Assembly: GCA_964412775.1 (NCBI GenBank)
Contig: CAYPPX010000004.1
Span: forward strand, 1 to 41,272
Reading direction: 5' to 3'
DNA from: an uncultured Pseudomonadales bacterium
GTDB lineage: Bacteria; Patescibacteriota; Microgenomatia; UBA1400; PJMF01
Length of the DNA stretch: 41,272 nt
Part shown: positions 1-41,272 of the stretch, piece by piece
Layout: every line of letters starts with the position of its first letter
How positions within the stretch are numbered: the stretch's first letter is position 1
The notes under the pieces: model-generated
Told to the model about the DNA's origin: nothing
Seen by the model: only the letters and a program-made list of their open reading frames with translations
Databases searched by the model: none
Position numbers and translations under genes: made by a program

Positions 1-55
1 TACGTCCTTATAACACTGTCGAATAAGGGTTCCACCTGTGAGACAGTGAGCTCAC
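1..55. repeat. Left arm of a perfect 55-bp terminal inverted repeat (partner 41218..41272)
   Basis: Read directly: nt 1-55 (tacgtccttataacactgtcg...gtgagctcac) is the exact reverse complement of the last 55 nt. Identity stops at nt 56 versus 41217. Confidence 0.95.
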
Positions 56-60
56 TTGAT

Positions 61-90
61 AAAAAAATCCTCATTATGAGGATTTTTTTT
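61..90. terminator. Bidirectional intrinsic terminator hairpin
   Basis: A7-tcctca-tta-tgagga-T8. The stem is flanked by an A-run 5' and a T-run 3', so it can terminate on either strand. Confidence 0.65.
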
Positions 91-119
91 ATCGGAATTA
101 ATTTCACTTATAATGTTTT

Positions 120-128
120 TGCTATAAT
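120..128 (+). promoter_or_regulatory. Extended -10 promoter (TGcTATAAT)
   Basis: tgctataat at 120-128. The same ttgctataat motif precedes tRNA-Asp at 29585-29594. The -35 is weak. Confidence 0.4.
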
Positions 129-134
129 ATGACT

Positions 135-307
135 AGGTATTTCTCTGGGAAGATGGCCTCCCAAATTTTAGAGATACCATAAGGAGGTGAGATCATTGAG
201 AAGATGGTTTCATCAGTTGTTAGTATTGCTTGGTTGTAAACGAACCAGAAAGCGTTACTAACCACAAGTTTTAGACCGGTGCTTTTTGGCCGGTCTTTTG
301 CTTTGTT
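135..307 (+). other. Candidate small transcription unit: structured RNA and/or 21-codon TTG micro-ORF (196..261, MRRWFHQLLVLLGCKRTRKRY)
   Basis: Hairpin ggtat..ctctggga...tccca...gagatacc (~138-178); perfect SD aaggaggtga (181-190) with TTG 8 nt after GGAGG; long hairpin gttagta(219-225)/tactaac(256-262); then a terminator. Coding versus noncoding is unresolved. Confidence 0.35.
273..307 (+). terminator. Intrinsic terminator of the small unit
   Basis: agaccgg (273-279) pairs with ccggtct (290-296), followed by tttgctttgttt. Confidence 0.6.
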
Positions 308-318
308 TAGAGCATCGG

Positions 319-347
319 TTGATTCTCTAGTTATTTTCATCCATAAT
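319..347 (+). promoter_or_regulatory. Putative promoter for the 392..2227 gene
   Basis: ttgatt (319-324), 17-nt spacer, cataat (342-347). Confidence 0.4.
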
Positions 348-391
348 ACTCTCAAGAAAACTTTCAGTTATTAATTTGCAAGGATATTTTT

Positions 392-2227
392 ATGGCAGAG
401 ACTTCTAGAAACTTTATCTACCTCTTACCTGATGTTGCCTATGTTGTGGAGTTAGTAAAAGTCAAGGATAGTGATCTTTTTAAGGTTCGTGATTACCTGC
501 AAATCAATGGAAACTTCATGGACGAAAATGACATCTTGGCTGAAAGTATCAAAAAACTGTCTACTAGAATTCAACCAAAGGATTATGAGTTAGTTTTACC
601 TGATTTTCTTTTTACTAACACTATGGTTAATGTTAAAGAAACAGGCACAGAAAAAGTTTTGGAGTATGTTAATAGGGAGATTATTCCTGATCTAGGTATT
701 TCTGAAAAAACCCATGAGTTAAAAGTTTTTGTATTGAATGAGTTCAAAGGCCAAGCCAGAGTACAACTATCAGCTCTAGAGAAAACTGTTTTGAAACCAC
801 TCACTGATGTTTTTCCAGAGAGTGGCGAGCTAAAAATAAATAATGTTTATCCTTTGAGTTGGGTGACTAAATCTCTAATCTCTCTGGAACCATCAATCAG
901 TGTGGTGCAAATGGGCGCCAAGCTTTATATGGCTCAGCATTATATTGGGATTGACCAAGCAAATGATGCCGAGATTGAAGATGTTGATAAACTAATTGAG
1001 TCAATTAAAACCCTCAAAGGAGCCGAGCCAAGCATCCAAACTGTTTATTTATTGGCTAATGCTTTAGTGGAAAGTAAATTGGGTGATGGTTTGAAAGGGA
1101 CTTTACCGGTCCAACAATTGGCTAAAGATGATGAAGAATCAGAAATGCCATCATATATCAAACAAGTTGCCGAAGCTGCAGTTAAATCAATTGATATTAA
1201 AGAATATCAGATCCCATCTTTTATTTTTTCAGGCGTTGATGGGACTGCCGAAGTTATTGGTGAAACTTTAACCAAAGAAAAACTAACTACTGATGATGTT
1301 AAAGACGAAGTGGTGCTACCCCCTCCAACTGAGCTTGGTACGACTGCTAACGAGGACTTAACCATAGTTAATGAAGAGTTAGACACTGAGCCTGAAAAAA
1401 CAAAAGAAGTTGAAGCTAGTAGTAATGAAGTGGCAGAAACTAAAACCGAAGAAGAGCCTACTGTAGTAGCATCGACCGAAGTTGCCACAGAAAAAGAAAC
1501 TATGAAAATTGAAGACAAAGAACCTACTAAAACAGAACTAGAAACTGTAGCTGAAACAACTACTGAGGTTAAAGAAAAAACAGCTATTTTAAAGACTGAA
1601 GACAAACAAACTTCTGAGGTCAAAGAGGTTGATTTGAGGCAGTTTATGAGTGAAGAAACTACAGAACCAAAAGCTGAGGTTAAAGAAACAGCGGTGGTAG
1701 AAAAAGTGGCAGAACAGTCTAAAAAACAAGTCATCAAGAATGATACTGGGATTAACAACATGGTCAAAATGGTGTTTGTTGCTTTAGTGAGCTTTTTTAT
1801 TACCGTAGGAATTGGGCTGGGTATTGGGCTGGGCTTTTTGACTTTTACTAATAATCAACAAGCCAACAATAACGCCCCTCAAACACCAGTTGCTGAGGTC
1901 TCGCCAACTGCGGAGCCAACCACAGAACCCACTAGTGAGCCAATAGATAGAACCAAATATTCAGTTTTAGTGGTTAATGCAACAACTAAGGCTGGTTATG
2001 CTGGAGAGATTGCAACTGTTTTGGAAGAAGCTGGCTTTGAAGATGTTACGGCAGCCAACGCCAAAGGTGACTACGATGAGGGGAATTTTGTTTTAGCTAA
2101 TACCGAGGAGGCTGAGTTGCTCAAAACCTTGGCTAGTGATACAGATCTAACCTTTAGTTTCTTGGCTGATAAAGAAGTTGAAGATTCAGCCGATAAGTAT
2201 GATTTTGTAATAGTATTAGCTGAGTAG
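392..2227 (+). CDS. Membrane protein: cytoplasmic N-domain, acidic E/T/K-rich low-complexity linker, one TM helix, C-terminal LytR_C-like domain
   Basis: 611-aa ORF. TM segment is MVKMVFVALVSFFITVGIGLGIGLGFLTF. The C-terminus YSVLVVNATTKAGYAGEIATVLEEAGFEDV...YDFVIVL resembles the LytR_C (cell envelope-related C-terminal) domain. The N-domain has FIYLLPDVAYVVEL, faintly PilM/FtsA-like. Confidence 0.75.
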   Translation: MAETSRNFIYLLPDVAYVVELVKVKDSDLFKVRDYLQINGNFMDENDILAESIKKLSTRIQPKDYELVLPDFLFTNTMVNVKETGTEKVLEYVNREIIPDLGISEKTHELKVFVLNEFKGQARVQLSALEKTVLKPLTDVFPESGELKINNVYPLSWVTKSLISLEPSISVVQMGAKLYMAQHYIGIDQANDAEIEDVDKLIESIKTLKGAEPSIQTVYLLANALVESKLGDGLKGTLPVQQLAKDDEESEMPSYIKQVAEAAVKSIDIKEYQIPSFIFSGVDGTAEVIGETLTKEKLTTDDVKDEVVLPPPTELGTTANEDLTIVNEELDTEPEKTKEVEASSNEVAETKTEEEPTVVASTEVATEKETMKIEDKEPTKTELETVAETTTEVKEKTAILKTEDKQTSEVKEVDLRQFMSEETTEPKAEVKETAVVEKVAEQSKKQVIKNDTGINNMVKMVFVALVSFFITVGIGLGIGLGFLTFTNNQQANNNAPQTPVAEVSPTAEPTTEPTSEPIDRTKYSVLVVNATTKAGYAGEIATVLEEAGFEDVTAANAKGDYDEGNFVLANTEEAELLKTLASDTDLTFSFLADKEVEDSADKYDFVIVLAE

Positions 2228-2240
2228 TCTAAAATTACCC

Positions 2241-2268
2241 TTGTAGTTTTTATTACTAAAGGTATAAT
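2241..2268 (+). promoter_or_regulatory. Putative atp operon promoter
   Basis: ttgtag (2241-2246), 16-nt spacer, tataat (2263-2268). Confidence 0.4.
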
Positions 2269-2324
2269 CGGGTTCGTGTTTTTGTTTTTGTTGATATAAA
2301 TTAGTAGATACCTGGAAAGACGCA

Positions 2325-3233
2325 ATGGCAGCAAATCTGCATATTTCTATTTCAGCCGAAACAATTACCAAGTTCGGAGCTCTTAATTACTCAAATTCTT
2401 TGTTTACTAGCACAATAGTCACTGTTTTAATGGTGGCTTTTTTTGTAGCTATTAACCGAAGTTTGACTAGTAAAAAAGGTCCTAGGGGTTTGCAAAATTT
2501 GGCAGAGTTTATTATTGAAGGCTTTTACAACATGGTTCAAGGTGTAACGGGTGATCACAAAAAGACCCGTTTTTTTATGCCTTTTTTCATGTCATTTTTC
2601 TTTTTTGTTTTATTCAATAATTGGTTTGGTTTGCTTCCTGGTGTTGGCACAGTTGGTTTTAAAGAAACCAGTAGTGGTACAGAGCATGCTGTTTTGTTGG
2701 AAAGTGAACTAAAAGTTCCAGTAAGTGAGGTTCATGCCTCAGAGGCAGTTCTTTTAGAGGAAACTGGTGAAGAAGCTGGCGTTGTTGAAGAAAACGCTGA
2801 AGAAGTTGCTGAAAAAACTCCTGAAGAAAAAAGTGTTTTTGTGCCCTATCTTAGAGCTGGAACAGCAGATCTTAATACCACTTTGGCTTTAGGTTTATTT
2901 TCTCAAGTTATGGCTCAAATAGTTGGTGTAAAGTATTTGGGTTTTTCTTACTTTAAGAAATTCTTTAATTTTAAAGACCCAATTATGATGTTTGTTGGTG
3001 TTTTGGAGCTGGTGTCAGAATTTTCTAAGGTTTTATCATACGCTTTTCGTTTGTTTGGAAATATTTTTGCTGGAGAAGTACTACTGGTAGTAATGAGTGC
3101 CCTAATCCCAGTGATAGTGCCAATGCCATTTTATGGCTTAGAAATTTTTGTTGGCTTTATCCAGGCTTTGGTCTTCTCTCTTCTATCATTAGTATTCTTT
3201 AACATCGCGACCTTAAGTCACGATGAACATTAA
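2325..3233 (+). CDS. atpB: F0F1 ATP synthase subunit a
   Basis: FRLFGNIFAGEVLL motif with the essential Arg; GTADLNTTLALGL; polytopic; first gene of the atp cluster. Carries an acidic ~60-aa insertion (aa ~112-172). Confidence 0.93.
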   Translation: MAANLHISISAETITKFGALNYSNSLFTSTIVTVLMVAFFVAINRSLTSKKGPRGLQNLAEFIIEGFYNMVQGVTGDHKKTRFFMPFFMSFFFFVLFNNWFGLLPGVGTVGFKETSSGTEHAVLLESELKVPVSEVHASEAVLLEETGEEAGVVEENAEEVAEKTPEEKSVFVPYLRAGTADLNTTLALGLFSQVMAQIVGVKYLGFSYFKKFFNFKDPIMMFVGVLELVSEFSKVLSYAFRLFGNIFAGEVLLVVMSALIPVIVPMPFYGLEIFVGFIQALVFSLLSLVFFNIATLSHDEH

Positions 3234-3251
3234 TTAGTAAGAACATAATAA

Positions 3252-3488
<237 letters not shown>

Positions 3489-3500
3489 AAAGGAGAAAAA

Positions 3501-3986
3501 ATGGACATTCAATTACCACAGATTATTTATCAGTTGGTTAATTTCGGTGTTGTTTTTGGTGCAGTAACTTATTTGTTATATAAGCCAGTGCAAAAGATCC
3601 TTGATGATCGTGCTAAGAGAATTGAAGACAGTCTAGCTGAAGCAGAAAAAATCGAAGAAGAACAAGAAAAAATGAGTTCTTTAAGAGCCAAAGCTAAAAG
3701 AGATGCTGACAAAGAAGCAGCCACAATTCTTGAAAATGCCAAAAAAACTGCTGATAAAAGTAAGAAAGAATTAGTAGATAAAACTAAAGAAGCTCTTCAA
3801 GATGAAATGAAGAAAGCTCAAACAGCTTGGAAAGAAGAAAAGAAACAACTTTTGGCTGATTCCAAGAAACAAATGGTTGATGCTGTCATTGAAGTTAGTT
3901 CTTTGGTCTTGGGTAAAAAACTTGATCCTAAAACTGATGATAAGTTTATTGCTCAAAATTTAGAAAAAATCCTTAAGGATATTTAA
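3501..3986 (+). CDS. atpF: F0F1 ATP synthase subunit b
   Basis: One N-terminal TM helix, then a long charged coiled coil. Sits between c and delta. Confidence 0.88.
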   Translation: MDIQLPQIIYQLVNFGVVFGAVTYLLYKPVQKILDDRAKRIEDSLAEAEKIEEEQEKMSSLRAKAKRDADKEAATILENAKKTADKSKKELVDKTKEALQDEMKKAQTAWKEEKKQLLADSKKQMVDAVIEVSSLVLGKKLDPKTDDKFIAQNLEKILKDI

Positions 3987-3992
3987 TTTGTT

Positions 3993-4217
3993 ATGAAAAA
4001 AGTCACTGTGATTACTGCCAATGAGCTTTCTAAAGCTAATTTGGAAACAATTAAAAAGTCTTTGATTGCCAAATACGGTAAAGATCTTGAATTTGAGCTT
4101 AAAATTGATCCAGCCGTGATTGGAGGTGTCAAATTAGTGATTGGCTCTAAAGCAGTTGATATGACTATTAAAGCCAAGCTTTCTCAAATTGAGAAGCAAG
4201 TAATGGATAAAATCTAA
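3993..4217 (+). CDS. atpH: F0F1 ATP synthase subunit delta (OSCP), C-terminal portion only (74 aa)
   Basis: [32 protein letters not shown] matches the conserved C-terminal end of delta. Sits between atpF and atpA. The N-terminal ~100 aa of canonical delta are absent. Confidence 0.8.
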
Positions 4218-4239
4218 GTTAATTATAGAGAAAATAAAT

Positions 4240-5793
4240 ATGCCAACCAATAAAAAATCTTCTACCAATGTAGCGACTTCTAGCTTTGACCTAAAAGGGT
4301 TATTTAAAAATGTTGAACCAAAATTAACAGTTGAATCTGTTGGAGAGGTTACTTCTTACTCTGACGGTGTAGTTAAGGCTTCAGGTCTAGATGAAGTTCA
4401 AGCAGGTGAAATTGTTGAGCTTGCCGGTAAAAAACTTGGTTTAGCTTTGAACTTAACTGAAAAAGAAGTTGGTATTGTCGTTATGGGTGATCCAATGGGG
4501 ATAGTGGTTGGTGATAGTGTGGCTAGAACTGGCAGAATTTTATCTGTTGGTGTTAGTGACAGTATTCTGGGCAGAGTAGTTAATAGTTTGGGTGAGCCTA
4601 TTGATGGTAAAGGGCCACTAAATGTAACTAGATATATGCCTTTGGAAAAGGTAGCTCCAGGTGTCATGAGTCGTAAATCAGTCTCCGTACCACTCCAGAC
4701 TGGTATTAAAGCTGTTGACGCCATGATTCCAGTGGGTCGTGGTCAAAGAGAGCTGATTATTGGTGATAGATCAACTGGTAAAACTGCAGTAGCCTTAGGT
4801 ACGATTATTAACCAAAAACAAGAAGATGTGATTTGTGTTTATGTTGCTACTGGTCAAAAAAGAGCTGCTGTAGCTCAAACCATTCAAATTTTGGAAGAGC
4901 ATGAAGCAATGGCCTATACGATTATTGTTTCTGCCACTGCTTCTGATAGTGCTGCTGAGCAATTTTTATCTCCATATACTGGTTTAGCTATTGCTGAATA
5001 TTTTTTGGATCAAGGTAAAGATGTGTTAATTGTTTATGATGATTTATCAAAACACGCTCAAGCCTATCGTGAGATTTCTTTATTGCTTAGAAGACCAAGT
5101 GGTCGTGAAGCTTATCCTGGTGATGTTTTTTATCTTCACTCAAGACTTCTGGAGAGAGCTTGTCGTTTAAATGAAAACTATGGTGGTGGTTCGATTACTG
5201 CTTTACCAATTATCGAAACTCAAGCTAATGATGTGTCAGCTTATATTCCAACTAACGTGATTTCTATTACTGACGGTCAGATTTATTTGGAAGCAGACCT
5301 ATTTAATTCTGGTATGAAACCAGCTATTAATGTTGGTTTATCAGTTTCTCGTGTTGGTAGCTCAGCTCAATTAAAAGCGATGAAACAAGTGGCTGGTACG
5401 ATGAAGCTTGATTTAGCTCAGTTTAGAGAACTCCAGGCTTTTGCTCAGTTTAGTTCAGATCTTGATGAGAGAACCAAAAAAACTTTAGACCGTGGGGTAA
5501 GGGTCAATGGGGTGCTCAAACAAGGTTGGGATCAACCTTTGAGTGTGGCGGAGCAAGTAGCAGTTATTTTTGCTGCTGTTAATGGTTTTTTAGATATGGT
5601 CAAAGAAGATGCTACCAAAGAATGGGAAGTGGCTTATTTAGATTACCTTCATACTGCTCACCAAAGTTTATTGGATGAGATTATGAAAGAACAAAAACTT
5701 TCTGACCAAATGATTGAAAAACTAAAAGATGTTGTCGGAACTTTTAATGACTTACATAAAGAGTTCATGATGGTAAAAGAAGAAACTAAATAA
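4240..5793 (+). CDS. atpA: F0F1 ATP synthase subunit alpha
   Basis: Walker A GDRSTGKT; 517 aa; strong family-wide similarity ([27 protein letters not shown]). Confidence 0.97.
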
Positions 5794-5798
5794 AGCTT

Positions 5799-8091
<2,293 letters not shown>

Positions 8092-8094
8092 TTT

Positions 8095-8514
8095 ATGAAA
8101 AAATTTCCACTTCATATTGTTTCTCAGGAAAAAGAACTGCTCTCGATTGAGGTAGAGTCTGTTTCTTTGCCAACAATTGAGGGTGAAATTACAGTTCTAT
8201 ATAAACATATTCCTTTATTTGCACCTCTAAAGACAGGTCAACTGATTTATCGGGTTAAAGATGAAGAGAAAATTGTAGTGGTTTCTGAGGGTTTTGTGAA
8301 TGTTACTCCAGACAACGGAGTGATTGTTATGGTTGATAGTGGTGTGTTAGCTCGTGATATTAGTCTTGAAAAAGCTCAAGCCGCGGTCAAAGCAGCTCAT
8401 GAAACCATGGAAAAGACCCAAGACCAACGAGAACTTTTAATGGCAGAGGCTTCACTTAGGCAAGCTATGATGGAAATCAAAGTAGCCCAAAAAACCAGAA
8501 AAACTACCAATTAA
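8095..8514 (+). CDS. atpC: F0F1 ATP synthase subunit epsilon
   Basis: 139 aa directly after beta, with the N-terminal beta-sandwich and C-terminal helical pattern of epsilon. Confidence 0.88.
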   Translation: MKKFPLHIVSQEKELLSIEVESVSLPTIEGEITVLYKHIPLFAPLKTGQLIYRVKDEEKIVVVSEGFVNVTPDNGVIVMVDSGVLARDISLEKAQAAVKAAHETMEKTQDQRELLMAEASLRQAMMEIKVAQKTRKTTN

Positions 8515-8532
8515 TAAGCTTAAATATTCCAC

Positions 8533-8560
8533 TTGTCATCAGTAAAAAAGTCACTATACT
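8533..8560 (+). promoter_or_regulatory. Putative greA promoter giving a near-leaderless mRNA
   Basis: ttgtca (8533-8538), 16-nt spacer, tatact (8555-8560). The ATG is at 8570 with no SD in between. Confidence 0.45.
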
Positions 8561-8569
8561 AGGCACATT

Positions 8570-9043
8570 ATGGTAAACGCTAAAATCCAGTTAACTCTAG
8601 AAGGTCTTGAAGAACTCAAGTCAGAGCTTCGAGAACTCAAAGATAAAAAACTGCCTAAAGTTATTGCTCGTGTCGCAGCTGCTCGTGAACAAGGAGATTT
8701 GTCAGAGAATGCTGATTACCATAGTGCCAAAGAAGAACAAAATTTTGTTGAAACCAGAATCTCAGAAATTGAAGATATCATTTCTAGAGCTGAGGTTGCC
8801 AAAAATGGCAAAGATAAATCAAAAGTTTCGATTGGTTCTAGGGTTGAAGTAGCAGTCAAAGGTAAGGCAGGTAAAACTTTTACTTATGAAATTGTTGGAG
8901 AGTTTGAGGCTGATCCTGAAGAAGGTAAGATTTCCTCCGTTTCTCCAATTGGCAAGGCTCTCCTAGGTAAGAAAAAGGGTGAGTCAGCCACAGTTAAGGC
9001 TCCGGCGGGAGAGGTTACTTATCAAATAGAAAATGTTCAATAA
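8570..9043 (+). CDS. greA: Transcription elongation factor GreA
   Basis: DLSENADYHSAKEEQ acidic-tip motif; 157 aa. Confidence 0.95.
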   Translation: MVNAKIQLTLEGLEELKSELRELKDKKLPKVIARVAAAREQGDLSENADYHSAKEEQNFVETRISEIEDIISRAEVAKNGKDKSKVSIGSRVEVAVKGKAGKTFTYEIVGEFEADPEEGKISSVSPIGKALLGKKKGESATVKAPAGEVTYQIENVQ

Positions 9044-9062
9044 AAAATAACCAAGTAATCAG

Positions 9063-9092
9063 AATCCCCCGCCAAGACGGGGGATTTTCGTT
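9063..9092 (+). terminator. Intrinsic terminator after greA
   Basis: aatcccccg / cgggggatt stem with loop ccaaga, then ttcgtt. Confidence 0.75.
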
Positions 9093-9126
9093 ATACAATA
9101 GTCAAGTCAAACAAGGAGAAATTACA

Positions 9127-10785
9127 ATGTCACAACAACAATCAATTCATTGGTTAGATAAACTAGCTACCGGTATTTTGCGCTGGCAAGAAAAGACTGG
9201 TGTGGGTTTACATGTTGATGATATGAAGACGCCATCGGGTCGTGTTCATACTGGTTCTTTGAGAGGAGTACTTCTTCATGACGCAGTGGCCAAAGTTTTG
9301 ACTGAAAAGACTGACCAAGAAGTGGTCAGTACTTATGTTTTTAATGATATGGACCCAATGGATGGTTTACCAAGTTATTTACCAGCAGCTGAGTATGATC
9401 AACACATGGGCAAACCAATGTTTAAAATCCCAGCCCCAAAGTTAGCTGAATCAGGTTTGGATGTTAGTAAAGTTTCTATCGAAGAAAAAACTCGTTTTGA
9501 AAATGCCAAAAGTTTTGGTGAGTTTTATGCGATGGATTTTATCGATGCCTTTAGAAAACTTGGTTGCGAGCAAGAAATTGTATGGAGTCACGAACTTTAC
9601 CAAGCTGGTAAGATGGATGAGTTAATTAAAACTGCATTAGATAATGTTGCTGAAATAAGAAAAATCTATAAAGAAGTGGCCGACTATGATTTACCAGCCA
9701 ACTGGTATCCATTCCAAGTAATTTGTCCGGAATGTGGCAAAGTTGGGACGACTTTAACTACTGCTTGGGATGGTCAAGAAGTGAGCTTTGAGTGCCAACC
9801 TCATAAAGTTACTTGGGCAAAAGGTTGTGGTTATACTGGGAAAATTAGTCCTTTTGGTGGGACTGGCAAATTACTGTGGAAAGTTGATTGGCCAGCTCAT
9901 TGGACAGGTATGGGGATAACGATTGAAGGGGCTGGTAAAGATCATACTTCAGCTGGCGGTTCTAGAGATATGGCTGACCAATTGATGGCTAAGGTTTTTA
10001 AAACTCAAACCCCATTTGATATCCCCTATGAATGGATTTTAATTCGTGGAGCTAAAATGAGTTCAAGTAAAGGGGTTGGTACCTCTGCTCGAGAATTTGT
10101 TGAACTTTTCCCTGCTGAAGTCGGTCGTTACTTGTTTGTCAGTAAAAACTACAATCAGGTAATTGACTTTGATCCTAATACTATGGCTATTCCAGACCTT
10201 TTTGATGAGTATGATCAAGCAGCTAGAATTTACTGGGGTCAAGAAGCTGGTGATACTAGAATGGGTCGAGCTTTTGAACTATCTCAGATAAAAAACAAAG
10301 CTCCCCAAGCAATGTTTCTACCTCGTTTTAGAGATATTGCTACTTGGATGCAACACCCAGAGCTTGATTTGGTAGCAAAGTTTGTTGAAGTTAAAGGTAG
10401 TGAGCTGACTACAGAAGAATTAGCTCTTTTAGCAGATAGAAAACATTATGCCAAAATTTGGGTTGAACGTTATGCTCCAGAAGAATACCAACTGAGTTTC
10501 AGACCAGGAGTTATTGCTGAAACTGCTAAAAATCTTACTGAAGAACAAAAGGAATACTTATTAAAAGTAGATGAAATGTTAGCTCGTAAAACTTGGGAAC
10601 CAGCTGAGTTACAACAAGCTTTGTTTGATTTAGCAAAAGACACTTTAGGAGCTAAAAAGGCTTTTCAGGCTATTTATCAGGCTTTTCTAGGTAAGAACTC
10701 AGGACCAAGAGCTGGCTGGTTTTTACTAGCGATTTCAACTGAGGCTAGAAGACAACACTTAAAAGATTTAGCAATCAAGGAATAA
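9127..10785 (+). CDS. lysK: Lysine--tRNA ligase, class I type
   Basis: PSGRVHTGSLRG (HIGH-like) and KMSSSKG (KMSKS) Rossmann-class motifs, with internal CPECG...C...C zinc-site cysteines. Length is typical of class I LysRS. Confidence 0.9.
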   Translation: MSQQQSIHWLDKLATGILRWQEKTGVGLHVDDMKTPSGRVHTGSLRGVLLHDAVAKVLTEKTDQEVVSTYVFNDMDPMDGLPSYLPAAEYDQHMGKPMFKIPAPKLAESGLDVSKVSIEEKTRFENAKSFGEFYAMDFIDAFRKLGCEQEIVWSHELYQAGKMDELIKTALDNVAEIRKIYKEVADYDLPANWYPFQVICPECGKVGTTLTTAWDGQEVSFECQPHKVTWAKGCGYTGKISPFGGTGKLLWKVDWPAHWTGMGITIEGAGKDHTSAGGSRDMADQLMAKVFKTQTPFDIPYEWILIRGAKMSSSKGVGTSAREFVELFPAEVGRYLFVSKNYNQVIDFDPNTMAIPDLFDEYDQAARIYWGQEAGDTRMGRAFELSQIKNKAPQAMFLPRFRDIATWMQHPELDLVAKFVEVKGSELTTEELALLADRKHYAKIWVERYAPEEYQLSFRPGVIAETAKNLTEEQKEYLLKVDEMLARKTWEPAELQQALFDLAKDTLGAKKAFQAIYQAFLGKNSGPRAGWFLLAISTEARRQHLKDLAIKE

Positions 10786-10787
10786 CC

Positions 10788-11318
10788 ATGAAAACTAGAC
10801 AAGAATCTAGAGAATTACTCAAAAAATATGTTAAAACTGAGGCTCTGTTAAATCATTGTTATATGGTGGCTAAAGCTATGGAAGCTTATGCTCAATTGTT
10901 GGGTGAAGATCAAGAATTGTGGTATCAAGCTGGTTTGCTCCATGATTTAGATTGGGAAATGTTTCCAGATGAACATCCAAATAAGGCAGTTAATGAATTA
11001 CTAGCTGATTATCCGTTTGAGCTGGTTGAGGCAATTAAGGCACATGCACCAGGAAGAACTGGTAAACAGCCTGTTACTAGAATTGAAAAATATTTATTTG
11101 CTTGTGATGAAATATCTGGTTTAATGAATGCAGTTTCTTTGATGAGACCAAATGGCTTTGCTGACATGGAAGTCAAGTCAGTTAAGAAAAAAATCAAAGA
11201 TAAATCTTTTGCGGCGAATGTTAGCCGTGAAGATATTAAATTAGGCTTTGAGTTGATTGAGAAAACACCAGAGGAACACATTGCCTTTTTGATACAAGTT
11301 TTTAAGAAGGAGAACTAG
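10788..11318 (+). CDS. HD-domain metal-dependent phosphohydrolase
   Basis: LLHDLDWE HD motif and downstream His residues. Start lies 2 nt after the lysK stop. Confidence 0.7.
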   Translation: MKTRQESRELLKKYVKTEALLNHCYMVAKAMEAYAQLLGEDQELWYQAGLLHDLDWEMFPDEHPNKAVNELLADYPFELVEAIKAHAPGRTGKQPVTRIEKYLFACDEISGLMNAVSLMRPNGFADMEVKSVKKKIKDKSFAANVSREDIKLGFELIEKTPEEHIAFLIQVFKKEN

Positions 11319-11320
11319 TT

Positions 11321-12595
11321 ATGTTGGACATTAATTACATTAGAGAAAATCCACTAGAAATAAAGAAAGCTTGCCAGGTAAAAAATCTAGATGAAACTAT
11401 TATTGATAGTTTATTAGCTATTGATGAAAAGAGACGAAGTTTAATCGCTCAAGCTCAAGACTTGCGAACTGAGGCTAACAAAAATGCTGATTTAGTCAAA
11501 AAACAAGTTACTGAACAAGGTAAGCCAGAAGTGGCTTTGATTGAAAAAGGCAAACAACTCAAGGCTCAACTCAAGCAAATTGAGCCTGAACTCAAGCTAG
11601 TTGAGGGTGAGTTTTTAGAGTTAATGTTACAAGTACCCAACGTGCCAGCAGCTGATGTGCTAGTTGGTGAAGATGAAACTGGTAATCAAATAACTAGAAT
11701 TGAAGGCAAGGTGCCAGCATATGATTTTGAGGTTAAAGATCACCAAGAAATTATGGAAAAACTAGATATTTTAGATACAAAAAAAGCAGTTAAGATTGCT
11801 GGTTTTAGAGGTTATTTCTTAAAGGGTGATGGGTTGTTGTTAGAAAGAGCTTTGCTTGATTATGCTTTAGATATCATGATTAAGCATGGTTTTAAGCCAA
11901 TGAGCGCTCCAGTTTTGGTTAAAAAAGAAGCGATGGTTGGTACAGGTTATTTTCCTTGGGGGAATGAAGATCATTACCGCACTCAAGATGACGCTATCTT
12001 GGCTGGTACAGCTGAAGTGGCTTTGACTGCTTACCATATGGACGAAACTTTGTCAGAAAAAGATTTACCTATTAAAATGGTGGGTATTTCTCCATGTTTT
12101 AGACGTGAAGTTGGTTCTTATGGTAAAGATACTAAAGGGATTATTAGAGTTCACCAATTTAACAAAGTTGAACAAGTGGTTTATACCGTGGCTGATGAGA
12201 CTGAAACCAGAGAATGGCATAACAAAATGTTGGGGTTTTCAGAGGAGTTGCTTAAGGGTTTAGGGCTTGCCTACCAAGTTTTACTAATGTGTACTGGCGA
12301 TATGGGGGCAGGCCAAAGGAAGAAGTTTGATATCGAAACTTGGTTTCCATCACAACAAAAATATCGTGAAACTCATTCAGCTAGTTACTTTAATGACTTT
12401 CAATCAAGACGTCTAAACATTCGTTACCAAGCTAAAGACGGTACCTTAAAGTATGTTTATACTCTCAATAATACTGTTGCGGCTTCTCCTCGATTGCTAG
12501 CGGCTGTAGTGGAAAATTACCAACAAGCCGATGGTACGATCAAAGTTCCTGAAGTTTTACAAAAATATATGGGTGGCAAAAAAGTTATCAGTTAG
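11321..12595 (+). CDS. serS: Serine--tRNA ligase
   Basis: N-terminal coiled-coil arm; class II motif 2 region SPCFRREVGSYGKDTKGIIRVHQFNKVE. Confidence 0.96.
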   Translation: MLDINYIRENPLEIKKACQVKNLDETIIDSLLAIDEKRRSLIAQAQDLRTEANKNADLVKKQVTEQGKPEVALIEKGKQLKAQLKQIEPELKLVEGEFLELMLQVPNVPAADVLVGEDETGNQITRIEGKVPAYDFEVKDHQEIMEKLDILDTKKAVKIAGFRGYFLKGDGLLLERALLDYALDIMIKHGFKPMSAPVLVKKEAMVGTGYFPWGNEDHYRTQDDAILAGTAEVALTAYHMDETLSEKDLPIKMVGISPCFRREVGSYGKDTKGIIRVHQFNKVEQVVYTVADETETREWHNKMLGFSEELLKGLGLAYQVLLMCTGDMGAGQRKKFDIETWFPSQQKYRETHSASYFNDFQSRRLNIRYQAKDGTLKYVYTLNNTVAASPRLLAAVVENYQQADGTIKVPEVLQKYMGGKKVIS

Positions 12596-12608
12596 GATTG
12601 GTTAGTTA

Positions 12609-13310
12609 ATGTCAAAAATCTTAATCTTTTCTGATGCTCATTTTACGCCTAGATTTAATCAGGATTCCTTTTCTAAGCTAAAAAAATTAATTGAACAAGC
12701 TGATCAAGTGATCATTAACGGTGATCTTTGGGAAGGGTATTTTTTCAAGTTTGATGATTTTTTAAACTCAAAATGGAACCAATTATTTCCCTTACTAAAA
12801 GAGAAAAAAACAATCTATCTTTATGGCAATCATGATCCGGAAAAAGCTGTTGATGACAGGGCTTATCAGTTTGCTGATTTGATCACTGATAAATATGAGT
12901 TTTCTTCTGGAGGCAAAGATTTTATTTGTTTACATGGTCACCAATATATTGAAAGTCCGTCCAAAACTTCAGCTCTAATTAAAGTTAAGTTTTTATTGGG
13001 AAGCTTGTATCTTGCTTATTATCTATTAATGTTGGTTTTAAGAAGAAGATTTTGGAAAATATATCAGTTTGAGAATGATCGTTTAAAAAAGATTCAAAAA
13101 CAAGAGTTCCCTGGAAAGTACTTAATAACTGGCCACACTCATTTAATGGAACATGATGATTTTTTTATTAACACTGGTTCTTTAAGCTTTGGTTTTTTTG
13201 AGTATACTTGGATAGAAAATGGTGACATTAGACAATATAGTGAAACATATAAAATACCATTTTTAGATAGATTTATTGGTGTTTTTCCTCTGAAAAAAAC
13301 TAACCTTTGA
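12609..13310 (+). CDS. Calcineurin-like metallophosphoesterase (LpxH-like family) with an internal hydrophobic segment
   Basis: Motifs SDAHF, GDLWEG, GNHD, HGH and GHTH in canonical order. Confidence 0.8.
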   Translation: MSKILIFSDAHFTPRFNQDSFSKLKKLIEQADQVIINGDLWEGYFFKFDDFLNSKWNQLFPLLKEKKTIYLYGNHDPEKAVDDRAYQFADLITDKYEFSSGGKDFICLHGHQYIESPSKTSALIKVKFLLGSLYLAYYLLMLVLRRRFWKIYQFENDRLKKIQKQEFPGKYLITGHTHLMEHDDFFINTGSLSFGFFEYTWIENGDIRQYSETYKIPFLDRFIGVFPLKKTNL

Positions 13311-13327
13311 TCTATAATGAAAGCCTT

Positions 13328-16273
13328 ATGTTTAAGTTTTTAACTTCCCTTTTTGATGAAAATAAAAAGTCTTTGGATAACTACCAAAAAATTGTTGATC
13401 AGATCAACCAATTAGAACCAGAGATTAAAAAATTGTCTGATACTAAGTTAGCTGCTCAGACTAAAAAGTTTCAACAACTAATTGAAAAAGTTAGAGCTCA
13501 GGTTGTTCCAGGTGATGAACAAGCGATGAGAATCGCTGAAGAGAACATCTTGGATGAGATTTTACCTGAAGTTTTTGCTACTGTTCGTGAAGTCTCTAGC
13601 CGTGTTTTAGGAATGAGACACTATGACGTTCAATTATTAGCTGGAATTGCTTTACACAAAAAAAATATTACCGAACAAAGAACTGGTGAAGGTAAAACTC
13701 TTACTGTGACTGCTCCACTCTACCTGAATGCCCTACTTGGTAAGGGTTCACACTTAATTACTGTTAATGATTACTTGGCTGAGATTGGTGTGGGTTGGAT
13801 GGGGCATATTTACCACTTTTTGGGCATGAAAACTGCGGTAATTGTGCATGATCATGCTAGACTTTTTGATCCGACAGTTGATAGTGAAGATCGAGGTGAC
13901 GAAAGACTGGAACATTTTGTAGAGATTTCCAGAAAAGAAGCTTATTTAGCTGATATTACTTATGGAACCAATAATGAATTCGGTTTTGACTATCTTCGAG
14001 ACAATATGGTGCAAAATCTTGCTGGGATGGTACAAAGAGAAGATTATCCCCATCACTTTGTGATTGTTGATGAGGCTGACTCTATTCTGATTGACGAAGC
14101 TAGAACGCCATTAATCATTTCTGCACCAGATACTGAGCCAACCAAGAAATATTATGATGCTGCTCACATGGTGAAATCTTTGGTTAAAGATCAAGATTTC
14201 TCGGTTGATGAAAAAGCTAGAACGGTTACTTTGACTGATCTTGGTGTCAAGAGAATTGAACAAAAACTTGGAGTTAAAAATCTTTATGAAGAAAGCTTCG
14301 ATACGATTCATCATGTTGAATCTGCTTTGAAAGCGATGACTCTTTATCACCGCGATAAAGAATACATTGTACGAGATAACCAAGTGGTAATTGTTGATGA
14401 GCATACTGGTCGGTTGATGTATGGACGCCGTTATTCAGATGGTTTGCATCAATCAATTGAGGCCAAAGAAAACGTGCCTATTCAACAAGAGTCTCGGACT
14501 TTAGCGACAATTTCCTTACAAAATTACTTTAGACTTTATGAAAAACTATCTGGTATGACTGGGACAGCTTCGACAGAAGCTGAAGAGTTCAATACTATTT
14601 ATGGTGTTAATGTTTTGGTTATTCCGACTAATAAACCAGTGGTTCGTGATGATCGAGCTGATGTAGTTTACAAAACTACTGCGGCCAAATATTCTGCCAT
14701 TGCTCGTGAAGTGGAACAACTTCATGCAGAAGGTCGACCAATTTTGATTGGTACTAGGTCAATTGATCATAATCAAATTATTTCTCAATTCTTACAAAGA
14801 AAAAAGATTACTCACCAGGTGTTGAATGCAAAAAATAATGAAAAGGAAGCTTTTATTATTGCTGATGCTGGTAAAAAAGGGGCCATCACCGTTGCTACTA
14901 ACATTGCTGGTCGTGGTGTTGATATTGTGCTTGGTGGAGCTCCTCCAGAATTAAAAGAATTTAGAAAAAAGAAATTGACTAAGGAAAAAGTTAAACTTAC
15001 CAAAGAGTTTGCTGACCTTCGTTTACCAACTAATATTAATCCTGCTAATTACAAGCTCAAAGAATATGCTGCTGCTTTAAAAAAATGGGAAGCAGCTCAT
15101 CAGGAAGTAATTGACTTGGGTGGTTTACATATTATTGGTACTGAGCGTCATGAATCACGTCGTATTGATAACCAGCTAAGAGGTCGGGCTGGCAGACAAG
15201 GAGATCCAGGCTCTTCTCAATTTTTTGTTTCGTTAGCTGATGATGTGATGCGTATTTTTGGTGGTGAGCAAATCGCCAAAGTGATGGACTTTTTGAAGAT
15301 TGAAGAAGATCAGCCTATTGAACACTCAATGGTGAGTAAATCAATCGAATCTGCTCAAGTAAAAGTTGAAGGATTTTTCTTTGATCAAAGAAAAAGATTA
15401 GTTGAATTTGATGATGTGATGAACAAGCATCGTGAAATTCTTTATGGTCGCCGTCGTAGATTGTTAGAAGCTGCTGAAGCTGAAGATGCTGAAATTTTGA
15501 GATCTCAAATTTTGGAGTATCTTGATACTGAAGTAGAGACAATTGTAGCAAACAGAACAGCAGAAGGTTTTTCTGATGAAATGTATGAAGCTTTGATCAA
15601 AGATTTAATTAAATTAATTCCTTTTGATGAAACTTCACAAAAAAGAATTTTGAAAGATATTTCGGCAACTGAGAATGAAGCAGAAATTATTGAAAAGTTT
15701 AGAGAAATTATTCACAAAACTTATGAATCAAGAAAGAAAGTTCTTGGTGAAAATGTCTTAGCAAACTTGGAAAAGGTGGTGGTGTTATCAACCATTGATG
15801 AAAAATGGATGGACCACTTAGATGAAATTGATAGTTTGAGAGAAGGTATCTGGCTTCGAGGCGATAAAAAGACCGTTATTTCTGAGTATAAAAAAGAAGC
15901 TTTTATGATGTTCGAAAAGTTAATTGATAACATTGAAAGCACTATTGCCCATCGTATTTTTAGAATTAGCCCGGTGCAAAGACCAGTTGAGCGAACAATG
16001 CCGAAGAATATCCAGCTGAAAAAAGAAGATATTAATGAAAGTTTGGCCAAAGAAGTAGCTGATGCTACCCTACCAACAGCAACCAAAGCCCCAAGTAAAA
16101 GACAAGGCTCTTTGGGTGATTTGGCTCAGGCACTGGGTACTGCTAAAGCTGGCTCAACTCCAAATCCTGGTTCTAAACAAGAAAAGATTGGTCGTAATGA
16201 ACCTTGCCCTTGTGGCAGCGGTTTGAAATACAAGAAATGTGGTCTAATCAATTCTCCTGAACATAAAGGATAA
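13328..16273 (+). CDS. secA: Preprotein translocase ATPase SecA
   Basis: QRTGEGKTL Walker A region; DEADSILIDEARTPLII; C-terminal zinc finger CPCGSGLKYKKCG. ATG 13328 (MFKFLTSLF...) is preferred over the track's TTG at 13307. Confidence 0.96.
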   Translation: MFKFLTSLFDENKKSLDNYQKIVDQINQLEPEIKKLSDTKLAAQTKKFQQLIEKVRAQVVPGDEQAMRIAEENILDEILPEVFATVREVSSRVLGMRHYDVQLLAGIALHKKNITEQRTGEGKTLTVTAPLYLNALLGKGSHLITVNDYLAEIGVGWMGHIYHFLGMKTAVIVHDHARLFDPTVDSEDRGDERLEHFVEISRKEAYLADITYGTNNEFGFDYLRDNMVQNLAGMVQREDYPHHFVIVDEADSILIDEARTPLIISAPDTEPTKKYYDAAHMVKSLVKDQDFSVDEKARTVTLTDLGVKRIEQKLGVKNLYEESFDTIHHVESALKAMTLYHRDKEYIVRDNQVVIVDEHTGRLMYGRRYSDGLHQSIEAKENVPIQQESRTLATISLQNYFRLYEKLSGMTGTASTEAEEFNTIYGVNVLVIPTNKPVVRDDRADVVYKTTAAKYSAIAREVEQLHAEGRPILIGTRSIDHNQIISQFLQRKKITHQVLNAKNNEKEAFIIADAGKKGAITVATNIAGRGVDIVLGGAPPELKEFRKKKLTKEKVKLTKEFADLRLPTNINPANYKLKEYAAALKKWEAAHQEVIDLGGLHIIGTERHESRRIDNQLRGRAGRQGDPGSSQFFVSLADDVMRIFGGEQIAKVMDFLKIEEDQPIEHSMVSKSIESAQVKVEGFFFDQRKRLVEFDDVMNKHREILYGRRRRLLEAAEAEDAEILRSQILEYLDTEVETIVANRTAEGFSDEMYEALIKDLIKLIPFDETSQKRILKDISATENEAEIIEKFREIIHKTYESRKKVLGENVLANLEKVVVLSTIDEKWMDHLDEIDSLREGIWLRGDKKTVISEYKKEAFMMFEKLIDNIESTIAHRIFRISPVQRPVERTMPKNIQLKKEDINESLAKEVADATLPTATKAPSKRQGSLGDLAQALGTAKAGSTPNPGSKQEKIGRNEPCPCGSGLKYKKCGLINSPEHKG

Positions 16274-16275
16274 TT

Positions 16276-16983
16276 ATGGAAAATAAACAAATAATGGAAG
16301 AAAAAGTAATTGAAAAAAATAATTATTTTTTAATTTTAATTCCATTATTTTTAATTTTTATTTTTTTAATTTTATTCTTTATTAATAACCAAAAACCTGG
16401 AAACAAATCAACCAAAGAAATTGTAGTAGAAAATATTAGTGAAGTTGCTCCGACTCCAATGCTTGAAAAGAAATCAACTGGCTTAGGTTATCCTGTTGTG
16501 AGAGTCGCTAAATACAATTACCATGGTTGGAAAGAATATAAAAGCACTAAATCTAATTTAGCCATTTATTATCCAAGTAGCTGGTTTGTGGATGAATCAA
16601 CTGTTTTTTCTTGGAATCCTGCCTCAGTTGAAAGGCCATTGCCCCTTCAAAGTAAAGATAGTAAGTGGGATATGGATTTAGTTTTTACTGATGATAGTCA
16701 AAGACCAGAAAATATTGCTGATGTTTTTGATGCTCATTCTGAAGCTCAAAACTACCACTTATTTGAAGTAACGAAGACTGCTGATGGTTGGCCAGTTTAT
16801 ATTGCTACAGTAGAGTTAGCAAAAGCTGACCCAGAAAGTTTTTTAGGTGGCCATGATTATTTAAGAGCGGTTGTTATCACTCCAAATGGGATGTTAAGTT
16901 GGGCTGGTTTTGCTGGTACTGAGGTTGCTAATAGTGCTGAAACTCTAAAACAAATTGTTGAAAGCTTACATTACTCGGAATAA
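16276..16983 (+). CDS. Hypothetical N-terminally membrane-anchored protein
   Basis: 235-aa ORF with one very AT-rich N-terminal TM segment (YFLILIPLFLIFIFLILFFI). Tightly packed between secA and mutM. No recognisable motif. Confidence 0.65.
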   Translation: MENKQIMEEKVIEKNNYFLILIPLFLIFIFLILFFINNQKPGNKSTKEIVVENISEVAPTPMLEKKSTGLGYPVVRVAKYNYHGWKEYKSTKSNLAIYYPSSWFVDESTVFSWNPASVERPLPLQSKDSKWDMDLVFTDDSQRPENIADVFDAHSEAQNYHLFEVTKTADGWPVYIATVELAKADPESFLGGHDYLRAVVITPNGMLSWAGFAGTEVANSAETLKQIVESLHYSE

Positions 16984-16985
16984 AT

Positions 16986-17834
16986 ATGCCTGAATTACCA
17001 GAAGTAGAAACAGTCGTTCGCAGACTCAATGAGGTTTTACCTGGTAATGTGATTCAGCAGGTCAGTGTTTTAAGAGATAAAAGTTTTCAAGGTAATCCTA
17101 AGGATATTGTTGGGGCGACCATTGAAAGTGTTTCCCGTCGGGCTAAGATTATTTCAATTAATTTAAATAACGGTTTGAGTATTTTGGTTCATCTCAAAAT
17201 GACCGGTCAATTAATTTATCTATCTGCAGATGGTAAAGTTGGTGGTGGTCACCCCACTAGTGATTGGGTAAAAGCTTTACCAAGCAACCATACTAGAATT
17301 TTTGTTTTACTCAATGACAATAAAAAAATATTTTTTAATGATATGAGGGTTTTTGGTTGGTGGAAAATAGTAGATGACCAACTTCGACAGGAAGAATTTG
17401 CTAAATACGGACCTGATGTAGATACAGATGATTTTTCATTAGCTTATTTTCAAGACCAACTTAAGAGCAGAAATGTTTCTATCAAACAAGTCATTATGGA
17501 TAATAAAGTTGTTTCTGGGGTTGGCAATATTTATGCTAGCGAGGCATTATTTTTGACTGGTGTTCATCCAGAAAGATCAGCTAAAAAACTAACTGTCATT
17601 GAGGAAGAAAAACTTTTTAACTTTATGAAAGAAGTGATTGCAGATGGAATAGCCTCTGGTGGGACAACTTTTGATGGCAAGTATGTTGATATTTATGGTT
17701 TTTCAGGTAGTTATCAAAATAAATTAAGAGTTTATGGACAAGAAGGCAATGACTGTCAAGTTTGTGGTAATAAGATCAAAAAAATCAAACTAGGTGGAAG
17801 AGGATCATACTACTGTGAGTTCTGTCAAAAATGA
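16986..17834 (+). CDS. mutM: Formamidopyrimidine-DNA glycosylase (Fpg/MutM)
   Basis: N-terminal MPELPEVE; C-terminal zinc finger CQVCG...YYCEFCQ. Confidence 0.95.
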   Translation: MPELPEVETVVRRLNEVLPGNVIQQVSVLRDKSFQGNPKDIVGATIESVSRRAKIISINLNNGLSILVHLKMTGQLIYLSADGKVGGGHPTSDWVKALPSNHTRIFVLLNDNKKIFFNDMRVFGWWKIVDDQLRQEEFAKYGPDVDTDDFSLAYFQDQLKSRNVSIKQVIMDNKVVSGVGNIYASEALFLTGVHPERSAKKLTVIEEEKLFNFMKEVIADGIASGGTTFDGKYVDIYGFSGSYQNKLRVYGQEGNDCQVCGNKIKKIKLGGRGSYYCEFCQK

Positions 17835-18325
17835 AAAAAACTATTTATTCAGTCACTAATTTTTTACATTGTGGTAATGATTACTTATTTATTCATCGAA
17901 CTAAAAAAGTTAACAAGGTAGATGGTGGTAGACTTAATGGAATTGGTGGTAAGTTGGAAAAAGGTGAAAATTTTTTAGCAGCGGCAATTCGTGAAACAGC
18001 TGAAGAAACAGGTTATGTAGTTACAGCAGAGAATATTAAATTAGCTGGTGTGGTGAGAATGCAGGGAGGTTACATGGATAACTGGATGATGAATTTTTTT
18101 AAGATTGAAGTTCCAACAAAAGAAATTCCAATTGGCGATGAAAATCCAGAAGGAAATTTAATTTGGTTGCCAGCAGATAAAGTTTTGACTAGTGGTTATG
18201 AACTAGTTGATGATTTAAATTATTGTTTTAAAGATATTGTACAAAACAATATTCCGTTTTTTGTTCATGCACAAATGACCAAGGAAGAAAAAGTTAAAAC
18301 TTGGAATATTGATTACTTAAAATAA
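17831..18325 (+). CDS. NUDIX hydrolase
   Basis: Nudix box GGKLEKGENFLAAAIRETAEETG. The ATGA overlaps the mutM stop. Confidence 0.85.
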   Translation: MKKTIYSVTNFLHCGNDYLFIHRTKKVNKVDGGRLNGIGGKLEKGENFLAAAIRETAEETGYVVTAENIKLAGVVRMQGGYMDNWMMNFFKIEVPTKEIPIGDENPEGNLIWLPADKVLTSGYELVDDLNYCFKDIVQNNIPFFVHAQMTKEEKVKTWNIDYLK

Positions 18326-18377
18326 AACTCAAACTATTTTAATAATGTCAGTAATATCTTAAATATTTATTTTTAAA

Positions 18378-19298
18378 TTATAAATATTTTTTCAAAATAT
18401 TGACTGATTTTTCTAGTAACTTTTTTTCTTCCCAGGAAAGCTTAATTTCAATGGTTTGCTCTACTCCACCACGACCAATGACGCATGGCACACTCAGTGA
18501 AACCCCACTATGGCCGTAATAATTATGTAGTGGAATAGAAACAGGATAAATTTTTTTACTATTAGTTAAAATTGTTTCCACTAATTTTGAAGTAGCAGTG
18601 GCAATCGCATAATAAGTGGCACCTTTAGCCTTAATAATGTTATAGGCAGCATCACGAGTTTTTTTATAAGCTGATAAAGCCTTTTCTTCTGACATGCCAC
18701 TAATCGACAACAAACTTTGTCCACCGACTATTGCTCCAGAGATAGCTGGGAATGAGCTATCACCGTGTTCACCCAGAATATACGCATGGATGCTTTTTGG
18801 ATTTACTTTGAGTTGTTCAGATAAATGAAAACGGAAACGAGAAGTATCAAGAGTTGTTCCAGAACCAAAAATTCTGCCTTTTGGTAAATCAGCAATTTTG
18901 TATGCTTCATAGGTCAAAATATCTACTGGATTACTAACAATAATAATAATGGCATTTGGAGCATATTTAAGAATTTGAGGAATGGTTTCTCTAACAATGG
19001 CTTTATTTTTTTCTACTAAATCTAGTCTAGTTTCTCCCGGCTTTTGTGAATCACCAGCAGTAAAAACCACCACGTCGGTATTGATTAAATCTGCAAAGTT
19101 ATCTGAAGCAGAAATATTAGTATGTCTAATAAAAGACAAACCATGTTCGAGATCAAGTTTTTCACCTTCTGCTTTAGCTTTTGAACGACTAATTAGGAGT
19201 AATTCGTTAACAATACCTTGTTGTAAAATCGCAAAGGCAGTCGACATGCCTACTCGGCCACAACCAATAATAGCTACTTTATTGTAATCAAATTTCAT
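18378..19298 (-). CDS. ldh: L-lactate dehydrogenase
   Basis: IIGCGRVGMS Rossmann motif; SQKPGETRLDL with Gln at the LDH/MDH specificity position; GEHGDS. Confidence 0.88.
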   Translation of the reverse strand: MKFDYNKVAIIGCGRVGMSTAFAILQQGIVNELLLISRSKAKAEGEKLDLEHGLSFIRHTNISASDNFADLINTDVVVFTAGDSQKPGETRLDLVEKNKAIVRETIPQILKYAPNAIIIIVSNPVDILTYEAYKIADLPKGRIFGSGTTLDTSRFRFHLSEQLKVNPKSIHAYILGEHGDSSFPAISGAIVGGQSLLSISGMSEEKALSAYKKTRDAAYNIIKAKGATYYAIATATSKLVETILTNSKKIYPVSIPLHNYYGHSGVSLSVPCVIGRGGVEQTIEIKLSWEEKKLLEKSVNILKKYL

Positions 19299-20266
19299 CT
19301 TTGATTTTTCTTTTGTTCAATAATTTCTACGATTGTTTTCTTGATTGATTGGCTATCAAGACCATGTTTTTGCCATAGCTCAACTGGTTTACCAGATTCA
19401 CCAAAAGCATCGTTTAACCCTAAAAATTTATGTGGTAGGGCCAAGAGTTTACTAGTAATAATATCTTTGGCTAGTGCTTGAGTAATGGCTGCTGCGACTC
19501 CACCAATTAGTTGATGTTCTTCAATAGTAATGAAGGCTTGAGTTTTGTTTAGTGAGTCAATAATAGTAGTGGTATCGACTGGTTTAATAGTGTGAAGATT
19601 AATAATTTCTATTGAATAGTTATCTCTGAGTTGGTTTGCAGCTTGGTAAGCTTCAGCTAAAATTGGTCCTGAGCCAATGACGGTTAAGTCAGTCCCCAAA
19701 CTAATTAAATTAGCTTTACCTATTTCAAATGGACTAGATTCTTGGGTTAAACTCAAGGTTTTTTCTCTGGTTAGTCGTAAATAAGCTGGTTTTTTTAGTT
19801 GAGCTAGGGCAAAGACTGCTTTTTTAGTTTCATTAAAATCAACTGGGCTAACAACAGTCATATTAGGTAAAACTCTCATTAAAGCAATGTCTTCTAAACC
19901 CTGTTGAGTATAGCCATCTTCACCAACATTTAGGCCAGCATGACCTCCAACCACAATGACTGGTAAATCTGAGTAACAAACGGAATCTCGAATTTGTTCC
20001 CAGGTTCTTCCTGGACTGAAGGCGGCAAAGCTAGTAGCAAAAGGGATTTTACCCTCTAGTGCCAAGCCCGCTGCCACTCCGATCATGTTTTGTTCAGCAA
20101 TCCCTACTTGAATAAATCTACCTGGGAAAATTTCCTCAAATTTTTTTAATCTCAGAGATTCTGTTAGATCTGCAGTTAAAGCTACTACTTGTTGATTTGT
20201 TTCTGCCAATTCAACTATAGCCTCGCCGAAGCCATCTCTAGTACTTTTTAATTCTTGCTCGATCAT
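19295..20266 (-). CDS. tkt: Transketolase, C-terminal (pyrimidine-binding) subunit of a split enzyme
   Basis: 323 aa with FIQVGIAEQNMIGVAAGLA. Overlaps both neighbours by 4 nt. Confidence 0.9.
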   Translation of the reverse strand: MIEQELKSTRDGFGEAIVELAETNQQVVALTADLTESLRLKKFEEIFPGRFIQVGIAEQNMIGVAAGLALEGKIPFATSFAAFSPGRTWEQIRDSVCYSDLPVIVVGGHAGLNVGEDGYTQQGLEDIALMRVLPNMTVVSPVDFNETKKAVFALAQLKKPAYLRLTREKTLSLTQESSPFEIGKANLISLGTDLTVIGSGPILAEAYQAANQLRDNYSIEIINLHTIKPVDTTTIIDSLNKTQAFITIEEHQLIGGVAAAITQALAKDIITSKLLALPHKFLGLNDAFGESGKPVELWQKHGLDSQSIKKTIVEIIEQKKNQR

Positions 20267-21102
20267 GTTTGCTCTCCTAAAATTTCAGCCAAAGCTTGCT
20301 CAGTTTCTTTTTCATTAGGTGTTTTCCCATGCCAGTCAGCATTTCTTTCCATGAAAGACACTCCTTTACCGGCGATGGTATGACAAATAATAATTGATGG
20401 ATAGTCATTAGCTAAGTCTTTTTCAATGGCCCGTTGGAGTTGATAAAAATCATGTCCATTAGCTTCCAAAACATTCCAGCCAAAACTTTTTAGTTTGGCA
20501 AAAAGTGGATTAATAGACAGAGTATTTGCTATTTTTCCAGAGATTTGAATATCATTAGCATCGAGTAGGATTGTTAAATTACCAAGTTTATATTTAGTGG
20601 TTAATAGTAGAGCCTCCCAGGTTTGGCCTTCTTGGTACTCACCATCACTCATCGTACAAAAGACATGGTTGGGTTTCTTTTCCATAGCTAGGCCTAAAGC
20701 TAAGCCAACTGCTTGAGAAATACCTTGGGATAGTGATCCTGCAGAAATCTCCACTCCAGGCAAGCTGCCTCGTTGTGGGTGGCCTTGAAGTCTACTGCCA
20801 ATTTTTCTGAGGGTAGCCAATTCTTCCATAGGAAAATATCCGGCTTCAGCCAAAGTAGCATATAGAGCTGGGCAGTGATGGCCATTGGACATTAGTAAGT
20901 AATCACGTTCTGGCCAATATGGGTTTTCAGGATTATGTTGCAGTTGGTGAAAGTATAAATAAGTTAGAATATCGGTCATACTTAGTGAACCAGCTGGGTG
21001 ACCACTACCTGCTAGATGCAACATCCGAATAATATTGGCCCGAATATTTTTGGCAATTTCTTTTAGACGATAGTTATCTTCTCTTGTGAGTCGGGCAGAC
21101 AT
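20263..21102 (-). CDS. tkt: Transketolase, N-terminal (TPP-binding) subunit of a split enzyme
   Basis: 279 aa with GSGHPAGSLSMTDIL and SDGEYQEGQTWEA motifs. Confidence 0.9.
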   Translation of the reverse strand: MSARLTREDNYRLKEIAKNIRANIIRMLHLAGSGHPAGSLSMTDILTYLYFHQLQHNPENPYWPERDYLLMSNGHHCPALYATLAEAGYFPMEELATLRKIGSRLQGHPQRGSLPGVEISAGSLSQGISQAVGLALGLAMEKKPNHVFCTMSDGEYQEGQTWEALLLTTKYKLGNLTILLDANDIQISGKIANTLSINPLFAKLKSFGWNVLEANGHDFYQLQRAIEKDLANDYPSIIICHTIAGKGVSFMERNADWHGKTPNEKETEQALAEILGEQT

Positions 21103-21149
21103 ATGAGTAATATCTATTCTAGATTAATTTGGTTTTACAAGCAAAACCA

Positions 21150-24100
21150 TTAATTCAAAACTTCGGCTACTTTTTTGGCTAGTTCTTCTGACCAGGCAAC
21201 ACCATAAGGTAGTCTCATTTTTTCTGGTTTACCACCATTTGGGATGATAATCACAATGTTTTCTTGTCCAGGGTTAGCTTTGAGTAGTTGGCCGAGTTTT
21301 TGCAAAGTCTCTTTAGTTGTCTTTCTAGGGATAAAGATTTCTTGAGCATTTTTAGTATTTTCGTACTCAACCTCTTCTTGTTTTGGTACAGAAACTTTTT
21401 CAACAATTAATTTTACTTCGTCTTCTTGAATCTCTACTTTTGCTTTAACAAGGATTACGCCATCCTGAACAATTTTGTCTTTATGTTCTTCATAGGTTTT
21501 AGGGAAAAAGACAACTTCAGCTGACCCAGTGTTATCTTGTAGATTGCCAAAAGCCATTTCTGCTCCTGATTTTTTAGTTCTGACAACTTTAACTCTTGTT
21601 AGAATACCACCGAACAAGAAAACTTGGTCTTTGTGGAGTAATTGATCAATATCACCAATATTTTTATTTGATCTGCTTTGGACAGCAGACAGTTGATCAG
21701 CCAAAGGATGATCGGTAAGGTACATGCCTAAAAGTTCTTTTTCAAAAGAAAGTAGTTCTTTAGTTGGATATTCAGGAATTTGAGCAAAGGTATCCTTGAT
21801 TTCAGTAGAGTCGCTTGCTACATCAGCAAAGAGATTATCCTGTCCGTCAACTTCGGACTGAAATTGGCTGGCTGTTTGTCTAATATCATCCAGATTTTCT
21901 AACATGCTAGCACGAGTAGAAAATTGGTCCATCACGCCAACTTTAATCAAACTTTCAATCACTTTTTTATTAACTTTACGGCCATCAGTTTTGTATAAGA
22001 ATTCAGTGAAAGAATTAAATTTACCATTATTGGTTTTTCTAGTTTCTAAAATATTTTCAATGGCAGCCGTGCCAACATTTTTAATACTAGTTAAACTAAA
22101 ACGAATTGCTTTGCCTTCTAATGAATTTTTATTTTGTTCAATCGTAAAAGTATCATCTGATTTATTGATATCTGGTGGTAAAACAATAATGCCCATTTCT
22201 TTACAAGTTTCGACTGCCAAAGTGACTTTTTCATCACTATTCATTGAGTGAGAATTAGTTTCAACCGTCATTAAAGCAGCCATATATTCAATTGGGAAGT
22301 TTGCTTTCAAGTAGGCTGTTTGGTAAGAAATCATGGCATAACTAGCAGCATGAGCCTTATTAAAACCATAGTTTGCAAAAGCTTCAATAAAGCCCCAAAC
22401 TTTTTCTGCGACATCTTTTTTATAGCCTTTTTTGACTGATTCACTAATAAATCTAGATTTATTTTTGTCTAGAATTTTTTTCTTTTTCTTACCAATTGCT
22501 CGGCGGAGCATATCAGCTTCTCCGAGTGAGTAGCCTGCCATATGATGCACAATTTCTAAGACTTGCTCTTGGTAAACCATAATGCCATAGGTTTCACCCA
22601 GAATTTCTTTGAGTGATTCGTGAGGATAGACTACTTTTTCTGGATTATGTTTTCCTTCAATAAAGCGAGGGATTAGGTCCATTGGACCAGGACGATACAA
22701 GGCTAACATAGCAGTAATATCAGAAAATTGGTTGGGCTGAAGGTTTTTGGAAACTCTTCGCATACCACCAGACTCTAGCTGAAAGACACCAGAAGTTTCA
22801 CCAGATGAGAGCAACTCATAGGTTTTTTTGTCATCTAAAGGTAATTTATCTAATTCAATGTCTTTTTTTTGATATTTTTTGATTAAATTAACGGCTGTTT
22901 GTAGAGTTGAAAGATTTCTCAGACCCAAAAAGTCAAACTTCAATAGACCAATAGCATTGTCGTCAACATTACAGTCCAAAGAATACATATCATATTGAGT
23001 AATCATTTTTCCAGATCGGCTATCTCTTTGAATGGGGGTGTATTCTGGTAAAGATTTGTCTGCGATGATCACGGCTGCCGCATGCACACTACTATGACGA
23101 ATGGTGCCCTCAACTTTTTTGGCTAGGTCTAAGAGTTTTTTAAACTTAGGTTGCTTATAATATTCACCTAGTTCTGGAACGTTAGTGATAGCTGATTCCA
23201 AACTAGTTTTTTTACCAGGATCATTAGGTACTAATTTGGCAATTTTATCAGGATCTTCATATGGTAAGCCCAGTACACGTCCGATATCACGAATGGCTAC
23301 TCTAGCCTCCATTTTTCCAAAAGTAATCACATGCCCAACATGATCATGGCCATATTTCTCTGCTACATAAGCAATCACTTCTTCTCGACGATCATCAGCA
23401 AAGTCAATATCAATATCTGGTGGGGTCGGTCTTTCTGGATTTAGAAACCTTTCAAATGGCAAACCATGTTCTAATGGGTCAAGAGTTGTAATGTTAAGAC
23501 AATAAGAAACCAATGAACCAGCTGCCGAACCACGGCCAGGTCCAACCCCAATTCCCTGTTCTTTAGCCCAGTTAACAAAATCTTGAGTAATTAAAAAGTA
23601 GGTTGGGTAACCTTTTTTATTGATAATATCCATTTCATATTCGGCTCTTTTTTCTAACTCTGGAGTTATTTTGCCAAACTTTTTTTTCATCCCTTCATAA
23701 ACCATTTTTTTCAGCCAAGTTTCTGCCGTTTCTCCAGCCGGTAATGGATATTTAGGGAAAATTAGTTGACCAGTTGGGATCTCCAAGTTACAACGCTCAG
23801 CTAGTTTGACAGTATTTTTAATAGCTTCTGGATATTCAGCAAATAACTCTTCCATTTCAGCAGTCGACTTTAGATAAAAGTCAGGGTTGTCTTTCATCTT
23901 CATTCTTTTTTCATCAGCAATGAGTTTACGAGTTTGGACACAAAGTAGTGCGTCTTGGGCTTCAACTTCATCTTTTTCAATGTAATGCACATCATTAGTG
24001 GCTATTAATTCAAGTTTTAGTTCACGAGCAATTTTGACCAATTTTTTATTGAGGTCTTTGAGTTCGGGGATTGAAGGGTGATTTTGGAGTTCAATATAAA

Positions 24101-24608
24101 ATCGATCACCAAAAATTTGTTGATATTTTTTAAATTTTTCTAAAGCCTCAGTATCTTTGTCGACTCTAAGCAATTTGTTAAATGGGCTATTCATACAGCC
24201 ACTTAAGACAATTAAGCCTTCATTATATTTTTCTAAAGTCGCTTCATCGATTCTAGGTTTATAAGAAAAACCCTCAAGATTACCAATTGAAACTAACTTC
24301 ATTAAGTTTTTGTAGCCAGTAATATTTTGAGCCAAAACAGTTAGGTGTGCTTGATCTGATCCTGGTTTTATTTGTTTATCTTGAAGTGATTTTTGAGCTA
24401 GATAGAGTTCGCAGCCGATGATGGGTTTGATCCCTTCAGCTCGGCAAGCATTATAAAAAGCAATTGTGCCATACATCCCACCATGATCAGTAATAGCAAT
24501 TGCTTGTTGGCCATGTTCTTTAACCTTAGCCACTAATTTGGGAACTTTGGATAGACCATCCAGCATGGAATATTCAGTATGGACGTGTAAATGAACAAAA
24601 TCAGACAT
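21150..24608 (-). CDS. dnaE: DNA polymerase III alpha subunit
   Basis: PHP domain FVHLHVHTEYSMLDG; 1152 aa; polymerase core and a C-terminal OB region. Confidence 0.97.
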   Translation of the reverse strand: MSDFVHLHVHTEYSMLDGLSKVPKLVAKVKEHGQQAIAITDHGGMYGTIAFYNACRAEGIKPIIGCELYLAQKSLQDKQIKPGSDQAHLTVLAQNITGYKNLMKLVSIGNLEGFSYKPRIDEATLEKYNEGLIVLSGCMNSPFNKLLRVDKDTEALEKFKKYQQIFGDRFYIELQNHPSIPELKDLNKKLVKIARELKLELIATNDVHYIEKDEVEAQDALLCVQTRKLIADEKRMKMKDNPDFYLKSTAEMEELFAEYPEAIKNTVKLAERCNLEIPTGQLIFPKYPLPAGETAETWLKKMVYEGMKKKFGKITPELEKRAEYEMDIINKKGYPTYFLITQDFVNWAKEQGIGVGPGRGSAAGSLVSYCLNITTLDPLEHGLPFERFLNPERPTPPDIDIDFADDRREEVIAYVAEKYGHDHVGHVITFGKMEARVAIRDIGRVLGLPYEDPDKIAKLVPNDPGKKTSLESAITNVPELGEYYKQPKFKKLLDLAKKVEGTIRHSSVHAAAVIIADKSLPEYTPIQRDSRSGKMITQYDMYSLDCNVDDNAIGLLKFDFLGLRNLSTLQTAVNLIKKYQKKDIELDKLPLDDKKTYELLSSGETSGVFQLESGGMRRVSKNLQPNQFSDITAMLALYRPGPMDLIPRFIEGKHNPEKVVYPHESLKEILGETYGIMVYQEQVLEIVHHMAGYSLGEADMLRRAIGKKKKKILDKNKSRFISESVKKGYKKDVAEKVWGFIEAFANYGFNKAHAASYAMISYQTAYLKANFPIEYMAALMTVETNSHSMNSDEKVTLAVETCKEMGIIVLPPDINKSDDTFTIEQNKNSLEGKAIRFSLTSIKNVGTAAIENILETRKTNNGKFNSFTEFLYKTDGRKVNKKVIESLIKVGVMDQFSTRASMLENLDDIRQTASQFQSEVDGQDNLFADVASDSTEIKDTFAQIPEYPTKELLSFEKELLGMYLTDHPLADQLSAVQSRSNKNIGDIDQLLHKDQVFLFGGILTRVKVVRTKKSGAEMAFGNLQDNTGSAEVVFFPKTYEEHKDKIVQDGVILVKAKVEIQEDEVKLIVEKVSVPKQEEVEYENTKNAQEIFIPRKTTKETLQKLGQLLKANPGQENIVIIIPNGGKPEKMRLPYGVAWSEELAKKVAEVLN

Positions 24609-24634
24609 TATCCTCGACTATCCCACAGAAAAAA

Positions 24635-25978
24635 CTAGCTTTCAAGAGCTGTTTGGAGTTGTTGTCTAATTACTTGTGGATCAACTTTTTTGCCCAGATT
24701 TCTCATGACTTGACCCATGAGAAAACCAATGACTTGTTTTTGACCAGCTTTGTATTTAGCCACTGCATCACTATTCTCTGTGAATACTTGATTAATTATT
24801 GCTTGGAGTTGTTCGGTGTCGATAGTTTCTGTTTGGTGTAGTTCTTCAAAAGCAGCTACTACTTTTTCTGGTTGGTCAAATTCTTTGACCGAAATTTTTT
24901 TGTTTAAGTAGTCATTGATAAATAAGACCAAATCTAATTGTTTTGTTTTTAAAGTAGTTAGAACTTGTTCTAACCAAGCAATTAGTTGGTTAGATTCAAC
25001 ATTAGCTAGTTCAGTGACTTTTTCTAGTGGTAAGTTGAACCTTTTAGACCAAGTTTCGGCAATCTCCCATGGCATAACTGGAACAGTTTTCTGAATTTCG
25101 GCTAGATATTCGTCAGTGAAGTGTAGTGGTGGTAAATCTGGATCTGGAAAGTAACGATAATCTTCGGCTTCCTCTTTGGTTCGTTGTGAAAAAGTTTCTG
25201 CTTTGTTGGCATTCCAACCACGAGTCTCTTGAATTGGTATCTCACCTTTTTCCAAGATTTCAGCTTGTCTAGCTAATTCGTAATCAATCGCTGCTTCTAA
25301 AAATCTAAATGAATTAATATTTTTGACTTCAACTTTATAATTCGGTAAACCGGTTTCTCCTTTTTTTCTTAAGGAAATATTGGCTTCCAAACGCATTCCA
25401 CCCTGCTCCATGTCACAGTCAGCAACATCTAAAAATCTTAGGATTTGACGCAGTTTTTTACCATATTCTTTAGCTTGAGCACCACTCTTAATATCTGGTT
25501 CAGTTACTACTTCGACTAGAGGTACTCCACCACGATTAAAGTCAATTAAACTAACTTTTTTACCATCAAGACTAGTATGCATTAATTTACCAGTATCTTC
25601 TTCAAGGTGAATTCTAGTTAAACCAACTTTTCCTTGGGAAGTTTCGATAAAACCAGCATAACAAAATGGTAAATCATATTGACTAATCTGATAACCTTTA
25701 GCTAGGTCTGGGTAAAAATAGTGTTTACGATCAAATTTAGAAAATTTATTAATTTGACAATTAGTGGCAAGACCAATCTTGATGGTCCATTCAATAGCTT
25801 TTTTATTAGCCACTGGTAATCCACCGGGCATGCCTAAACAAACTGGACAGGTATAAATATTTGGTTTTTCGGCTCCAAATGGATCGTTTTTACAACCACA
25901 AAACATTTTTGAGCTAGTTCTTAGTTCAGCATGAGTTTCCATGCCTATGACTGCTTCATATTTATCTTGCCATTTCAT
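24635..25978 (-). CDS. gatB: Asp/Glu-tRNA(Asn/Gln) amidotransferase subunit B
   Basis: MKWQDKYEAVIGMETHAEL... Start placed at ATG 25978, which overlaps the gatA stop as ATGA. The track's extra 8 codons were rejected. Confidence 0.94.
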   Translation of the reverse strand: MKWQDKYEAVIGMETHAELRTSSKMFCGCKNDPFGAEKPNIYTCPVCLGMPGGLPVANKKAIEWTIKIGLATNCQINKFSKFDRKHYFYPDLAKGYQISQYDLPFCYAGFIETSQGKVGLTRIHLEEDTGKLMHTSLDGKKVSLIDFNRGGVPLVEVVTEPDIKSGAQAKEYGKKLRQILRFLDVADCDMEQGGMRLEANISLRKKGETGLPNYKVEVKNINSFRFLEAAIDYELARQAEILEKGEIPIQETRGWNANKAETFSQRTKEEAEDYRYFPDPDLPPLHFTDEYLAEIQKTVPVMPWEIAETWSKRFNLPLEKVTELANVESNQLIAWLEQVLTTLKTKQLDLVLFINDYLNKKISVKEFDQPEKVVAAFEELHQTETIDTEQLQAIINQVFTENSDAVAKYKAGQKQVIGFLMGQVMRNLGKKVDPQVIRQQLQTALES

Positions 25979-27366
25979 GACTGATTCCTCCAAGTATTCC
26001 AAGCTGTATTTTTTTCAAAAGCGTCTCCGACTTGAATTAGCAAATCTTCTCGCCACATTGGGGCCATGATGTTCATACCTAAAAATAAATTGGTTTTTTC
26101 ATCATGATAGTAAGGGACATTAAGCCCTGGTAGGCCAGCTAGAGAGCTAGCTTCAACTAACATATCTTCTAGTTCTCCAAACATCGCTTGACCTTCAGTC
26201 ACACCAATTTTTTTGGCGAAACCAGGTGAAGTTGGAGCTACTAGCAAGTCATATTTTTTAAACAAGTTATTGAGGTCATTAATATAAAGGGTTCTGACTT
26301 TCTGAGCTAGTTCGTAGTATTTTTCGGCATAACCCTTGCTTAAAGTGTAGGTACCAAGCATCTGTCTTCTTTTAGCCTCGGCCCCAAAGAATGAGCGATC
26401 ATTTTTGTAGCGAACACCACTATAGCGGGCCAAGTTACTACTGACTTCACCACGCTGAACCACGGTATAAACACCAATGGCATAACGAGGATCCATTGCC
26501 TGAGCTTTTTCAACAATTGCACCCAATTTTTCTAAAACTTTAAGTTGTTCCATGAGCTTTTCGTTAGCAAATTCTATACCAGCAATATCTTGATAAATCA
26601 CTCCAATTTTTAAACCTTTAATTGAAGTATTAAGTGATTGAGTTAGGTCAGGTGGAGTTTGGGCTGAGCTAGTTCCATCTAGGGGATCATGTCCAGCAAT
26701 CAGATTAAACATAATGGCTGCATCTTCAACCGTCTTAGTGATTGGGCCAGGGCTGTCTGTAGATGAGGCCATTGAGGCGACCCCATAGCGACTAACTCTG
26801 CCATAGGTTGGTTTTAGTCCAACGGTGCCACACCAAGCAGATGGTTGTCTAATTGAGCCAGCAGTTTCGCTACCAATAGCTGTAATAGTCAGATCTGCAG
26901 CAATGGCGGCTGCACTACCACCAGATGATCCTCCTGGTAAATGATCAGTATTTCTGGGGTTTAAGGTGCGACCAAAGTCACTGGTTTCTGTTGAAGAACC
27001 ATGAGCCCAAGCGTCCATATTAGTTTTACCAAGAATTACTCCACCAGCTTGTTTGATTTTTTTGGTAACAGTTGATTCAAATTGTGGAATGAAATTTTCT
27101 AGTACTTTTGACGAAGCAGTGGTTCTAAAATCTCTGGTACAAAAGTTATCTTTAACAGCAACTGGTATGCCAGCTAAGGGTGTGTTTAAAAGTTTTTCTG
27201 CTTGATCCAAAGCTTGTTCATCTAAAGTTAAATAAATATTCAACTTTTTGTTTTGTTGAGTAATAGCTTGATTAATATCTTGATAAAGTTCTCGGTGAGA
27301 AAACTTTTTATTTTTTAAATCTCTGATAGTTTCTGCTAAAGTAAGTTTGTTTAACATTTTAGTCAA
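25975..27366 (-). CDS. gatA: Glutamyl-tRNA(Gln) amidotransferase subunit A
   Basis: Amidase signature GGSSGGSAAAIA; 463 aa. Confidence 0.96.
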   Translation of the reverse strand: MTKMLNKLTLAETIRDLKNKKFSHRELYQDINQAITQQNKKLNIYLTLDEQALDQAEKLLNTPLAGIPVAVKDNFCTRDFRTTASSKVLENFIPQFESTVTKKIKQAGGVILGKTNMDAWAHGSSTETSDFGRTLNPRNTDHLPGGSSGGSAAAIAADLTITAIGSETAGSIRQPSAWCGTVGLKPTYGRVSRYGVASMASSTDSPGPITKTVEDAAIMFNLIAGHDPLDGTSSAQTPPDLTQSLNTSIKGLKIGVIYQDIAGIEFANEKLMEQLKVLEKLGAIVEKAQAMDPRYAIGVYTVVQRGEVSSNLARYSGVRYKNDRSFFGAEAKRRQMLGTYTLSKGYAEKYYELAQKVRTLYINDLNNLFKKYDLLVAPTSPGFAKKIGVTEGQAMFGELEDMLVEASSLAGLPGLNVPYYHDEKTNLFLGMNIMAPMWREDLLIQVGDAFEKNTAWNTWRNQS

Positions 27367-27634
27367 TCTTTTTTTCTGTTTTTAAAATTTCCATCAGTTT
27401 TTTGCGGTTTTTAATGAAAGCAATCACACTATAGCTTAGTGAAAAAATAAAGATTACCAAATAAACTAAACCAATGGAAACTGAAAATTTATCAGCAAAA
27501 CCGGTCATGTTTAAGAAAATAAAAGTACTAAAGACAATAATTTGTAGCAAAATTGCTTCTAGAGCAGTGGCTATTCTTTCTTGTCTAAGTTGATCAATTA
27601 AAAATTTTTTATCTTCAATTGTTAAACTAGGCAT
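27359..27634 (-). CDS. Small two-TM membrane protein embedded between gatC and gatA
   Basis: 91-aa ORF with two hydrophobic helices (LEAILLQIIVFSTFIFL, IGLVYLVIFIFSLSYSVIAFI). Overlaps the gatC stop and the gatA start by 8 nt each. Confidence 0.6.
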   Translation of the reverse strand: MPSLTIEDKKFLIDQLRQERIATALEAILLQIIVFSTFIFLNMTGFADKFSVSIGLVYLVIFIFSLSYSVIAFIKNRKKLMEILKTEKKID

Positions 27635-27941
27635 CTTTTTCCTCCAAAATTCTAGGTACTACAAAAAATCCATTGTGAGTTTGGTGAGCATTAGTGAGAG
27701 CTTCTTGCTGAGTGAACATAGTTTCTTGATTAATTTGATCCTCACGCCAAACATTTTCTAGACCAGTTACTTGGTGAGTGGTTGATATATTTTGAACATC
27801 CAGAGAATTTAATTCATCAACCACAGCTAGGGTTTCTTCGAACCCAGTGGCTAGTTCTTGCTTTTCTTTTTCTGAAACAGGGATGTTGGCTAACTGAGCG
27901 ATGTGGGCAACGGTTTGTGGAGTAACAGTAGTTTTTTTCAC
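27627..27941 (-). CDS. gatC: Asp/Glu-tRNA(Asn/Gln) amidotransferase subunit C
   Basis: 104 aa. VAHIAQLANIPVSEKE... is typical of GatC. GTG start. Confidence 0.88.
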   Translation of the reverse strand: MKKTTVTPQTVAHIAQLANIPVSEKEKQELATGFEETLAVVDELNSLDVQNISTTHQVTGLENVWREDQINQETMFTQQEALTNAHQTHNGFFVVPRILEEKDA

Positions 27942-27989
27942 ATCTGGAAGTATAGCAGAACCAAGGATTTTTTTCAGATGCTAATTTAC

Positions 27990-28904
27990 TTAAATAGTTA
28001 GTTTTTTTAGAGCTTTAATTCTCTCTGTCAAAGGGGGATGAGTGGCAAATAAATTAGCAAACACCCCCACTCCACCATGCAGGTTTTTGAGTGGATTGGT
28101 GATGTATAAGTGAGCAGTTGCCTTATTAGCAGCTTCTAATGGTTCACGATCATTACCAAGTTTTTCTAAAGCACTAATCATGCCAGCTGGATTTTTGGTC
28201 ATGGCTACAGCTGATGAGTCAGCTAAAAACTCTCTTTTTCTGGAGATTGCCAATTGAATGAGCTGGGCAATCAGTGGTGAAAGTAAGGCTAGAACCATAC
28301 CAACAACAAAGAAAATAGCTTGAAGTTGGTTGTCACCCTCTCGGTTATCTCTGCGTCTGTTACCTCCCCAGTAACTCATTCGTAACACCCAATCGGCCAA
28401 TAATGAAATAAAGCCTACTAAGATGGTAACGAGTGACATTAAACGAATGTCATAGTTTTTGATATGAGCTAATTCGTGAGCAATTACGCCTTCTATTTCC
28501 CTACGGTTCATTCTGGCTAATAGTCCAGTGGTGGCACAGACAACCGCATGCTCTGGATCGCGACCAGTGGCAAAAGCATTCATGGCTGAATCTTCAATCA
28601 CGTAGAGTTTAGGCAAAGGGAGTTTTTGACTGTGGCTTAGATTTTCAGCGACAGTATAAAAATCAAAAAACTCTGCGCGATTAGCTTCTCTGGCACCAGA
28701 TAAGGTCAAGATAATTTTGTCAGAAAAATAGTAACTAGCAAAACTAGACATGCCAGCGAATATGAGAGCAAAGCCCACTAAATCCAAGCCATAACCAAAC
28801 CCTTCAACTATTAAATAAGTAGCCACAGCAATAAAGCTGATAAAGCCAGCAATCACTAACCAAGATTTAGTTTTGTTGCTTGCAACCAATTGATAATGGG
28901 TCAT
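27990..28904 (-). CDS. htpX: Membrane zinc metalloprotease HtpX
   Basis: HELAHIKN (HExxH); four TM segments; C-terminal FATHPPLTERI. Confidence 0.94.
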   Translation of the reverse strand: MTHYQLVASNKTKSWLVIAGFISFIAVATYLIVEGFGYGLDLVGFALIFAGMSSFASYYFSDKIILTLSGAREANRAEFFDFYTVAENLSHSQKLPLPKLYVIEDSAMNAFATGRDPEHAVVCATTGLLARMNRREIEGVIAHELAHIKNYDIRLMSLVTILVGFISLLADWVLRMSYWGGNRRRDNREGDNQLQAIFFVVGMVLALLSPLIAQLIQLAISRKREFLADSSAVAMTKNPAGMISALEKLGNDREPLEAANKATAHLYITNPLKNLHGGVGVFANLFATHPPLTERIKALKKLTI

Positions 28905-28908
28905 ATCT

Positions 28909-29490
28909 TTAATCTAAAGAAACTTTATGGTCTTTAGTTTCTGCATCACTCACTGACATGTGAGCACCAGTACTAGCGGTTTCCAGACCTTTTTCAGCCT
29001 TAAAACCGAATAAACCAGCCACTAAGTTAGATGGAAAAACCACCAATTTTTGGTTAAAGGTTTGGGCGAGGTCAATTACGGTTCTTCTGGCGTAGGTCAA
29101 CTTGTCAGCCGTATCAGTTAGTTCATCCATAAATTTACTGACAGTGCCATCAGCTTTGATTTCTGGATTATCTTCGACTGCAACTTGGATTTTTGGGATT
29201 AATGCTTGCACCGAAGCTAGGGCTTTTTCTAGATCAGCTGGTTTACCAGTTTTATCGGCTGTTTCAGCAGCTTTTCTGGCATCAGTTAACATCTGGAAAA
29301 TACCCTTTTCGTGTTTGAGATAGCCTTTGACAGCAGTTTCCAAGTTTGGAATTAAACTAGCTTGTCTTTTAAGCTGGTTACCAATCTCTTGAATACTAGC
29401 TTGAATTTGAGTTTTCAAGGTTTGTAAAGAGTTGTATAAACCGACTACATAAAAGAAAGCGACGGCAGCAATAACAAGTAAAAATAACAT
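28909..29490 (-). CDS. lemA: LemA family membrane protein
   Basis: N-terminal TM then the YNSLQTLKTQIQASIQEIGNQLKRQASLIPNL pattern typical of LemA. The lemA-htpX pairing is common. Confidence 0.88.
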   Translation of the reverse strand: MLFLLVIAAVAFFYVVGLYNSLQTLKTQIQASIQEIGNQLKRQASLIPNLETAVKGYLKHEKGIFQMLTDARKAAETADKTGKPADLEKALASVQALIPKIQVAVEDNPEIKADGTVSKFMDELTDTADKLTYARRTVIDLAQTFNQKLVVFPSNLVAGLFGFKAEKGLETASTGAHMSVSDAETKDHKVSLD

Positions 29491-29566
29491 AATAAGTCCT
29501 TTGTTTATTAGACTACTGGTGATTAGTATAGCAAATATGGCAAGTTTTTTTCGGTAATATCTTTAC

Positions 29567-29594
29567 TTACAAAAATAACTTTATTTGCTATAAT
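29567..29594 (+). promoter_or_regulatory. Putative tRNA-Asp promoter (extended -10)
   Basis: ttacaa (29567-29572), 16-nt spacer, tgc-tataat (29586-29594). Confidence 0.45.
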
Positions 29595-29626
29595 TGCTTC
29601 TCTTGATCTTTCAAATTAAATAAAGT

Positions 29627-29699
29627 GGGCTCGTGGTGTAGTGGTTAACATGCTTCCCTGTCACGGAAGAGATCGCCAGTTCGATCCTGGTCGAGCTCG
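29627..29699 (+). tRNA. tRNA-Asp (anticodon GUC), CCA not encoded
   Basis: Folded by hand. Acceptor GGGCTCG/CGAGCTC with a G2-U71 wobble; D stem GTGT/ACAT; anticodon stem CTTCC/GGAAG with loop CTGTCAC; T stem GCCAG/CTGGT with loop TTCGATC; discriminator G73. 73 nt. Confidence 0.9.
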
Positions 29700-29700
29700 C
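29683..29700 (+). repeat. Direct repeat copy 1 (tRNA-Asp T-loop to 3' end), att-like
   Basis: gatcctggtcgagctcgc is identical to 29875..29892. Confidence 0.95.
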
Positions 29701-29745
29701 AGCTATAAAAAATCTCCAGAATGGAGATTTTTTTGTAGCTGCGAG
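29696..29745 (+). terminator. 50-nt near-perfect palindrome/terminator overlapping the tRNA 3' end
   Basis: ctcgcagcta-t-aaaaaatctcca-gaa-tggagatttttt-tg-tagctgcgag. About 22 bp with one small internal loop and a T-run in the 3' arm. Confidence 0.75.
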
Positions 29746-29874
29746 TCTCAGAACATGATTAACTTTGGTTCACCGCCAAGTTTGGCGAGCTAGTTTACTT
29801 TAATTAAGCAATAATTCGCCAAACCTGGGTAATGCATGCGAAGCGAGCCTAAGTTGCAGGCGAGCGAAGTCGTA
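29701..29874 (+). mobile_element. Possible miniature or decayed tRNA-integrated element (174 bp between att-like repeats)
   Basis: Bounded by the exact 18-bp direct repeat of the tRNA 3' end. There is no integrase and no ORF. Confidence 0.25.
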
Positions 29875-29892
29875 GATCCTGGTCGAGCTCGC
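29875..29892 (+). repeat. Direct repeat copy 2 (displaced tRNA-Asp 3' fragment, followed by CA completing G-CCA)
   Basis: gatcctggtcgagctcgc is identical to 29683..29700. Here the next bases give ...CTCG-CCA. Confidence 0.95.
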
Positions 29893-29900
29893 CAGATAAT

Positions 29901-29927
29901 AGACCTTAAATAAGGTCTATTTTTTTA
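29901..29927 (+). terminator. Intrinsic terminator
   Basis: agacctta/taaggtct stem followed by a-ttttttt. Confidence 0.75.
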
Positions 29928-29950
29928 ACTTATTTTTAGTCCTATAATAT

Positions 29951-29979
29951 TTGACAATTAGCTTAAATTGATTTATAAT
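29951..29979 (+). promoter_or_regulatory. Consensus sigma70-type promoter of micro-ORF cassette A
   Basis: TTGACA (29951-29956), exactly 17 nt, TATAAT (29974-29979). Preceded by cctataata and followed by gctatt, as in cassette B. Confidence 0.7.
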
Positions 29980-29985
29980 TTAAGG

Positions 29986-30141
29986 CTATTAAAGCTTAGT
30001 ACATGGCGTACTTATGTTTTAAAAACAGCAAGTAATTAATTTATTTGCTTTCTTTTAGAATAAATGGCATTTAATTTAGGTATTAGTAAGACTGATATTT
30101 AAATTGAATGCCATTATCATTCTGAAAGGAGGTGAAATGTA
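29986..30141 (+). promoter_or_regulatory. Structured 5' leader of cassette A
   Basis: 16-bp stem 30063-30078 / 30100-30115 (one G-U) with a 21-nt loop. Extendable with bulges to ctttc(30047-30051)/gaaag (30124-30128), abutting the SD aaggaggtga (30126-30135). Confidence 0.45.
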
Positions 30142-30270
30142 ATGGCTACTTGCGAAGAACATAGCTGGTACACTAAGTCATATTTTCCGCATAGATTTTT
30201 GTTCTGGCGGTATATTTGGCAAAAGTGTACTAAATGCAATGCTTGGAGAATTAAACTATACTCCAAGTAA
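30142..30270 (+). CDS. Micro-ORF A, 42 aa: MATCEEHSWYTKSYFPHRFLFWRYIWQKCTKCNAWRIKLYSK (Cys/His and aromatic rich)
   Basis: Hand translation. Perfect SD aaggaggtga 9 nt upstream of the ATG, own consensus promoter and own terminator. CxxH...CxxC spacing. Below the 60-aa cutoff of the ORF track. Confidence 0.5.
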   Translation: MATCEEHSWYTKSYFPHRFLFWRYIWQKCTKCNAWRIKLYSK

Positions 30271-30306
30271 AAAAAGAGCCGTCTCGGAAGGGACGGCTTT
30301 TCTGTT
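30271..30306 (+). terminator. Intrinsic terminator of cassette A
   Basis: agccgtc (30277-30283) / gacggct (30292-30298), then tttctgtt. Confidence 0.75.
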
Positions 30307-30331
30307 CAATGCTTATTATCCTATAATAATA

Positions 30332-30360
30332 TTGACAAAATAGACATATTTTGATATAAT
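30332..30360 (+). promoter_or_regulatory. Consensus sigma70-type promoter of micro-ORF cassette B
   Basis: TTGACA (30332-30337), exactly 17 nt, TGa-TATAAT (30352-30360). The cctataata box lies at 30320-30328. Confidence 0.7.
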
Positions 30361-30366
30361 TAGTGC

Positions 30367-30580
30367 TATTGATTTAGTGAAATAGGTCAAATTGCTTGAC
30401 TAGATTTTCTACTGAACAATAACAAACTCTTGTTCTTTAAAAAATCCTTTGTTTGTTTAGTATATGTCTTCTTTTGTTAGACAGATAACTTGTCTTGGTT
30501 ATTCATAAGAGTAACTAAAACAAGTTATCTGCTCAGACAGAGATAACGACACATTCTTTACAACGAAGGAGGTGAATAAC
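30367..30580 (+). promoter_or_regulatory. Structured ~210-nt 5' leader of cassette B with mutually exclusive helices
   Basis: 12-bp stem 30482-30493 / 30520-30531 enclosing the gttattc/gagtaac hairpin. gttatct (30524-30530) can alternatively pair with agataac (30541-30547). SD aaggaggtga is at 30566-30575. Confidence 0.45.
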
Positions 30581-30700
30581 ATGGCAATCTACATGATTGT
30601 GATGGAATGGTGCCCGAAAGGACACTGGCACATCATGGTTTACCGCTTATGCCCTGAGCATGGGCGGCACCTCGTTGCCCTCGGCATTCTGCCGATGTAG
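30581..30700 (+). CDS. Micro-ORF B, 39 aa: MAIYMIVMEWCPKGHWHIMVYRLCPEHGRHLVALGILPM (Cys/His rich, GC-rich codons)
   Basis: Hand translation. Perfect SD 8 nt upstream of the ATG, own consensus promoter and terminator. CPxxH...CPEH spacing. About 54% G+C by hand count in an AT-rich genome. Confidence 0.5.
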   Translation: MAIYMIVMEWCPKGHWHIMVYRLCPEHGRHLVALGILPM

Positions 30701-30725
30701 CCGATTCACCCTGACCAAGAGACTT

Positions 30726-30760
30726 GTGCCGCTTCGTAAAGAAGCGGCACATTTCGTTTA
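30726..30760. terminator. Intrinsic terminator of cassette B (also downstream of the convergent NUDIX gene)
   Basis: gtgccgcttc-gtaaa-gaagcggcac (30726-30750), then atttcgttta. Confidence 0.75.
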
Positions 30761-30761
30761 T

Positions 30762-31286
30762 TTAGCCATTCTGATCAATTGTTTCACTTAACACTCTAAC
30801 TAGCTGAGTGTTTTTCCACTCACTATTATTATAGATAATGCCAGGTTTATTATTTAAAACGTGATCAAAGTAATATTTGACCGGTTGAAAAACATTTTCC
30901 AAGTTTTTAGCTTTATTTATCTCTACCCAATGAGCTTCACCTTCAGTAACTGCTGGTTTAATTTTGGGTTCTTCTGAGAGTTCTATATAAAATGAAAATG
31001 CAATATAAATTTCTTGTCTATCTAGATGATGGTGAAAAGCGACTACTTTAAGTTTTATTTCATTTGGTTTGATGGTAACACCAGTTTCTTCTTTGACTTC
31101 TCTGATAGCAGAAGCTAATGGTTCTTCTCCTTCATCAATATGACCACCAGGAATAGACCAAAAACCTGGAAATTTTTCTTTGGTTTCACTGCGCTTAAAC
31201 ATCAGCAGTTTATTTTGGTGAACAATATAAACCTCAGCCACAAAGATAGGCTGATCGACTTCATGGAGTTTTTTGATAGCTGTCAT
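30762..31286 (-). CDS. NUDIX hydrolase
   Basis: Nudix box GGHIDEGEEPLASAIREVKEETG. Confidence 0.88.
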   Translation of the reverse strand: MTAIKKLHEVDQPIFVAEVYIVHQNKLLMFKRSETKEKFPGFWSIPGGHIDEGEEPLASAIREVKEETGVTIKPNEIKLKVVAFHHHLDRQEIYIAFSFYIELSEEPKIKPAVTEGEAHWVEINKAKNLENVFQPVKYYFDHVLNNKPGIIYNNSEWKNTQLVRVLSETIDQNG

Positions 31287-31304
31287 TATGACAGTATAGG
31301 CTTT

Positions 31305-31964
31305 TTAGATTAGTTTATTAACTCCAAAAGTTTCTTTGACCACAAAACCAGTGGGGTTTTTTTCTAGCACAATATAAGCAGTATTATCGATACTGCCATG
31401 TGGTAGTTCTGGGTAATCTGCCCAGTTTAGGTAAATTAAAAAGGTTCTCATGGCAGCTCCATGAGTAACAATTAGATTAGTTTTCTCATTAGTTAAATTA
31501 GCTGTTTTGTCAAAAAATTCTAAAAACCGATCAATAATTGATTGGTCGGTTTCCATATCCAAAACTTGGTGTTTAAAACGTTCTGTTTTTGGCAAATTAT
31601 CCCTTAGTTCTAAGAGTTCTTTTAATTCCTGATGAAAATCGCTTATTTTTCGGCCCTCATAACTGCCTAGGTACATTTCTCTTAAGAGTTTGTCTGCTTG
31701 GACTGTTAAATTATCTCTGGTTTTAGTAATTATTTGGGCTGTTTTGTAGGCTCTTTTGAGATCTGAAGAAAAAACGTTATCAAATTTTATATCACCTAAT
31801 TTTTTGCTTACCATTTTTGCTTGTTCAATACCATTCTCATTTAGTTCAATATCAATATGGCCTTGAATGATTTTTTGGGCGTTGTAGGGAGTTTCACCGT
31901 GTCTAACTAGATAAAATAAGGTTGGTGTTGTCATAACAAGTTTTGATTTTACCATTTTTGCCAT
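31305..31964 (-). CDS. Histidine phosphatase (phosphoglycerate mutase) family protein
   Basis: LVRHGETPYN catalytic RHG motif and a later THGAAMR. The true start may be an internal Met (e.g. 31934). Confidence 0.85.
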   Translation of the reverse strand: MAKMVKSKLVMTTPTLFYLVRHGETPYNAQKIIQGHIDIELNENGIEQAKMVSKKLGDIKFDNVFSSDLKRAYKTAQIITKTRDNLTVQADKLLREMYLGSYEGRKISDFHQELKELLELRDNLPKTERFKHQVLDMETDQSIIDRFLEFFDKTANLTNEKTNLIVTHGAAMRTFLIYLNWADYPELPHGSIDNTAYIVLEKNPTGFVVKETFGVNKLI

Positions 31965-31979
31965 TGATTATTATCTCTG

Positions 31980-31999
31980 GATCTTGGTATAACAAGATC
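31980..31999. promoter_or_regulatory. 7-6-7 palindrome centred on a TGgTATAAC extended -10 in a divergent intergenic region
   Basis: gatcttg-gtataa-caagatc, read directly. Confidence 0.4.
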
Positions 32000-32028
32000 T
32001 CAACAGAAAAAGAAAGGAAGTAATTACA

Positions 32029-32505
32029 ATGTCTGATGATCAAATCAAAAGCGCTGAACAATTGGCGAAGGAGGCTCTAGCAGAAGCCGATGCTGAAGTT
32101 GAGAGTTCAAACAAAGTCGCTGAAACTTTGGGAACATTGCAAAACTTAATTGAGCGTCACGCGCTGAATTTAGAGGAAATTCGCAAACAAATTAAAGAAA
32201 CTAATGAAAGTTTAAGGAGTGTGTTTGAAAATGACACAACTCTTTCTACTGCTCAGGAAGAAGCCCAAGCAGTGACTAGTAAAGTTAAGGAAAGAAGAAG
32301 TCAGTTACAATCTGATCCTCAAGTGACTTCCTTAAAAATCAAGGTTGGGGAACTTAAGGAGCAACAAAAAGAACTAGAAGAAACTTTGAGTAATCATTTG
32401 ATTAATTATCATACTTTGACCAACTCTAAAAGTTTTGATACCAGTGATGGTGATCAATGGGATTTTTCTATTAGAGCCAAAATTAGACCACGTGGTAAAA
32501 AATAA
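32029..32505 (+). CDS. Hypothetical coiled-coil protein
   Basis: 158-aa ORF with SD gaaaggaag. Charged heptad-like sequence and a basic C-terminus. Followed by a strong terminator. Confidence 0.7.
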   Translation: MSDDQIKSAEQLAKEALAEADAEVESSNKVAETLGTLQNLIERHALNLEEIRKQIKETNESLRSVFENDTTLSTAQEEAQAVTSKVKERRSQLQSDPQVTSLKIKVGELKEQQKELEETLSNHLINYHTLTNSKSFDTSDGDQWDFSIRAKIRPRGKK

Positions 32506-32525
32506 CCACTGACTAAAAGTTGAAA

Positions 32526-32560
32526 CAAAAAACCCCACTTTTCAGTGGGGTTTATTTTTT
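32526..32560. terminator. Bidirectional intrinsic terminator between convergent genes
   Basis: aaaaaa-ccccact-tttc-agtgggg-tttatttttt. Confidence 0.85.
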
Positions 32561-32574
32561 AATTTCAAAAAAGT

Positions 32575-32838
32575 TTAGGTCTTACCTAACTTTTGGTTGA
32601 TCCGAGCCAAAGCTGCTGGAGAAACGTTTTTCATTTTCTTCAAGGAGCGAGCTCTTCTTTTTAAACGGTTATCGTTAGCAGTTTTTTCAGCCTTAATTTT
32701 TGAAGGTTTTCTGAAGTAACGTCTATCTTTAACAATTTGCACGACACCAGTAGCAGCGACAGCTTTTTTGAATTTACGAATCAAATCATTAGTCGATTCG
32801 CTTTTCTTAGCTTTAATTACGATTGCCATGTTACTCAC
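32575..32838 (-). CDS. rpsU: 30S ribosomal protein S21
   Basis: LIRKFKKAVAATGVVQIVKDRRYFRKPSKIKAEK matches the S21 pattern. Very basic, 87 aa. SD is gaggaggtga. Confidence 0.85.
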   Translation of the reverse strand: MSNMAIVIKAKKSESTNDLIRKFKKAVAATGVVQIVKDRRYFRKPSKIKAEKTANDNRLKRRARSLKKMKNVSPAALARINQKLGKT

Positions 32839-32925
32839 CTCCTCTCCAATTTAAATTAATTATTACAGGTTAGTATGCGGTAAGAGCTTGAATTATACAC
32901 TAGTCTGCCAGATATTACAGGTTGA

Positions 32926-33399
32926 TTAAGCTTTTTGACTGGCTCTAATTTTTTCAGCTAAGTCAGCTAGTTCTCTATCATCTGCTCGATCAGAGTCATT
33001 TGACGATAAATAACCAGGATATTGGTCAAAGTAGGTTCTGATGGTTTTACTTTCAATTGGCGCCCAACTATTTAGGTCTCCAGTACCATGCATTGGGTAA
33101 AGTTTACTGTGGAGGTGGTCTACACCAAAGCCCTCAAAAAACATTCCACATCGAGAAACATCAATAAAATAATGATCTAAAATTTTAGCTACTTTCTTGG
33201 TGGCTACAATGAGATCTTGTAAAACAGCATTATCCTGGTCAAAGGCATAACTGCCATAGTGTTGTTTAGGAATAACCACAGAAAAACCTTCGGTATTAGG
33301 GAAAATCGATAAGAAAGCTAGGTGTTGGTCATCTTCCCAGATTTTATGACTAGGGATATTACCAGAGACGATTTGACAAAAAATACAGTCATTAGCCAT
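32926..33399 (-). CDS. HIT family nucleotide hydrolase/transferase (variant histidine triad DHLHSK)
   Basis: N-terminal CIFCQIVSGNIPSHKIWEDD and a triad region VDHLHSKLYP with Lys in place of the third His. Confidence 0.8.
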   Translation of the reverse strand: MANDCIFCQIVSGNIPSHKIWEDDQHLAFLSIFPNTEGFSVVIPKQHYGSYAFDQDNAVLQDLIVATKKVAKILDHYFIDVSRCGMFFEGFGVDHLHSKLYPMHGTGDLNSWAPIESKTIRTYFDQYPGYLSSNDSDRADDRELADLAEKIRASQKA

Positions 33400-34270
33400 A
33401 GATTTCCTTGATTAAGATGACTAGCTGATCACTATTGAGTGGACTGGGTTTTTGGTTGTGATTTTTTTGAGAACCATTAAGTAACATTTTGCCACTACCA
33501 TGAAAAAACCAAGTGCCTTCTTTATCAATGGTTTTGATTCTTTCATGGAGATCATTAAGCATGATTGGGGCATCTGGTCTAGCTTTGATTCTGATATGAC
33601 CTAGTTTGGGATCTTTTCTAGCAACCAAAATATAGCCAAGTTTTTGAGCAATTTTGATCGTATCATCATTTCTGGTTTCAATGACTAAAGCTTTGCCAGC
33701 TTTGATTGTTAGCTCTTTACCTTTGTTTCTAATGATCTCTTTGGCTTTGTGGTATTGAGTTAAAGTAGCATAAACATTGTCCAAGCATTGAAAACCAAAA
33801 TGCATTTGTGAATCATCATTATGGGGGTCAGTAAACTCATGGCCACGAATGAGTTCATGGATCATAAATAAATAGCGTTCTGACTCTGGTTCTGGCCACA
33901 TCACTTCTTCAAAGTGGTCAATTTCATTGACCATTTCGACAATACTTTTGAGGGCTTCGTCAGTTTTTTTATCTGGATAAATTTCACAAAGGTAATCAAA
34001 AACTAATGAGGTAGCACAAACTCTTTGCATAGCTCGTTCTGGTTGATGATGGTCAAACTCACCATAACCAGTGTCAACATAAGTAATTTCATGTAATTGG
34101 CAACCAAGCTTTTCTGCTTCTTCCAGTGAAATTTTTTCTCCAGGATTGACAAAGCCGATATGGGCGTCAGCAAAGTCTTGAGAGTGGAATCTTTTGAGTA
34201 ACCAAGTGGAGGTAATGGCATCGAGGTCTGGAGCGTGGTGAGTCACAATCATCGGTCTGGAGTTAGACAT
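33392..34270 (-). CDS. DHH-family-like phosphoesterase
   Basis: THHAPDLDAITS (motif I/II-like) and VDTGYGEFDHHQ (DHH motif). Its stop overlaps the HIT start by 8 nt. Confidence 0.65.
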   Translation of the reverse strand: MSNSRPMIVTHHAPDLDAITSTWLLKRFHSQDFADAHIGFVNPGEKISLEEAEKLGCQLHEITYVDTGYGEFDHHQPERAMQRVCATSLVFDYLCEIYPDKKTDEALKSIVEMVNEIDHFEEVMWPEPESERYLFMIHELIRGHEFTDPHNDDSQMHFGFQCLDNVYATLTQYHKAKEIIRNKGKELTIKAGKALVIETRNDDTIKIAQKLGYILVARKDPKLGHIRIKARPDAPIMLNDLHERIKTIDKEGTWFFHGSGKMLLNGSQKNHNQKPSPLNSDQLVILIKEIYG

Positions 34271-34289
34271 ATAGTGTCATTATACAGAT

Positions 34290-34340
34290 CAAAAAAAAAT
34301 TCCCCACCGCAAAAATATTTTTTGTATTCTTGCCGTGGGG
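34290..34340 (-). terminator. Intrinsic terminator on the minus strand, ~200 nt downstream of the DUF4258-like gene
   Basis: On the minus strand: ccccac(g)gcaa...ttgc(g)gtgggg followed by aattttttttt. Confidence 0.6.
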
Positions 34341-34500
34341 TCCTCACCGGGATGTATTCAGTAATATATTAAATGATATAGAAAAATAACATAGACAAAA
34401 AAGACTGATCTATCTTTCTATAATTTTTGGTACTCTGCAGTAATATTTTCATTATAGGTTAATATATTCTGGCAATTTTTGCATCAAAAAACATCAAAGC

Positions 34501-34833
34501 TTATTTCTTGATTAAAGTAGAACCAATAGTTTTTAAAATCCACCAAATAATTTTGAATGGTAAAGTCAGTAATTGCCAAACTAGTGGCTCACGATCATCT
34601 TCTCCTCTTACCCAGGTAGAAATGACTAAATATCTATTATTCTCAATAGGTGTAGCAACCACGTGAACTTTGCGACTGGCAATAGTTCTAATGAATTTAT
34701 AGTTATCTTGGTTATGGTAAGTTTTATCTGGAAAACTAATGGTTTGATAAACCATGTCTTTGGTTAGTGAACGGTCTTGGACTCGCTCACCGGCGTGTTT
34801 GGTAAAAACTAAGTTTTTATAAGTTTCGCCCAT
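34501..34833 (-). CDS. DUF4258-like small protein with a C-terminal hydrophobic tail
   Basis: FTKHAGERVQDRSLTKDMVYQTI...VHVVATP...YLVISTWV resembles the DUF4258 pattern. The C-terminal VWQLLTLPFKIIWWILKTIGSTLI is TM-like. Confidence 0.6.
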   Translation of the reverse strand: MGETYKNLVFTKHAGERVQDRSLTKDMVYQTISFPDKTYHNQDNYKFIRTIASRKVHVVATPIENNRYLVISTWVRGEDDREPLVWQLLTLPFKIIWWILKTIGSTLIKK

Positions 34834-34843
34834 CAGTGATAGT

Positions 34844-36076
34844 TTAGAGCTGTGATAGTCTCATCAAGACTGTGTCATAATCTAACAGCTCAGCATCCTT
34901 TTCTTTTCTATTCTTCCACTCAATTTTATCATTATTTCTAGTAGAAAGAACCAAGCGCACCGGGATACCCATTAGATCTGCGGCTGCAAATTTATTACCA
35001 GGTGATTCATCTCGGTCATCCCAGATGACTTCGACTTTATGTTCTCTGAGATCATTGTAAAGTTGTTGAGCTCTATTTTCAGCACCTTTTAGAGAACTAA
35101 TAATCACTTCATAAGGAGCGATTGACAGGGGCCAAATAATGCCTTTTTCGTCTGAAGACTTTTCAACAATCACTCCCATGGTTCTAGTGGTGCCCCAACC
35201 ATAACAGCCCATGATTGGATACTTATTTTTACCTTCAGCATCGTTATAAGTAAGATTAAAGTCTTTGGTATATTTTTGACCAAGATCAAAAACATTCCCA
35301 ACTTCAGAAGCTCTGGCCGCTTCAAGTTTAGCTCCATGACATTTTGGACATTCATCACCTTCTTTTTGTTTGGCAATTTCACTGTTAACGCAAAATTCAC
35401 ATTTTGGACAGTAAAAAATATCGTCTTCACCGGCATCAGTTAAGACCATGAACTCATAAGAAATTTTTTGAGTGAAGTTACCACCAGAAGCTTCGGTGAC
35501 TTTGGCAACTAGGTCAACATTACGATAAGCTTTAATGTAAGCATCTTTGACTTGTTGATAAAACCGATCAAAGTCCTCTTGAGTTTCATGAAAACTATAC
35601 ATGTCTTTCATCTCAAATTCTCGACCACGCAAGATCCCAGATTTAGCTCTGAGTTCATCTCTAAATTTCCAGTGAATTTGATATAAAGCCAGAGGTAGAT
35701 CTTTGTAGCTATTGATCATATCTTTGGCTAGTGGAGTGACGATCTCTTCGTGGCTTTGGCCGAGAGCATATTCCTTGCCAGTGCGACTGTTGAGGTGAAA
35801 TAAAACATCAATGTTATCCCAACCACCAGTGGTGACCCAGTTTTGTTTGGGGTGTAACGATGGCATCAAGATTTCTTGGCCACCGATTGCATCCATTTCT
35901 TTACGAATAATATTGCGGATTTTATTTAAAACTTTCAGACCCATTGGGGTATAGGTATAAACACCAGCCATGAGTTGGCGAACAAAACCAGCTTGAACTA
36001 ATAGTTTATGGTTGACTGTATCAGCATTTGCTGGCGGATTTTTGAGTGGCTTAAAAGCCATTTGAGACATTTTCAT
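34844..36076 (-). CDS. proS: Proline--tRNA ligase, short form without the INS editing domain
   Basis: Class II motif 2 region FRDELRAKSGILRGREFEMKDMYSF. 410 aa. CPKC-x17-CPKC ribbon at the INS position. Confidence 0.9.
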   Translation of the reverse strand: MKMSQMAFKPLKNPPANADTVNHKLLVQAGFVRQLMAGVYTYTPMGLKVLNKIRNIIRKEMDAIGGQEILMPSLHPKQNWVTTGGWDNIDVLFHLNSRTGKEYALGQSHEEIVTPLAKDMINSYKDLPLALYQIHWKFRDELRAKSGILRGREFEMKDMYSFHETQEDFDRFYQQVKDAYIKAYRNVDLVAKVTEASGGNFTQKISYEFMVLTDAGEDDIFYCPKCEFCVNSEIAKQKEGDECPKCHGAKLEAARASEVGNVFDLGQKYTKDFNLTYNDAEGKNKYPIMGCYGWGTTRTMGVIVEKSSDEKGIIWPLSIAPYEVIISSLKGAENRAQQLYNDLREHKVEVIWDDRDESPGNKFAAADLMGIPVRLVLSTRNNDKIEWKNRKEKDAELLDYDTVLMRLSQL

Positions 36077-36104
36077 ATAGCTTATTGTATACGAAACCAG
36101 GCTT

Positions 36105-37931
36105 TTATCCAGCCAATTTTTTGTTGTCTTCCATGCTTCTTAGTCTTAAGTTTTCTGGAGTGACTTCTAAAACTTCATTTTCACCAATTAAAGTTAAAAA
36201 TTGTTCTAGAGATGGTTTCCAGGCTGGAGCTAAGACGACTGTAGCATCAGCACTCGAAGCACGCATGTTAGTGAGTTTCTTGCCTTTGACTACATTCATG
36301 GCCATGTTTTCTGAGCGTTTGTTAAAGCCAACTACCTGACCAGCATAAACTTTTTCACCTGGATCAACGAGCATTTTGCCACGATCTTGAGCTTTATCCA
36401 AAGCGTAAGCTGTAACAGTACCTGTCTCAAAAGCAATCATTGCTCCACCACGATGGACCACTGTTCTTTCTGATAAAGGTCGATATTCCAAGAAAGTATT
36501 ATGCATGACACCACTACCAGATGTATTGGTGAGTAACTCACTGCGATAACCAATTAAGTTAGCAGTTGAGATTTCATATTCAAACCTGACGCCGGTTTTA
36601 GTTTGATGCATGTTTTTGAGCTGACCACGACGTTGAGCCATATTAGCGGTGATGGTGCCGGTGTATTCTTCGGTAACATCAATGGTGACATATTCCCAAG
36701 GCTCCATGGTACGACCCTCGATTTCTCGTAGAACTACTTGAGGTCTAGATAAAGCAAATTCATAACCTTCACGGCGCATAGTTTCGATTAAAATCGCTAA
36801 ATGGAGTTCACCACGACCAACAATGATGACATTTTCACCACTTGTCCCTGGTAACATTCTCAGACCAACATTGGTTTCAAGCTCTTTTTTCAATCTAGCC
36901 TGAAGTTGTCTGGAAGTAGAAAACTCAGCTTCTTGACCAGCAAAAGGTGAAGTATTGACCATTAACTGCATTTTGACGGTTGGTTCGGTAATGGTAATTT
37001 GTGGTAAGGCTTCAGGATTATGAGTATCGGCAATAGTGTCACCAATACCTGGATCTGGCATACCAGCAATAGCGATAATTTCTCCAGCGCTTGCTTCTTC
37101 AACTTCTTTTCTTTGGAGACCAAAGTGGTTAAACAGATAAACGACTGAAGCAGCTTCTACTTTGCCACTAGTTCTCAATAATTTAACTGGTTGGTTGCGT
37201 TTGACAGTGCCACGAAAGATGCGACCAATGGCAATTCTGCCTTTGTGTTGATCCCAATCCAAGGAATTAACTTGGATTTGAAGTGGACCAGTAGCGTCAT
37301 CTTGTGGAGCTGGGATTTTTTCAGCAATGGTAGTAAAAAGCGGATCCAGATTTTTACTATCGGTAATACTCAGTGAGTAATCACTGTTTTCGGTCACTGT
37401 TTTACCAACAATCCCTTCAATACCACGACCATAAAGCAATGGGTAATTGAGTTGGGAGTCTTTGGTTGCTAACTCTAAAAATAAATCTTCAATTTCTTTT
37501 TCAACTTCATAGATGCGTTGATCTTTACGATCAACTTTATTGATTAAAACGATAGGGGCCAAACCAAGTTCTAAAGCCAATCTCAAAACAAATCTGGTTT
37601 GTGACAGTACGCCTTCCGCAGCATCAACCAATAAAATACAGCCATCAGCCATGTTTAAAACACGTTCTACTTCGCCAGAAAAATCAGCGTGACCTGGAGT
37701 ATCAAGAATATTAATTTTATAATCTTGCCAGAAAACAGCAGTATTTTTAGCTAAGATGGTGACCCCTTTTTCTCTTTCTAAATCATTAGAGTCAAGGATA
37801 GTGGTGGCTTGATTTTCTTTTTGATGCTCAGCAAAAGTTTTGGTTTGTTTGAGCATGGCATCCACTAAGGTAGTTTTACCGTGGTCCACGTGAGCGATAA
37901 TCGCGATATTGCGTAATTTATTTTGTTGCAT
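36105..37931 (-). CDS. typA: Translational GTPase TypA/BipA
   Basis: NIAIIAHVDHGKTTLVD, DTPGHADF and NKVD G-motifs; 608 aa. Confidence 0.96.
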   Translation of the reverse strand: MQQNKLRNIAIIAHVDHGKTTLVDAMLKQTKTFAEHQKENQATTILDSNDLEREKGVTILAKNTAVFWQDYKINILDTPGHADFSGEVERVLNMADGCILLVDAAEGVLSQTRFVLRLALELGLAPIVLINKVDRKDQRIYEVEKEIEDLFLELATKDSQLNYPLLYGRGIEGIVGKTVTENSDYSLSITDSKNLDPLFTTIAEKIPAPQDDATGPLQIQVNSLDWDQHKGRIAIGRIFRGTVKRNQPVKLLRTSGKVEAASVVYLFNHFGLQRKEVEEASAGEIIAIAGMPDPGIGDTIADTHNPEALPQITITEPTVKMQLMVNTSPFAGQEAEFSTSRQLQARLKKELETNVGLRMLPGTSGENVIIVGRGELHLAILIETMRREGYEFALSRPQVVLREIEGRTMEPWEYVTIDVTEEYTGTITANMAQRRGQLKNMHQTKTGVRFEYEISTANLIGYRSELLTNTSGSGVMHNTFLEYRPLSERTVVHRGGAMIAFETGTVTAYALDKAQDRGKMLVDPGEKVYAGQVVGFNKRSENMAMNVVKGKKLTNMRASSADATVVLAPAWKPSLEQFLTLIGENEVLEVTPENLRLRSMEDNKKLAG

Positions 37932-37970
37932 ACTTTTCCTATTCTTTAAGAGAAAAGAGTGATTATAAGC

Positions 37971-38861
37971 TTATCCTTGTAAATTATCTACCAGGATTTT
38001 AGAAATGTCGATGACAGTGATTTTGGAGTATTGTTCCGGCCGTTCAATGGAGTTAGTAATAGTAACGCTATCAACTTGAGAATTTTCTAGTATTTCTAAA
38101 GCGTTGCCAGTAAAAACACCATGGGTAGCTAAAAAGTGAATCTCTTTAGCCCCTTGGTCTTTGAGGAGTTTAGCAACTTCGACGACAGTTTGGCCAGAAA
38201 GGATGGCGTCATCAAAAATAAAAACGGTTTTACCAGTGACATCACCATCAAGTTTATTGGTGGTAACTTGGCCGGTTTTGAGATCACGCTTTTTATCAAC
38301 ACTAGCTAAGTCTAGATGTAGCTCATTGGCAAATTGTCTAGCTCTTTTGAGTCCACCAAAGTCTGGACTGACCACAATAGCCTCATTGAGATTAAAGTGT
38401 TCACTGATATGTTTGACAAATTCACTCATGGCAGAAATATGATAAGTTGGGATAGAAAAGAAACCTGGAATACTAATGTTATGTAGGTCCAAAAGGTAAA
38501 CTTTTTTGATACAAGTACTTTCAATAATCTTAGCAATCACTTTGGCCGAGAGTGGTTCACCAGGTAAAAAAACTTTGTCTTGAAAAGAATAACCAAACCA
38601 AGGGATAAATAAGCTAACTTCTTTGGCACCCAGTCTTTCCAAAGCATCAGCAATTAGTGTGGTTTCAATAATTCGTTCATCAACTGGTTGATAAAAAGAT
38701 TGGACAAGCAAGATTTCTTCATTTTTTACCTCATTAGCAACTTTAATTCTTTTTTCACCGTTGGCAAAAGTATCAATGTCACAGTTGACTAAAGGAACAT
38801 TAAGCTGAAGAGCAATATTGGTAGCCAGTTGTGAACTGGCAGAACCAGCAACAATTTTCAT
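37971..38861 (-). CDS. prs: Ribose-phosphate pyrophosphokinase
   Basis: DLHNISIPGFF, VSPDFGGLKRAR and IFDDAILSGQT (PRPP-binding loop). Confidence 0.92.
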   Translation of the reverse strand: MKIVAGSASSQLATNIALQLNVPLVNCDIDTFANGEKRIKVANEVKNEEILLVQSFYQPVDERIIETTLIADALERLGAKEVSLFIPWFGYSFQDKVFLPGEPLSAKVIAKIIESTCIKKVYLLDLHNISIPGFFSIPTYHISAMSEFVKHISEHFNLNEAIVVSPDFGGLKRARQFANELHLDLASVDKKRDLKTGQVTTNKLDGDVTGKTVFIFDDAILSGQTVVEVAKLLKDQGAKEIHFLATHGVFTGNALEILENSQVDSVTITNSIERPEQYSKITVIDISKILVDNLQG

Positions 38862-38881
38862 GTTTATATTCTACAACTTAA

Positions 38882-39943
38882 TTAGTTTTTTTGTTTACCT
38901 TGATTAGTTTGATAAAGTTCAGCGTTATTTAAGATTAACGCAATGGTACTAGCCATTCTAGCCATTTCATGAGTTTCTTCTTTTGAAAGTTTAAAAATAG
39001 GATCATGAGTTTCTCCTCTGATGATTGATTTTAAGTGATGGTCAACTTTATGACCACGTAGCAGTTGGCCAATTTTTAATTTTAGCTCTCTAGATAATGG
39101 CAAAGTTGGGAGGATACTAGCGTCTTCCTTTTCAATTTCTTCTTGGCGATATTCGTTGTGTAAGTCTTTTAATCTTTTTCTAAAGACTCGCTTAAACATA
39201 ATATCGGCAATAGTCATGAAGTTAGAGGCTCGTTCTTTTAGGAAAATTTCTTCAAGACCAGGATAGATTTCATCAATTACTTGTTTGATATTTTTATCTT
39301 CTTCTTCAAAGCCATTTTTGCCATGGTTTTTAAATAATCTAAAATGATATTTAGCAGCAATGATCTTGATAATTTGAGTTTTATTAATACCTAAAACTCT
39401 CAAGAGTAAGTTTTCCCATTTTTGGTATTCCAAGGCATTTTCAGCATCAGTAGTTTCCAAGTGGAATGGGTTATAAAAAATATCAGAAATTTCAGCAAAG
39501 GCCATATCAGCAGTCACATTGTTTTCGCCATCAAGATAAAAACCCACCGTTGCTCTAACTTCGTCTTCTTCAGCTGGTTTATAGTTAGCTAATTGGAGTT
39601 TTTCCATGGCTTCAGCTTCAGCTGCTCGGCCATCTGATTTTTTAGTTCTAACTCCTGCTCCAGTGAAGTCTTTTGCTAGGCGCATGTTACTGTTAACGCC
39701 ATCACCAATCGTAAAAATAAGTTTGGTTTCTGGTCTAACAGCAAACCCATCTCCTGTGGGACTATCTGGATTTGGACGATAAACTCGAGACTCTTGGCGA
39801 TAAGTAACTTGAGTCGCATAATAAATGGCTACTTCTTCATTTTCTAAAACTTTGGATAACTCATCAAAGGCCAAACTAGCAAAATATTCTAAATCGTTTT
39901 TGCCTTTTTCCCAGATAATTGGTTGTGACTCAGTTTCCTGCAT
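38882..39943 (-). CDS. Hypothetical protein (353 aa), no recognisable motif
   Basis: Long uninterrupted ORF in the operon orientation with prs, with typical local codon usage. Confidence 0.7.
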   Translation of the reverse strand: MQETESQPIIWEKGKNDLEYFASLAFDELSKVLENEEVAIYYATQVTYRQESRVYRPNPDSPTGDGFAVRPETKLIFTIGDGVNSNMRLAKDFTGAGVRTKKSDGRAAEAEAMEKLQLANYKPAEEDEVRATVGFYLDGENNVTADMAFAEISDIFYNPFHLETTDAENALEYQKWENLLLRVLGINKTQIIKIIAAKYHFRLFKNHGKNGFEEEDKNIKQVIDEIYPGLEEIFLKERASNFMTIADIMFKRVFRKRLKDLHNEYRQEEIEKEDASILPTLPLSRELKLKIGQLLRGHKVDHHLKSIIRGETHDPIFKLSKEETHEMARMASTIALILNNAELYQTNQGKQKN

Positions 39944-40004
39944 TACAAAAAAACAATTATACCAGGATAAACTTAAATTTATTTTATTAGTTTATTTTCA
40001 AAAA

Positions 40005-40481
40005 TTAAAGATTTTTTTGATTAAATTTATTCATTAATAACTGAATTGCTGTGGAAGTTATAAAAACTCCTAGCGTACCCATCGTGACATCACCCCAAAA
40101 CTGATTATTATTTGAAAAACCTTCGACCAGGGCATTAAGAGTAATAATTGAAGCTAGAGATATTTGATAGCCTCTTTTAATCATTGTTTTGGCTATGTCT
40201 GATTTGAAAACTAAATCAGAAAAGTTTCTAGCAATGGCTGCTACAGTGGTCAAGGCAGCAGAAAAGCCATAATTACCAATATAATCTGCCAAAAAACCAA
40301 TAAATTTTTCTAAAGCTTGTCTTCTTTCCAAGTCTGCCAACCCACCATGAGGATGAGAGTAGAAATCAAGTACTGAAAGAGTTACTGTGAGTAAAATTAG
40401 GGGAACAGTTAGGTCTAGTTGTTTTTTTTCTTGATTTTTAGTTGGTGCTTTTTCTTTCACTTGAGGTTGAATTATAACCAT
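40005..40481 (-). CDS. Hypothetical membrane protein (158 aa)
   Basis: ORF with several hydrophobic segments (LTVPLILLTVTLSVL, GTLGVFITSTAIQLL). Confidence 0.6.
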   Translation of the reverse strand: MVIIQPQVKEKAPTKNQEKKQLDLTVPLILLTVTLSVLDFYSHPHGGLADLERRQALEKFIGFLADYIGNYGFSAALTTVAAIARNFSDLVFKSDIAKTMIKRGYQISLASIITLNALVEGFSNNNQFWGDVTMGTLGVFITSTAIQLLMNKFNQKNL

Positions 40482-40583
40482 AAATTTTGGAAAAGCATTT
40501 GGGTTTTTAAACCAAGTAGTTTCTTAGTAAGTCTTGATTCTGTTATAGTTATTGTTAGCAAAGATAAAGAAGAAAGGATTTTT

Positions 40584-41102
40584 ATGTCTACCCTACCTAG
40601 AGTTCACGTAGTTAACGATGAAGAAGCCAAAGGCGAAGTTAAAGCTTTATTTGAAAAAATGATCGAGCAAAAGGGAGGTGTTCCCAAGTGGATGCGAGTA
40701 ATGGCCAATTGTGGAGATATCTTGATGGGTTTTTTTGCTTTATTTAGAGCTACTATGGATGATTCTCCACTAAAATCAGAGTTGAAGTGGCGTTTGGCTT
40801 ATCATATTTCTGAGCTGAATAAATGTGAGTTTTGTGTCAGTGTTTCAGAAATGCAGTTGGAAGCTTTTGGGATGACTAAAACAGATATGCAACAAATTAG
40901 AGCTAATGCCACCGGTAGAGAGGCATTAGCTTTGGATTTTGCTGAGGCAGTTAATAACCATGCTTACAAGATTGATCCAGAGTTAATGGCTCGGGTAAAA
41001 GAGGCCTTTACTGATGAAGAGTTAGTCGAGTTGACCAGTGTAGTTGGTTTGTTTAATTTTGTGAACAGATTTAACGATGCTTTGGGTGTTTTACCAGATT
41101 AG
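40584..41102 (+). CDS. Carboxymuconolactone decarboxylase / AhpD-like family protein
   Basis: MSTLPRVHVV... with the ELNKCEFCVSVS Cxx C motif typical of the AhpD/CMD fold. Start set at ATG 40584 (SD agaaagga). The track's N-terminal extension overlaps the divergent gene. Confidence 0.75.
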   Translation: MSTLPRVHVVNDEEAKGEVKALFEKMIEQKGGVPKWMRVMANCGDILMGFFALFRATMDDSPLKSELKWRLAYHISELNKCEFCVSVSEMQLEAFGMTKTDMQQIRANATGREALALDFAEAVNNHAYKIDPELMARVKEAFTDEELVELTSVVGLFNFVNRFNDALGVLPD

Positions 41103-41155
41103 AATAATAAAGAAATTAGTTAAGTAACACTAGCATTTTTTATAAAAAAGATTAC

Positions 41156-41190
41156 AAAAACCAGCCATAAAGGCTGGTTTTTGGTGTTTT
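41156..41190 (+). terminator. Intrinsic terminator
   Basis: aaaaa-ccagcc-ataaa-ggctgg-tttttggtgttttt. Confidence 0.8.
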
Positions 41191-41217
41191 TGTATTTTAG
41201 GATGTTGCCATCCCTTG

Positions 41218-41272
41218 GTGAGCTCACTGTCTCACAGGTGGAACCCTTATTCGACAGTGTTATAAGGACGTA
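41218..41272. repeat. Right arm of the perfect 55-bp terminal inverted repeat (partner 1..55)
   Basis: Exact reverse complement of nt 1-55. Confidence 0.95.

Follow-up and report, generated by a model that had tools for sequence, protein, structure and literature searches.

Two putative micro-gene cassettes with leaders of a BoxA-type RNA family and a separate att-like mini-element downstream of tRNA-Asp in a Microgenomates bacterium

The analysed stretch of DNA (41,272 nucleotides, hereafter the window) contained a single gap of more than 1 kb free of open reading frames (ORFs) of at least 60 aa on either strand, at positions 29491–30761 (1271 nt); the second-largest such gap measured 230 nt. 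The genes flanking this island between 18378 and 31964 were all encoded on the minus strand and were housekeeping genes (LDH, transketolase, DnaE, GatCAB, an HtpX-like M48 protein and LemA, then NUDIX and His_Phos). Both the gap count and the gene calls agreed with the first-pass annotation, which had singled out this interval as the one place where 60-aa ORFs are missing for more than 1 kb and had set it among minus-strand genes, and the features that it had listed for the island were all recovered where it had placed them (Table 1). In most of 80 related loci, LemA and tRNA-Asp lay side by side in divergent orientation, and the spacing between tRNA-Asp and tRNA-Gly ranged from 56 to 4950 nt across relatives. 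We regard the island as core-chromosomal sequence of a Pacebacteria/Microgenomates (CPR) bacterium, forming the variable segment that follows tRNA-Asp.

Table 1. Plus-strand features of the island, with positions in the window.
Feature	Position	Strand	Basis or detail
Promoter-like site for tRNA-Asp, CTTACA-17-TATAAT, TG-extended, 10/12	29566–29594	+	Promoter scan
tRNA-Asp (GTC)	29627–29700	+	ARAGORN; Rfam 60.5 bits
Extended tRNA terminator hairpin	29696–29745	+	Repeat/inverted-repeat listing, fold
Mini-element body; hairpin 29776–29828 and GCGAAGC mini-hairpin motif	29746–29874	+	
att-like exact direct copy of tRNA-Asp 3' end, T-loop to last base	29875–29892	+	
Intrinsic terminator behind repeat copy, 10-bp stem and T run	29898–29928	+	Terminator-like site 29898–29921
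Cassette 1 promoter: conserved box TCCTATAAT (29940–29948) and TTGACA-17-TATAAT (29951–29979)	29940–29979	+	
Cassette 1 leader, short form without BoxA	29986–30141	+	Predicted start
Cassette 1 leader, 5' hairpin, loop AUGGC	29998–30012	+	
Cassette 1 leader, anti-SD tract	30044–30061	+	
Cassette 1 leader, 25-bp hairpin	30063–30115	+	
Cassette 1 SD AAGGAGGTGA	30126–30135	+	
Cassette 1 start-stop ATGTAA, overlapping the pep1 ATG	30137–30142	+	
pep1, 42 aa, MATCEEHSWYTKSYFPHRFLFWRYIWQKCTKCNAWRIKLYSK	30142–30270	+	
Cassette 1 terminator, also terminator-like on minus strand	30277–30306	+	Terminator-like site 30277–30298
Cassette 2 promoter: box TCCTATAAT (30319–30327) and TTGACA-17-TATAAT with TG (30332–30360)	30319–30360	+	
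Cassette 2 leader 5' domain: long hairpin, inner stem 30385–30390/30396–30401, conserved loop AUUGC (boxB-like position)	30367–30421	+	
BoxA GTTCTTTAAAA, within conserved motif CTCTTGTTCTTTAA (30427–30440)	30432–30442	+	Exact GYTCTTTAANA match
Cassette 2 anti-SD tract UCCUUUG, pairing with AAGGAG of SD	30445–30451	+	Predicted folds
Cassette 2 long near-perfect hairpin, core arms 30482–30504/30509–30531	30472–30538	+	
Cassette 2 SD AAGGAGGTGA	30566–30575	+	
pep2, 39 aa, MAIYMIVMEWCPKGHWHIMVYRLCPEHGRHLVALGILPM	30581–30700	+	
Cassette 2 3'UTR fold-back elements	30704–30721	+	Predicted folds
Cassette 2 terminator (11-bp stem; terminator-like site 30725–30751) and conserved tail TTTCGTTTAT	30725–30760	+	

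Two tandem cassettes occupied the right part of the island, and every part that the first-pass annotation had assigned to them (consensus promoter, folded leader, Shine–Dalgarno (SD) sequence, micro-ORF and terminator) was found. Their promoters were the only 12/12 matches to TTGACA-17-TATAAT between 28500 and 32500; promoter-like sites in total were not more numerous than in shuffles, and terminator-like sites numbered 10 against 2.4 expected. The SD sequence AAGGAGGTGAA was located at 30126 and 30566. The leaders, of ~156 nt in cassette 1 and ~214 nt in cassette 2, were far more stable than shuffled sequences (z = −8.4 and −7.2, respectively). The best start of pep2 was the ATG at 30581, not the GTG at 30572, and the terminator and tail of cassette 2 abutted the stop codon of the convergent NUDIX gene. 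Cassettes of the second type adjoined His_Phos/NUDIX in the window and in the related loci L004 and L097, and L002 retained a remnant. Integron gene cassettes, which consist of a promoterless ORF and attC with intI nearby, were considered and rejected, as the cassettes had their own promoters and intrinsic terminators and no integrase was present in the window.

Homologous leaders occurred in the variable segment downstream of tRNA-Asp of related Microgenomates/Pacebacteria, amounting to 11 leaders in 8 genomes, a small set in which three came from one genome (two in the window, three in L004, two in L097, and one each in L003, L026, L030 and L063). A covariance model of the 5' domain matched all 11 with E-values of 3e-15 to 4e-4 and gave no further convincing match in ~860 kb of related loci. 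The parts common to the family were a CCTATAA box ahead of a near-consensus promoter, a covarying 5' hairpin with the loop AUUGC, a BoxA-type motif, a pyrimidine anti-SD tract and a hairpin of 20–27 bp. In the covariance-model alignment, which leans towards the model structure, 89% of the cells of the 5' hairpin were paired and 9 of its 11 pairs had changed on both sides. The percentage paired, the number of both-side changes and the covariation score were each reached in 0/500 shuffles, and the count of further pair types in 2/500; slid controls were 41–53% paired, and RNAalifold agreed with the structure. Tested by covariation, as the first-pass annotation had proposed, the leaders are conserved structured RNAs. 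Between L026 and L030, identity was 81% in the 250 nt preceding the ORF but only 57% within the ORF, where synonymous sites were saturated, which indicates constraint on the leader. At the Rfam gathering threshold, only the tRNA was matched in the island, and likewise in 12 related loci; both leaders belong to an undescribed RNA family. That the leaders form one homologous family, and that cassette 2 carries a perfect BoxA, had been overlooked in the earlier reading.

In every minimum-energy fold, the SD was paired with the upstream CU tract. The degree of pairing (0.56–0.96) was not above that of shuffles with the same U-rich composition (means of 0.63–0.84), so that masking of the SD by the anti-SD tract, as modelled, is plausible and not statistically demonstrated. 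A second set of predicted pairings connected the leader with the 3'UTR. In the fold of cassette 2, AUUCACC (30704–30710) paired with GGUGAAU after the SD, and GACCAAGAG (30713–30721) with CUCUUGUUC in the leader at the 5' edge of BoxA. Full-length folds of cassette 2, L097_Y and L004_C paired GGUGAR with YUCACC in the 3'UTR, with a compensatory change in L004_C, and the BoxA edge with AGCAAG/CCAAGAG in the 3'UTR. The leader–3'UTR duplex was better than with shuffled 3'UTRs in 5 of the 11 cassettes (L063 and L097_X, 0/500; L004_B, 0.016; L004_C, 0.022; window cassette 2, 0.034), the fold-back of window cassette 2 being only modestly significant (p about 0.03). The long hairpin of this cassette (30472–30538) was within the size range cleavable by RNase III.

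BoxA, the motif of NusB/NusE (S10), has the consensus GYTCTTTAANA (PMC5725501). Eight of the 11 family leaders, including that of cassette 2, contained an exact match at the same aligned position, and read by eye these matches varied only at the degenerate consensus positions Y and N. The window contained two matches versus 0.74 expected, and a single match is not significant in AT-rich sequence; the argument for BoxA therefore rests on the conservation of its position. The motif was absent or degenerate in cassette 1 and also missing from L003, and is thus not obligatory for the leader family. In cassette 2, BoxA began ~66 nt into the predicted transcript; the inner stem of the covarying hairpin lay ~30 nt to its 5' side, and the 5' domain as a whole ended 10 nt before it. 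It was partly paired in the predicted folds, whereas NusB/S10 need a single-stranded BoxA. Neither nusB nor rho was located within the 41-kb window.

The ORFs of the two cassettes differed from each other. Codon differences in pep1 and a motif shared by the positional orthologues of pep2 bear out the earlier proposal that the micro-ORFs are genes and not noise. Between the window and L003, pep1 showed 8 synonymous versus 2 non-synonymous codon differences, and nucleotide identity was 90% in the pep1 ORF versus 72% over the 250 nt upstream; judged from these sequences, pep1 is under purifying selection. Its orthologues were 93–95% identical in L003 and 58% identical in cassette A of L004. It is a cationic, aromatic, Cys-bearing peptide, which was modelled with moderate confidence as two amphipathic helices. 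The motif VY.LCP.[CH]G..H.LA (short form, [LI]CPx[CH]G..H) was common to pep2 and the ORFs of the cassettes at the orthologous position in L097 and L004. A single-sequence AF2 model of pep2 (pLDDT 94.8) predicted a three-stranded beta-meander, on which CP-x-x-[CH] would form turns. The GC content was 0.54 in the pep2 ORF, 0.30 in the cassette 2 leader and 0.37 in the window. Pfam had no match to pep1 or pep2, protein catalogues searched with pep1 (pep2 being too short for them) returned zero matches, and pep2 matched no solved protein in sequence or fold. Both predicted cassette products are tiny, fast-evolving orphan proteins. Leaders of the same family also preceded a 173-aa macro-like, a 107-aa membrane and a 62-aa hydrophilic protein.

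Left of the cassettes, the 18-bp sequence GATCCTGGTCGAGCTCGC occurred exactly twice (29683–29700 and 29875–29892, 18/18 identical). The window held no third copy with up to 3 mismatches, and shuffles gave zero matches even with 3 mismatches allowed. The att-like duplication reported in the first-pass annotation is thus real, and it is a member of a recurrent family: the mini-element (29683–29892) belongs to a group of 124–192 bp elements in which the 3' end of a tRNA (Asp or Gly-CCC) is duplicated. At its left end stands GCGAG, an inverted copy of the terminal 5 nt of tRNA-Asp, CTCGC; the two pair at the base of the terminator hairpin 29696–29745. The body had an orthologue in L002 (97% over 114 nt) and diverged relatives after tRNA-Asp in L005, L040, L030 and L016 and after tRNA-Gly-CCC in L009, L030 and L041. 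In 8 cases, a copy of the tRNA 3' end was located 124–192 nt downstream, and in none farther away; every copy started in the T-loop, where T-loop integrases classically cross over (PMC1762012). A terminator-bounded, tRNA-like RNA of ~150 nt had been suggested here. The terminators are present and the segment folded more stably than shuffles (z = −3.8), but its tRNA-like character was not borne out: ARAGORN found one tRNA only, and the Rfam tRNA model matched only 29627–29699 at E-values of up to 10.

The best explanation of the whole, which we favour with moderate confidence, is that the island combines two autonomous Nus/BoxA-type micro-gene cassettes with a separate att-type mini-element of ~190 bp. 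By analogy, the cassettes are most likely autonomous micro-genes with an rrn/lambda-nut-like leader that would confer Nus-dependent anti-Rho activity and/or translational gating. Each unit comprises the CCTATAA box, a near-consensus promoter, a structured leader of 155–215 nt, a strong SD, a small fast-evolving ORF and a terminator, to which the long form adds a 3'UTR complementary to the leader; within the leader, a 5' stem-loop with a conserved loop in the boxB position is followed by BoxA, where present, which would be single-stranded, and then by the pyrimidine anti-SD tract, the 20–27 bp hairpin and the SD. The strong sigma-70 promoter would fire constitutively, and NusB/S10 would bind the emerging BoxA and assemble a Nus complex on RNA polymerase. 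This complex would take transcription through ~200 nt of untranslated, Rho-exposed leader up to the intrinsic terminator and might also keep the message translationally repressed, as at lambda N and suhB. The anti-SD tract, joined in cassette 2 by the 3'UTR, would additionally mask the SD, and the micro-protein could then be translated only after refolding, or after an RNase had cut the long hairpin or the fold-back stem.

The order of hairpin and then BoxA is that of rrn leaders. With the rrn leader (boxB-boxA-boxC) and BoxA-containing messages (the E. coli suhB and S10 leaders, and BoxA ahead of CRISPR arrays), the cassettes share an exact BoxA with a hairpin 5' of it, a strong promoter and a long untranslated RNA downstream of BoxA; the pairing of the BoxA-adjacent leader with sequence 3' of the cargo resembles the 16S processing stem. 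They differ in driving orphan ORFs of 30–173 aa rather than rRNA or Nus/ribosomal genes, in a BoxA–SD distance of 110–125 nt (6 nt at suhB), in the conserved AUUGC loop, which has no counterpart in rrn boxB, and in the lack of BoxA in cassette 1; Nus binding to the cassette leaders is a prediction. In lambda, nutL lies ~200 nt upstream of N, the leader is structured and RNase III-sensitive, and Nus factors repress translation (PMC5725501). The cassettes are similar to this pL-nutL-N arrangement in the strong promoter, the nut site (BoxA and hairpin) and the ~200-nt structured leader with an RNase III-type hairpin, followed by the SD of a small protein gene that is Nus-repressed in lambda (PMC5725501). 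In lambda, however, BoxA precedes boxB. The cassettes lie outside any phage context, their products bear no relation to N, and each closes with its own terminator, so that antitermination of downstream genes is not the evident purpose.

The first-pass annotation had instead viewed the whole island as cargo or a remnant of an integrative element targeting tRNA-Asp, which we now consider very doubtful. The exact repeat starting in the T-loop, the hypervariability of the locus between relatives, the GC content of the pep2 ORF relative to the window and the breaking of other assemblies at tRNA-Asp would all suit such an element. However, the repeats enclose only ~190 bp (29683–29892), and both cassettes lie outside, beginning at 29940, past the distal repeat. 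Pfam analysis of all ORFs of at least 90 aa in the 41-kb window detected no integrase or other recombinase, transposase, phage gene or other mobility gene; the annotation itself had noted that no integrase accompanies the cassettes. When related intervals were compared, as it had suggested, cassettes and repeat element each occurred without the other: L003, L004, L026, L063 and L097 had cassettes without the repeat element, and L002 and L005 the repeat element without intact cassettes. The cassette 2 type was a positional orthologue across lineages with LemA 85–91% identical, and scans of viral contigs with the promoter and leader motifs returned unrelated matches only. The mini-element is not the carrier of the cassettes. 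Most simply, it is itself an att-type product of T-loop-directed site-specific recombination, either a miniature or cis-mobilisable element or a scar. Like the T-loop att elements of mycobacteriophage Ms6 at tRNA-Ala and the Dehalococcoides ssrA islands, it has a direct repeat that reproduces the tRNA from the T-loop to the 3' end, an intact tRNA on the left, a displaced copy on the right and a place in a variable hot spot; unlike them, it has only ~130 bp between tRNA terminator and copy, no integrase and a uniform size, its core is common to Asp- and Gly-linked elements, and its copy evolves along with the tRNA. A decaying scar would poorly fit this uniform small size and common core, or copies that change together with the tRNA beside them (A in the window versus G in L002). 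These features would rather suit a functional small RNA gene at 29746–29892, with a conserved scaffold and a 3' end mimicking or matching the neighbouring tRNA 3' strand, which might mimic a tRNA end, signal processing or work as a guide-like RNA. We consider this possible, although less probable than recombination. The core (GTTC..CG, hairpin, TARTRC, mini-hairpin) was retained while its hairpin was swapped for different sequences at the same place, the 3' segment always equalled the local tRNA and co-varied with it between the window and L002, no large version was seen, and the copy was followed by its own terminator. Against an RNA gene, there was neither room for nor sign of a promoter between the tRNA terminator and the mini-element, a T-loop repeat boundary is typical of integrase att sites, and the element was missing from close relatives that retained cassettes; the ~10 copies make too small and too diverged a set for formal covariation analysis.

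Two alternatives concern the cassettes themselves. The first-pass annotation had named type I toxin-like as one possible role. On this reading the cassettes would be self-locked toxin messages in the style of hok or aapA1, with a sequestered SD, a 5'–3' fold-back and activation through 3' processing, whose RNA antitoxin would be encoded elsewhere or have been missed; the same logic is documented for aapA1/IsoA1 (PMC5416894). The resemblance to hok/sok and aapA1/IsoA1 extends to the small ORFs (30–42 aa) that have a strong promoter and a terminator of their own, to the long, highly structured 5'UTRs of both cassettes, to the SD pairing predicted in all cassette folds and the predicted fold-back with its compensatory change, and to tandem paralogous copies that vary in presence between relatives. 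What did not hold was a cis-antisense partner and a membrane-helix toxin: no antisense promoter of at least 10/12 was detected in 12 cassettes, and none was conserved in position; the peptides, read from sequence, have no uncharged run of ~18 residues or more that would reach the length of a membrane helix, and pep2 was modelled as a beta-meander. The larger, non-toxin-like proteins behind the same leader, SD masking no better than the composition control and a conserved single-stranded leader motif that BoxA explains better also argue against a toxin, and we regard this reading as unlikely. Still less probable is a ligand- or temperature-sensing regulator (riboswitch or RNA thermometer) that opens the SD, with the BoxA likeness incidental. 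The leader is conserved and covarying, in the predicted folds its U-rich tract is matched to the SD in the manner of fourU/ROSE thermometers, and L026 and L004_A have alternative pairings near the base of the long hairpin. But beyond the AUUGC loop and BoxA the leader has no conserved multi-helix junction or pocket-like core, no Rfam family matches it, the genes behind it are functionally unrelated orphans, unlike riboswitch regulons, and motif variation was confined exactly to the degenerate positions of BoxA.

The description of the products as zinc knuckles was only partly upheld. Three ligand positions were conserved in the pep2 family, in which C24, P25, G28 and H30 were invariant and position 27 was C or H; the pep1 family kept C4, H7, C29 and C32, but with varying Cys–His spacing. 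In haloarchaea, C(P)XCG knuckles are known from small one-domain zinc-finger micro-proteins. The pep2 family differs from these in having only three conserved ligand positions and, in pep2, a second Cys replaced by His. It resembles them in size (32–42 aa) and in the sequence CPxCG-x2-H (CPFCGEIH in L097_Y, CPLCGEFH in L004_C), and pep2 itself contains CPKGH and CPEHG.

The window was AT-rich (GC 0.366) and formed part of a CPR bacterial core chromosome. The nearest relatives of its LemA protein came from Pacebacteria/Microgenomates metagenome-assembled genomes (MAGs), with identities of 91, 89, 85 and 78% for the related loci L002, L003, L004 and L005, respectively. Pfam-matched ORFs of at least 90 aa were all housekeeping genes (among them ATP synthase, GreA, LysRS, SerRS, SecA, Fpg, LDH, transketolase, DnaE, GatCAB, M48 protease, LemA, NUDIX, His_Phos, S21, HIT and BipA). 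Neither a recombinase nor a transposase was detected with Pfam among the window ORFs of at least 90 aa, including the handful without a Pfam match. The island at 29491–30761 was the sole stretch of more than 1 kb in the window without a 60-aa ORF. Every element named there by the first-pass annotation was located, namely tRNA-Asp, the 18-bp copy of its 3' end, two promoters scoring 12/12, an excess of terminators (10 vs 2.4 expected), the 11-nt repeat AAGGAGGTGAA and two micro-ORFs. Feature coordinates are listed in the table.

Coordinates of features in the window and in related loci (L numbers)
Feature	Sequence	Positions	Strand
tRNA-Asp	window	29627–29700	+
Exact 18-bp copy of tRNA-Asp 3' end	window	29875–29892	+
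Cassette 1 (pep1, 42 aa)	window	29940–30306	+
Start-stop ORF (ATG TAA)	window	30137–30144	
Cassette 2 (pep2, 39 aa)	window	30319–30760	+
BoxA match in cassette 2 leader	window	30432–30442	
Cargo ORF of elevated GC	window	30581–30700	
NUDIX gene adjoining cassette 2	window	30762–31286	
Other NUDIX gene	window	17831–18325	
91-aa ORF between gatC and gatA	window	27359–27634	−
Bidirectional terminator	window	32511–32601	
Ribosomal protein S21 gene (83 aa)	window	32584–32832	−
tRNA compared with window tRNA-Asp	L002	5793–5866	
ABC-2 type ATPase and permease	L003	3580–5315	−
Cargo ORF of elevated GC	L004	4545–5066	
Exact BoxA in intergenic leader	L010	3516–3526	−
Cargo ORF of elevated GC	L063	2620–2940	

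A BLAST comparison of the island with 80 LemA-anchored loci yielded a mosaic. L002 contained the segment between tRNA-Asp and its 3'-end copy (mid segment), with cassette 1 reduced to its terminator and cassette 2 to its 3'UTR and terminator. L003 encoded cassette 1 with a pep1 93% identical to that of the window, followed by an ABC-2 transporter. L004 had three tandem cassettes 3' of tRNA-Asp; their products were a homologue of pep1, a macro-like protein of 173 aa and a 32-aa peptide with CPLCGEFH. L005 contained the mid segment and NUDIX and lacked a cassette. Further cassettes were found in L026, L030, L063 and L041, and two in L097, retrieved by a look-up of LemA homologues. The NUDIX gene adjoining cassette 2 was present in L005 and missing at that place in L002, L003, L004 and L097, so this gene, too, belongs to the variable part of the locus. 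The ABC-2 ATPase and permease genes of L003 directly followed the pep1 cassette on the same strand and might point to a peptide being exported or to immunity against one; the window was without ABC-2 transporter genes.

The cassettes shared a common build: a (T)CCTATAA box 2–5 nt ahead of the −35 element, a near-consensus promoter, a leader of 155–215 nt, a strong Shine–Dalgarno (SD) sequence, an ORF and a terminator. Ten such box sites occurred in 793 kb, nearly all adjoining tRNA-Asp, and TTTCGTTTAT trailed six cassette terminators. A covariance model spanning the first ~93 leader positions recovered 11 leaders, with E-values from 3e-15 to 4e-4, and gave no other convincing match, whether in related loci, elsewhere in the window or among 100 viral loci. 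The leader family is well supported. A known RNA family was ruled out, since Rfam (E ≤ 10 on the island, gathering threshold on 12 related loci) returned only tRNAs and chance miRNA/sRNA matches. A phage origin was also rejected: three scans of viral contigs (one with the promoter box, two with leader motifs) gave only unrelated matches, and the lone marginal covariance-model match in the viral search (L187) was a phage tRNA-cluster promoter. A weak match to the leader model (E = 0.42) in the window, beside the S21 gene, was just a bidirectional terminator; this gene fell below the 90-aa limit of the ORF list.

The 5' domain of the leader, which the first-pass annotation had called hairpin-rich, was a long hairpin with the loop (A)UUGC and a strongly covarying inner stem. 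In this hairpin, 89% of cells were paired and nine of 11 pairs had changes on both sides. Covariation exceeded that of the shuffles, as none of 500 matched the observed pairing, both-side-changed pairs or covariation score; slid controls were 41–53% paired. The conserved single-stranded motif CTTGYTCTTTAAWAA fitted exactly the BoxA consensus GYTCTTTAANA, derived for NusB/NusE sites by Baniulyte et al. (PMC5725501). Exact matches were present in eight of the 11 leaders (window cassette 2, three in L004, L026, L063 and two in L097) and, read by eye, varied solely at the Y and N positions. The motif of L030 had a one-base insertion, and the short-form leaders (window cassette 1 and L003) were without it. 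Two BoxA matches were found in the window vs 0.74 expected, so that a lone match is not significant in AT-rich DNA and the weight of the BoxA argument lies in its conserved position. In L010, 1.25 kb downstream of tRNA-Asp, an exact BoxA was observed in a leader unlike the family in sequence, with the order promoter, hairpin, BoxA, hairpin, ORF. Since the family model missed this leader, the 11 recovered leaders may understate the diversity of BoxA leaders at this locus.

In all minimum-energy folds, the AAGGAG of the SD paired with a tract of pyrimidines (cassette 1, GCUUUCUUUU; cassette 2, UCCUUUG), at a pairing probability no higher than in composition-preserving leader shuffles. SD masking is therefore described here as structure and not claimed as demonstrated, and SD sequestration was dropped as a statistical claim. 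A near-perfect hairpin of 20–27 bp, differing in sequence among cassettes, explained much of the folding z-scores (−8.4 and −7.2). In the long-form cassettes, the 3'UTR was complementary to the leader (fold-back). The GGUGAR directly after the SD paired with YUCACC in cassette 2 of the window and in one cassette each of L097 (L097_Y) and L004 (L004_C), with both partners changed in L004_C (GGUGAG with CUCACC). Additionally, the 5' edge of BoxA paired with AGCAAG/CCAAGAG of the 3'UTR. Leader and 3'UTR formed 22 pairs in L063 and 18 in the other L097 cassette (L097_X), and the duplex was significant against shuffled 3'UTRs in five of 11 cassettes (p = 0.034 for cassette 2 of the window). Cassette 1, without BoxA, had only a local anti-SD hairpin. 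Its start-stop ORF, at optimal SD distance, overlapped the pep1 start (ATGTAATG), an overlap also kept in L003.

The coding status of the ORFs is well supported. Between the window and L003, 31 pep1 codons were identical, eight synonymous and two non-synonymous, with nine of 13 base differences in third positions; the ORF was 90% identical vs 72% for the upstream 250 nt. The L004 homologue was 58% identical and retained C4, H7, WYTKSYFP and KCTKC. Homology searches with pep1 found no relatives among 5.8 billion clusters or, in an exhaustive search, 1.84 billion representatives, and a scan of metagenomes led back only to the L004 organism. Exact look-ups of pep1 and pep2 gave no record, and pep2 had no BLAST-level homologue. 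Cassettes in the pep2 position, which immediately precede His_Phos/NUDIX and have their 3'UTR and terminator in common, encoded peptides sharing [LI]CPx[CH]G-x1-2-H. Single-sequence AlphaFold models comprised a three-stranded beta-meander for pep2 (pLDDT 94.8) and two helices for pep1 (pLDDT 73.5). Structure searches gave only generic beta-sheet matches for pep2 (best E = 0.26; a match to laterosporulin at E ~0.6 was rejected as not significant) and no match among PDB folds for pep1. Pfam and PADLOC gave nothing above threshold for pep1, pep2 and five other cargo proteins; the Macro match of the 173-aa protein (E = 0.014) was weak and below the cut-off. L026 and L030 encoded a family of 30–31 aa peptides, in which the leaders were 81% identical and the ORFs just 57%, indicating stronger constraint on the leader. 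Other products were a 62-aa protein (L097_X), a 107-aa membrane protein (L063) and a 54-aa double C-x8-C-x2-C protein (L041). ORF GC (up to 0.54) exceeded leader GC (0.26–0.33) in 10 of 11 cassettes with both measured; the exception was L041, with a different short leader (0.45) and an ORF of 0.44. Three cargo ORFs, in the window, L063 and L004, had a GC of 0.45–0.54 vs 0.37 for the genome, as if the coding parts were foreign or differently constrained.

The layout of the cassettes resembled that of rrn leaders, in which a hairpin precedes BoxA; the likeness comprised the hairpin–BoxA order, a long untranslated structured leader, and complementarity between leader and 3' end around the cargo. 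Lambda pL-nutL-N has the same layout, except that box and hairpin differ in order. There, nutL lies ~200 nt upstream of N, the RNA between them is extensively folded and sensitive to RNase III, and N translation is repressed by Nus factors (PMC5725501). Based on these layouts, we propose three steps. NusB/S10 would assemble on BoxA and render RNA polymerase Rho-resistant across the untranslated leader, and perhaps also keep the message closed; ribosome access would be blocked by the anti-SD tract together with fold-back of the 3'UTR; and translation would then be licensed by refolding or RNase cleavage. This BoxA/Nus mechanism is on balance likely, and the leaders would be of BoxA/nut type, placed in CPR bacteria ahead of self-contained micro-protein cassettes. 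The fold-back logic is also common to type I toxin mRNAs (PMC5416894), and the cassettes could be type I toxin–antitoxin-like loci. We consider this unlikely, as the character of the peptides and the larger cargo do not fit, and the model fails on the antitoxin because no antisense promoter scoring 10/12 or better was found in 12 cassettes. The mid RNA, whose loop AAGCAAT complements the hairpin loop AUUGCUU of cassette 2 and not cassette 1, was dropped as a candidate antitoxin, since most cassette-bearing genomes are without the mini-element to which it belongs.

This mini-element followed tRNA-Asp or tRNA-Gly(CCC) in eight loci and in degenerate copies (L016, L075 and after tRNA-Asp in L030); none was seen after tRNA-Thr(CGT) among 31 genes. 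Carriers included L009, L030 and L041 after tRNA-Gly(CCC) and L040, L076, L075 and L016 after tRNA-Asp. It comprised a terminator whose stem was lengthened by the final 5–6 tRNA bases in inverted copy, a body of 100–170 nt, and a copy of the tRNA 3' end beginning in the T-loop, with a tRNA-to-copy period of 124–192 nt and never a more distant copy. Asp- and Gly-linked elements shared a core of GTTC..CG, a hairpin, TARTRC and a mini-hairpin, the last often GCGAAGC, a very stable DNA mini-hairpin. The copy was always identical to the local tRNA: at the one tRNA position differing between the window and L002, both window copies had A and both L002 copies G, although the bodies of these orthologous elements had diverged. 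This concert suggests gene conversion, repeated recombination or selection. A degenerate tRNA duplicate was rejected on weak local alignments to the tRNA 5' part, and differing flanks argue against a tandem duplication. Integrase att sites have their boundary in the T-loop (PMC1762012), and our first choice, with a nearly even chance of being correct, is an att-type miniature or cis-mobilisable element, or a scar. A functional RNA is the more doubtful reading, kept alive by the uniform size, the common core and the concerted evolution with the tRNA. On either reading the repeats do not enclose the cassettes, and no distal repeat copy was found within ±6 kb in any locus. The earlier interpretation of the island was upheld in part: the micro-ORFs, the structured leaders and the att-like duplication were confirmed, and the cassettes did not prove to be cargo between the repeats of a tRNA-targeted integrative element.

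To our knowledge, almost nothing is known of regulatory RNAs and small proteins in CPR/Patescibacteria, and Nus-factor (BoxA) control has so far been tied to rRNA, a few Nus and ribosomal genes, lambda N and CRISPR arrays. A covarying leader family with a textbook BoxA ahead of orphan micro-ORFs would bring a class of self-contained micro-protein genes, in a deep lineage of bacteria, under this control. The leader covariance model combined with BoxA provides a search model for micro-proteins that the searched catalogues of predicted proteins lack, and the variable tRNA-Asp locus with its tRNA-3'-end-copying elements offers a handle on small-gene acquisition and exchange in reduced genomes. A further, quite improbable reading is that the tRNA-Asp locus is an integrase-free socket for exchangeable genes. 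Fixed flanks, formed by a conserved promoter of rrn type with its boxB/BoxA leader on one side and the fold-back 3'UTR with the terminator on the other, would enclose unrelated, GC-richer orphan ORFs swapped by recombination, and the mini-element would be an active partner, as a trans-mobilised mini-integrative element or an RNA with a 3' end kept matched to the tRNA. If true, CPR bacteria would have at this locus a platform for expressing small effector proteins in a Nus-dependent manner.

The distance from tRNA-Asp to tRNA-Gly ranged from 56 to 4950 nt across relatives. Contigs L001, L094, L095 and L096, independent assemblies from this and sister lineages, broke off at tRNA-Asp, ~160–170 nt upstream of LemA; such breaks would be expected if populations vary in the region downstream. 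Elsewhere in the window, the position of a 91-aa ORF without a Pfam match, between gatC and gatA, was kept in the related contigs L094–L100.

Follow-up and report, generated by a model that had tools for sequence, protein, structure and literature searches.

A 42-codon open reading frame (micro-ORF A) in the reduced genome of a member of the Patescibacteria is very probably a genuine coding gene that is maintained by selection. The frame is unannotated, and gene callers have overlooked it in each of the assemblies in which it occurs. It lies in a stretch of 41,272 nucleotides that was analysed as a whole (hereafter, the window; the genome it comes from is denoted G000). We hold with moderate confidence the complete model in which micro-ORF A encodes a genus-restricted zinc-ribbon micro-protein, the leader of its mRNA gates translation, and an ATG-TAA start-stop that overlaps its start codon is incidental. 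If so, the gene provides a bacterial, genus-specific example for a poorly explored class, the free-standing zinc-finger micro-proteins, and its stable leader, which occludes the ribosome-binding site, offers an opportunity to test gating after transcription in a group with almost no experimental genetics. A tempting regulatory story built around the start-stop is unsupported and is removed from the account.

Judging from its signals, micro-ORF A is an autonomous single-gene unit that consists of a promoter, a 156-nt leader, a Shine-Dalgarno sequence, 42 codons and an intrinsic terminator (unit A; Table 1), and we infer a transcription start near position 29986. The core GGAGG of the Shine-Dalgarno block (30128-30132) is followed by two ATG triplets, at spacings of 4 nt and 9 nt, of which the second opens micro-ORF A. 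The encoded peptide contains 4 Trp, 4 Tyr and 3 Phe residues, and its candidate metal ligands are Cys4, His7, Cys29 and Cys32. The coordinates, composition and Cys/His positions given by the first-pass annotation all match a re-reading of the sequence, and so does the overlap of ATG-TAA with the true ATG (ATGTAATG, 30137-30144). The promoter is conserved in position in two related genomes that carry orthologs of the gene, G001 and G003, and the CCTATAAT motif is found upstream of both orthologs. The terminator is conserved in these two genomes as well and is the only part of the unit left in a third relative, G002, from which the ORF is gone.

Table 1. Coordinates of the features of unit A and of the neighbouring cassette B in the window.
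Feature	Position	Strand	Description
CCTATAAT motif	29941-29948	+	immediately 5' of the -35 box; element of a recurrent promoter module
Sigma-70-type promoter	29951-29979	+	TTGACA, 17 nt, TATAAT; 12/12 against the consensus
5' leader, ~156 nt	29986-30141	+	exceptionally structured (predicted); MFE -64.5 kcal/mol
Long imperfect hairpin enclosing the ribosome-binding site	30028-30153	+	predicted; preceded by a small 5' hairpin
Pyrimidine-rich anti-Shine-Dalgarno strand	30047-30054	+	complete pairing with 30126-30133 in the MFE fold
Shine-Dalgarno block AAGGAGGTGAA	30126-30136	+	identical 11-mer in cassette B, upstream of its ORF
ATG-TAA start-stop	30137-30142	+	ATG 30137-30139, TAA 30140-30142; final A shared with the ATG that opens micro-ORF A
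Micro-ORF A	30142-30270	+	42 aa; pI 9.6; 26% aromatic; ATG 30142, TAA 30268-30270
Intrinsic terminator	30277-30305	+	GC-rich stem 30277-30298 and T tract
Cassette B	30319-30751	+	CCTATAAT motif, 12/12 promoter 30332-30360, perfect boxA consensus at ~30432
Cassette B, downstream part	30482-30751	+	23-bp hairpin 30482-30531, Shine-Dalgarno 11-mer 30566-30576, ORF 30581-30700, terminator 30725-30751

The coding status of micro-ORF A can be gauged from its orthologs. Six-frame searches, carried out over 61 relatives and then over 140 genomes of the family, yield one ortholog in G001 (95% identity, E 5e-24) and another in G003 (59% identity, E 7e-13). In both genomes, the ortholog is the first gene past tRNA-Asp and has a promoter, a leader and a terminator of its own; the genes that follow differ, with one for an ABC ATPase next to the G001 ortholog and one for a macro-domain protein next to that of G003. 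Codon alignments reveal purifying selection in both comparisons, with dN 0.04, dS 0.62 and dN/dS 0.065 for G000 versus G001 (Fisher p 1e-5), and dN 0.35, dS 1.37 and dN/dS 0.25 for G000 versus G003 (Fisher p 0.012). The steps that separate G000 from G001 comprise 9 synonymous and 4 non-synonymous ones and include an AGC-to-TCT switch between serine codons. The sole length difference within the ORF among the three orthologs is an in-frame indel of 3 nt, and the plus frame of micro-ORF A is the only frame that is open in 3/3 genomes. The ORF is also more similar between the genomes than the leader in front of it (87% versus 78% identity in G001, and 59% versus 46% in G003). An antisense ORF (30117-30266) shares third codon positions with micro-ORF A and so could, in principle, mimic the signal of selection; as a real gene, it was rejected, given the stop codons that interrupt it in G001 and G003.

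With purifying selection and a frame open in two other species, the first-pass proposal that this frame encodes a real peptide is borne out. That proposal came with the suggestion of looking for homologs in relatives and for a bias towards synonymous changes, and the search produced the two orthologs with the dN/dS ratios given above. It further held that homologs with stops or frameshifts and a retained RNA structure would speak for an RNA instead of a protein; the G001 and G003 orthologs have neither stops nor frameshifts in the plus frame, which is open in both.

A six-frame profile search of the 140 family genomes recovers G000, G001 and G003 only, the remaining matches having E >0.002 and, mostly, internal stops, and a scan of 185,579 species genomes finds only the same two species (G001 and G003). 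Two metagenome contigs carry copies that are identical to the G003 sequence. A word-based search of 5.8 billion proteins returns no candidate, neither protein A itself nor its ortholog, which implies that the ORF was called by no gene caller represented in that set. A profile search of 1.84 billion representative proteins gives 0 matches, tblastn against phage and plasmid collections finds no homolog of the peptide, and the ESM Atlas offers just unnamed small-protein clusters (<=0.90). Across these collections, micro-ORF A is restricted to one genus of Pacebacteria (Patescibacteria). Within the genus, comparison of the sites indicates that the gene is dispensable and has been lost in at least one congener, because G002 retains the terminator alone and the site in G004 is empty. 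In G002, the tRNA is followed by a homolog of a 150-nt RNA-like element and then directly by the terminator of unit A and a 3' remnant of cassette B; in G004, neither unit A nor cassette B is found at the site.

Unit A belongs to a plus-strand islet of 1.2 kb that lies between minus-strand housekeeping genes, those for LemA and an M48 peptidase upstream and those for a NUDIX hydrolase and a histidine phosphatase downstream. The islet consists, in this order, of tRNA-Asp (29627-29700), a 190-nt segment, unit A and cassette B. Rfam, searched at the gathering thresholds and at E up to 10, identifies tRNA-Asp only, the rest being microRNA or sRNA noise. The ~190-nt segment, which has a terminator of its own and no match to an Rfam family, is bounded by an exact 18-nt repeat of the 3' end of tRNA-Asp (29683-29700 and 29875-29892). 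A homolog of this segment is present in G002; in G004, the same ends enclose a different sequence and the terminator is duplicated, and no such segment is found in G001 and G003; the related loci are L019 1690-1830 and L020 1680-1810. The tRNA-Asp site looks like a hot spot of recombination or integration and not like a fixed RNA gene.

The ORF of cassette B encodes a Cys/His-rich protein of 39 aa. Its peptide has no match in four congeners, and only the 3' end and the terminator of the cassette are kept in G002. The possibility that A and B are paralogs was considered and dropped, given that the B peptide is unmatched in the congeners and has no evident relation to A. A strict scan of the genome for cassettes that combine a promoter, a small ORF and a terminator finds only B; unit A is missed because the start-stop intercepts the pattern of the scan.

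The leader of unit A is predicted to be folded to an unusual degree. Its minimum free energy has a z-score of -9.9 relative to shuffled sequences and is below that of 328/328 equal-size gene-start windows (background mean -33.9, sd 8.4). The core of the fold is a long imperfect hairpin topped by a near-perfect apical duplex of 25 bp (30063-30087 paired with 30091-30115); lower in the stem, the Shine-Dalgarno block faces a pyrimidine-rich strand, and codons 3-4 of the ORF are predicted to pair with 30028-30034. On average, a base of the Shine-Dalgarno sequence is predicted to be unpaired with a probability of 0.06, and the predicted accessibility of the region from -16 to +2 is within the lowest 3.4% among 328 genes. 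The G003 leader, at only 46% identity, has the same architecture, with a CUUCUU tract that pairs with the Shine-Dalgarno sequence. In the MFE structure for G001, the Shine-Dalgarno sequence pairs with downstream and not with upstream sequence. Of the 45 pairs in the consensus fold with the orthologs, 11 are maintained by double changes that compensate each other among the three sequences, which is suggestive of a helix conserved through compensatory changes.

Because the Shine-Dalgarno sequence and the start codon lie inside the predicted lower stem, ribosomes could translate the ORF efficiently only once this helix had opened or been cleaved. In this model, the strong promoter gives rise to a stable mRNA of which the primary transcript would be translated poorly. 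RNase III, which is encoded in G000, could plausibly cut the 25-bp apical duplex and so free the ribosome-binding site; once the helix is opened or processed, the basic zinc-ribbon micro-protein would be made and would bind a nucleic acid or protein partner. On the strength of the predicted folds, the view that the leader gates translation after transcription is slightly favoured. The genes nusB and rnc (RNase III) are apparently adjacent in the genome, on the same strand (G000:C2:128384-129328).

The pyrimidine tract of the leader was also considered as a boxA element, for which the Nus-factor consensus is GYTCTTTAANA (PMC5725501). This assignment was rejected, the tract being off consensus and pairing with the Shine-Dalgarno sequence instead; the boxA consensus is matched in the leader of the G003 ortholog and in cassette B, and not in leader A. 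Elements of this kind recur in the genome together with the promoter type of unit A. The module CCTATAAY, 0-5 nt, TTGAYW-17-TATAAT occurs 10 times in G000, versus 1 occurrence in the reversed control, with cassette B counted among the 10 only when a wider spacer is allowed. The sites are C1:3119(-), C1:170895(-), C1:298663, C1:312297, C1:312947, C3:4252, C7:13959 and C7:15807(-), along with window positions 29941 and 30320, and the genes under the module encode secreted proteins or lipoproteins, membrane proteins, a possible helicase and small ORFs. A boxA-like GYTCTTTAA is found within 300 nt downstream of strong promoters (>=10/12) at 9/58 sites compared with 0/72 in the control, and 7/9 promoters with such an element have the CCTATAA motif as well. 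NusB and Rho are both encoded in G000. The promoter module with the boxA-like element may represent an rrn-like antitermination leader placed on mRNAs.

Similar elements are found at several further loci. The leader of the 16S rRNA (L017, G000:C13, ~1130-1200, minus strand) contains a boxA-like GAACTTTAATAAG and, further on, ATGGTGGTGAA, a GT-rich word. This word recurs after the boxA-like motif in the mRNA leaders at C3:4315 and, as a variant, at C7:14008, and could be a partner of the boxC type. Only part of the 16S gene is assembled (positions 9-873), so that its anti-Shine-Dalgarno tail is unreadable. At G000:C7:13959-14260, a small-ORF cassette combines the same promoter motif with a boxA-like element 11 nt past the -10 box, GGAGG and an ORF of ~47 codons. 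In G003, the macro-domain-like gene after the ortholog (L004 1690-1910) is preceded by CCTATAAT, a promoter, a perfect boxA consensus, a long hairpin and a Shine-Dalgarno sequence.

The ATG-TAA start-stop in front of micro-ORF A had been read by the first-pass annotation as a device that tunes initiation or loads ribosomes. As a selected device, it would have ribosomes load at the first ATG, terminate, and then either re-initiate on the second ATG or occlude it, thereby tuning the output. The motif does exist, a single very strong Shine-Dalgarno sequence is common to both ATGs, and there are precedents: start-stops in Escherichia coli bind ribosomes and lower the expression of their host genes by ~16% (Meydan et al. 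2019, 10.1101/520783), and closely spaced ribosome-binding sites may occlude one another (PMC13285730). Moreover, in a stricter set of 151 GGAG-preceded genes of the genome, 0 have an ATG-stop. Against selection stands its distribution. The 59% identical G003 ortholog has a different spacer and lacks the upstream ATG, and in cassette B, the identical 11-nt Shine-Dalgarno block is followed by TAAC and ATG, with no start-stop. G001 retains it within an identical block that spans from ~40 nt upstream to 13 nt downstream; this copy has no independent weight because all the bases around it are identical too. In the genome at large, an ATG-stop between -14 and +3 is found in 4/526 Shine-Dalgarno-preceded genes (0.8%), one of which carries the identical ATGTAATGG, and the spacing of 4 nt to the first ATG is short.

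Neither the conservation in orthologs nor the genomic background thus shows a sign of selection for the start-stop, and a selected device is a rather unlikely explanation. Because the start-stop is missing in G003 and cassette B and occurs at background frequency in the genome, it is likely to be an incidental, lineage-specific by-product of the spacer sequence, and the tuning or loading role is not upheld. In the predicted leader helix, the AUG of the start-stop is paired to U30042-U30044, which offers an alternative reason for these bases. The published ~16% effect and the occlusion of ribosome-binding sites make a small effect possible; at most, the start-stop would divert a few ribosomes, which would re-initiate at the overlapping ATG.

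The protein itself is small, basic and rich in aromatic residues, and a zinc ribbon is the favoured reading of it, with some confidence, on the basis of the alignment and the predicted models. All three sequences retain Cys4, His7, Cys29 and Cys32, which are among 22 invariant positions that also include an eight-residue aromatic block past the first knuckle and a Trp-Arg pair after the CxxC. The first knuckle, Cys-x2-His in the window and Cys-x-His in G001 and G003, is non-canonical compared with CxxC. The three proteins have pI values of 9.5-10.1, net charges of +5 to +9 and 26-32% aromatic residues; GRAVY ranges from -0.47 to -0.86, and the maximum hydropathy over 15 residues is <=0.43, with no hydrophobic segment. 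AlphaFold2 models reach pLDDT 70.1 for the window protein and 76.9 for the G003 ortholog, modest values that stem from an alignment of only three sequences, and the two models have the same four predicted strands at equivalent positions.

Comparison of both models with 48,161 PDB chains places the N-terminal zinc ribbon of NrdR first (Z 3.6 and rmsd 2.4 A over 39 residues for the window model; Z 3.4 and rmsd 1.9 A over 35 residues for the G003 model); these scores are not significant (Z <4), as expected for a length of 38-42 residues. The Foldseek lists for both models consist mainly of zinc ribbons (Rpp21, RPA12, XPA, eukaryotic ribosomal proteins and NrdR), all with E >1. Profiles from Pfam, NCBIfam, PHROGs and PADLOC, including the one for ribosomal protein L36, give no match (E up to 10 or 1), and a sequence search of the PDB returns only a chance match of 11 residues near the CxxC.

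The zinc knuckle or ribbon that the first-pass annotation had proposed therefore stands in part: the quartet is invariant and the models are ribbon-like, but the Cys-x2-His spacing is not kept, being Cys-x-His in the orthologs. A membrane role, which it had suggested for the basic half of the peptide, is unlikely given the negative GRAVY and the absence of a hydrophobic segment. In the proposed fold, one metal ion would be held between the N-terminal Cys-x(1-2)-His knuckle and the C-terminal Cys-x2-Cys knuckle of a four-stranded ribbon. By analogy with other free-standing zinc ribbons, the protein probably binds a nucleic acid or protein partner, and we infer a basic, aromatic, accessory micro-protein.

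Other readings of the unit have to be weighed against a translated zinc-ribbon gene. The extreme structure of the RNA, together with the absence of the ORF from the gene calls behind large protein collections, could indicate a non-coding transcript in which the ORF has arisen by chance. However, the substitutions are strongly biased to synonymous ones, the indel is in frame, the Shine-Dalgarno sequence is perfect, and the frame stays open in 3/3 species at just 59% nucleotide identity, so that this reading appears extremely improbable. The unit might instead be a toxin-like or selfish element in the style of type I toxin-antitoxin systems, with an mRNA that is transcribed constitutively yet inert in translation, and a harmful small protein kept under control by RNA structure and by an antitoxin RNA that has gone unrecognised. 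Such an element would account for the consensus promoter, the length of the leader and its predicted sequestration of the Shine-Dalgarno sequence, and a product of <60 aa, as well as for the patchy presence in the genus with a deletion scar in G002 and the location in a variable islet beside a tRNA gene with an att-like repeat. The protein, however, is hydrophilic (GRAVY -0.7) and devoid of a membrane helix, and PADLOC gave no match. Nor does an antitoxin RNA come into view: there is no convincing antisense promoter (the best one scores 9/12 and is not conserved), and the 150-nt RNA-like element is absent in the ORF-bearing G001 and G003 and present in the ORF-less G002. A toxin of this kind is accordingly an unlikely alternative to the zinc-ribbon gene.

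In a broader scheme, unit A would be one case of a route to abundant regulatory micro-proteins that is specific to the Patescibacteria: a consensus promoter module with an rrn-like leader would give an mRNA locked against translation until RNase III or a stress signal frees a zinc ribbon, with RNA, the ribosome or RNA polymerase as its binding target. This scheme, or its alternative of a new non-membrane type I-like toxin, is similarly improbable as it stands. The composition of the peptide, with a net charge of +5 to +9 and 26-32% aromatic residues, and the ABC-transporter ATPase encoded by the next gene in G001 would also fit an exported, leaderless, cationic, Trp-rich antimicrobial peptide. 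But in the window and in G003 the ABC gene is not the neighbour of the ORF, genes for immunity or export are absent from the surroundings, the model lacks an amphipathic helix, and the invariant Cys/His quartet with the beta-hairpin model fits an intracellular metal site better, which leaves an antimicrobial peptide very unlikely. The intracellular zinc ribbon remains the preferred reading.

Parts of this zinc-ribbon unit resemble known systems. The start-stop is like the published ones in that an AUG is directly followed by a stop, a Shine-Dalgarno sequence precedes it and it lies within the ribosome footprint of the main start; the published start-stops, however, are defined by ribosome occupancy, whereas this one is not conserved among the orthologs and occurs at the chance rate in the genome. 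With type I toxin mRNAs, and with phage and bacterial mRNAs activated by RNase III, unit A shares a strong promoter, a long leader that pairs with the ribosome-binding site and a duplex suited to RNase III. It differs from the toxin mRNAs in that no antitoxin RNA was found for it, its product is not a membrane peptide and its processing is putative.

At the protein level, the N-terminal zinc ribbon of the repressor NrdR (PDB 7p37, 9fzf) is similar in size (~40 residues) and in having two knuckles ~25 residues apart, each at a beta-hairpin. Compared with NrdR, protein A has no sequence similarity, its first knuckle is Cys-x(1-2)-His instead of CxxC, the match scores are insignificant, and it stands alone, without an attached effector domain. 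In this last respect, it is closer to the one-domain zinc-finger micro-proteins of Haloferax volcanii, which are likewise free-standing, shorter than 70 aa and built around a single predicted zinc-binding module, many of them with no assigned function (PMC6562870, PMC10716476, PMC11241148). In contrast to the Haloferax type with two C(P)XCG motifs, protein A has one CxxC and a Cys/His pair, and the residue after the CxxC is Asn in the window and Gly only in G003; unlike the archaeal proteins, it is encoded by a bacterium of the Patescibacteria, and homology is not detected. Given its conserved ligand quartet and ribbon-like models, micro-ORF A probably joins the free-standing zinc-finger micro-proteins as a genus-specific bacterial example.

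Follow-up and report, generated by a model that had tools for sequence, protein, structure and literature searches.

Small genes whose transcripts or products resemble those described here are known from several systems. The mRNAs of type I toxins (hok/sok, tisB/istR, aapA1/IsoA1) are folded, monocistronic small-ORF transcripts in which the SD is sequestered and which undergo processing or refolding before translation. RNase III-activated leaders, such as the E. coli adhE 5' UTR and the phage T7/lambda early mRNAs, carry a duplex of at least 20 bp adjoining an occluded ribosome-binding site (RBS), and to our knowledge they are without a conserved 5' domain of the kind reported below (an AUUGC loop and AACAAAAACTTGTTCTTTAA). 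In RNA thermometers (fourU/ROSE-like), a short, weak U-rich:SD helix melts at physiological temperatures. Polymorphic peptide loci, i.e. the comC, agrD, and comX pherotype genes and bacteriocin alleles, have diverged alleles of ~40 codons between near-identical flanks within one species. At the protein level, haloarchaeal Brz and the Haloferax mu-proteins are C(P)XCG zinc-finger micro-proteins of <50-70 aa that are encoded by stand-alone genes and in which two CPXCG pairs provide four Cys ligands in one site (PMC2253796, PMC10117724). For the micro-ORF described here, ORF B, these C(P)XCG micro-proteins are the closest protein analogy, with a ligand pattern that differs.

The window, by which we mean the whole 41-kb (41,272-nt) stretch of DNA that was analysed, has a mean GC content of 36.6% (0.366, sd 0.059 in sliding windows). 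A 1.27-kb gap between LemA (28909-29490, minus strand) and a NUDIX gene (30762-31286, minus strand) contains tRNA-Asp and two tandem stand-alone units on the plus strand, the sister cassette unit A and unit B with ORF B (Table 1); the gene neighbours are LemA, HtpX, NUDIX, His_Phos, bS21, and HIT. The LemA-tRNA-Asp synteny is kept in ~50 related loci, and ARAGORN detected no tmRNA at the locus. The first-pass annotation had guessed at a Saccharibacteria host; because the flanking HtpX protein is 85-87% identical to that of Patescibacteria MAGs labelled Pacebacteria, Paceibacterota, or Microgenomates, this guess was wrong, and the flanking genes place the host among the Patescibacteria of Microgenomates/Pacebacteria type.

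Table 1 Features of the tRNA-Asp locus with units A and B (positions in the window)
Feature	Position	Strand	Remarks
tRNA-Asp (GTC)	29627..29700	+	ARAGORN and Rfam; landmark of the locus
Sister cassette, unit A	29941..30300	+	same promoter motif at 29941-29979; whole-unit fold z = -13.3
Unit A leader, 160 nt	upstream of ORF A	+	25-bp hairpin 30066-30112; paired SD
ORF A, 42 aa, C-H...CxxC	30142-30270	+	conserved in L002 and L003
Unit A bidirectional terminator	30277-30300		
Unit B promoter	30320..30360	+	CCTATAA-N-TTGA 30320-30335; -35 TTGACA 30332-30337; extended -10 TGATATAAT 30352-30360
Unit B structured leader, ~215-220 nt	30361..30580	+	start placed from the -10
Leader P1 domain	30364-30423	+	inner hairpin 30385-30401; loop AUUGC 30391-30395
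Leader conserved motif AACAAACTCTTGTTCTTTAA	30421-30442	+	regex matches in related units
U/C-rich anti-SD	30445-30456	+	
Long hairpin P3	30472-30542	+	
SD AAGGAGG	30566-30572	+	
ORF B, 39-aa micro-protein MAIYMIVMEWCPKGHWHIMVYRLCPEHGRHLVALGILPM	30581..30700	+	ATG 30581, TAG 30698-30700; GC 54%, GC3 0.72
3' UTR block ATTCACC..., terminator hairpin 30725-30751, U tract	30701..30761	+	common to the convergent NUDIX gene (30762-31286, -)

The coordinates and the 39-aa translation of ORF B proved to be exactly as first described. A HMMER search of 1.84 billion representative proteins returned one true relative, P0001 (40 aa, 59% identity over the full length, E 2.3e-8); the other three matches below E 0.001 in this set were translated tandem repeats. 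P0001 is encoded on the JGI contig L088, on which LemA, tRNA-Asp, promoter, leader, ORF, terminator, and the NUDIX gene follow in this order. Between the window and L088, 10 codons of ORF B are identical, 13 differ by synonymous changes only, and 16 differ non-synonymously, with 23 residues kept (NG86: pS 0.78, saturated; dN 0.36). Among the kept positions are C11, G14, H15, H17, C24, P25, H27, G28, H30, and an LVALG stretch, i.e. all six Cys/His and both turn glycines, in agreement with the initial suggestion that the Cys/His residues matter. The ORF in run X8 (landfill, diverged leader) starts with ATG GCG ATT TAC GTG ATC TAC TTG, giving MAIYVIYL, which matches L088/P0001. A more distant relative is present in L003 (Pacebacteria CG2_30_36_39), where the last of three cassettes after tRNA-Asp fills the ORF B slot with a 32-aa protein, MLIKMIIVRGFICPLCGEFHVTSIEVVEMIAL (7588-7683), behind a homologous leader end (...ACAAAACGAAGGAGGTGA); this ORF fell below the cut-off of the GC-based screen and was detected by the GC3-based screen. 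In a MAFFT alignment, ICPLCGEFHV of L003 aligned to LCPEHGR-HLV of the window, with M1, I3, I6, C-P, G, and H in register and C-P, G, and H invariant; this short motif, the position, and the homology of the leaders are the grounds for relating the two proteins (36% identity over 32 aa). All three relatives share C24-P25, G28, and H30 and have either His or Cys at position 27, the change of His27 to Cys in L003 being a ligand-for-ligand swap; these conservation statistics draw on few sequences (two full orthologues, one distant relative, and one partial allele). Moreover, the reading frame is open in three species and follows a strong SD at optimal spacing, and the SD/start region is identical at 22 of 23 positions to the translation-initiation region of rpsU (the bS21 gene). 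Judged from these comparisons, ORF B is shown to be a coding gene for a conserved micro-protein, and the strict third-position pattern described below shows that its protein sequence is constrained too.

P0001 is the single orthologue on record and is annotated as 'hypothetical protein'. No Pfam/NCBIfam profile matched ORF B or ORF A at E<=10, no sequence relative of ORF B was found in the PDB, exact look-ups of the 39-aa and 42-aa products retrieved no called gene, and neither micro-ORF is called on the window's own Logan contig. In word-based searches of 5.8 billion protein clusters, the queries ORF B (in a 42-aa form), ORF A, and P0001 retrieved at most themselves; this outcome is uninformative because homologues of ORF A exist uncalled in L002 and L003. 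ORF B gave no match in tblastn against 81 loci, JGI loci anchored on the NUDIX gene (53-57% identity) contained no unit B, and RNA-labelled runs had even, low coverage at the locus, like DNA, with no expression signal. A search of the literature on small hypervariable ORFs in CPR yielded nothing pertinent. The ORF B family is a lineage-restricted, unannotated micro-protein family with conserved Cys/His as putative ligands.

The composition of ORF B sets it apart from the rest of the window. The hand count of 65 G+C in 120 nt made at the outset was correct (54.2%). The flanks have a GC of 0.25-0.35 in 100-nt windows, compared with 0.57-0.61 at 30600-30750, and ORF B is the top GC peak of the 41-kb window at 100, 120, and 150 nt (0.61, 0.59, and 0.57, respectively; ~4 sd). 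GC1/GC2/GC3 are.56/.36/.72 in ORF B vs.49/.34/.26 in the window genes (n=38). For GC3 specifically, the 0.72 of ORF B compares with 0.264 +/- 0.037 in these 38 genes, of which the highest has 0.345, and it exceeds the maximum of 0.55 among 1108 in-gene 120-nt windows. A CAI-like index of 0.35 for ORF B lies below that of every one of the 1108 windows (minimum 0.46). When the ORF B peptide was recoded with host codon frequencies, GC was 0.417 +/- 0.023 with a maximum of 0.504 in 20000 draws, vs 0.547 observed, and the period-3 GC asymmetry of the ORF was significant (permutation P = 0.0056). Windowed GC and codon adaptation thus document that the jump in GC and codon usage noted in the first-pass annotation is real and stronger than claimed there, and the GC excess of ORF B sits in silent third codon positions.

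Two origins had been proposed for this jump, recent acquisition from a GC-richer donor and selection for RNA structure within the ORF; the former is not supported and the latter has only moderate support. The GC3 of the B-slot ORFs is.72,.70, and.72 in the window, L088, and L003, respectively (GC2 0.28-0.36), while the long ORFs of the same three genomes have an average GC3 of 0.26-0.27; for L003, the GC of the B-slot ORF is 0.479 vs 0.343 +/- 0.026 expected. The L088 and L003 orthologues, each from an AT-rich genome, occupy the same slot behind homologous leaders and have a GC3 of 0.70-0.72 as well. Because the NUDIX gene has a dS of ~2.5 between the window and L088 and a GC3 at AT equilibrium (0.24-0.31), the silent sites of the neighbourhood have turned over, ORF B excepted, and because the three orthologues agree in GC3 although dS is saturated, a recent acquisition is not supported. 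The tail of a second allele described below (GGC GTG CTC ATC AGC GTC GAG TAA) has G/C at the third position in 7/7 sense codons. Among the cassette cargo ORFs compared, GC3s is.66-.69 in the B family vs.28-.45 in the others, indicating that extreme GC3 is specific to the B family. Taken together, these comparisons indicate that the silent-site GC of ORF B is maintained and does not reflect foreign ancestry. Because third-position GC is kept while the neighbours have equilibrated to AT, selection would act on the RNA or the codons atop selection on the peptide. For the force on the silent sites, RNA stability or structure is at present the strongest candidate, and decoding kinetics is an alternative. 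The ORF alone folds with z-scores of -2.45, -1.77, and -3.26 in the three B-slot ORFs relative to shuffles (-1.8 to -3.3), and selection for RNA structure within ORF B is moderately supported. The stability of a stored mRNA is by itself insufficient to account for a GC3 confined to the B family because the masked-RBS design is also found in the sister cassettes, whose GC3 is not extreme.

Units A and B have a common architecture. Both have a perfect TTGACA-17-TATAAT promoter with CCTATAA ahead of it (a 12/12 consensus match in unit B; family form TCCTATAA-N-TTGACA), a long leader, AAGGAGGTGA at optimal ATG spacing, a micro-ORF of 39-42 codons, and an intrinsic terminator. The presence of a consensus sigma-70 promoter (30332-30360), SD, and terminator (30725-30751) bears out the earlier description of promoter and leader as native in style. 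CCTATAA-N(1-6)-TTGA occurs in the window at the two unit promoters only, vs 0.3 expected, and 10 times in 1.29 Mb of window and related loci (a count in which the window, W, is the same sequence as L001), each time just downstream of tRNA-Asp and heading a cassette; cassettes of the family lie just 3' of tRNA-Asp in every related genome where they were found. Their leaders measure 150-216 nt and their cargo ORFs 31, 38-42, 39-40, 76, and 173 aa. The 173-aa cargo of L003 was considered as a macro domain, for which Pfam gave no support. The comparison with L002 independently bears out ORF A, which has a dN of 0.03 and a dS of 0.53 relative to L002, with an AGC to TCT change at a Ser codon and an in-frame indel, and is 62% identical to its L003 counterpart. 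The terminator hairpin of unit B is 100% paired in L088, L003, and L005, with compensatory changes in 6/10 pairs (four species). The comparison of these loci indicates that ORF B is cargo of a cassette family located 3' of tRNA-Asp in Microgenomates/Pacebacteria-like genomes.

The leader of unit B is highly structured in predictions. The unit B transcript folds with z = -10.5 relative to dinucleotide shuffles and the leader alone with z = -6.75, and the SD and AUG of ORF B are predicted to pair with 30428-30456. Leaders align across units and have a 5' two-tier hairpin with an inner 5-bp stem closing an (A/U)UUGC loop. For this inner hairpin (P1b), a loop-anchored alignment of nine units has 97.8% of cells paired and compensatory changes in 5/5 pairs, with 0/500 shuffles as good and slid controls reaching at most 51%, in an alignment that was anchored by hand and somewhat favours the structure. 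The leaders also share the motif AACAAA(A/C)(A/T)CTTG(T/C)TCTTTAA, i.e. AACAAA(A/C)(A/T)CTTGTTCTTTAA. A near-perfect helix of 21-34 bp lies ahead of the SD in 8/9 units, its sequence unrelated between units; in the exception, L010, the longest helix is the 5' domain. This hairpin is enclosed by the anti-SD:SD helix, and by prediction only, the SD is paired in the MFE structure of 8/9 family leaders (leader MFE -51 to -69 kcal/mol). The only Rfam family that passed the gathering score was tRNA-Asp, and relaxing the cut-off to E<=10 for 29450-30850 brought up no relevant match at the leader or ORF B; JGI metagenome contigs contained no match to a 24-mer taken from the leader. Based on these models, the leader appears to hide the ribosome-binding site of ORF B. 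Compared with RNA thermometers, the anti-SD is U/C-rich with G-U pairs, but its helix is stacked on the 21-34 bp hairpin, and the predicted anti-SD:SD helix is probably too stable for a fourU/ROSE-like thermometer. Unit B resembles type I toxin mRNAs in being a monocistronic small-ORF unit that is highly folded, with the SD sequestered in our predictions, and it resembles RNase III-activated leaders in having a long near-perfect 5' UTR duplex beside a predicted occluded RBS, where cleavage would be the activating step. Unit B is not assigned to either class: there is no evident antisense RNA, the predicted fold of the peptide is beta and not a transmembrane helix, and cleavage of the duplex is a proposed step.

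The locus is present in populations from sludge, wastewater, rock, groundwater, and aquatic samples, and its B slot varies at the strain level. In X3, X5, and X11, a different SD-ATG-ORF segment lies between a leader that matches that of the window at ~97% identity up to 30554 and a near-identical NUDIX gene; this allele 2 segment opens with CTCAACGCAAAGGAGGTGAAATAAG ATG GA, thus bringing an SD and ATG of its own, and measures 138 nt in X3 vs 149 nt in the window. A contig of X16 ends in ...GTC GAG TAA GACGC ahead of the conserved ATTCACC block at 30704, and should X16 carry allele 2 as well, the stretch from ATG to TAA would be 108 nt long and in frame. Between the window and L088, identity is 58% in the ORF vs 75% in the leader and 74% in the 3' UTR plus terminator; the ORF thus evolves fastest and is swapped as a whole. 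Units A and B are both missing from L005 and from a second population of the source sample, which nevertheless retain both terminator blocks, and in L002 an ABC transporter comes after unit A, so that the slot is a variable one. As aligned here, these contigs show ORF-precise allele replacement between strains. A diversity-generating retroelement target was rejected: the segment occurs once in the window, and the alleles share <80% identity and have unequal lengths (138 vs 149 nt; 134 vs 129 nt). With deeply diverged ~40-codon alleles between nearly identical flanks, ORF B is similar to pherotype and bacteriocin loci; unlike them, it has no adjacent cognate receptor, processing, or immunity gene and no leader-peptide/core layout. 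A RiPP precursor or bacteriocin locus was rejected as well, the neighbours being without maturation, export, and immunity genes and the whole ORF varying, including the N-terminus of allele 2.

AF2 modeled ORF B from the single sequence with a pLDDT of 94.8 (vs 73.5 for ORF A) and strands at residues 3-11, 15-24, and 28-38 without a helix. The peptide is thus predicted to be a three-stranded beta-meander that is strongly hydrophobic and Cys/His-rich. The turns of the model lie at C-P-K-G and C-P-E-H, and two Cys/His clusters are found at opposite sheet ends, without a classical single tetrahedral site in the monomer. In this model, the two C/H/H triads probably bind metal, perhaps across a dimer; candidate ligands number 6 in the window and L088 and 3 in L003. 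Foldseek against the PDB returned no significant structural neighbour of the model. The only whole-chain neighbours of similar size were the laterosporulins 4ozk, 6lwy, and 6lwz (TM 0.56-0.61, E ~0.6, not significant); ORF B, although predicted to be a small all-beta peptide like these leaderless bacteriocins, is not homologous to them, has no Cys pairs that form disulfides, and is not accompanied by genes for export or immunity. With the C(P)XCG micro-proteins, ORF B shares a small stand-alone gene and a Cys-Pro-x-Cys/His-Gly turn followed by a beta strand, the L003 relative having a literal CPLCG where the window protein has CPEHG at the aligned position. It differs from them in its two C/H/H triads with mostly His as putative ligands and in its first motif, which is C-x3-H-x-H with a Pro that is not conserved, unlike a second CPXCG knuckle; moreover, there is no sequence homology, and ORF B is bacterial (CPR), not archaeal.

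We considered several alternative explanations for the unusual composition. An assembly chimera or a contaminating cluster of GC-rich reads was suspected because the composition shifts abruptly within ~150 nt; this explanation is already refuted, as an independent Logan contig of SRR5011273 with 100% identity over 29856-32460 spans both suspected junctions, a contig of run X6 (rock metagenome, different study) is 100% identical over 30559-30800, and the JGI contig L088 has the orthologous gene arrangement. Recent horizontal transfer of the ORF from a donor of higher GC content (for example a host bacterium) to a position behind the native promoter and leader, with a GC3 that has not decayed, would be in keeping with the.56/.36/.72 pattern, which resembles coding sequence from a ~55-62% GC genome, with the variable slot beside a tRNA gene and an att-like repeat close by, and with the swapping of the ORF among strains. 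We nevertheless regard it as quite unlikely: the L088 and L003 orthologues have the same slot and GC3 at saturated silent sites beside an AT-equilibrated NUDIX gene, ORF-precise replacement requires AT-rich CPR flanks as homology arms, and no donor homologue was found by blastn against phages (SD region only) and plasmids (nothing), by two pattern scans of viral contigs (nothing similar to ORF B), or, for GC-rich genomes, among the 1.84 billion representative proteins. As a variant, ORF B might conceivably be an old import from a very-high-GC3 donor that is still decaying, the comparison covering two or three sequences. An island inserted at the tRNA gene was rejected because the three orthologues have the same GC3 at saturated dS, no donor homologue turned up in these searches, and the att-like direct repeat of the tRNA 3' end brackets 29701-29874 instead, a segment without ORF B. 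Alternatively, in GC-biased gene conversion, recombination at a hotspot would push silent sites to G/C without selection on RNA. The ORF is demonstrably exchanged among strains and divergence at the locus is mosaic (dS of 0.32 for LemA vs 2.5 for NUDIX), as such a process would have it; the leader (GC 0.31), terminator, and NUDIX gene (GC3 0.24-0.31) are AT-rich despite being included in the same exchanges, the GC effect is bounded sharply by the start and stop codons, and gene conversion effects reported in bacteria are far smaller than the GC excess of ORF B, which makes this explanation very unlikely.

Two further alternatives concern the function of unit B. In AT-rich genomes, islands of high GC usually correspond to structural RNAs, and both the folding of the transcript far beyond shuffles and the uniformly negative ORF-only z-scores would be expected if the GC-rich segment were a domain of a non-coding RNA and the open frame fortuitous. 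This is highly improbable given that the GC excess is limited to the third positions of the frame (GC2 0.36), that 13 codons changed synonymously while 23 residues including all Cys/His were kept, that the frame is open in three species behind a strong SD at optimal spacing, and that there is no Rfam match even at E<=10. A type I toxin-like module, in which a toxic peptide is made from an RBS-masked mRNA activated by processing and strain diversity reflects conflict, would account for a stand-alone monocistronic unit with a strong promoter, for the compactly folded transcript (z = -10.5) with its SD predicted to be sequestered, for a small and hydrophobic peptide, and for allelic diversity in a variable slot next to a tRNA gene. 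However, the minus strand gave no sign of an antisense promoter or sRNA, a promoter scan of 30300-30800 at a threshold of 9/12 finding no promoter-like site (a scan of the sequence alone and as such a weak negative), the predicted beta-sheet is not the single transmembrane helix of typical type I toxins, the Cys/His conservation is atypical, and the same leader type drives ORFs of 76 and 173 aa; on balance, we consider a toxin module unlikely.

The explanation that we favor, and that we hold to be reasonably probable as a whole, is that ORF B is a micro-protein gene carried as cassette cargo, with a masked RBS and silent GC under selection. According to this proposal, the primary transcript of unit B would be a compact, stable mRNA in which the U/C-rich anti-SD strand pairs with the SD and start region across the 21-34 bp hairpin, and translation of ORF B would require opening of the anti-SD:SD helix. 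The likeliest trigger would be an RNase specific for double strands that cuts the long duplex (RNase III type, suggested purely by the helix length) or a factor that binds the conserved 5' domain. Selection on the RNA or codons of ORF B might serve mRNA stability or structure, or decoding kinetics. More tentatively, and with considerably less confidence, we suggest that these elements jointly represent an undescribed cis-regulatory RNA class that gates a micro-protein regulon, with a polymorphic metal-binding B peptide encoded by a dual-code mRNA. The elements of such a class may be the P1 hairpin with its AUUGC loop, the AACAAAAACUUGUUCUUUAA motif, and the long processing hairpin clamping the anti-SD:SD helix, and the B-slot mRNA may carry a dual code of peptide sequence plus enforced silent-site G/C. 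The B-slot peptide might be a conflict or signalling peptide in an episymbiotic lifestyle.

In three AT-rich genomes, a gene of 32-40 codons has ~70% silent G/C vs ~26% in its neighbours, which makes it a clean case of synonymous-site selection and a warning that a 'foreign-looking' composition is not always horizontal transfer. In addition, replacement of exactly the ORF between strains suggests that the peptide is under selection at the population level. Small proteins of CPR and their regulation are almost unknown, and the reduced genomes of these bacteria leave little non-essential sequence; this locus is a concrete, testable case of a CPR micro-protein family overlooked by gene callers.

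ORF A, the 42-aa product of unit A, is a second uncalled micro-protein in the tandem cassettes between tRNA-Asp and the NUDIX gene (see table). In the comparison with the related locus L002, its dN was 0.03 and its dS 0.53; purifying selection on ORF A is clear. Identity in locus L003 is 62%, the C, H and CxxC residues are conserved, and the RNA of ORF A itself is strongly folded (z = -4.4). We also observed a second form of the locus in metagenome runs X1 (the source sample) and X2, in which AGGT stands in place of 29893-30270, i.e. the whole of unit A. The depth of this form is approximately that of the main form and its structure agrees with the arrangement of MAG L005; it stems either from a relative that lives alongside or from a polymorphic deletion.

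Upstream of unit A, the 3' end of tRNA-Asp is repeated exactly 192 nt downstream. The 174-nt segment between the two copies is GC-richer, and it is present in L005 and absent from L002 and L088 (the JGI contig with the ORF B orthologue). The arrangement looks like an att-type scar left behind by an integrated element since lost. Because divergence between the window and L088 is mosaic, with a dS of 0.32 for the LemA N-terminus and of ~2.5 for the NUDIX C-terminus, the comparison implies a recombination boundary somewhere from the tRNA to ORF B.

Features and compared stretches (window positions unless a locus is named)
Feature	Position	Strand	Remark
Direct repeat GATCCTGGTCGAGCTCGC	29683-29700 and 29875-29892		Last 18 nt of tRNA-Asp; exact second copy
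Unit A-less arrangement	29892/30271 junction; L005 8975-9040		Runs X1, X2
ORF A, MATCEEHSWYTKSYFPHRFLFWRYIWQKCTKCNAWRIKLYSK	30142-30270	+	
bS21 translation-initiation region, AGGAGGTGAGTAACATGGCAATC	32821-32843	-	Compared with ORF B 30567-30589 (+)
110-aa ORF	34501-34833	-	DUF4258, E 4e-7
Three tandem cassettes	L003 7500-9150	-	Downstream of tRNA-Asp
Mosaic divergence	28909-29490 (LemA) vs 30762-31286 (NUDIX); L088 1-147 vs 838-1032		

The initiation regions of ORF B and the bS21 gene are identical at 22 of 23 nt, and both proteins begin with MAI. Elsewhere in the window, the DUF4258-matching ORF adjoins a class II aminoacyl-tRNA synthetase gene.

Cassettes at other loci carry varied cargo: a 38-aa ORF A homologue, a 173-aa ORF (no match in Pfam) and a 32-aa ORF at the ORF B position in L003, and single cassettes with cargoes of 76 aa in L010 and 31 aa (MIVTCITIEVVSLGGGWYLIRRIKSYRYIAL) in L019. 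Several other contigs in runs X2, X8 and X10 are ~85% alike to the unit B promoter block (30326-30361) and then run into unrelated sequence, from which we infer that this promoter type is in use at additional, unseen loci.
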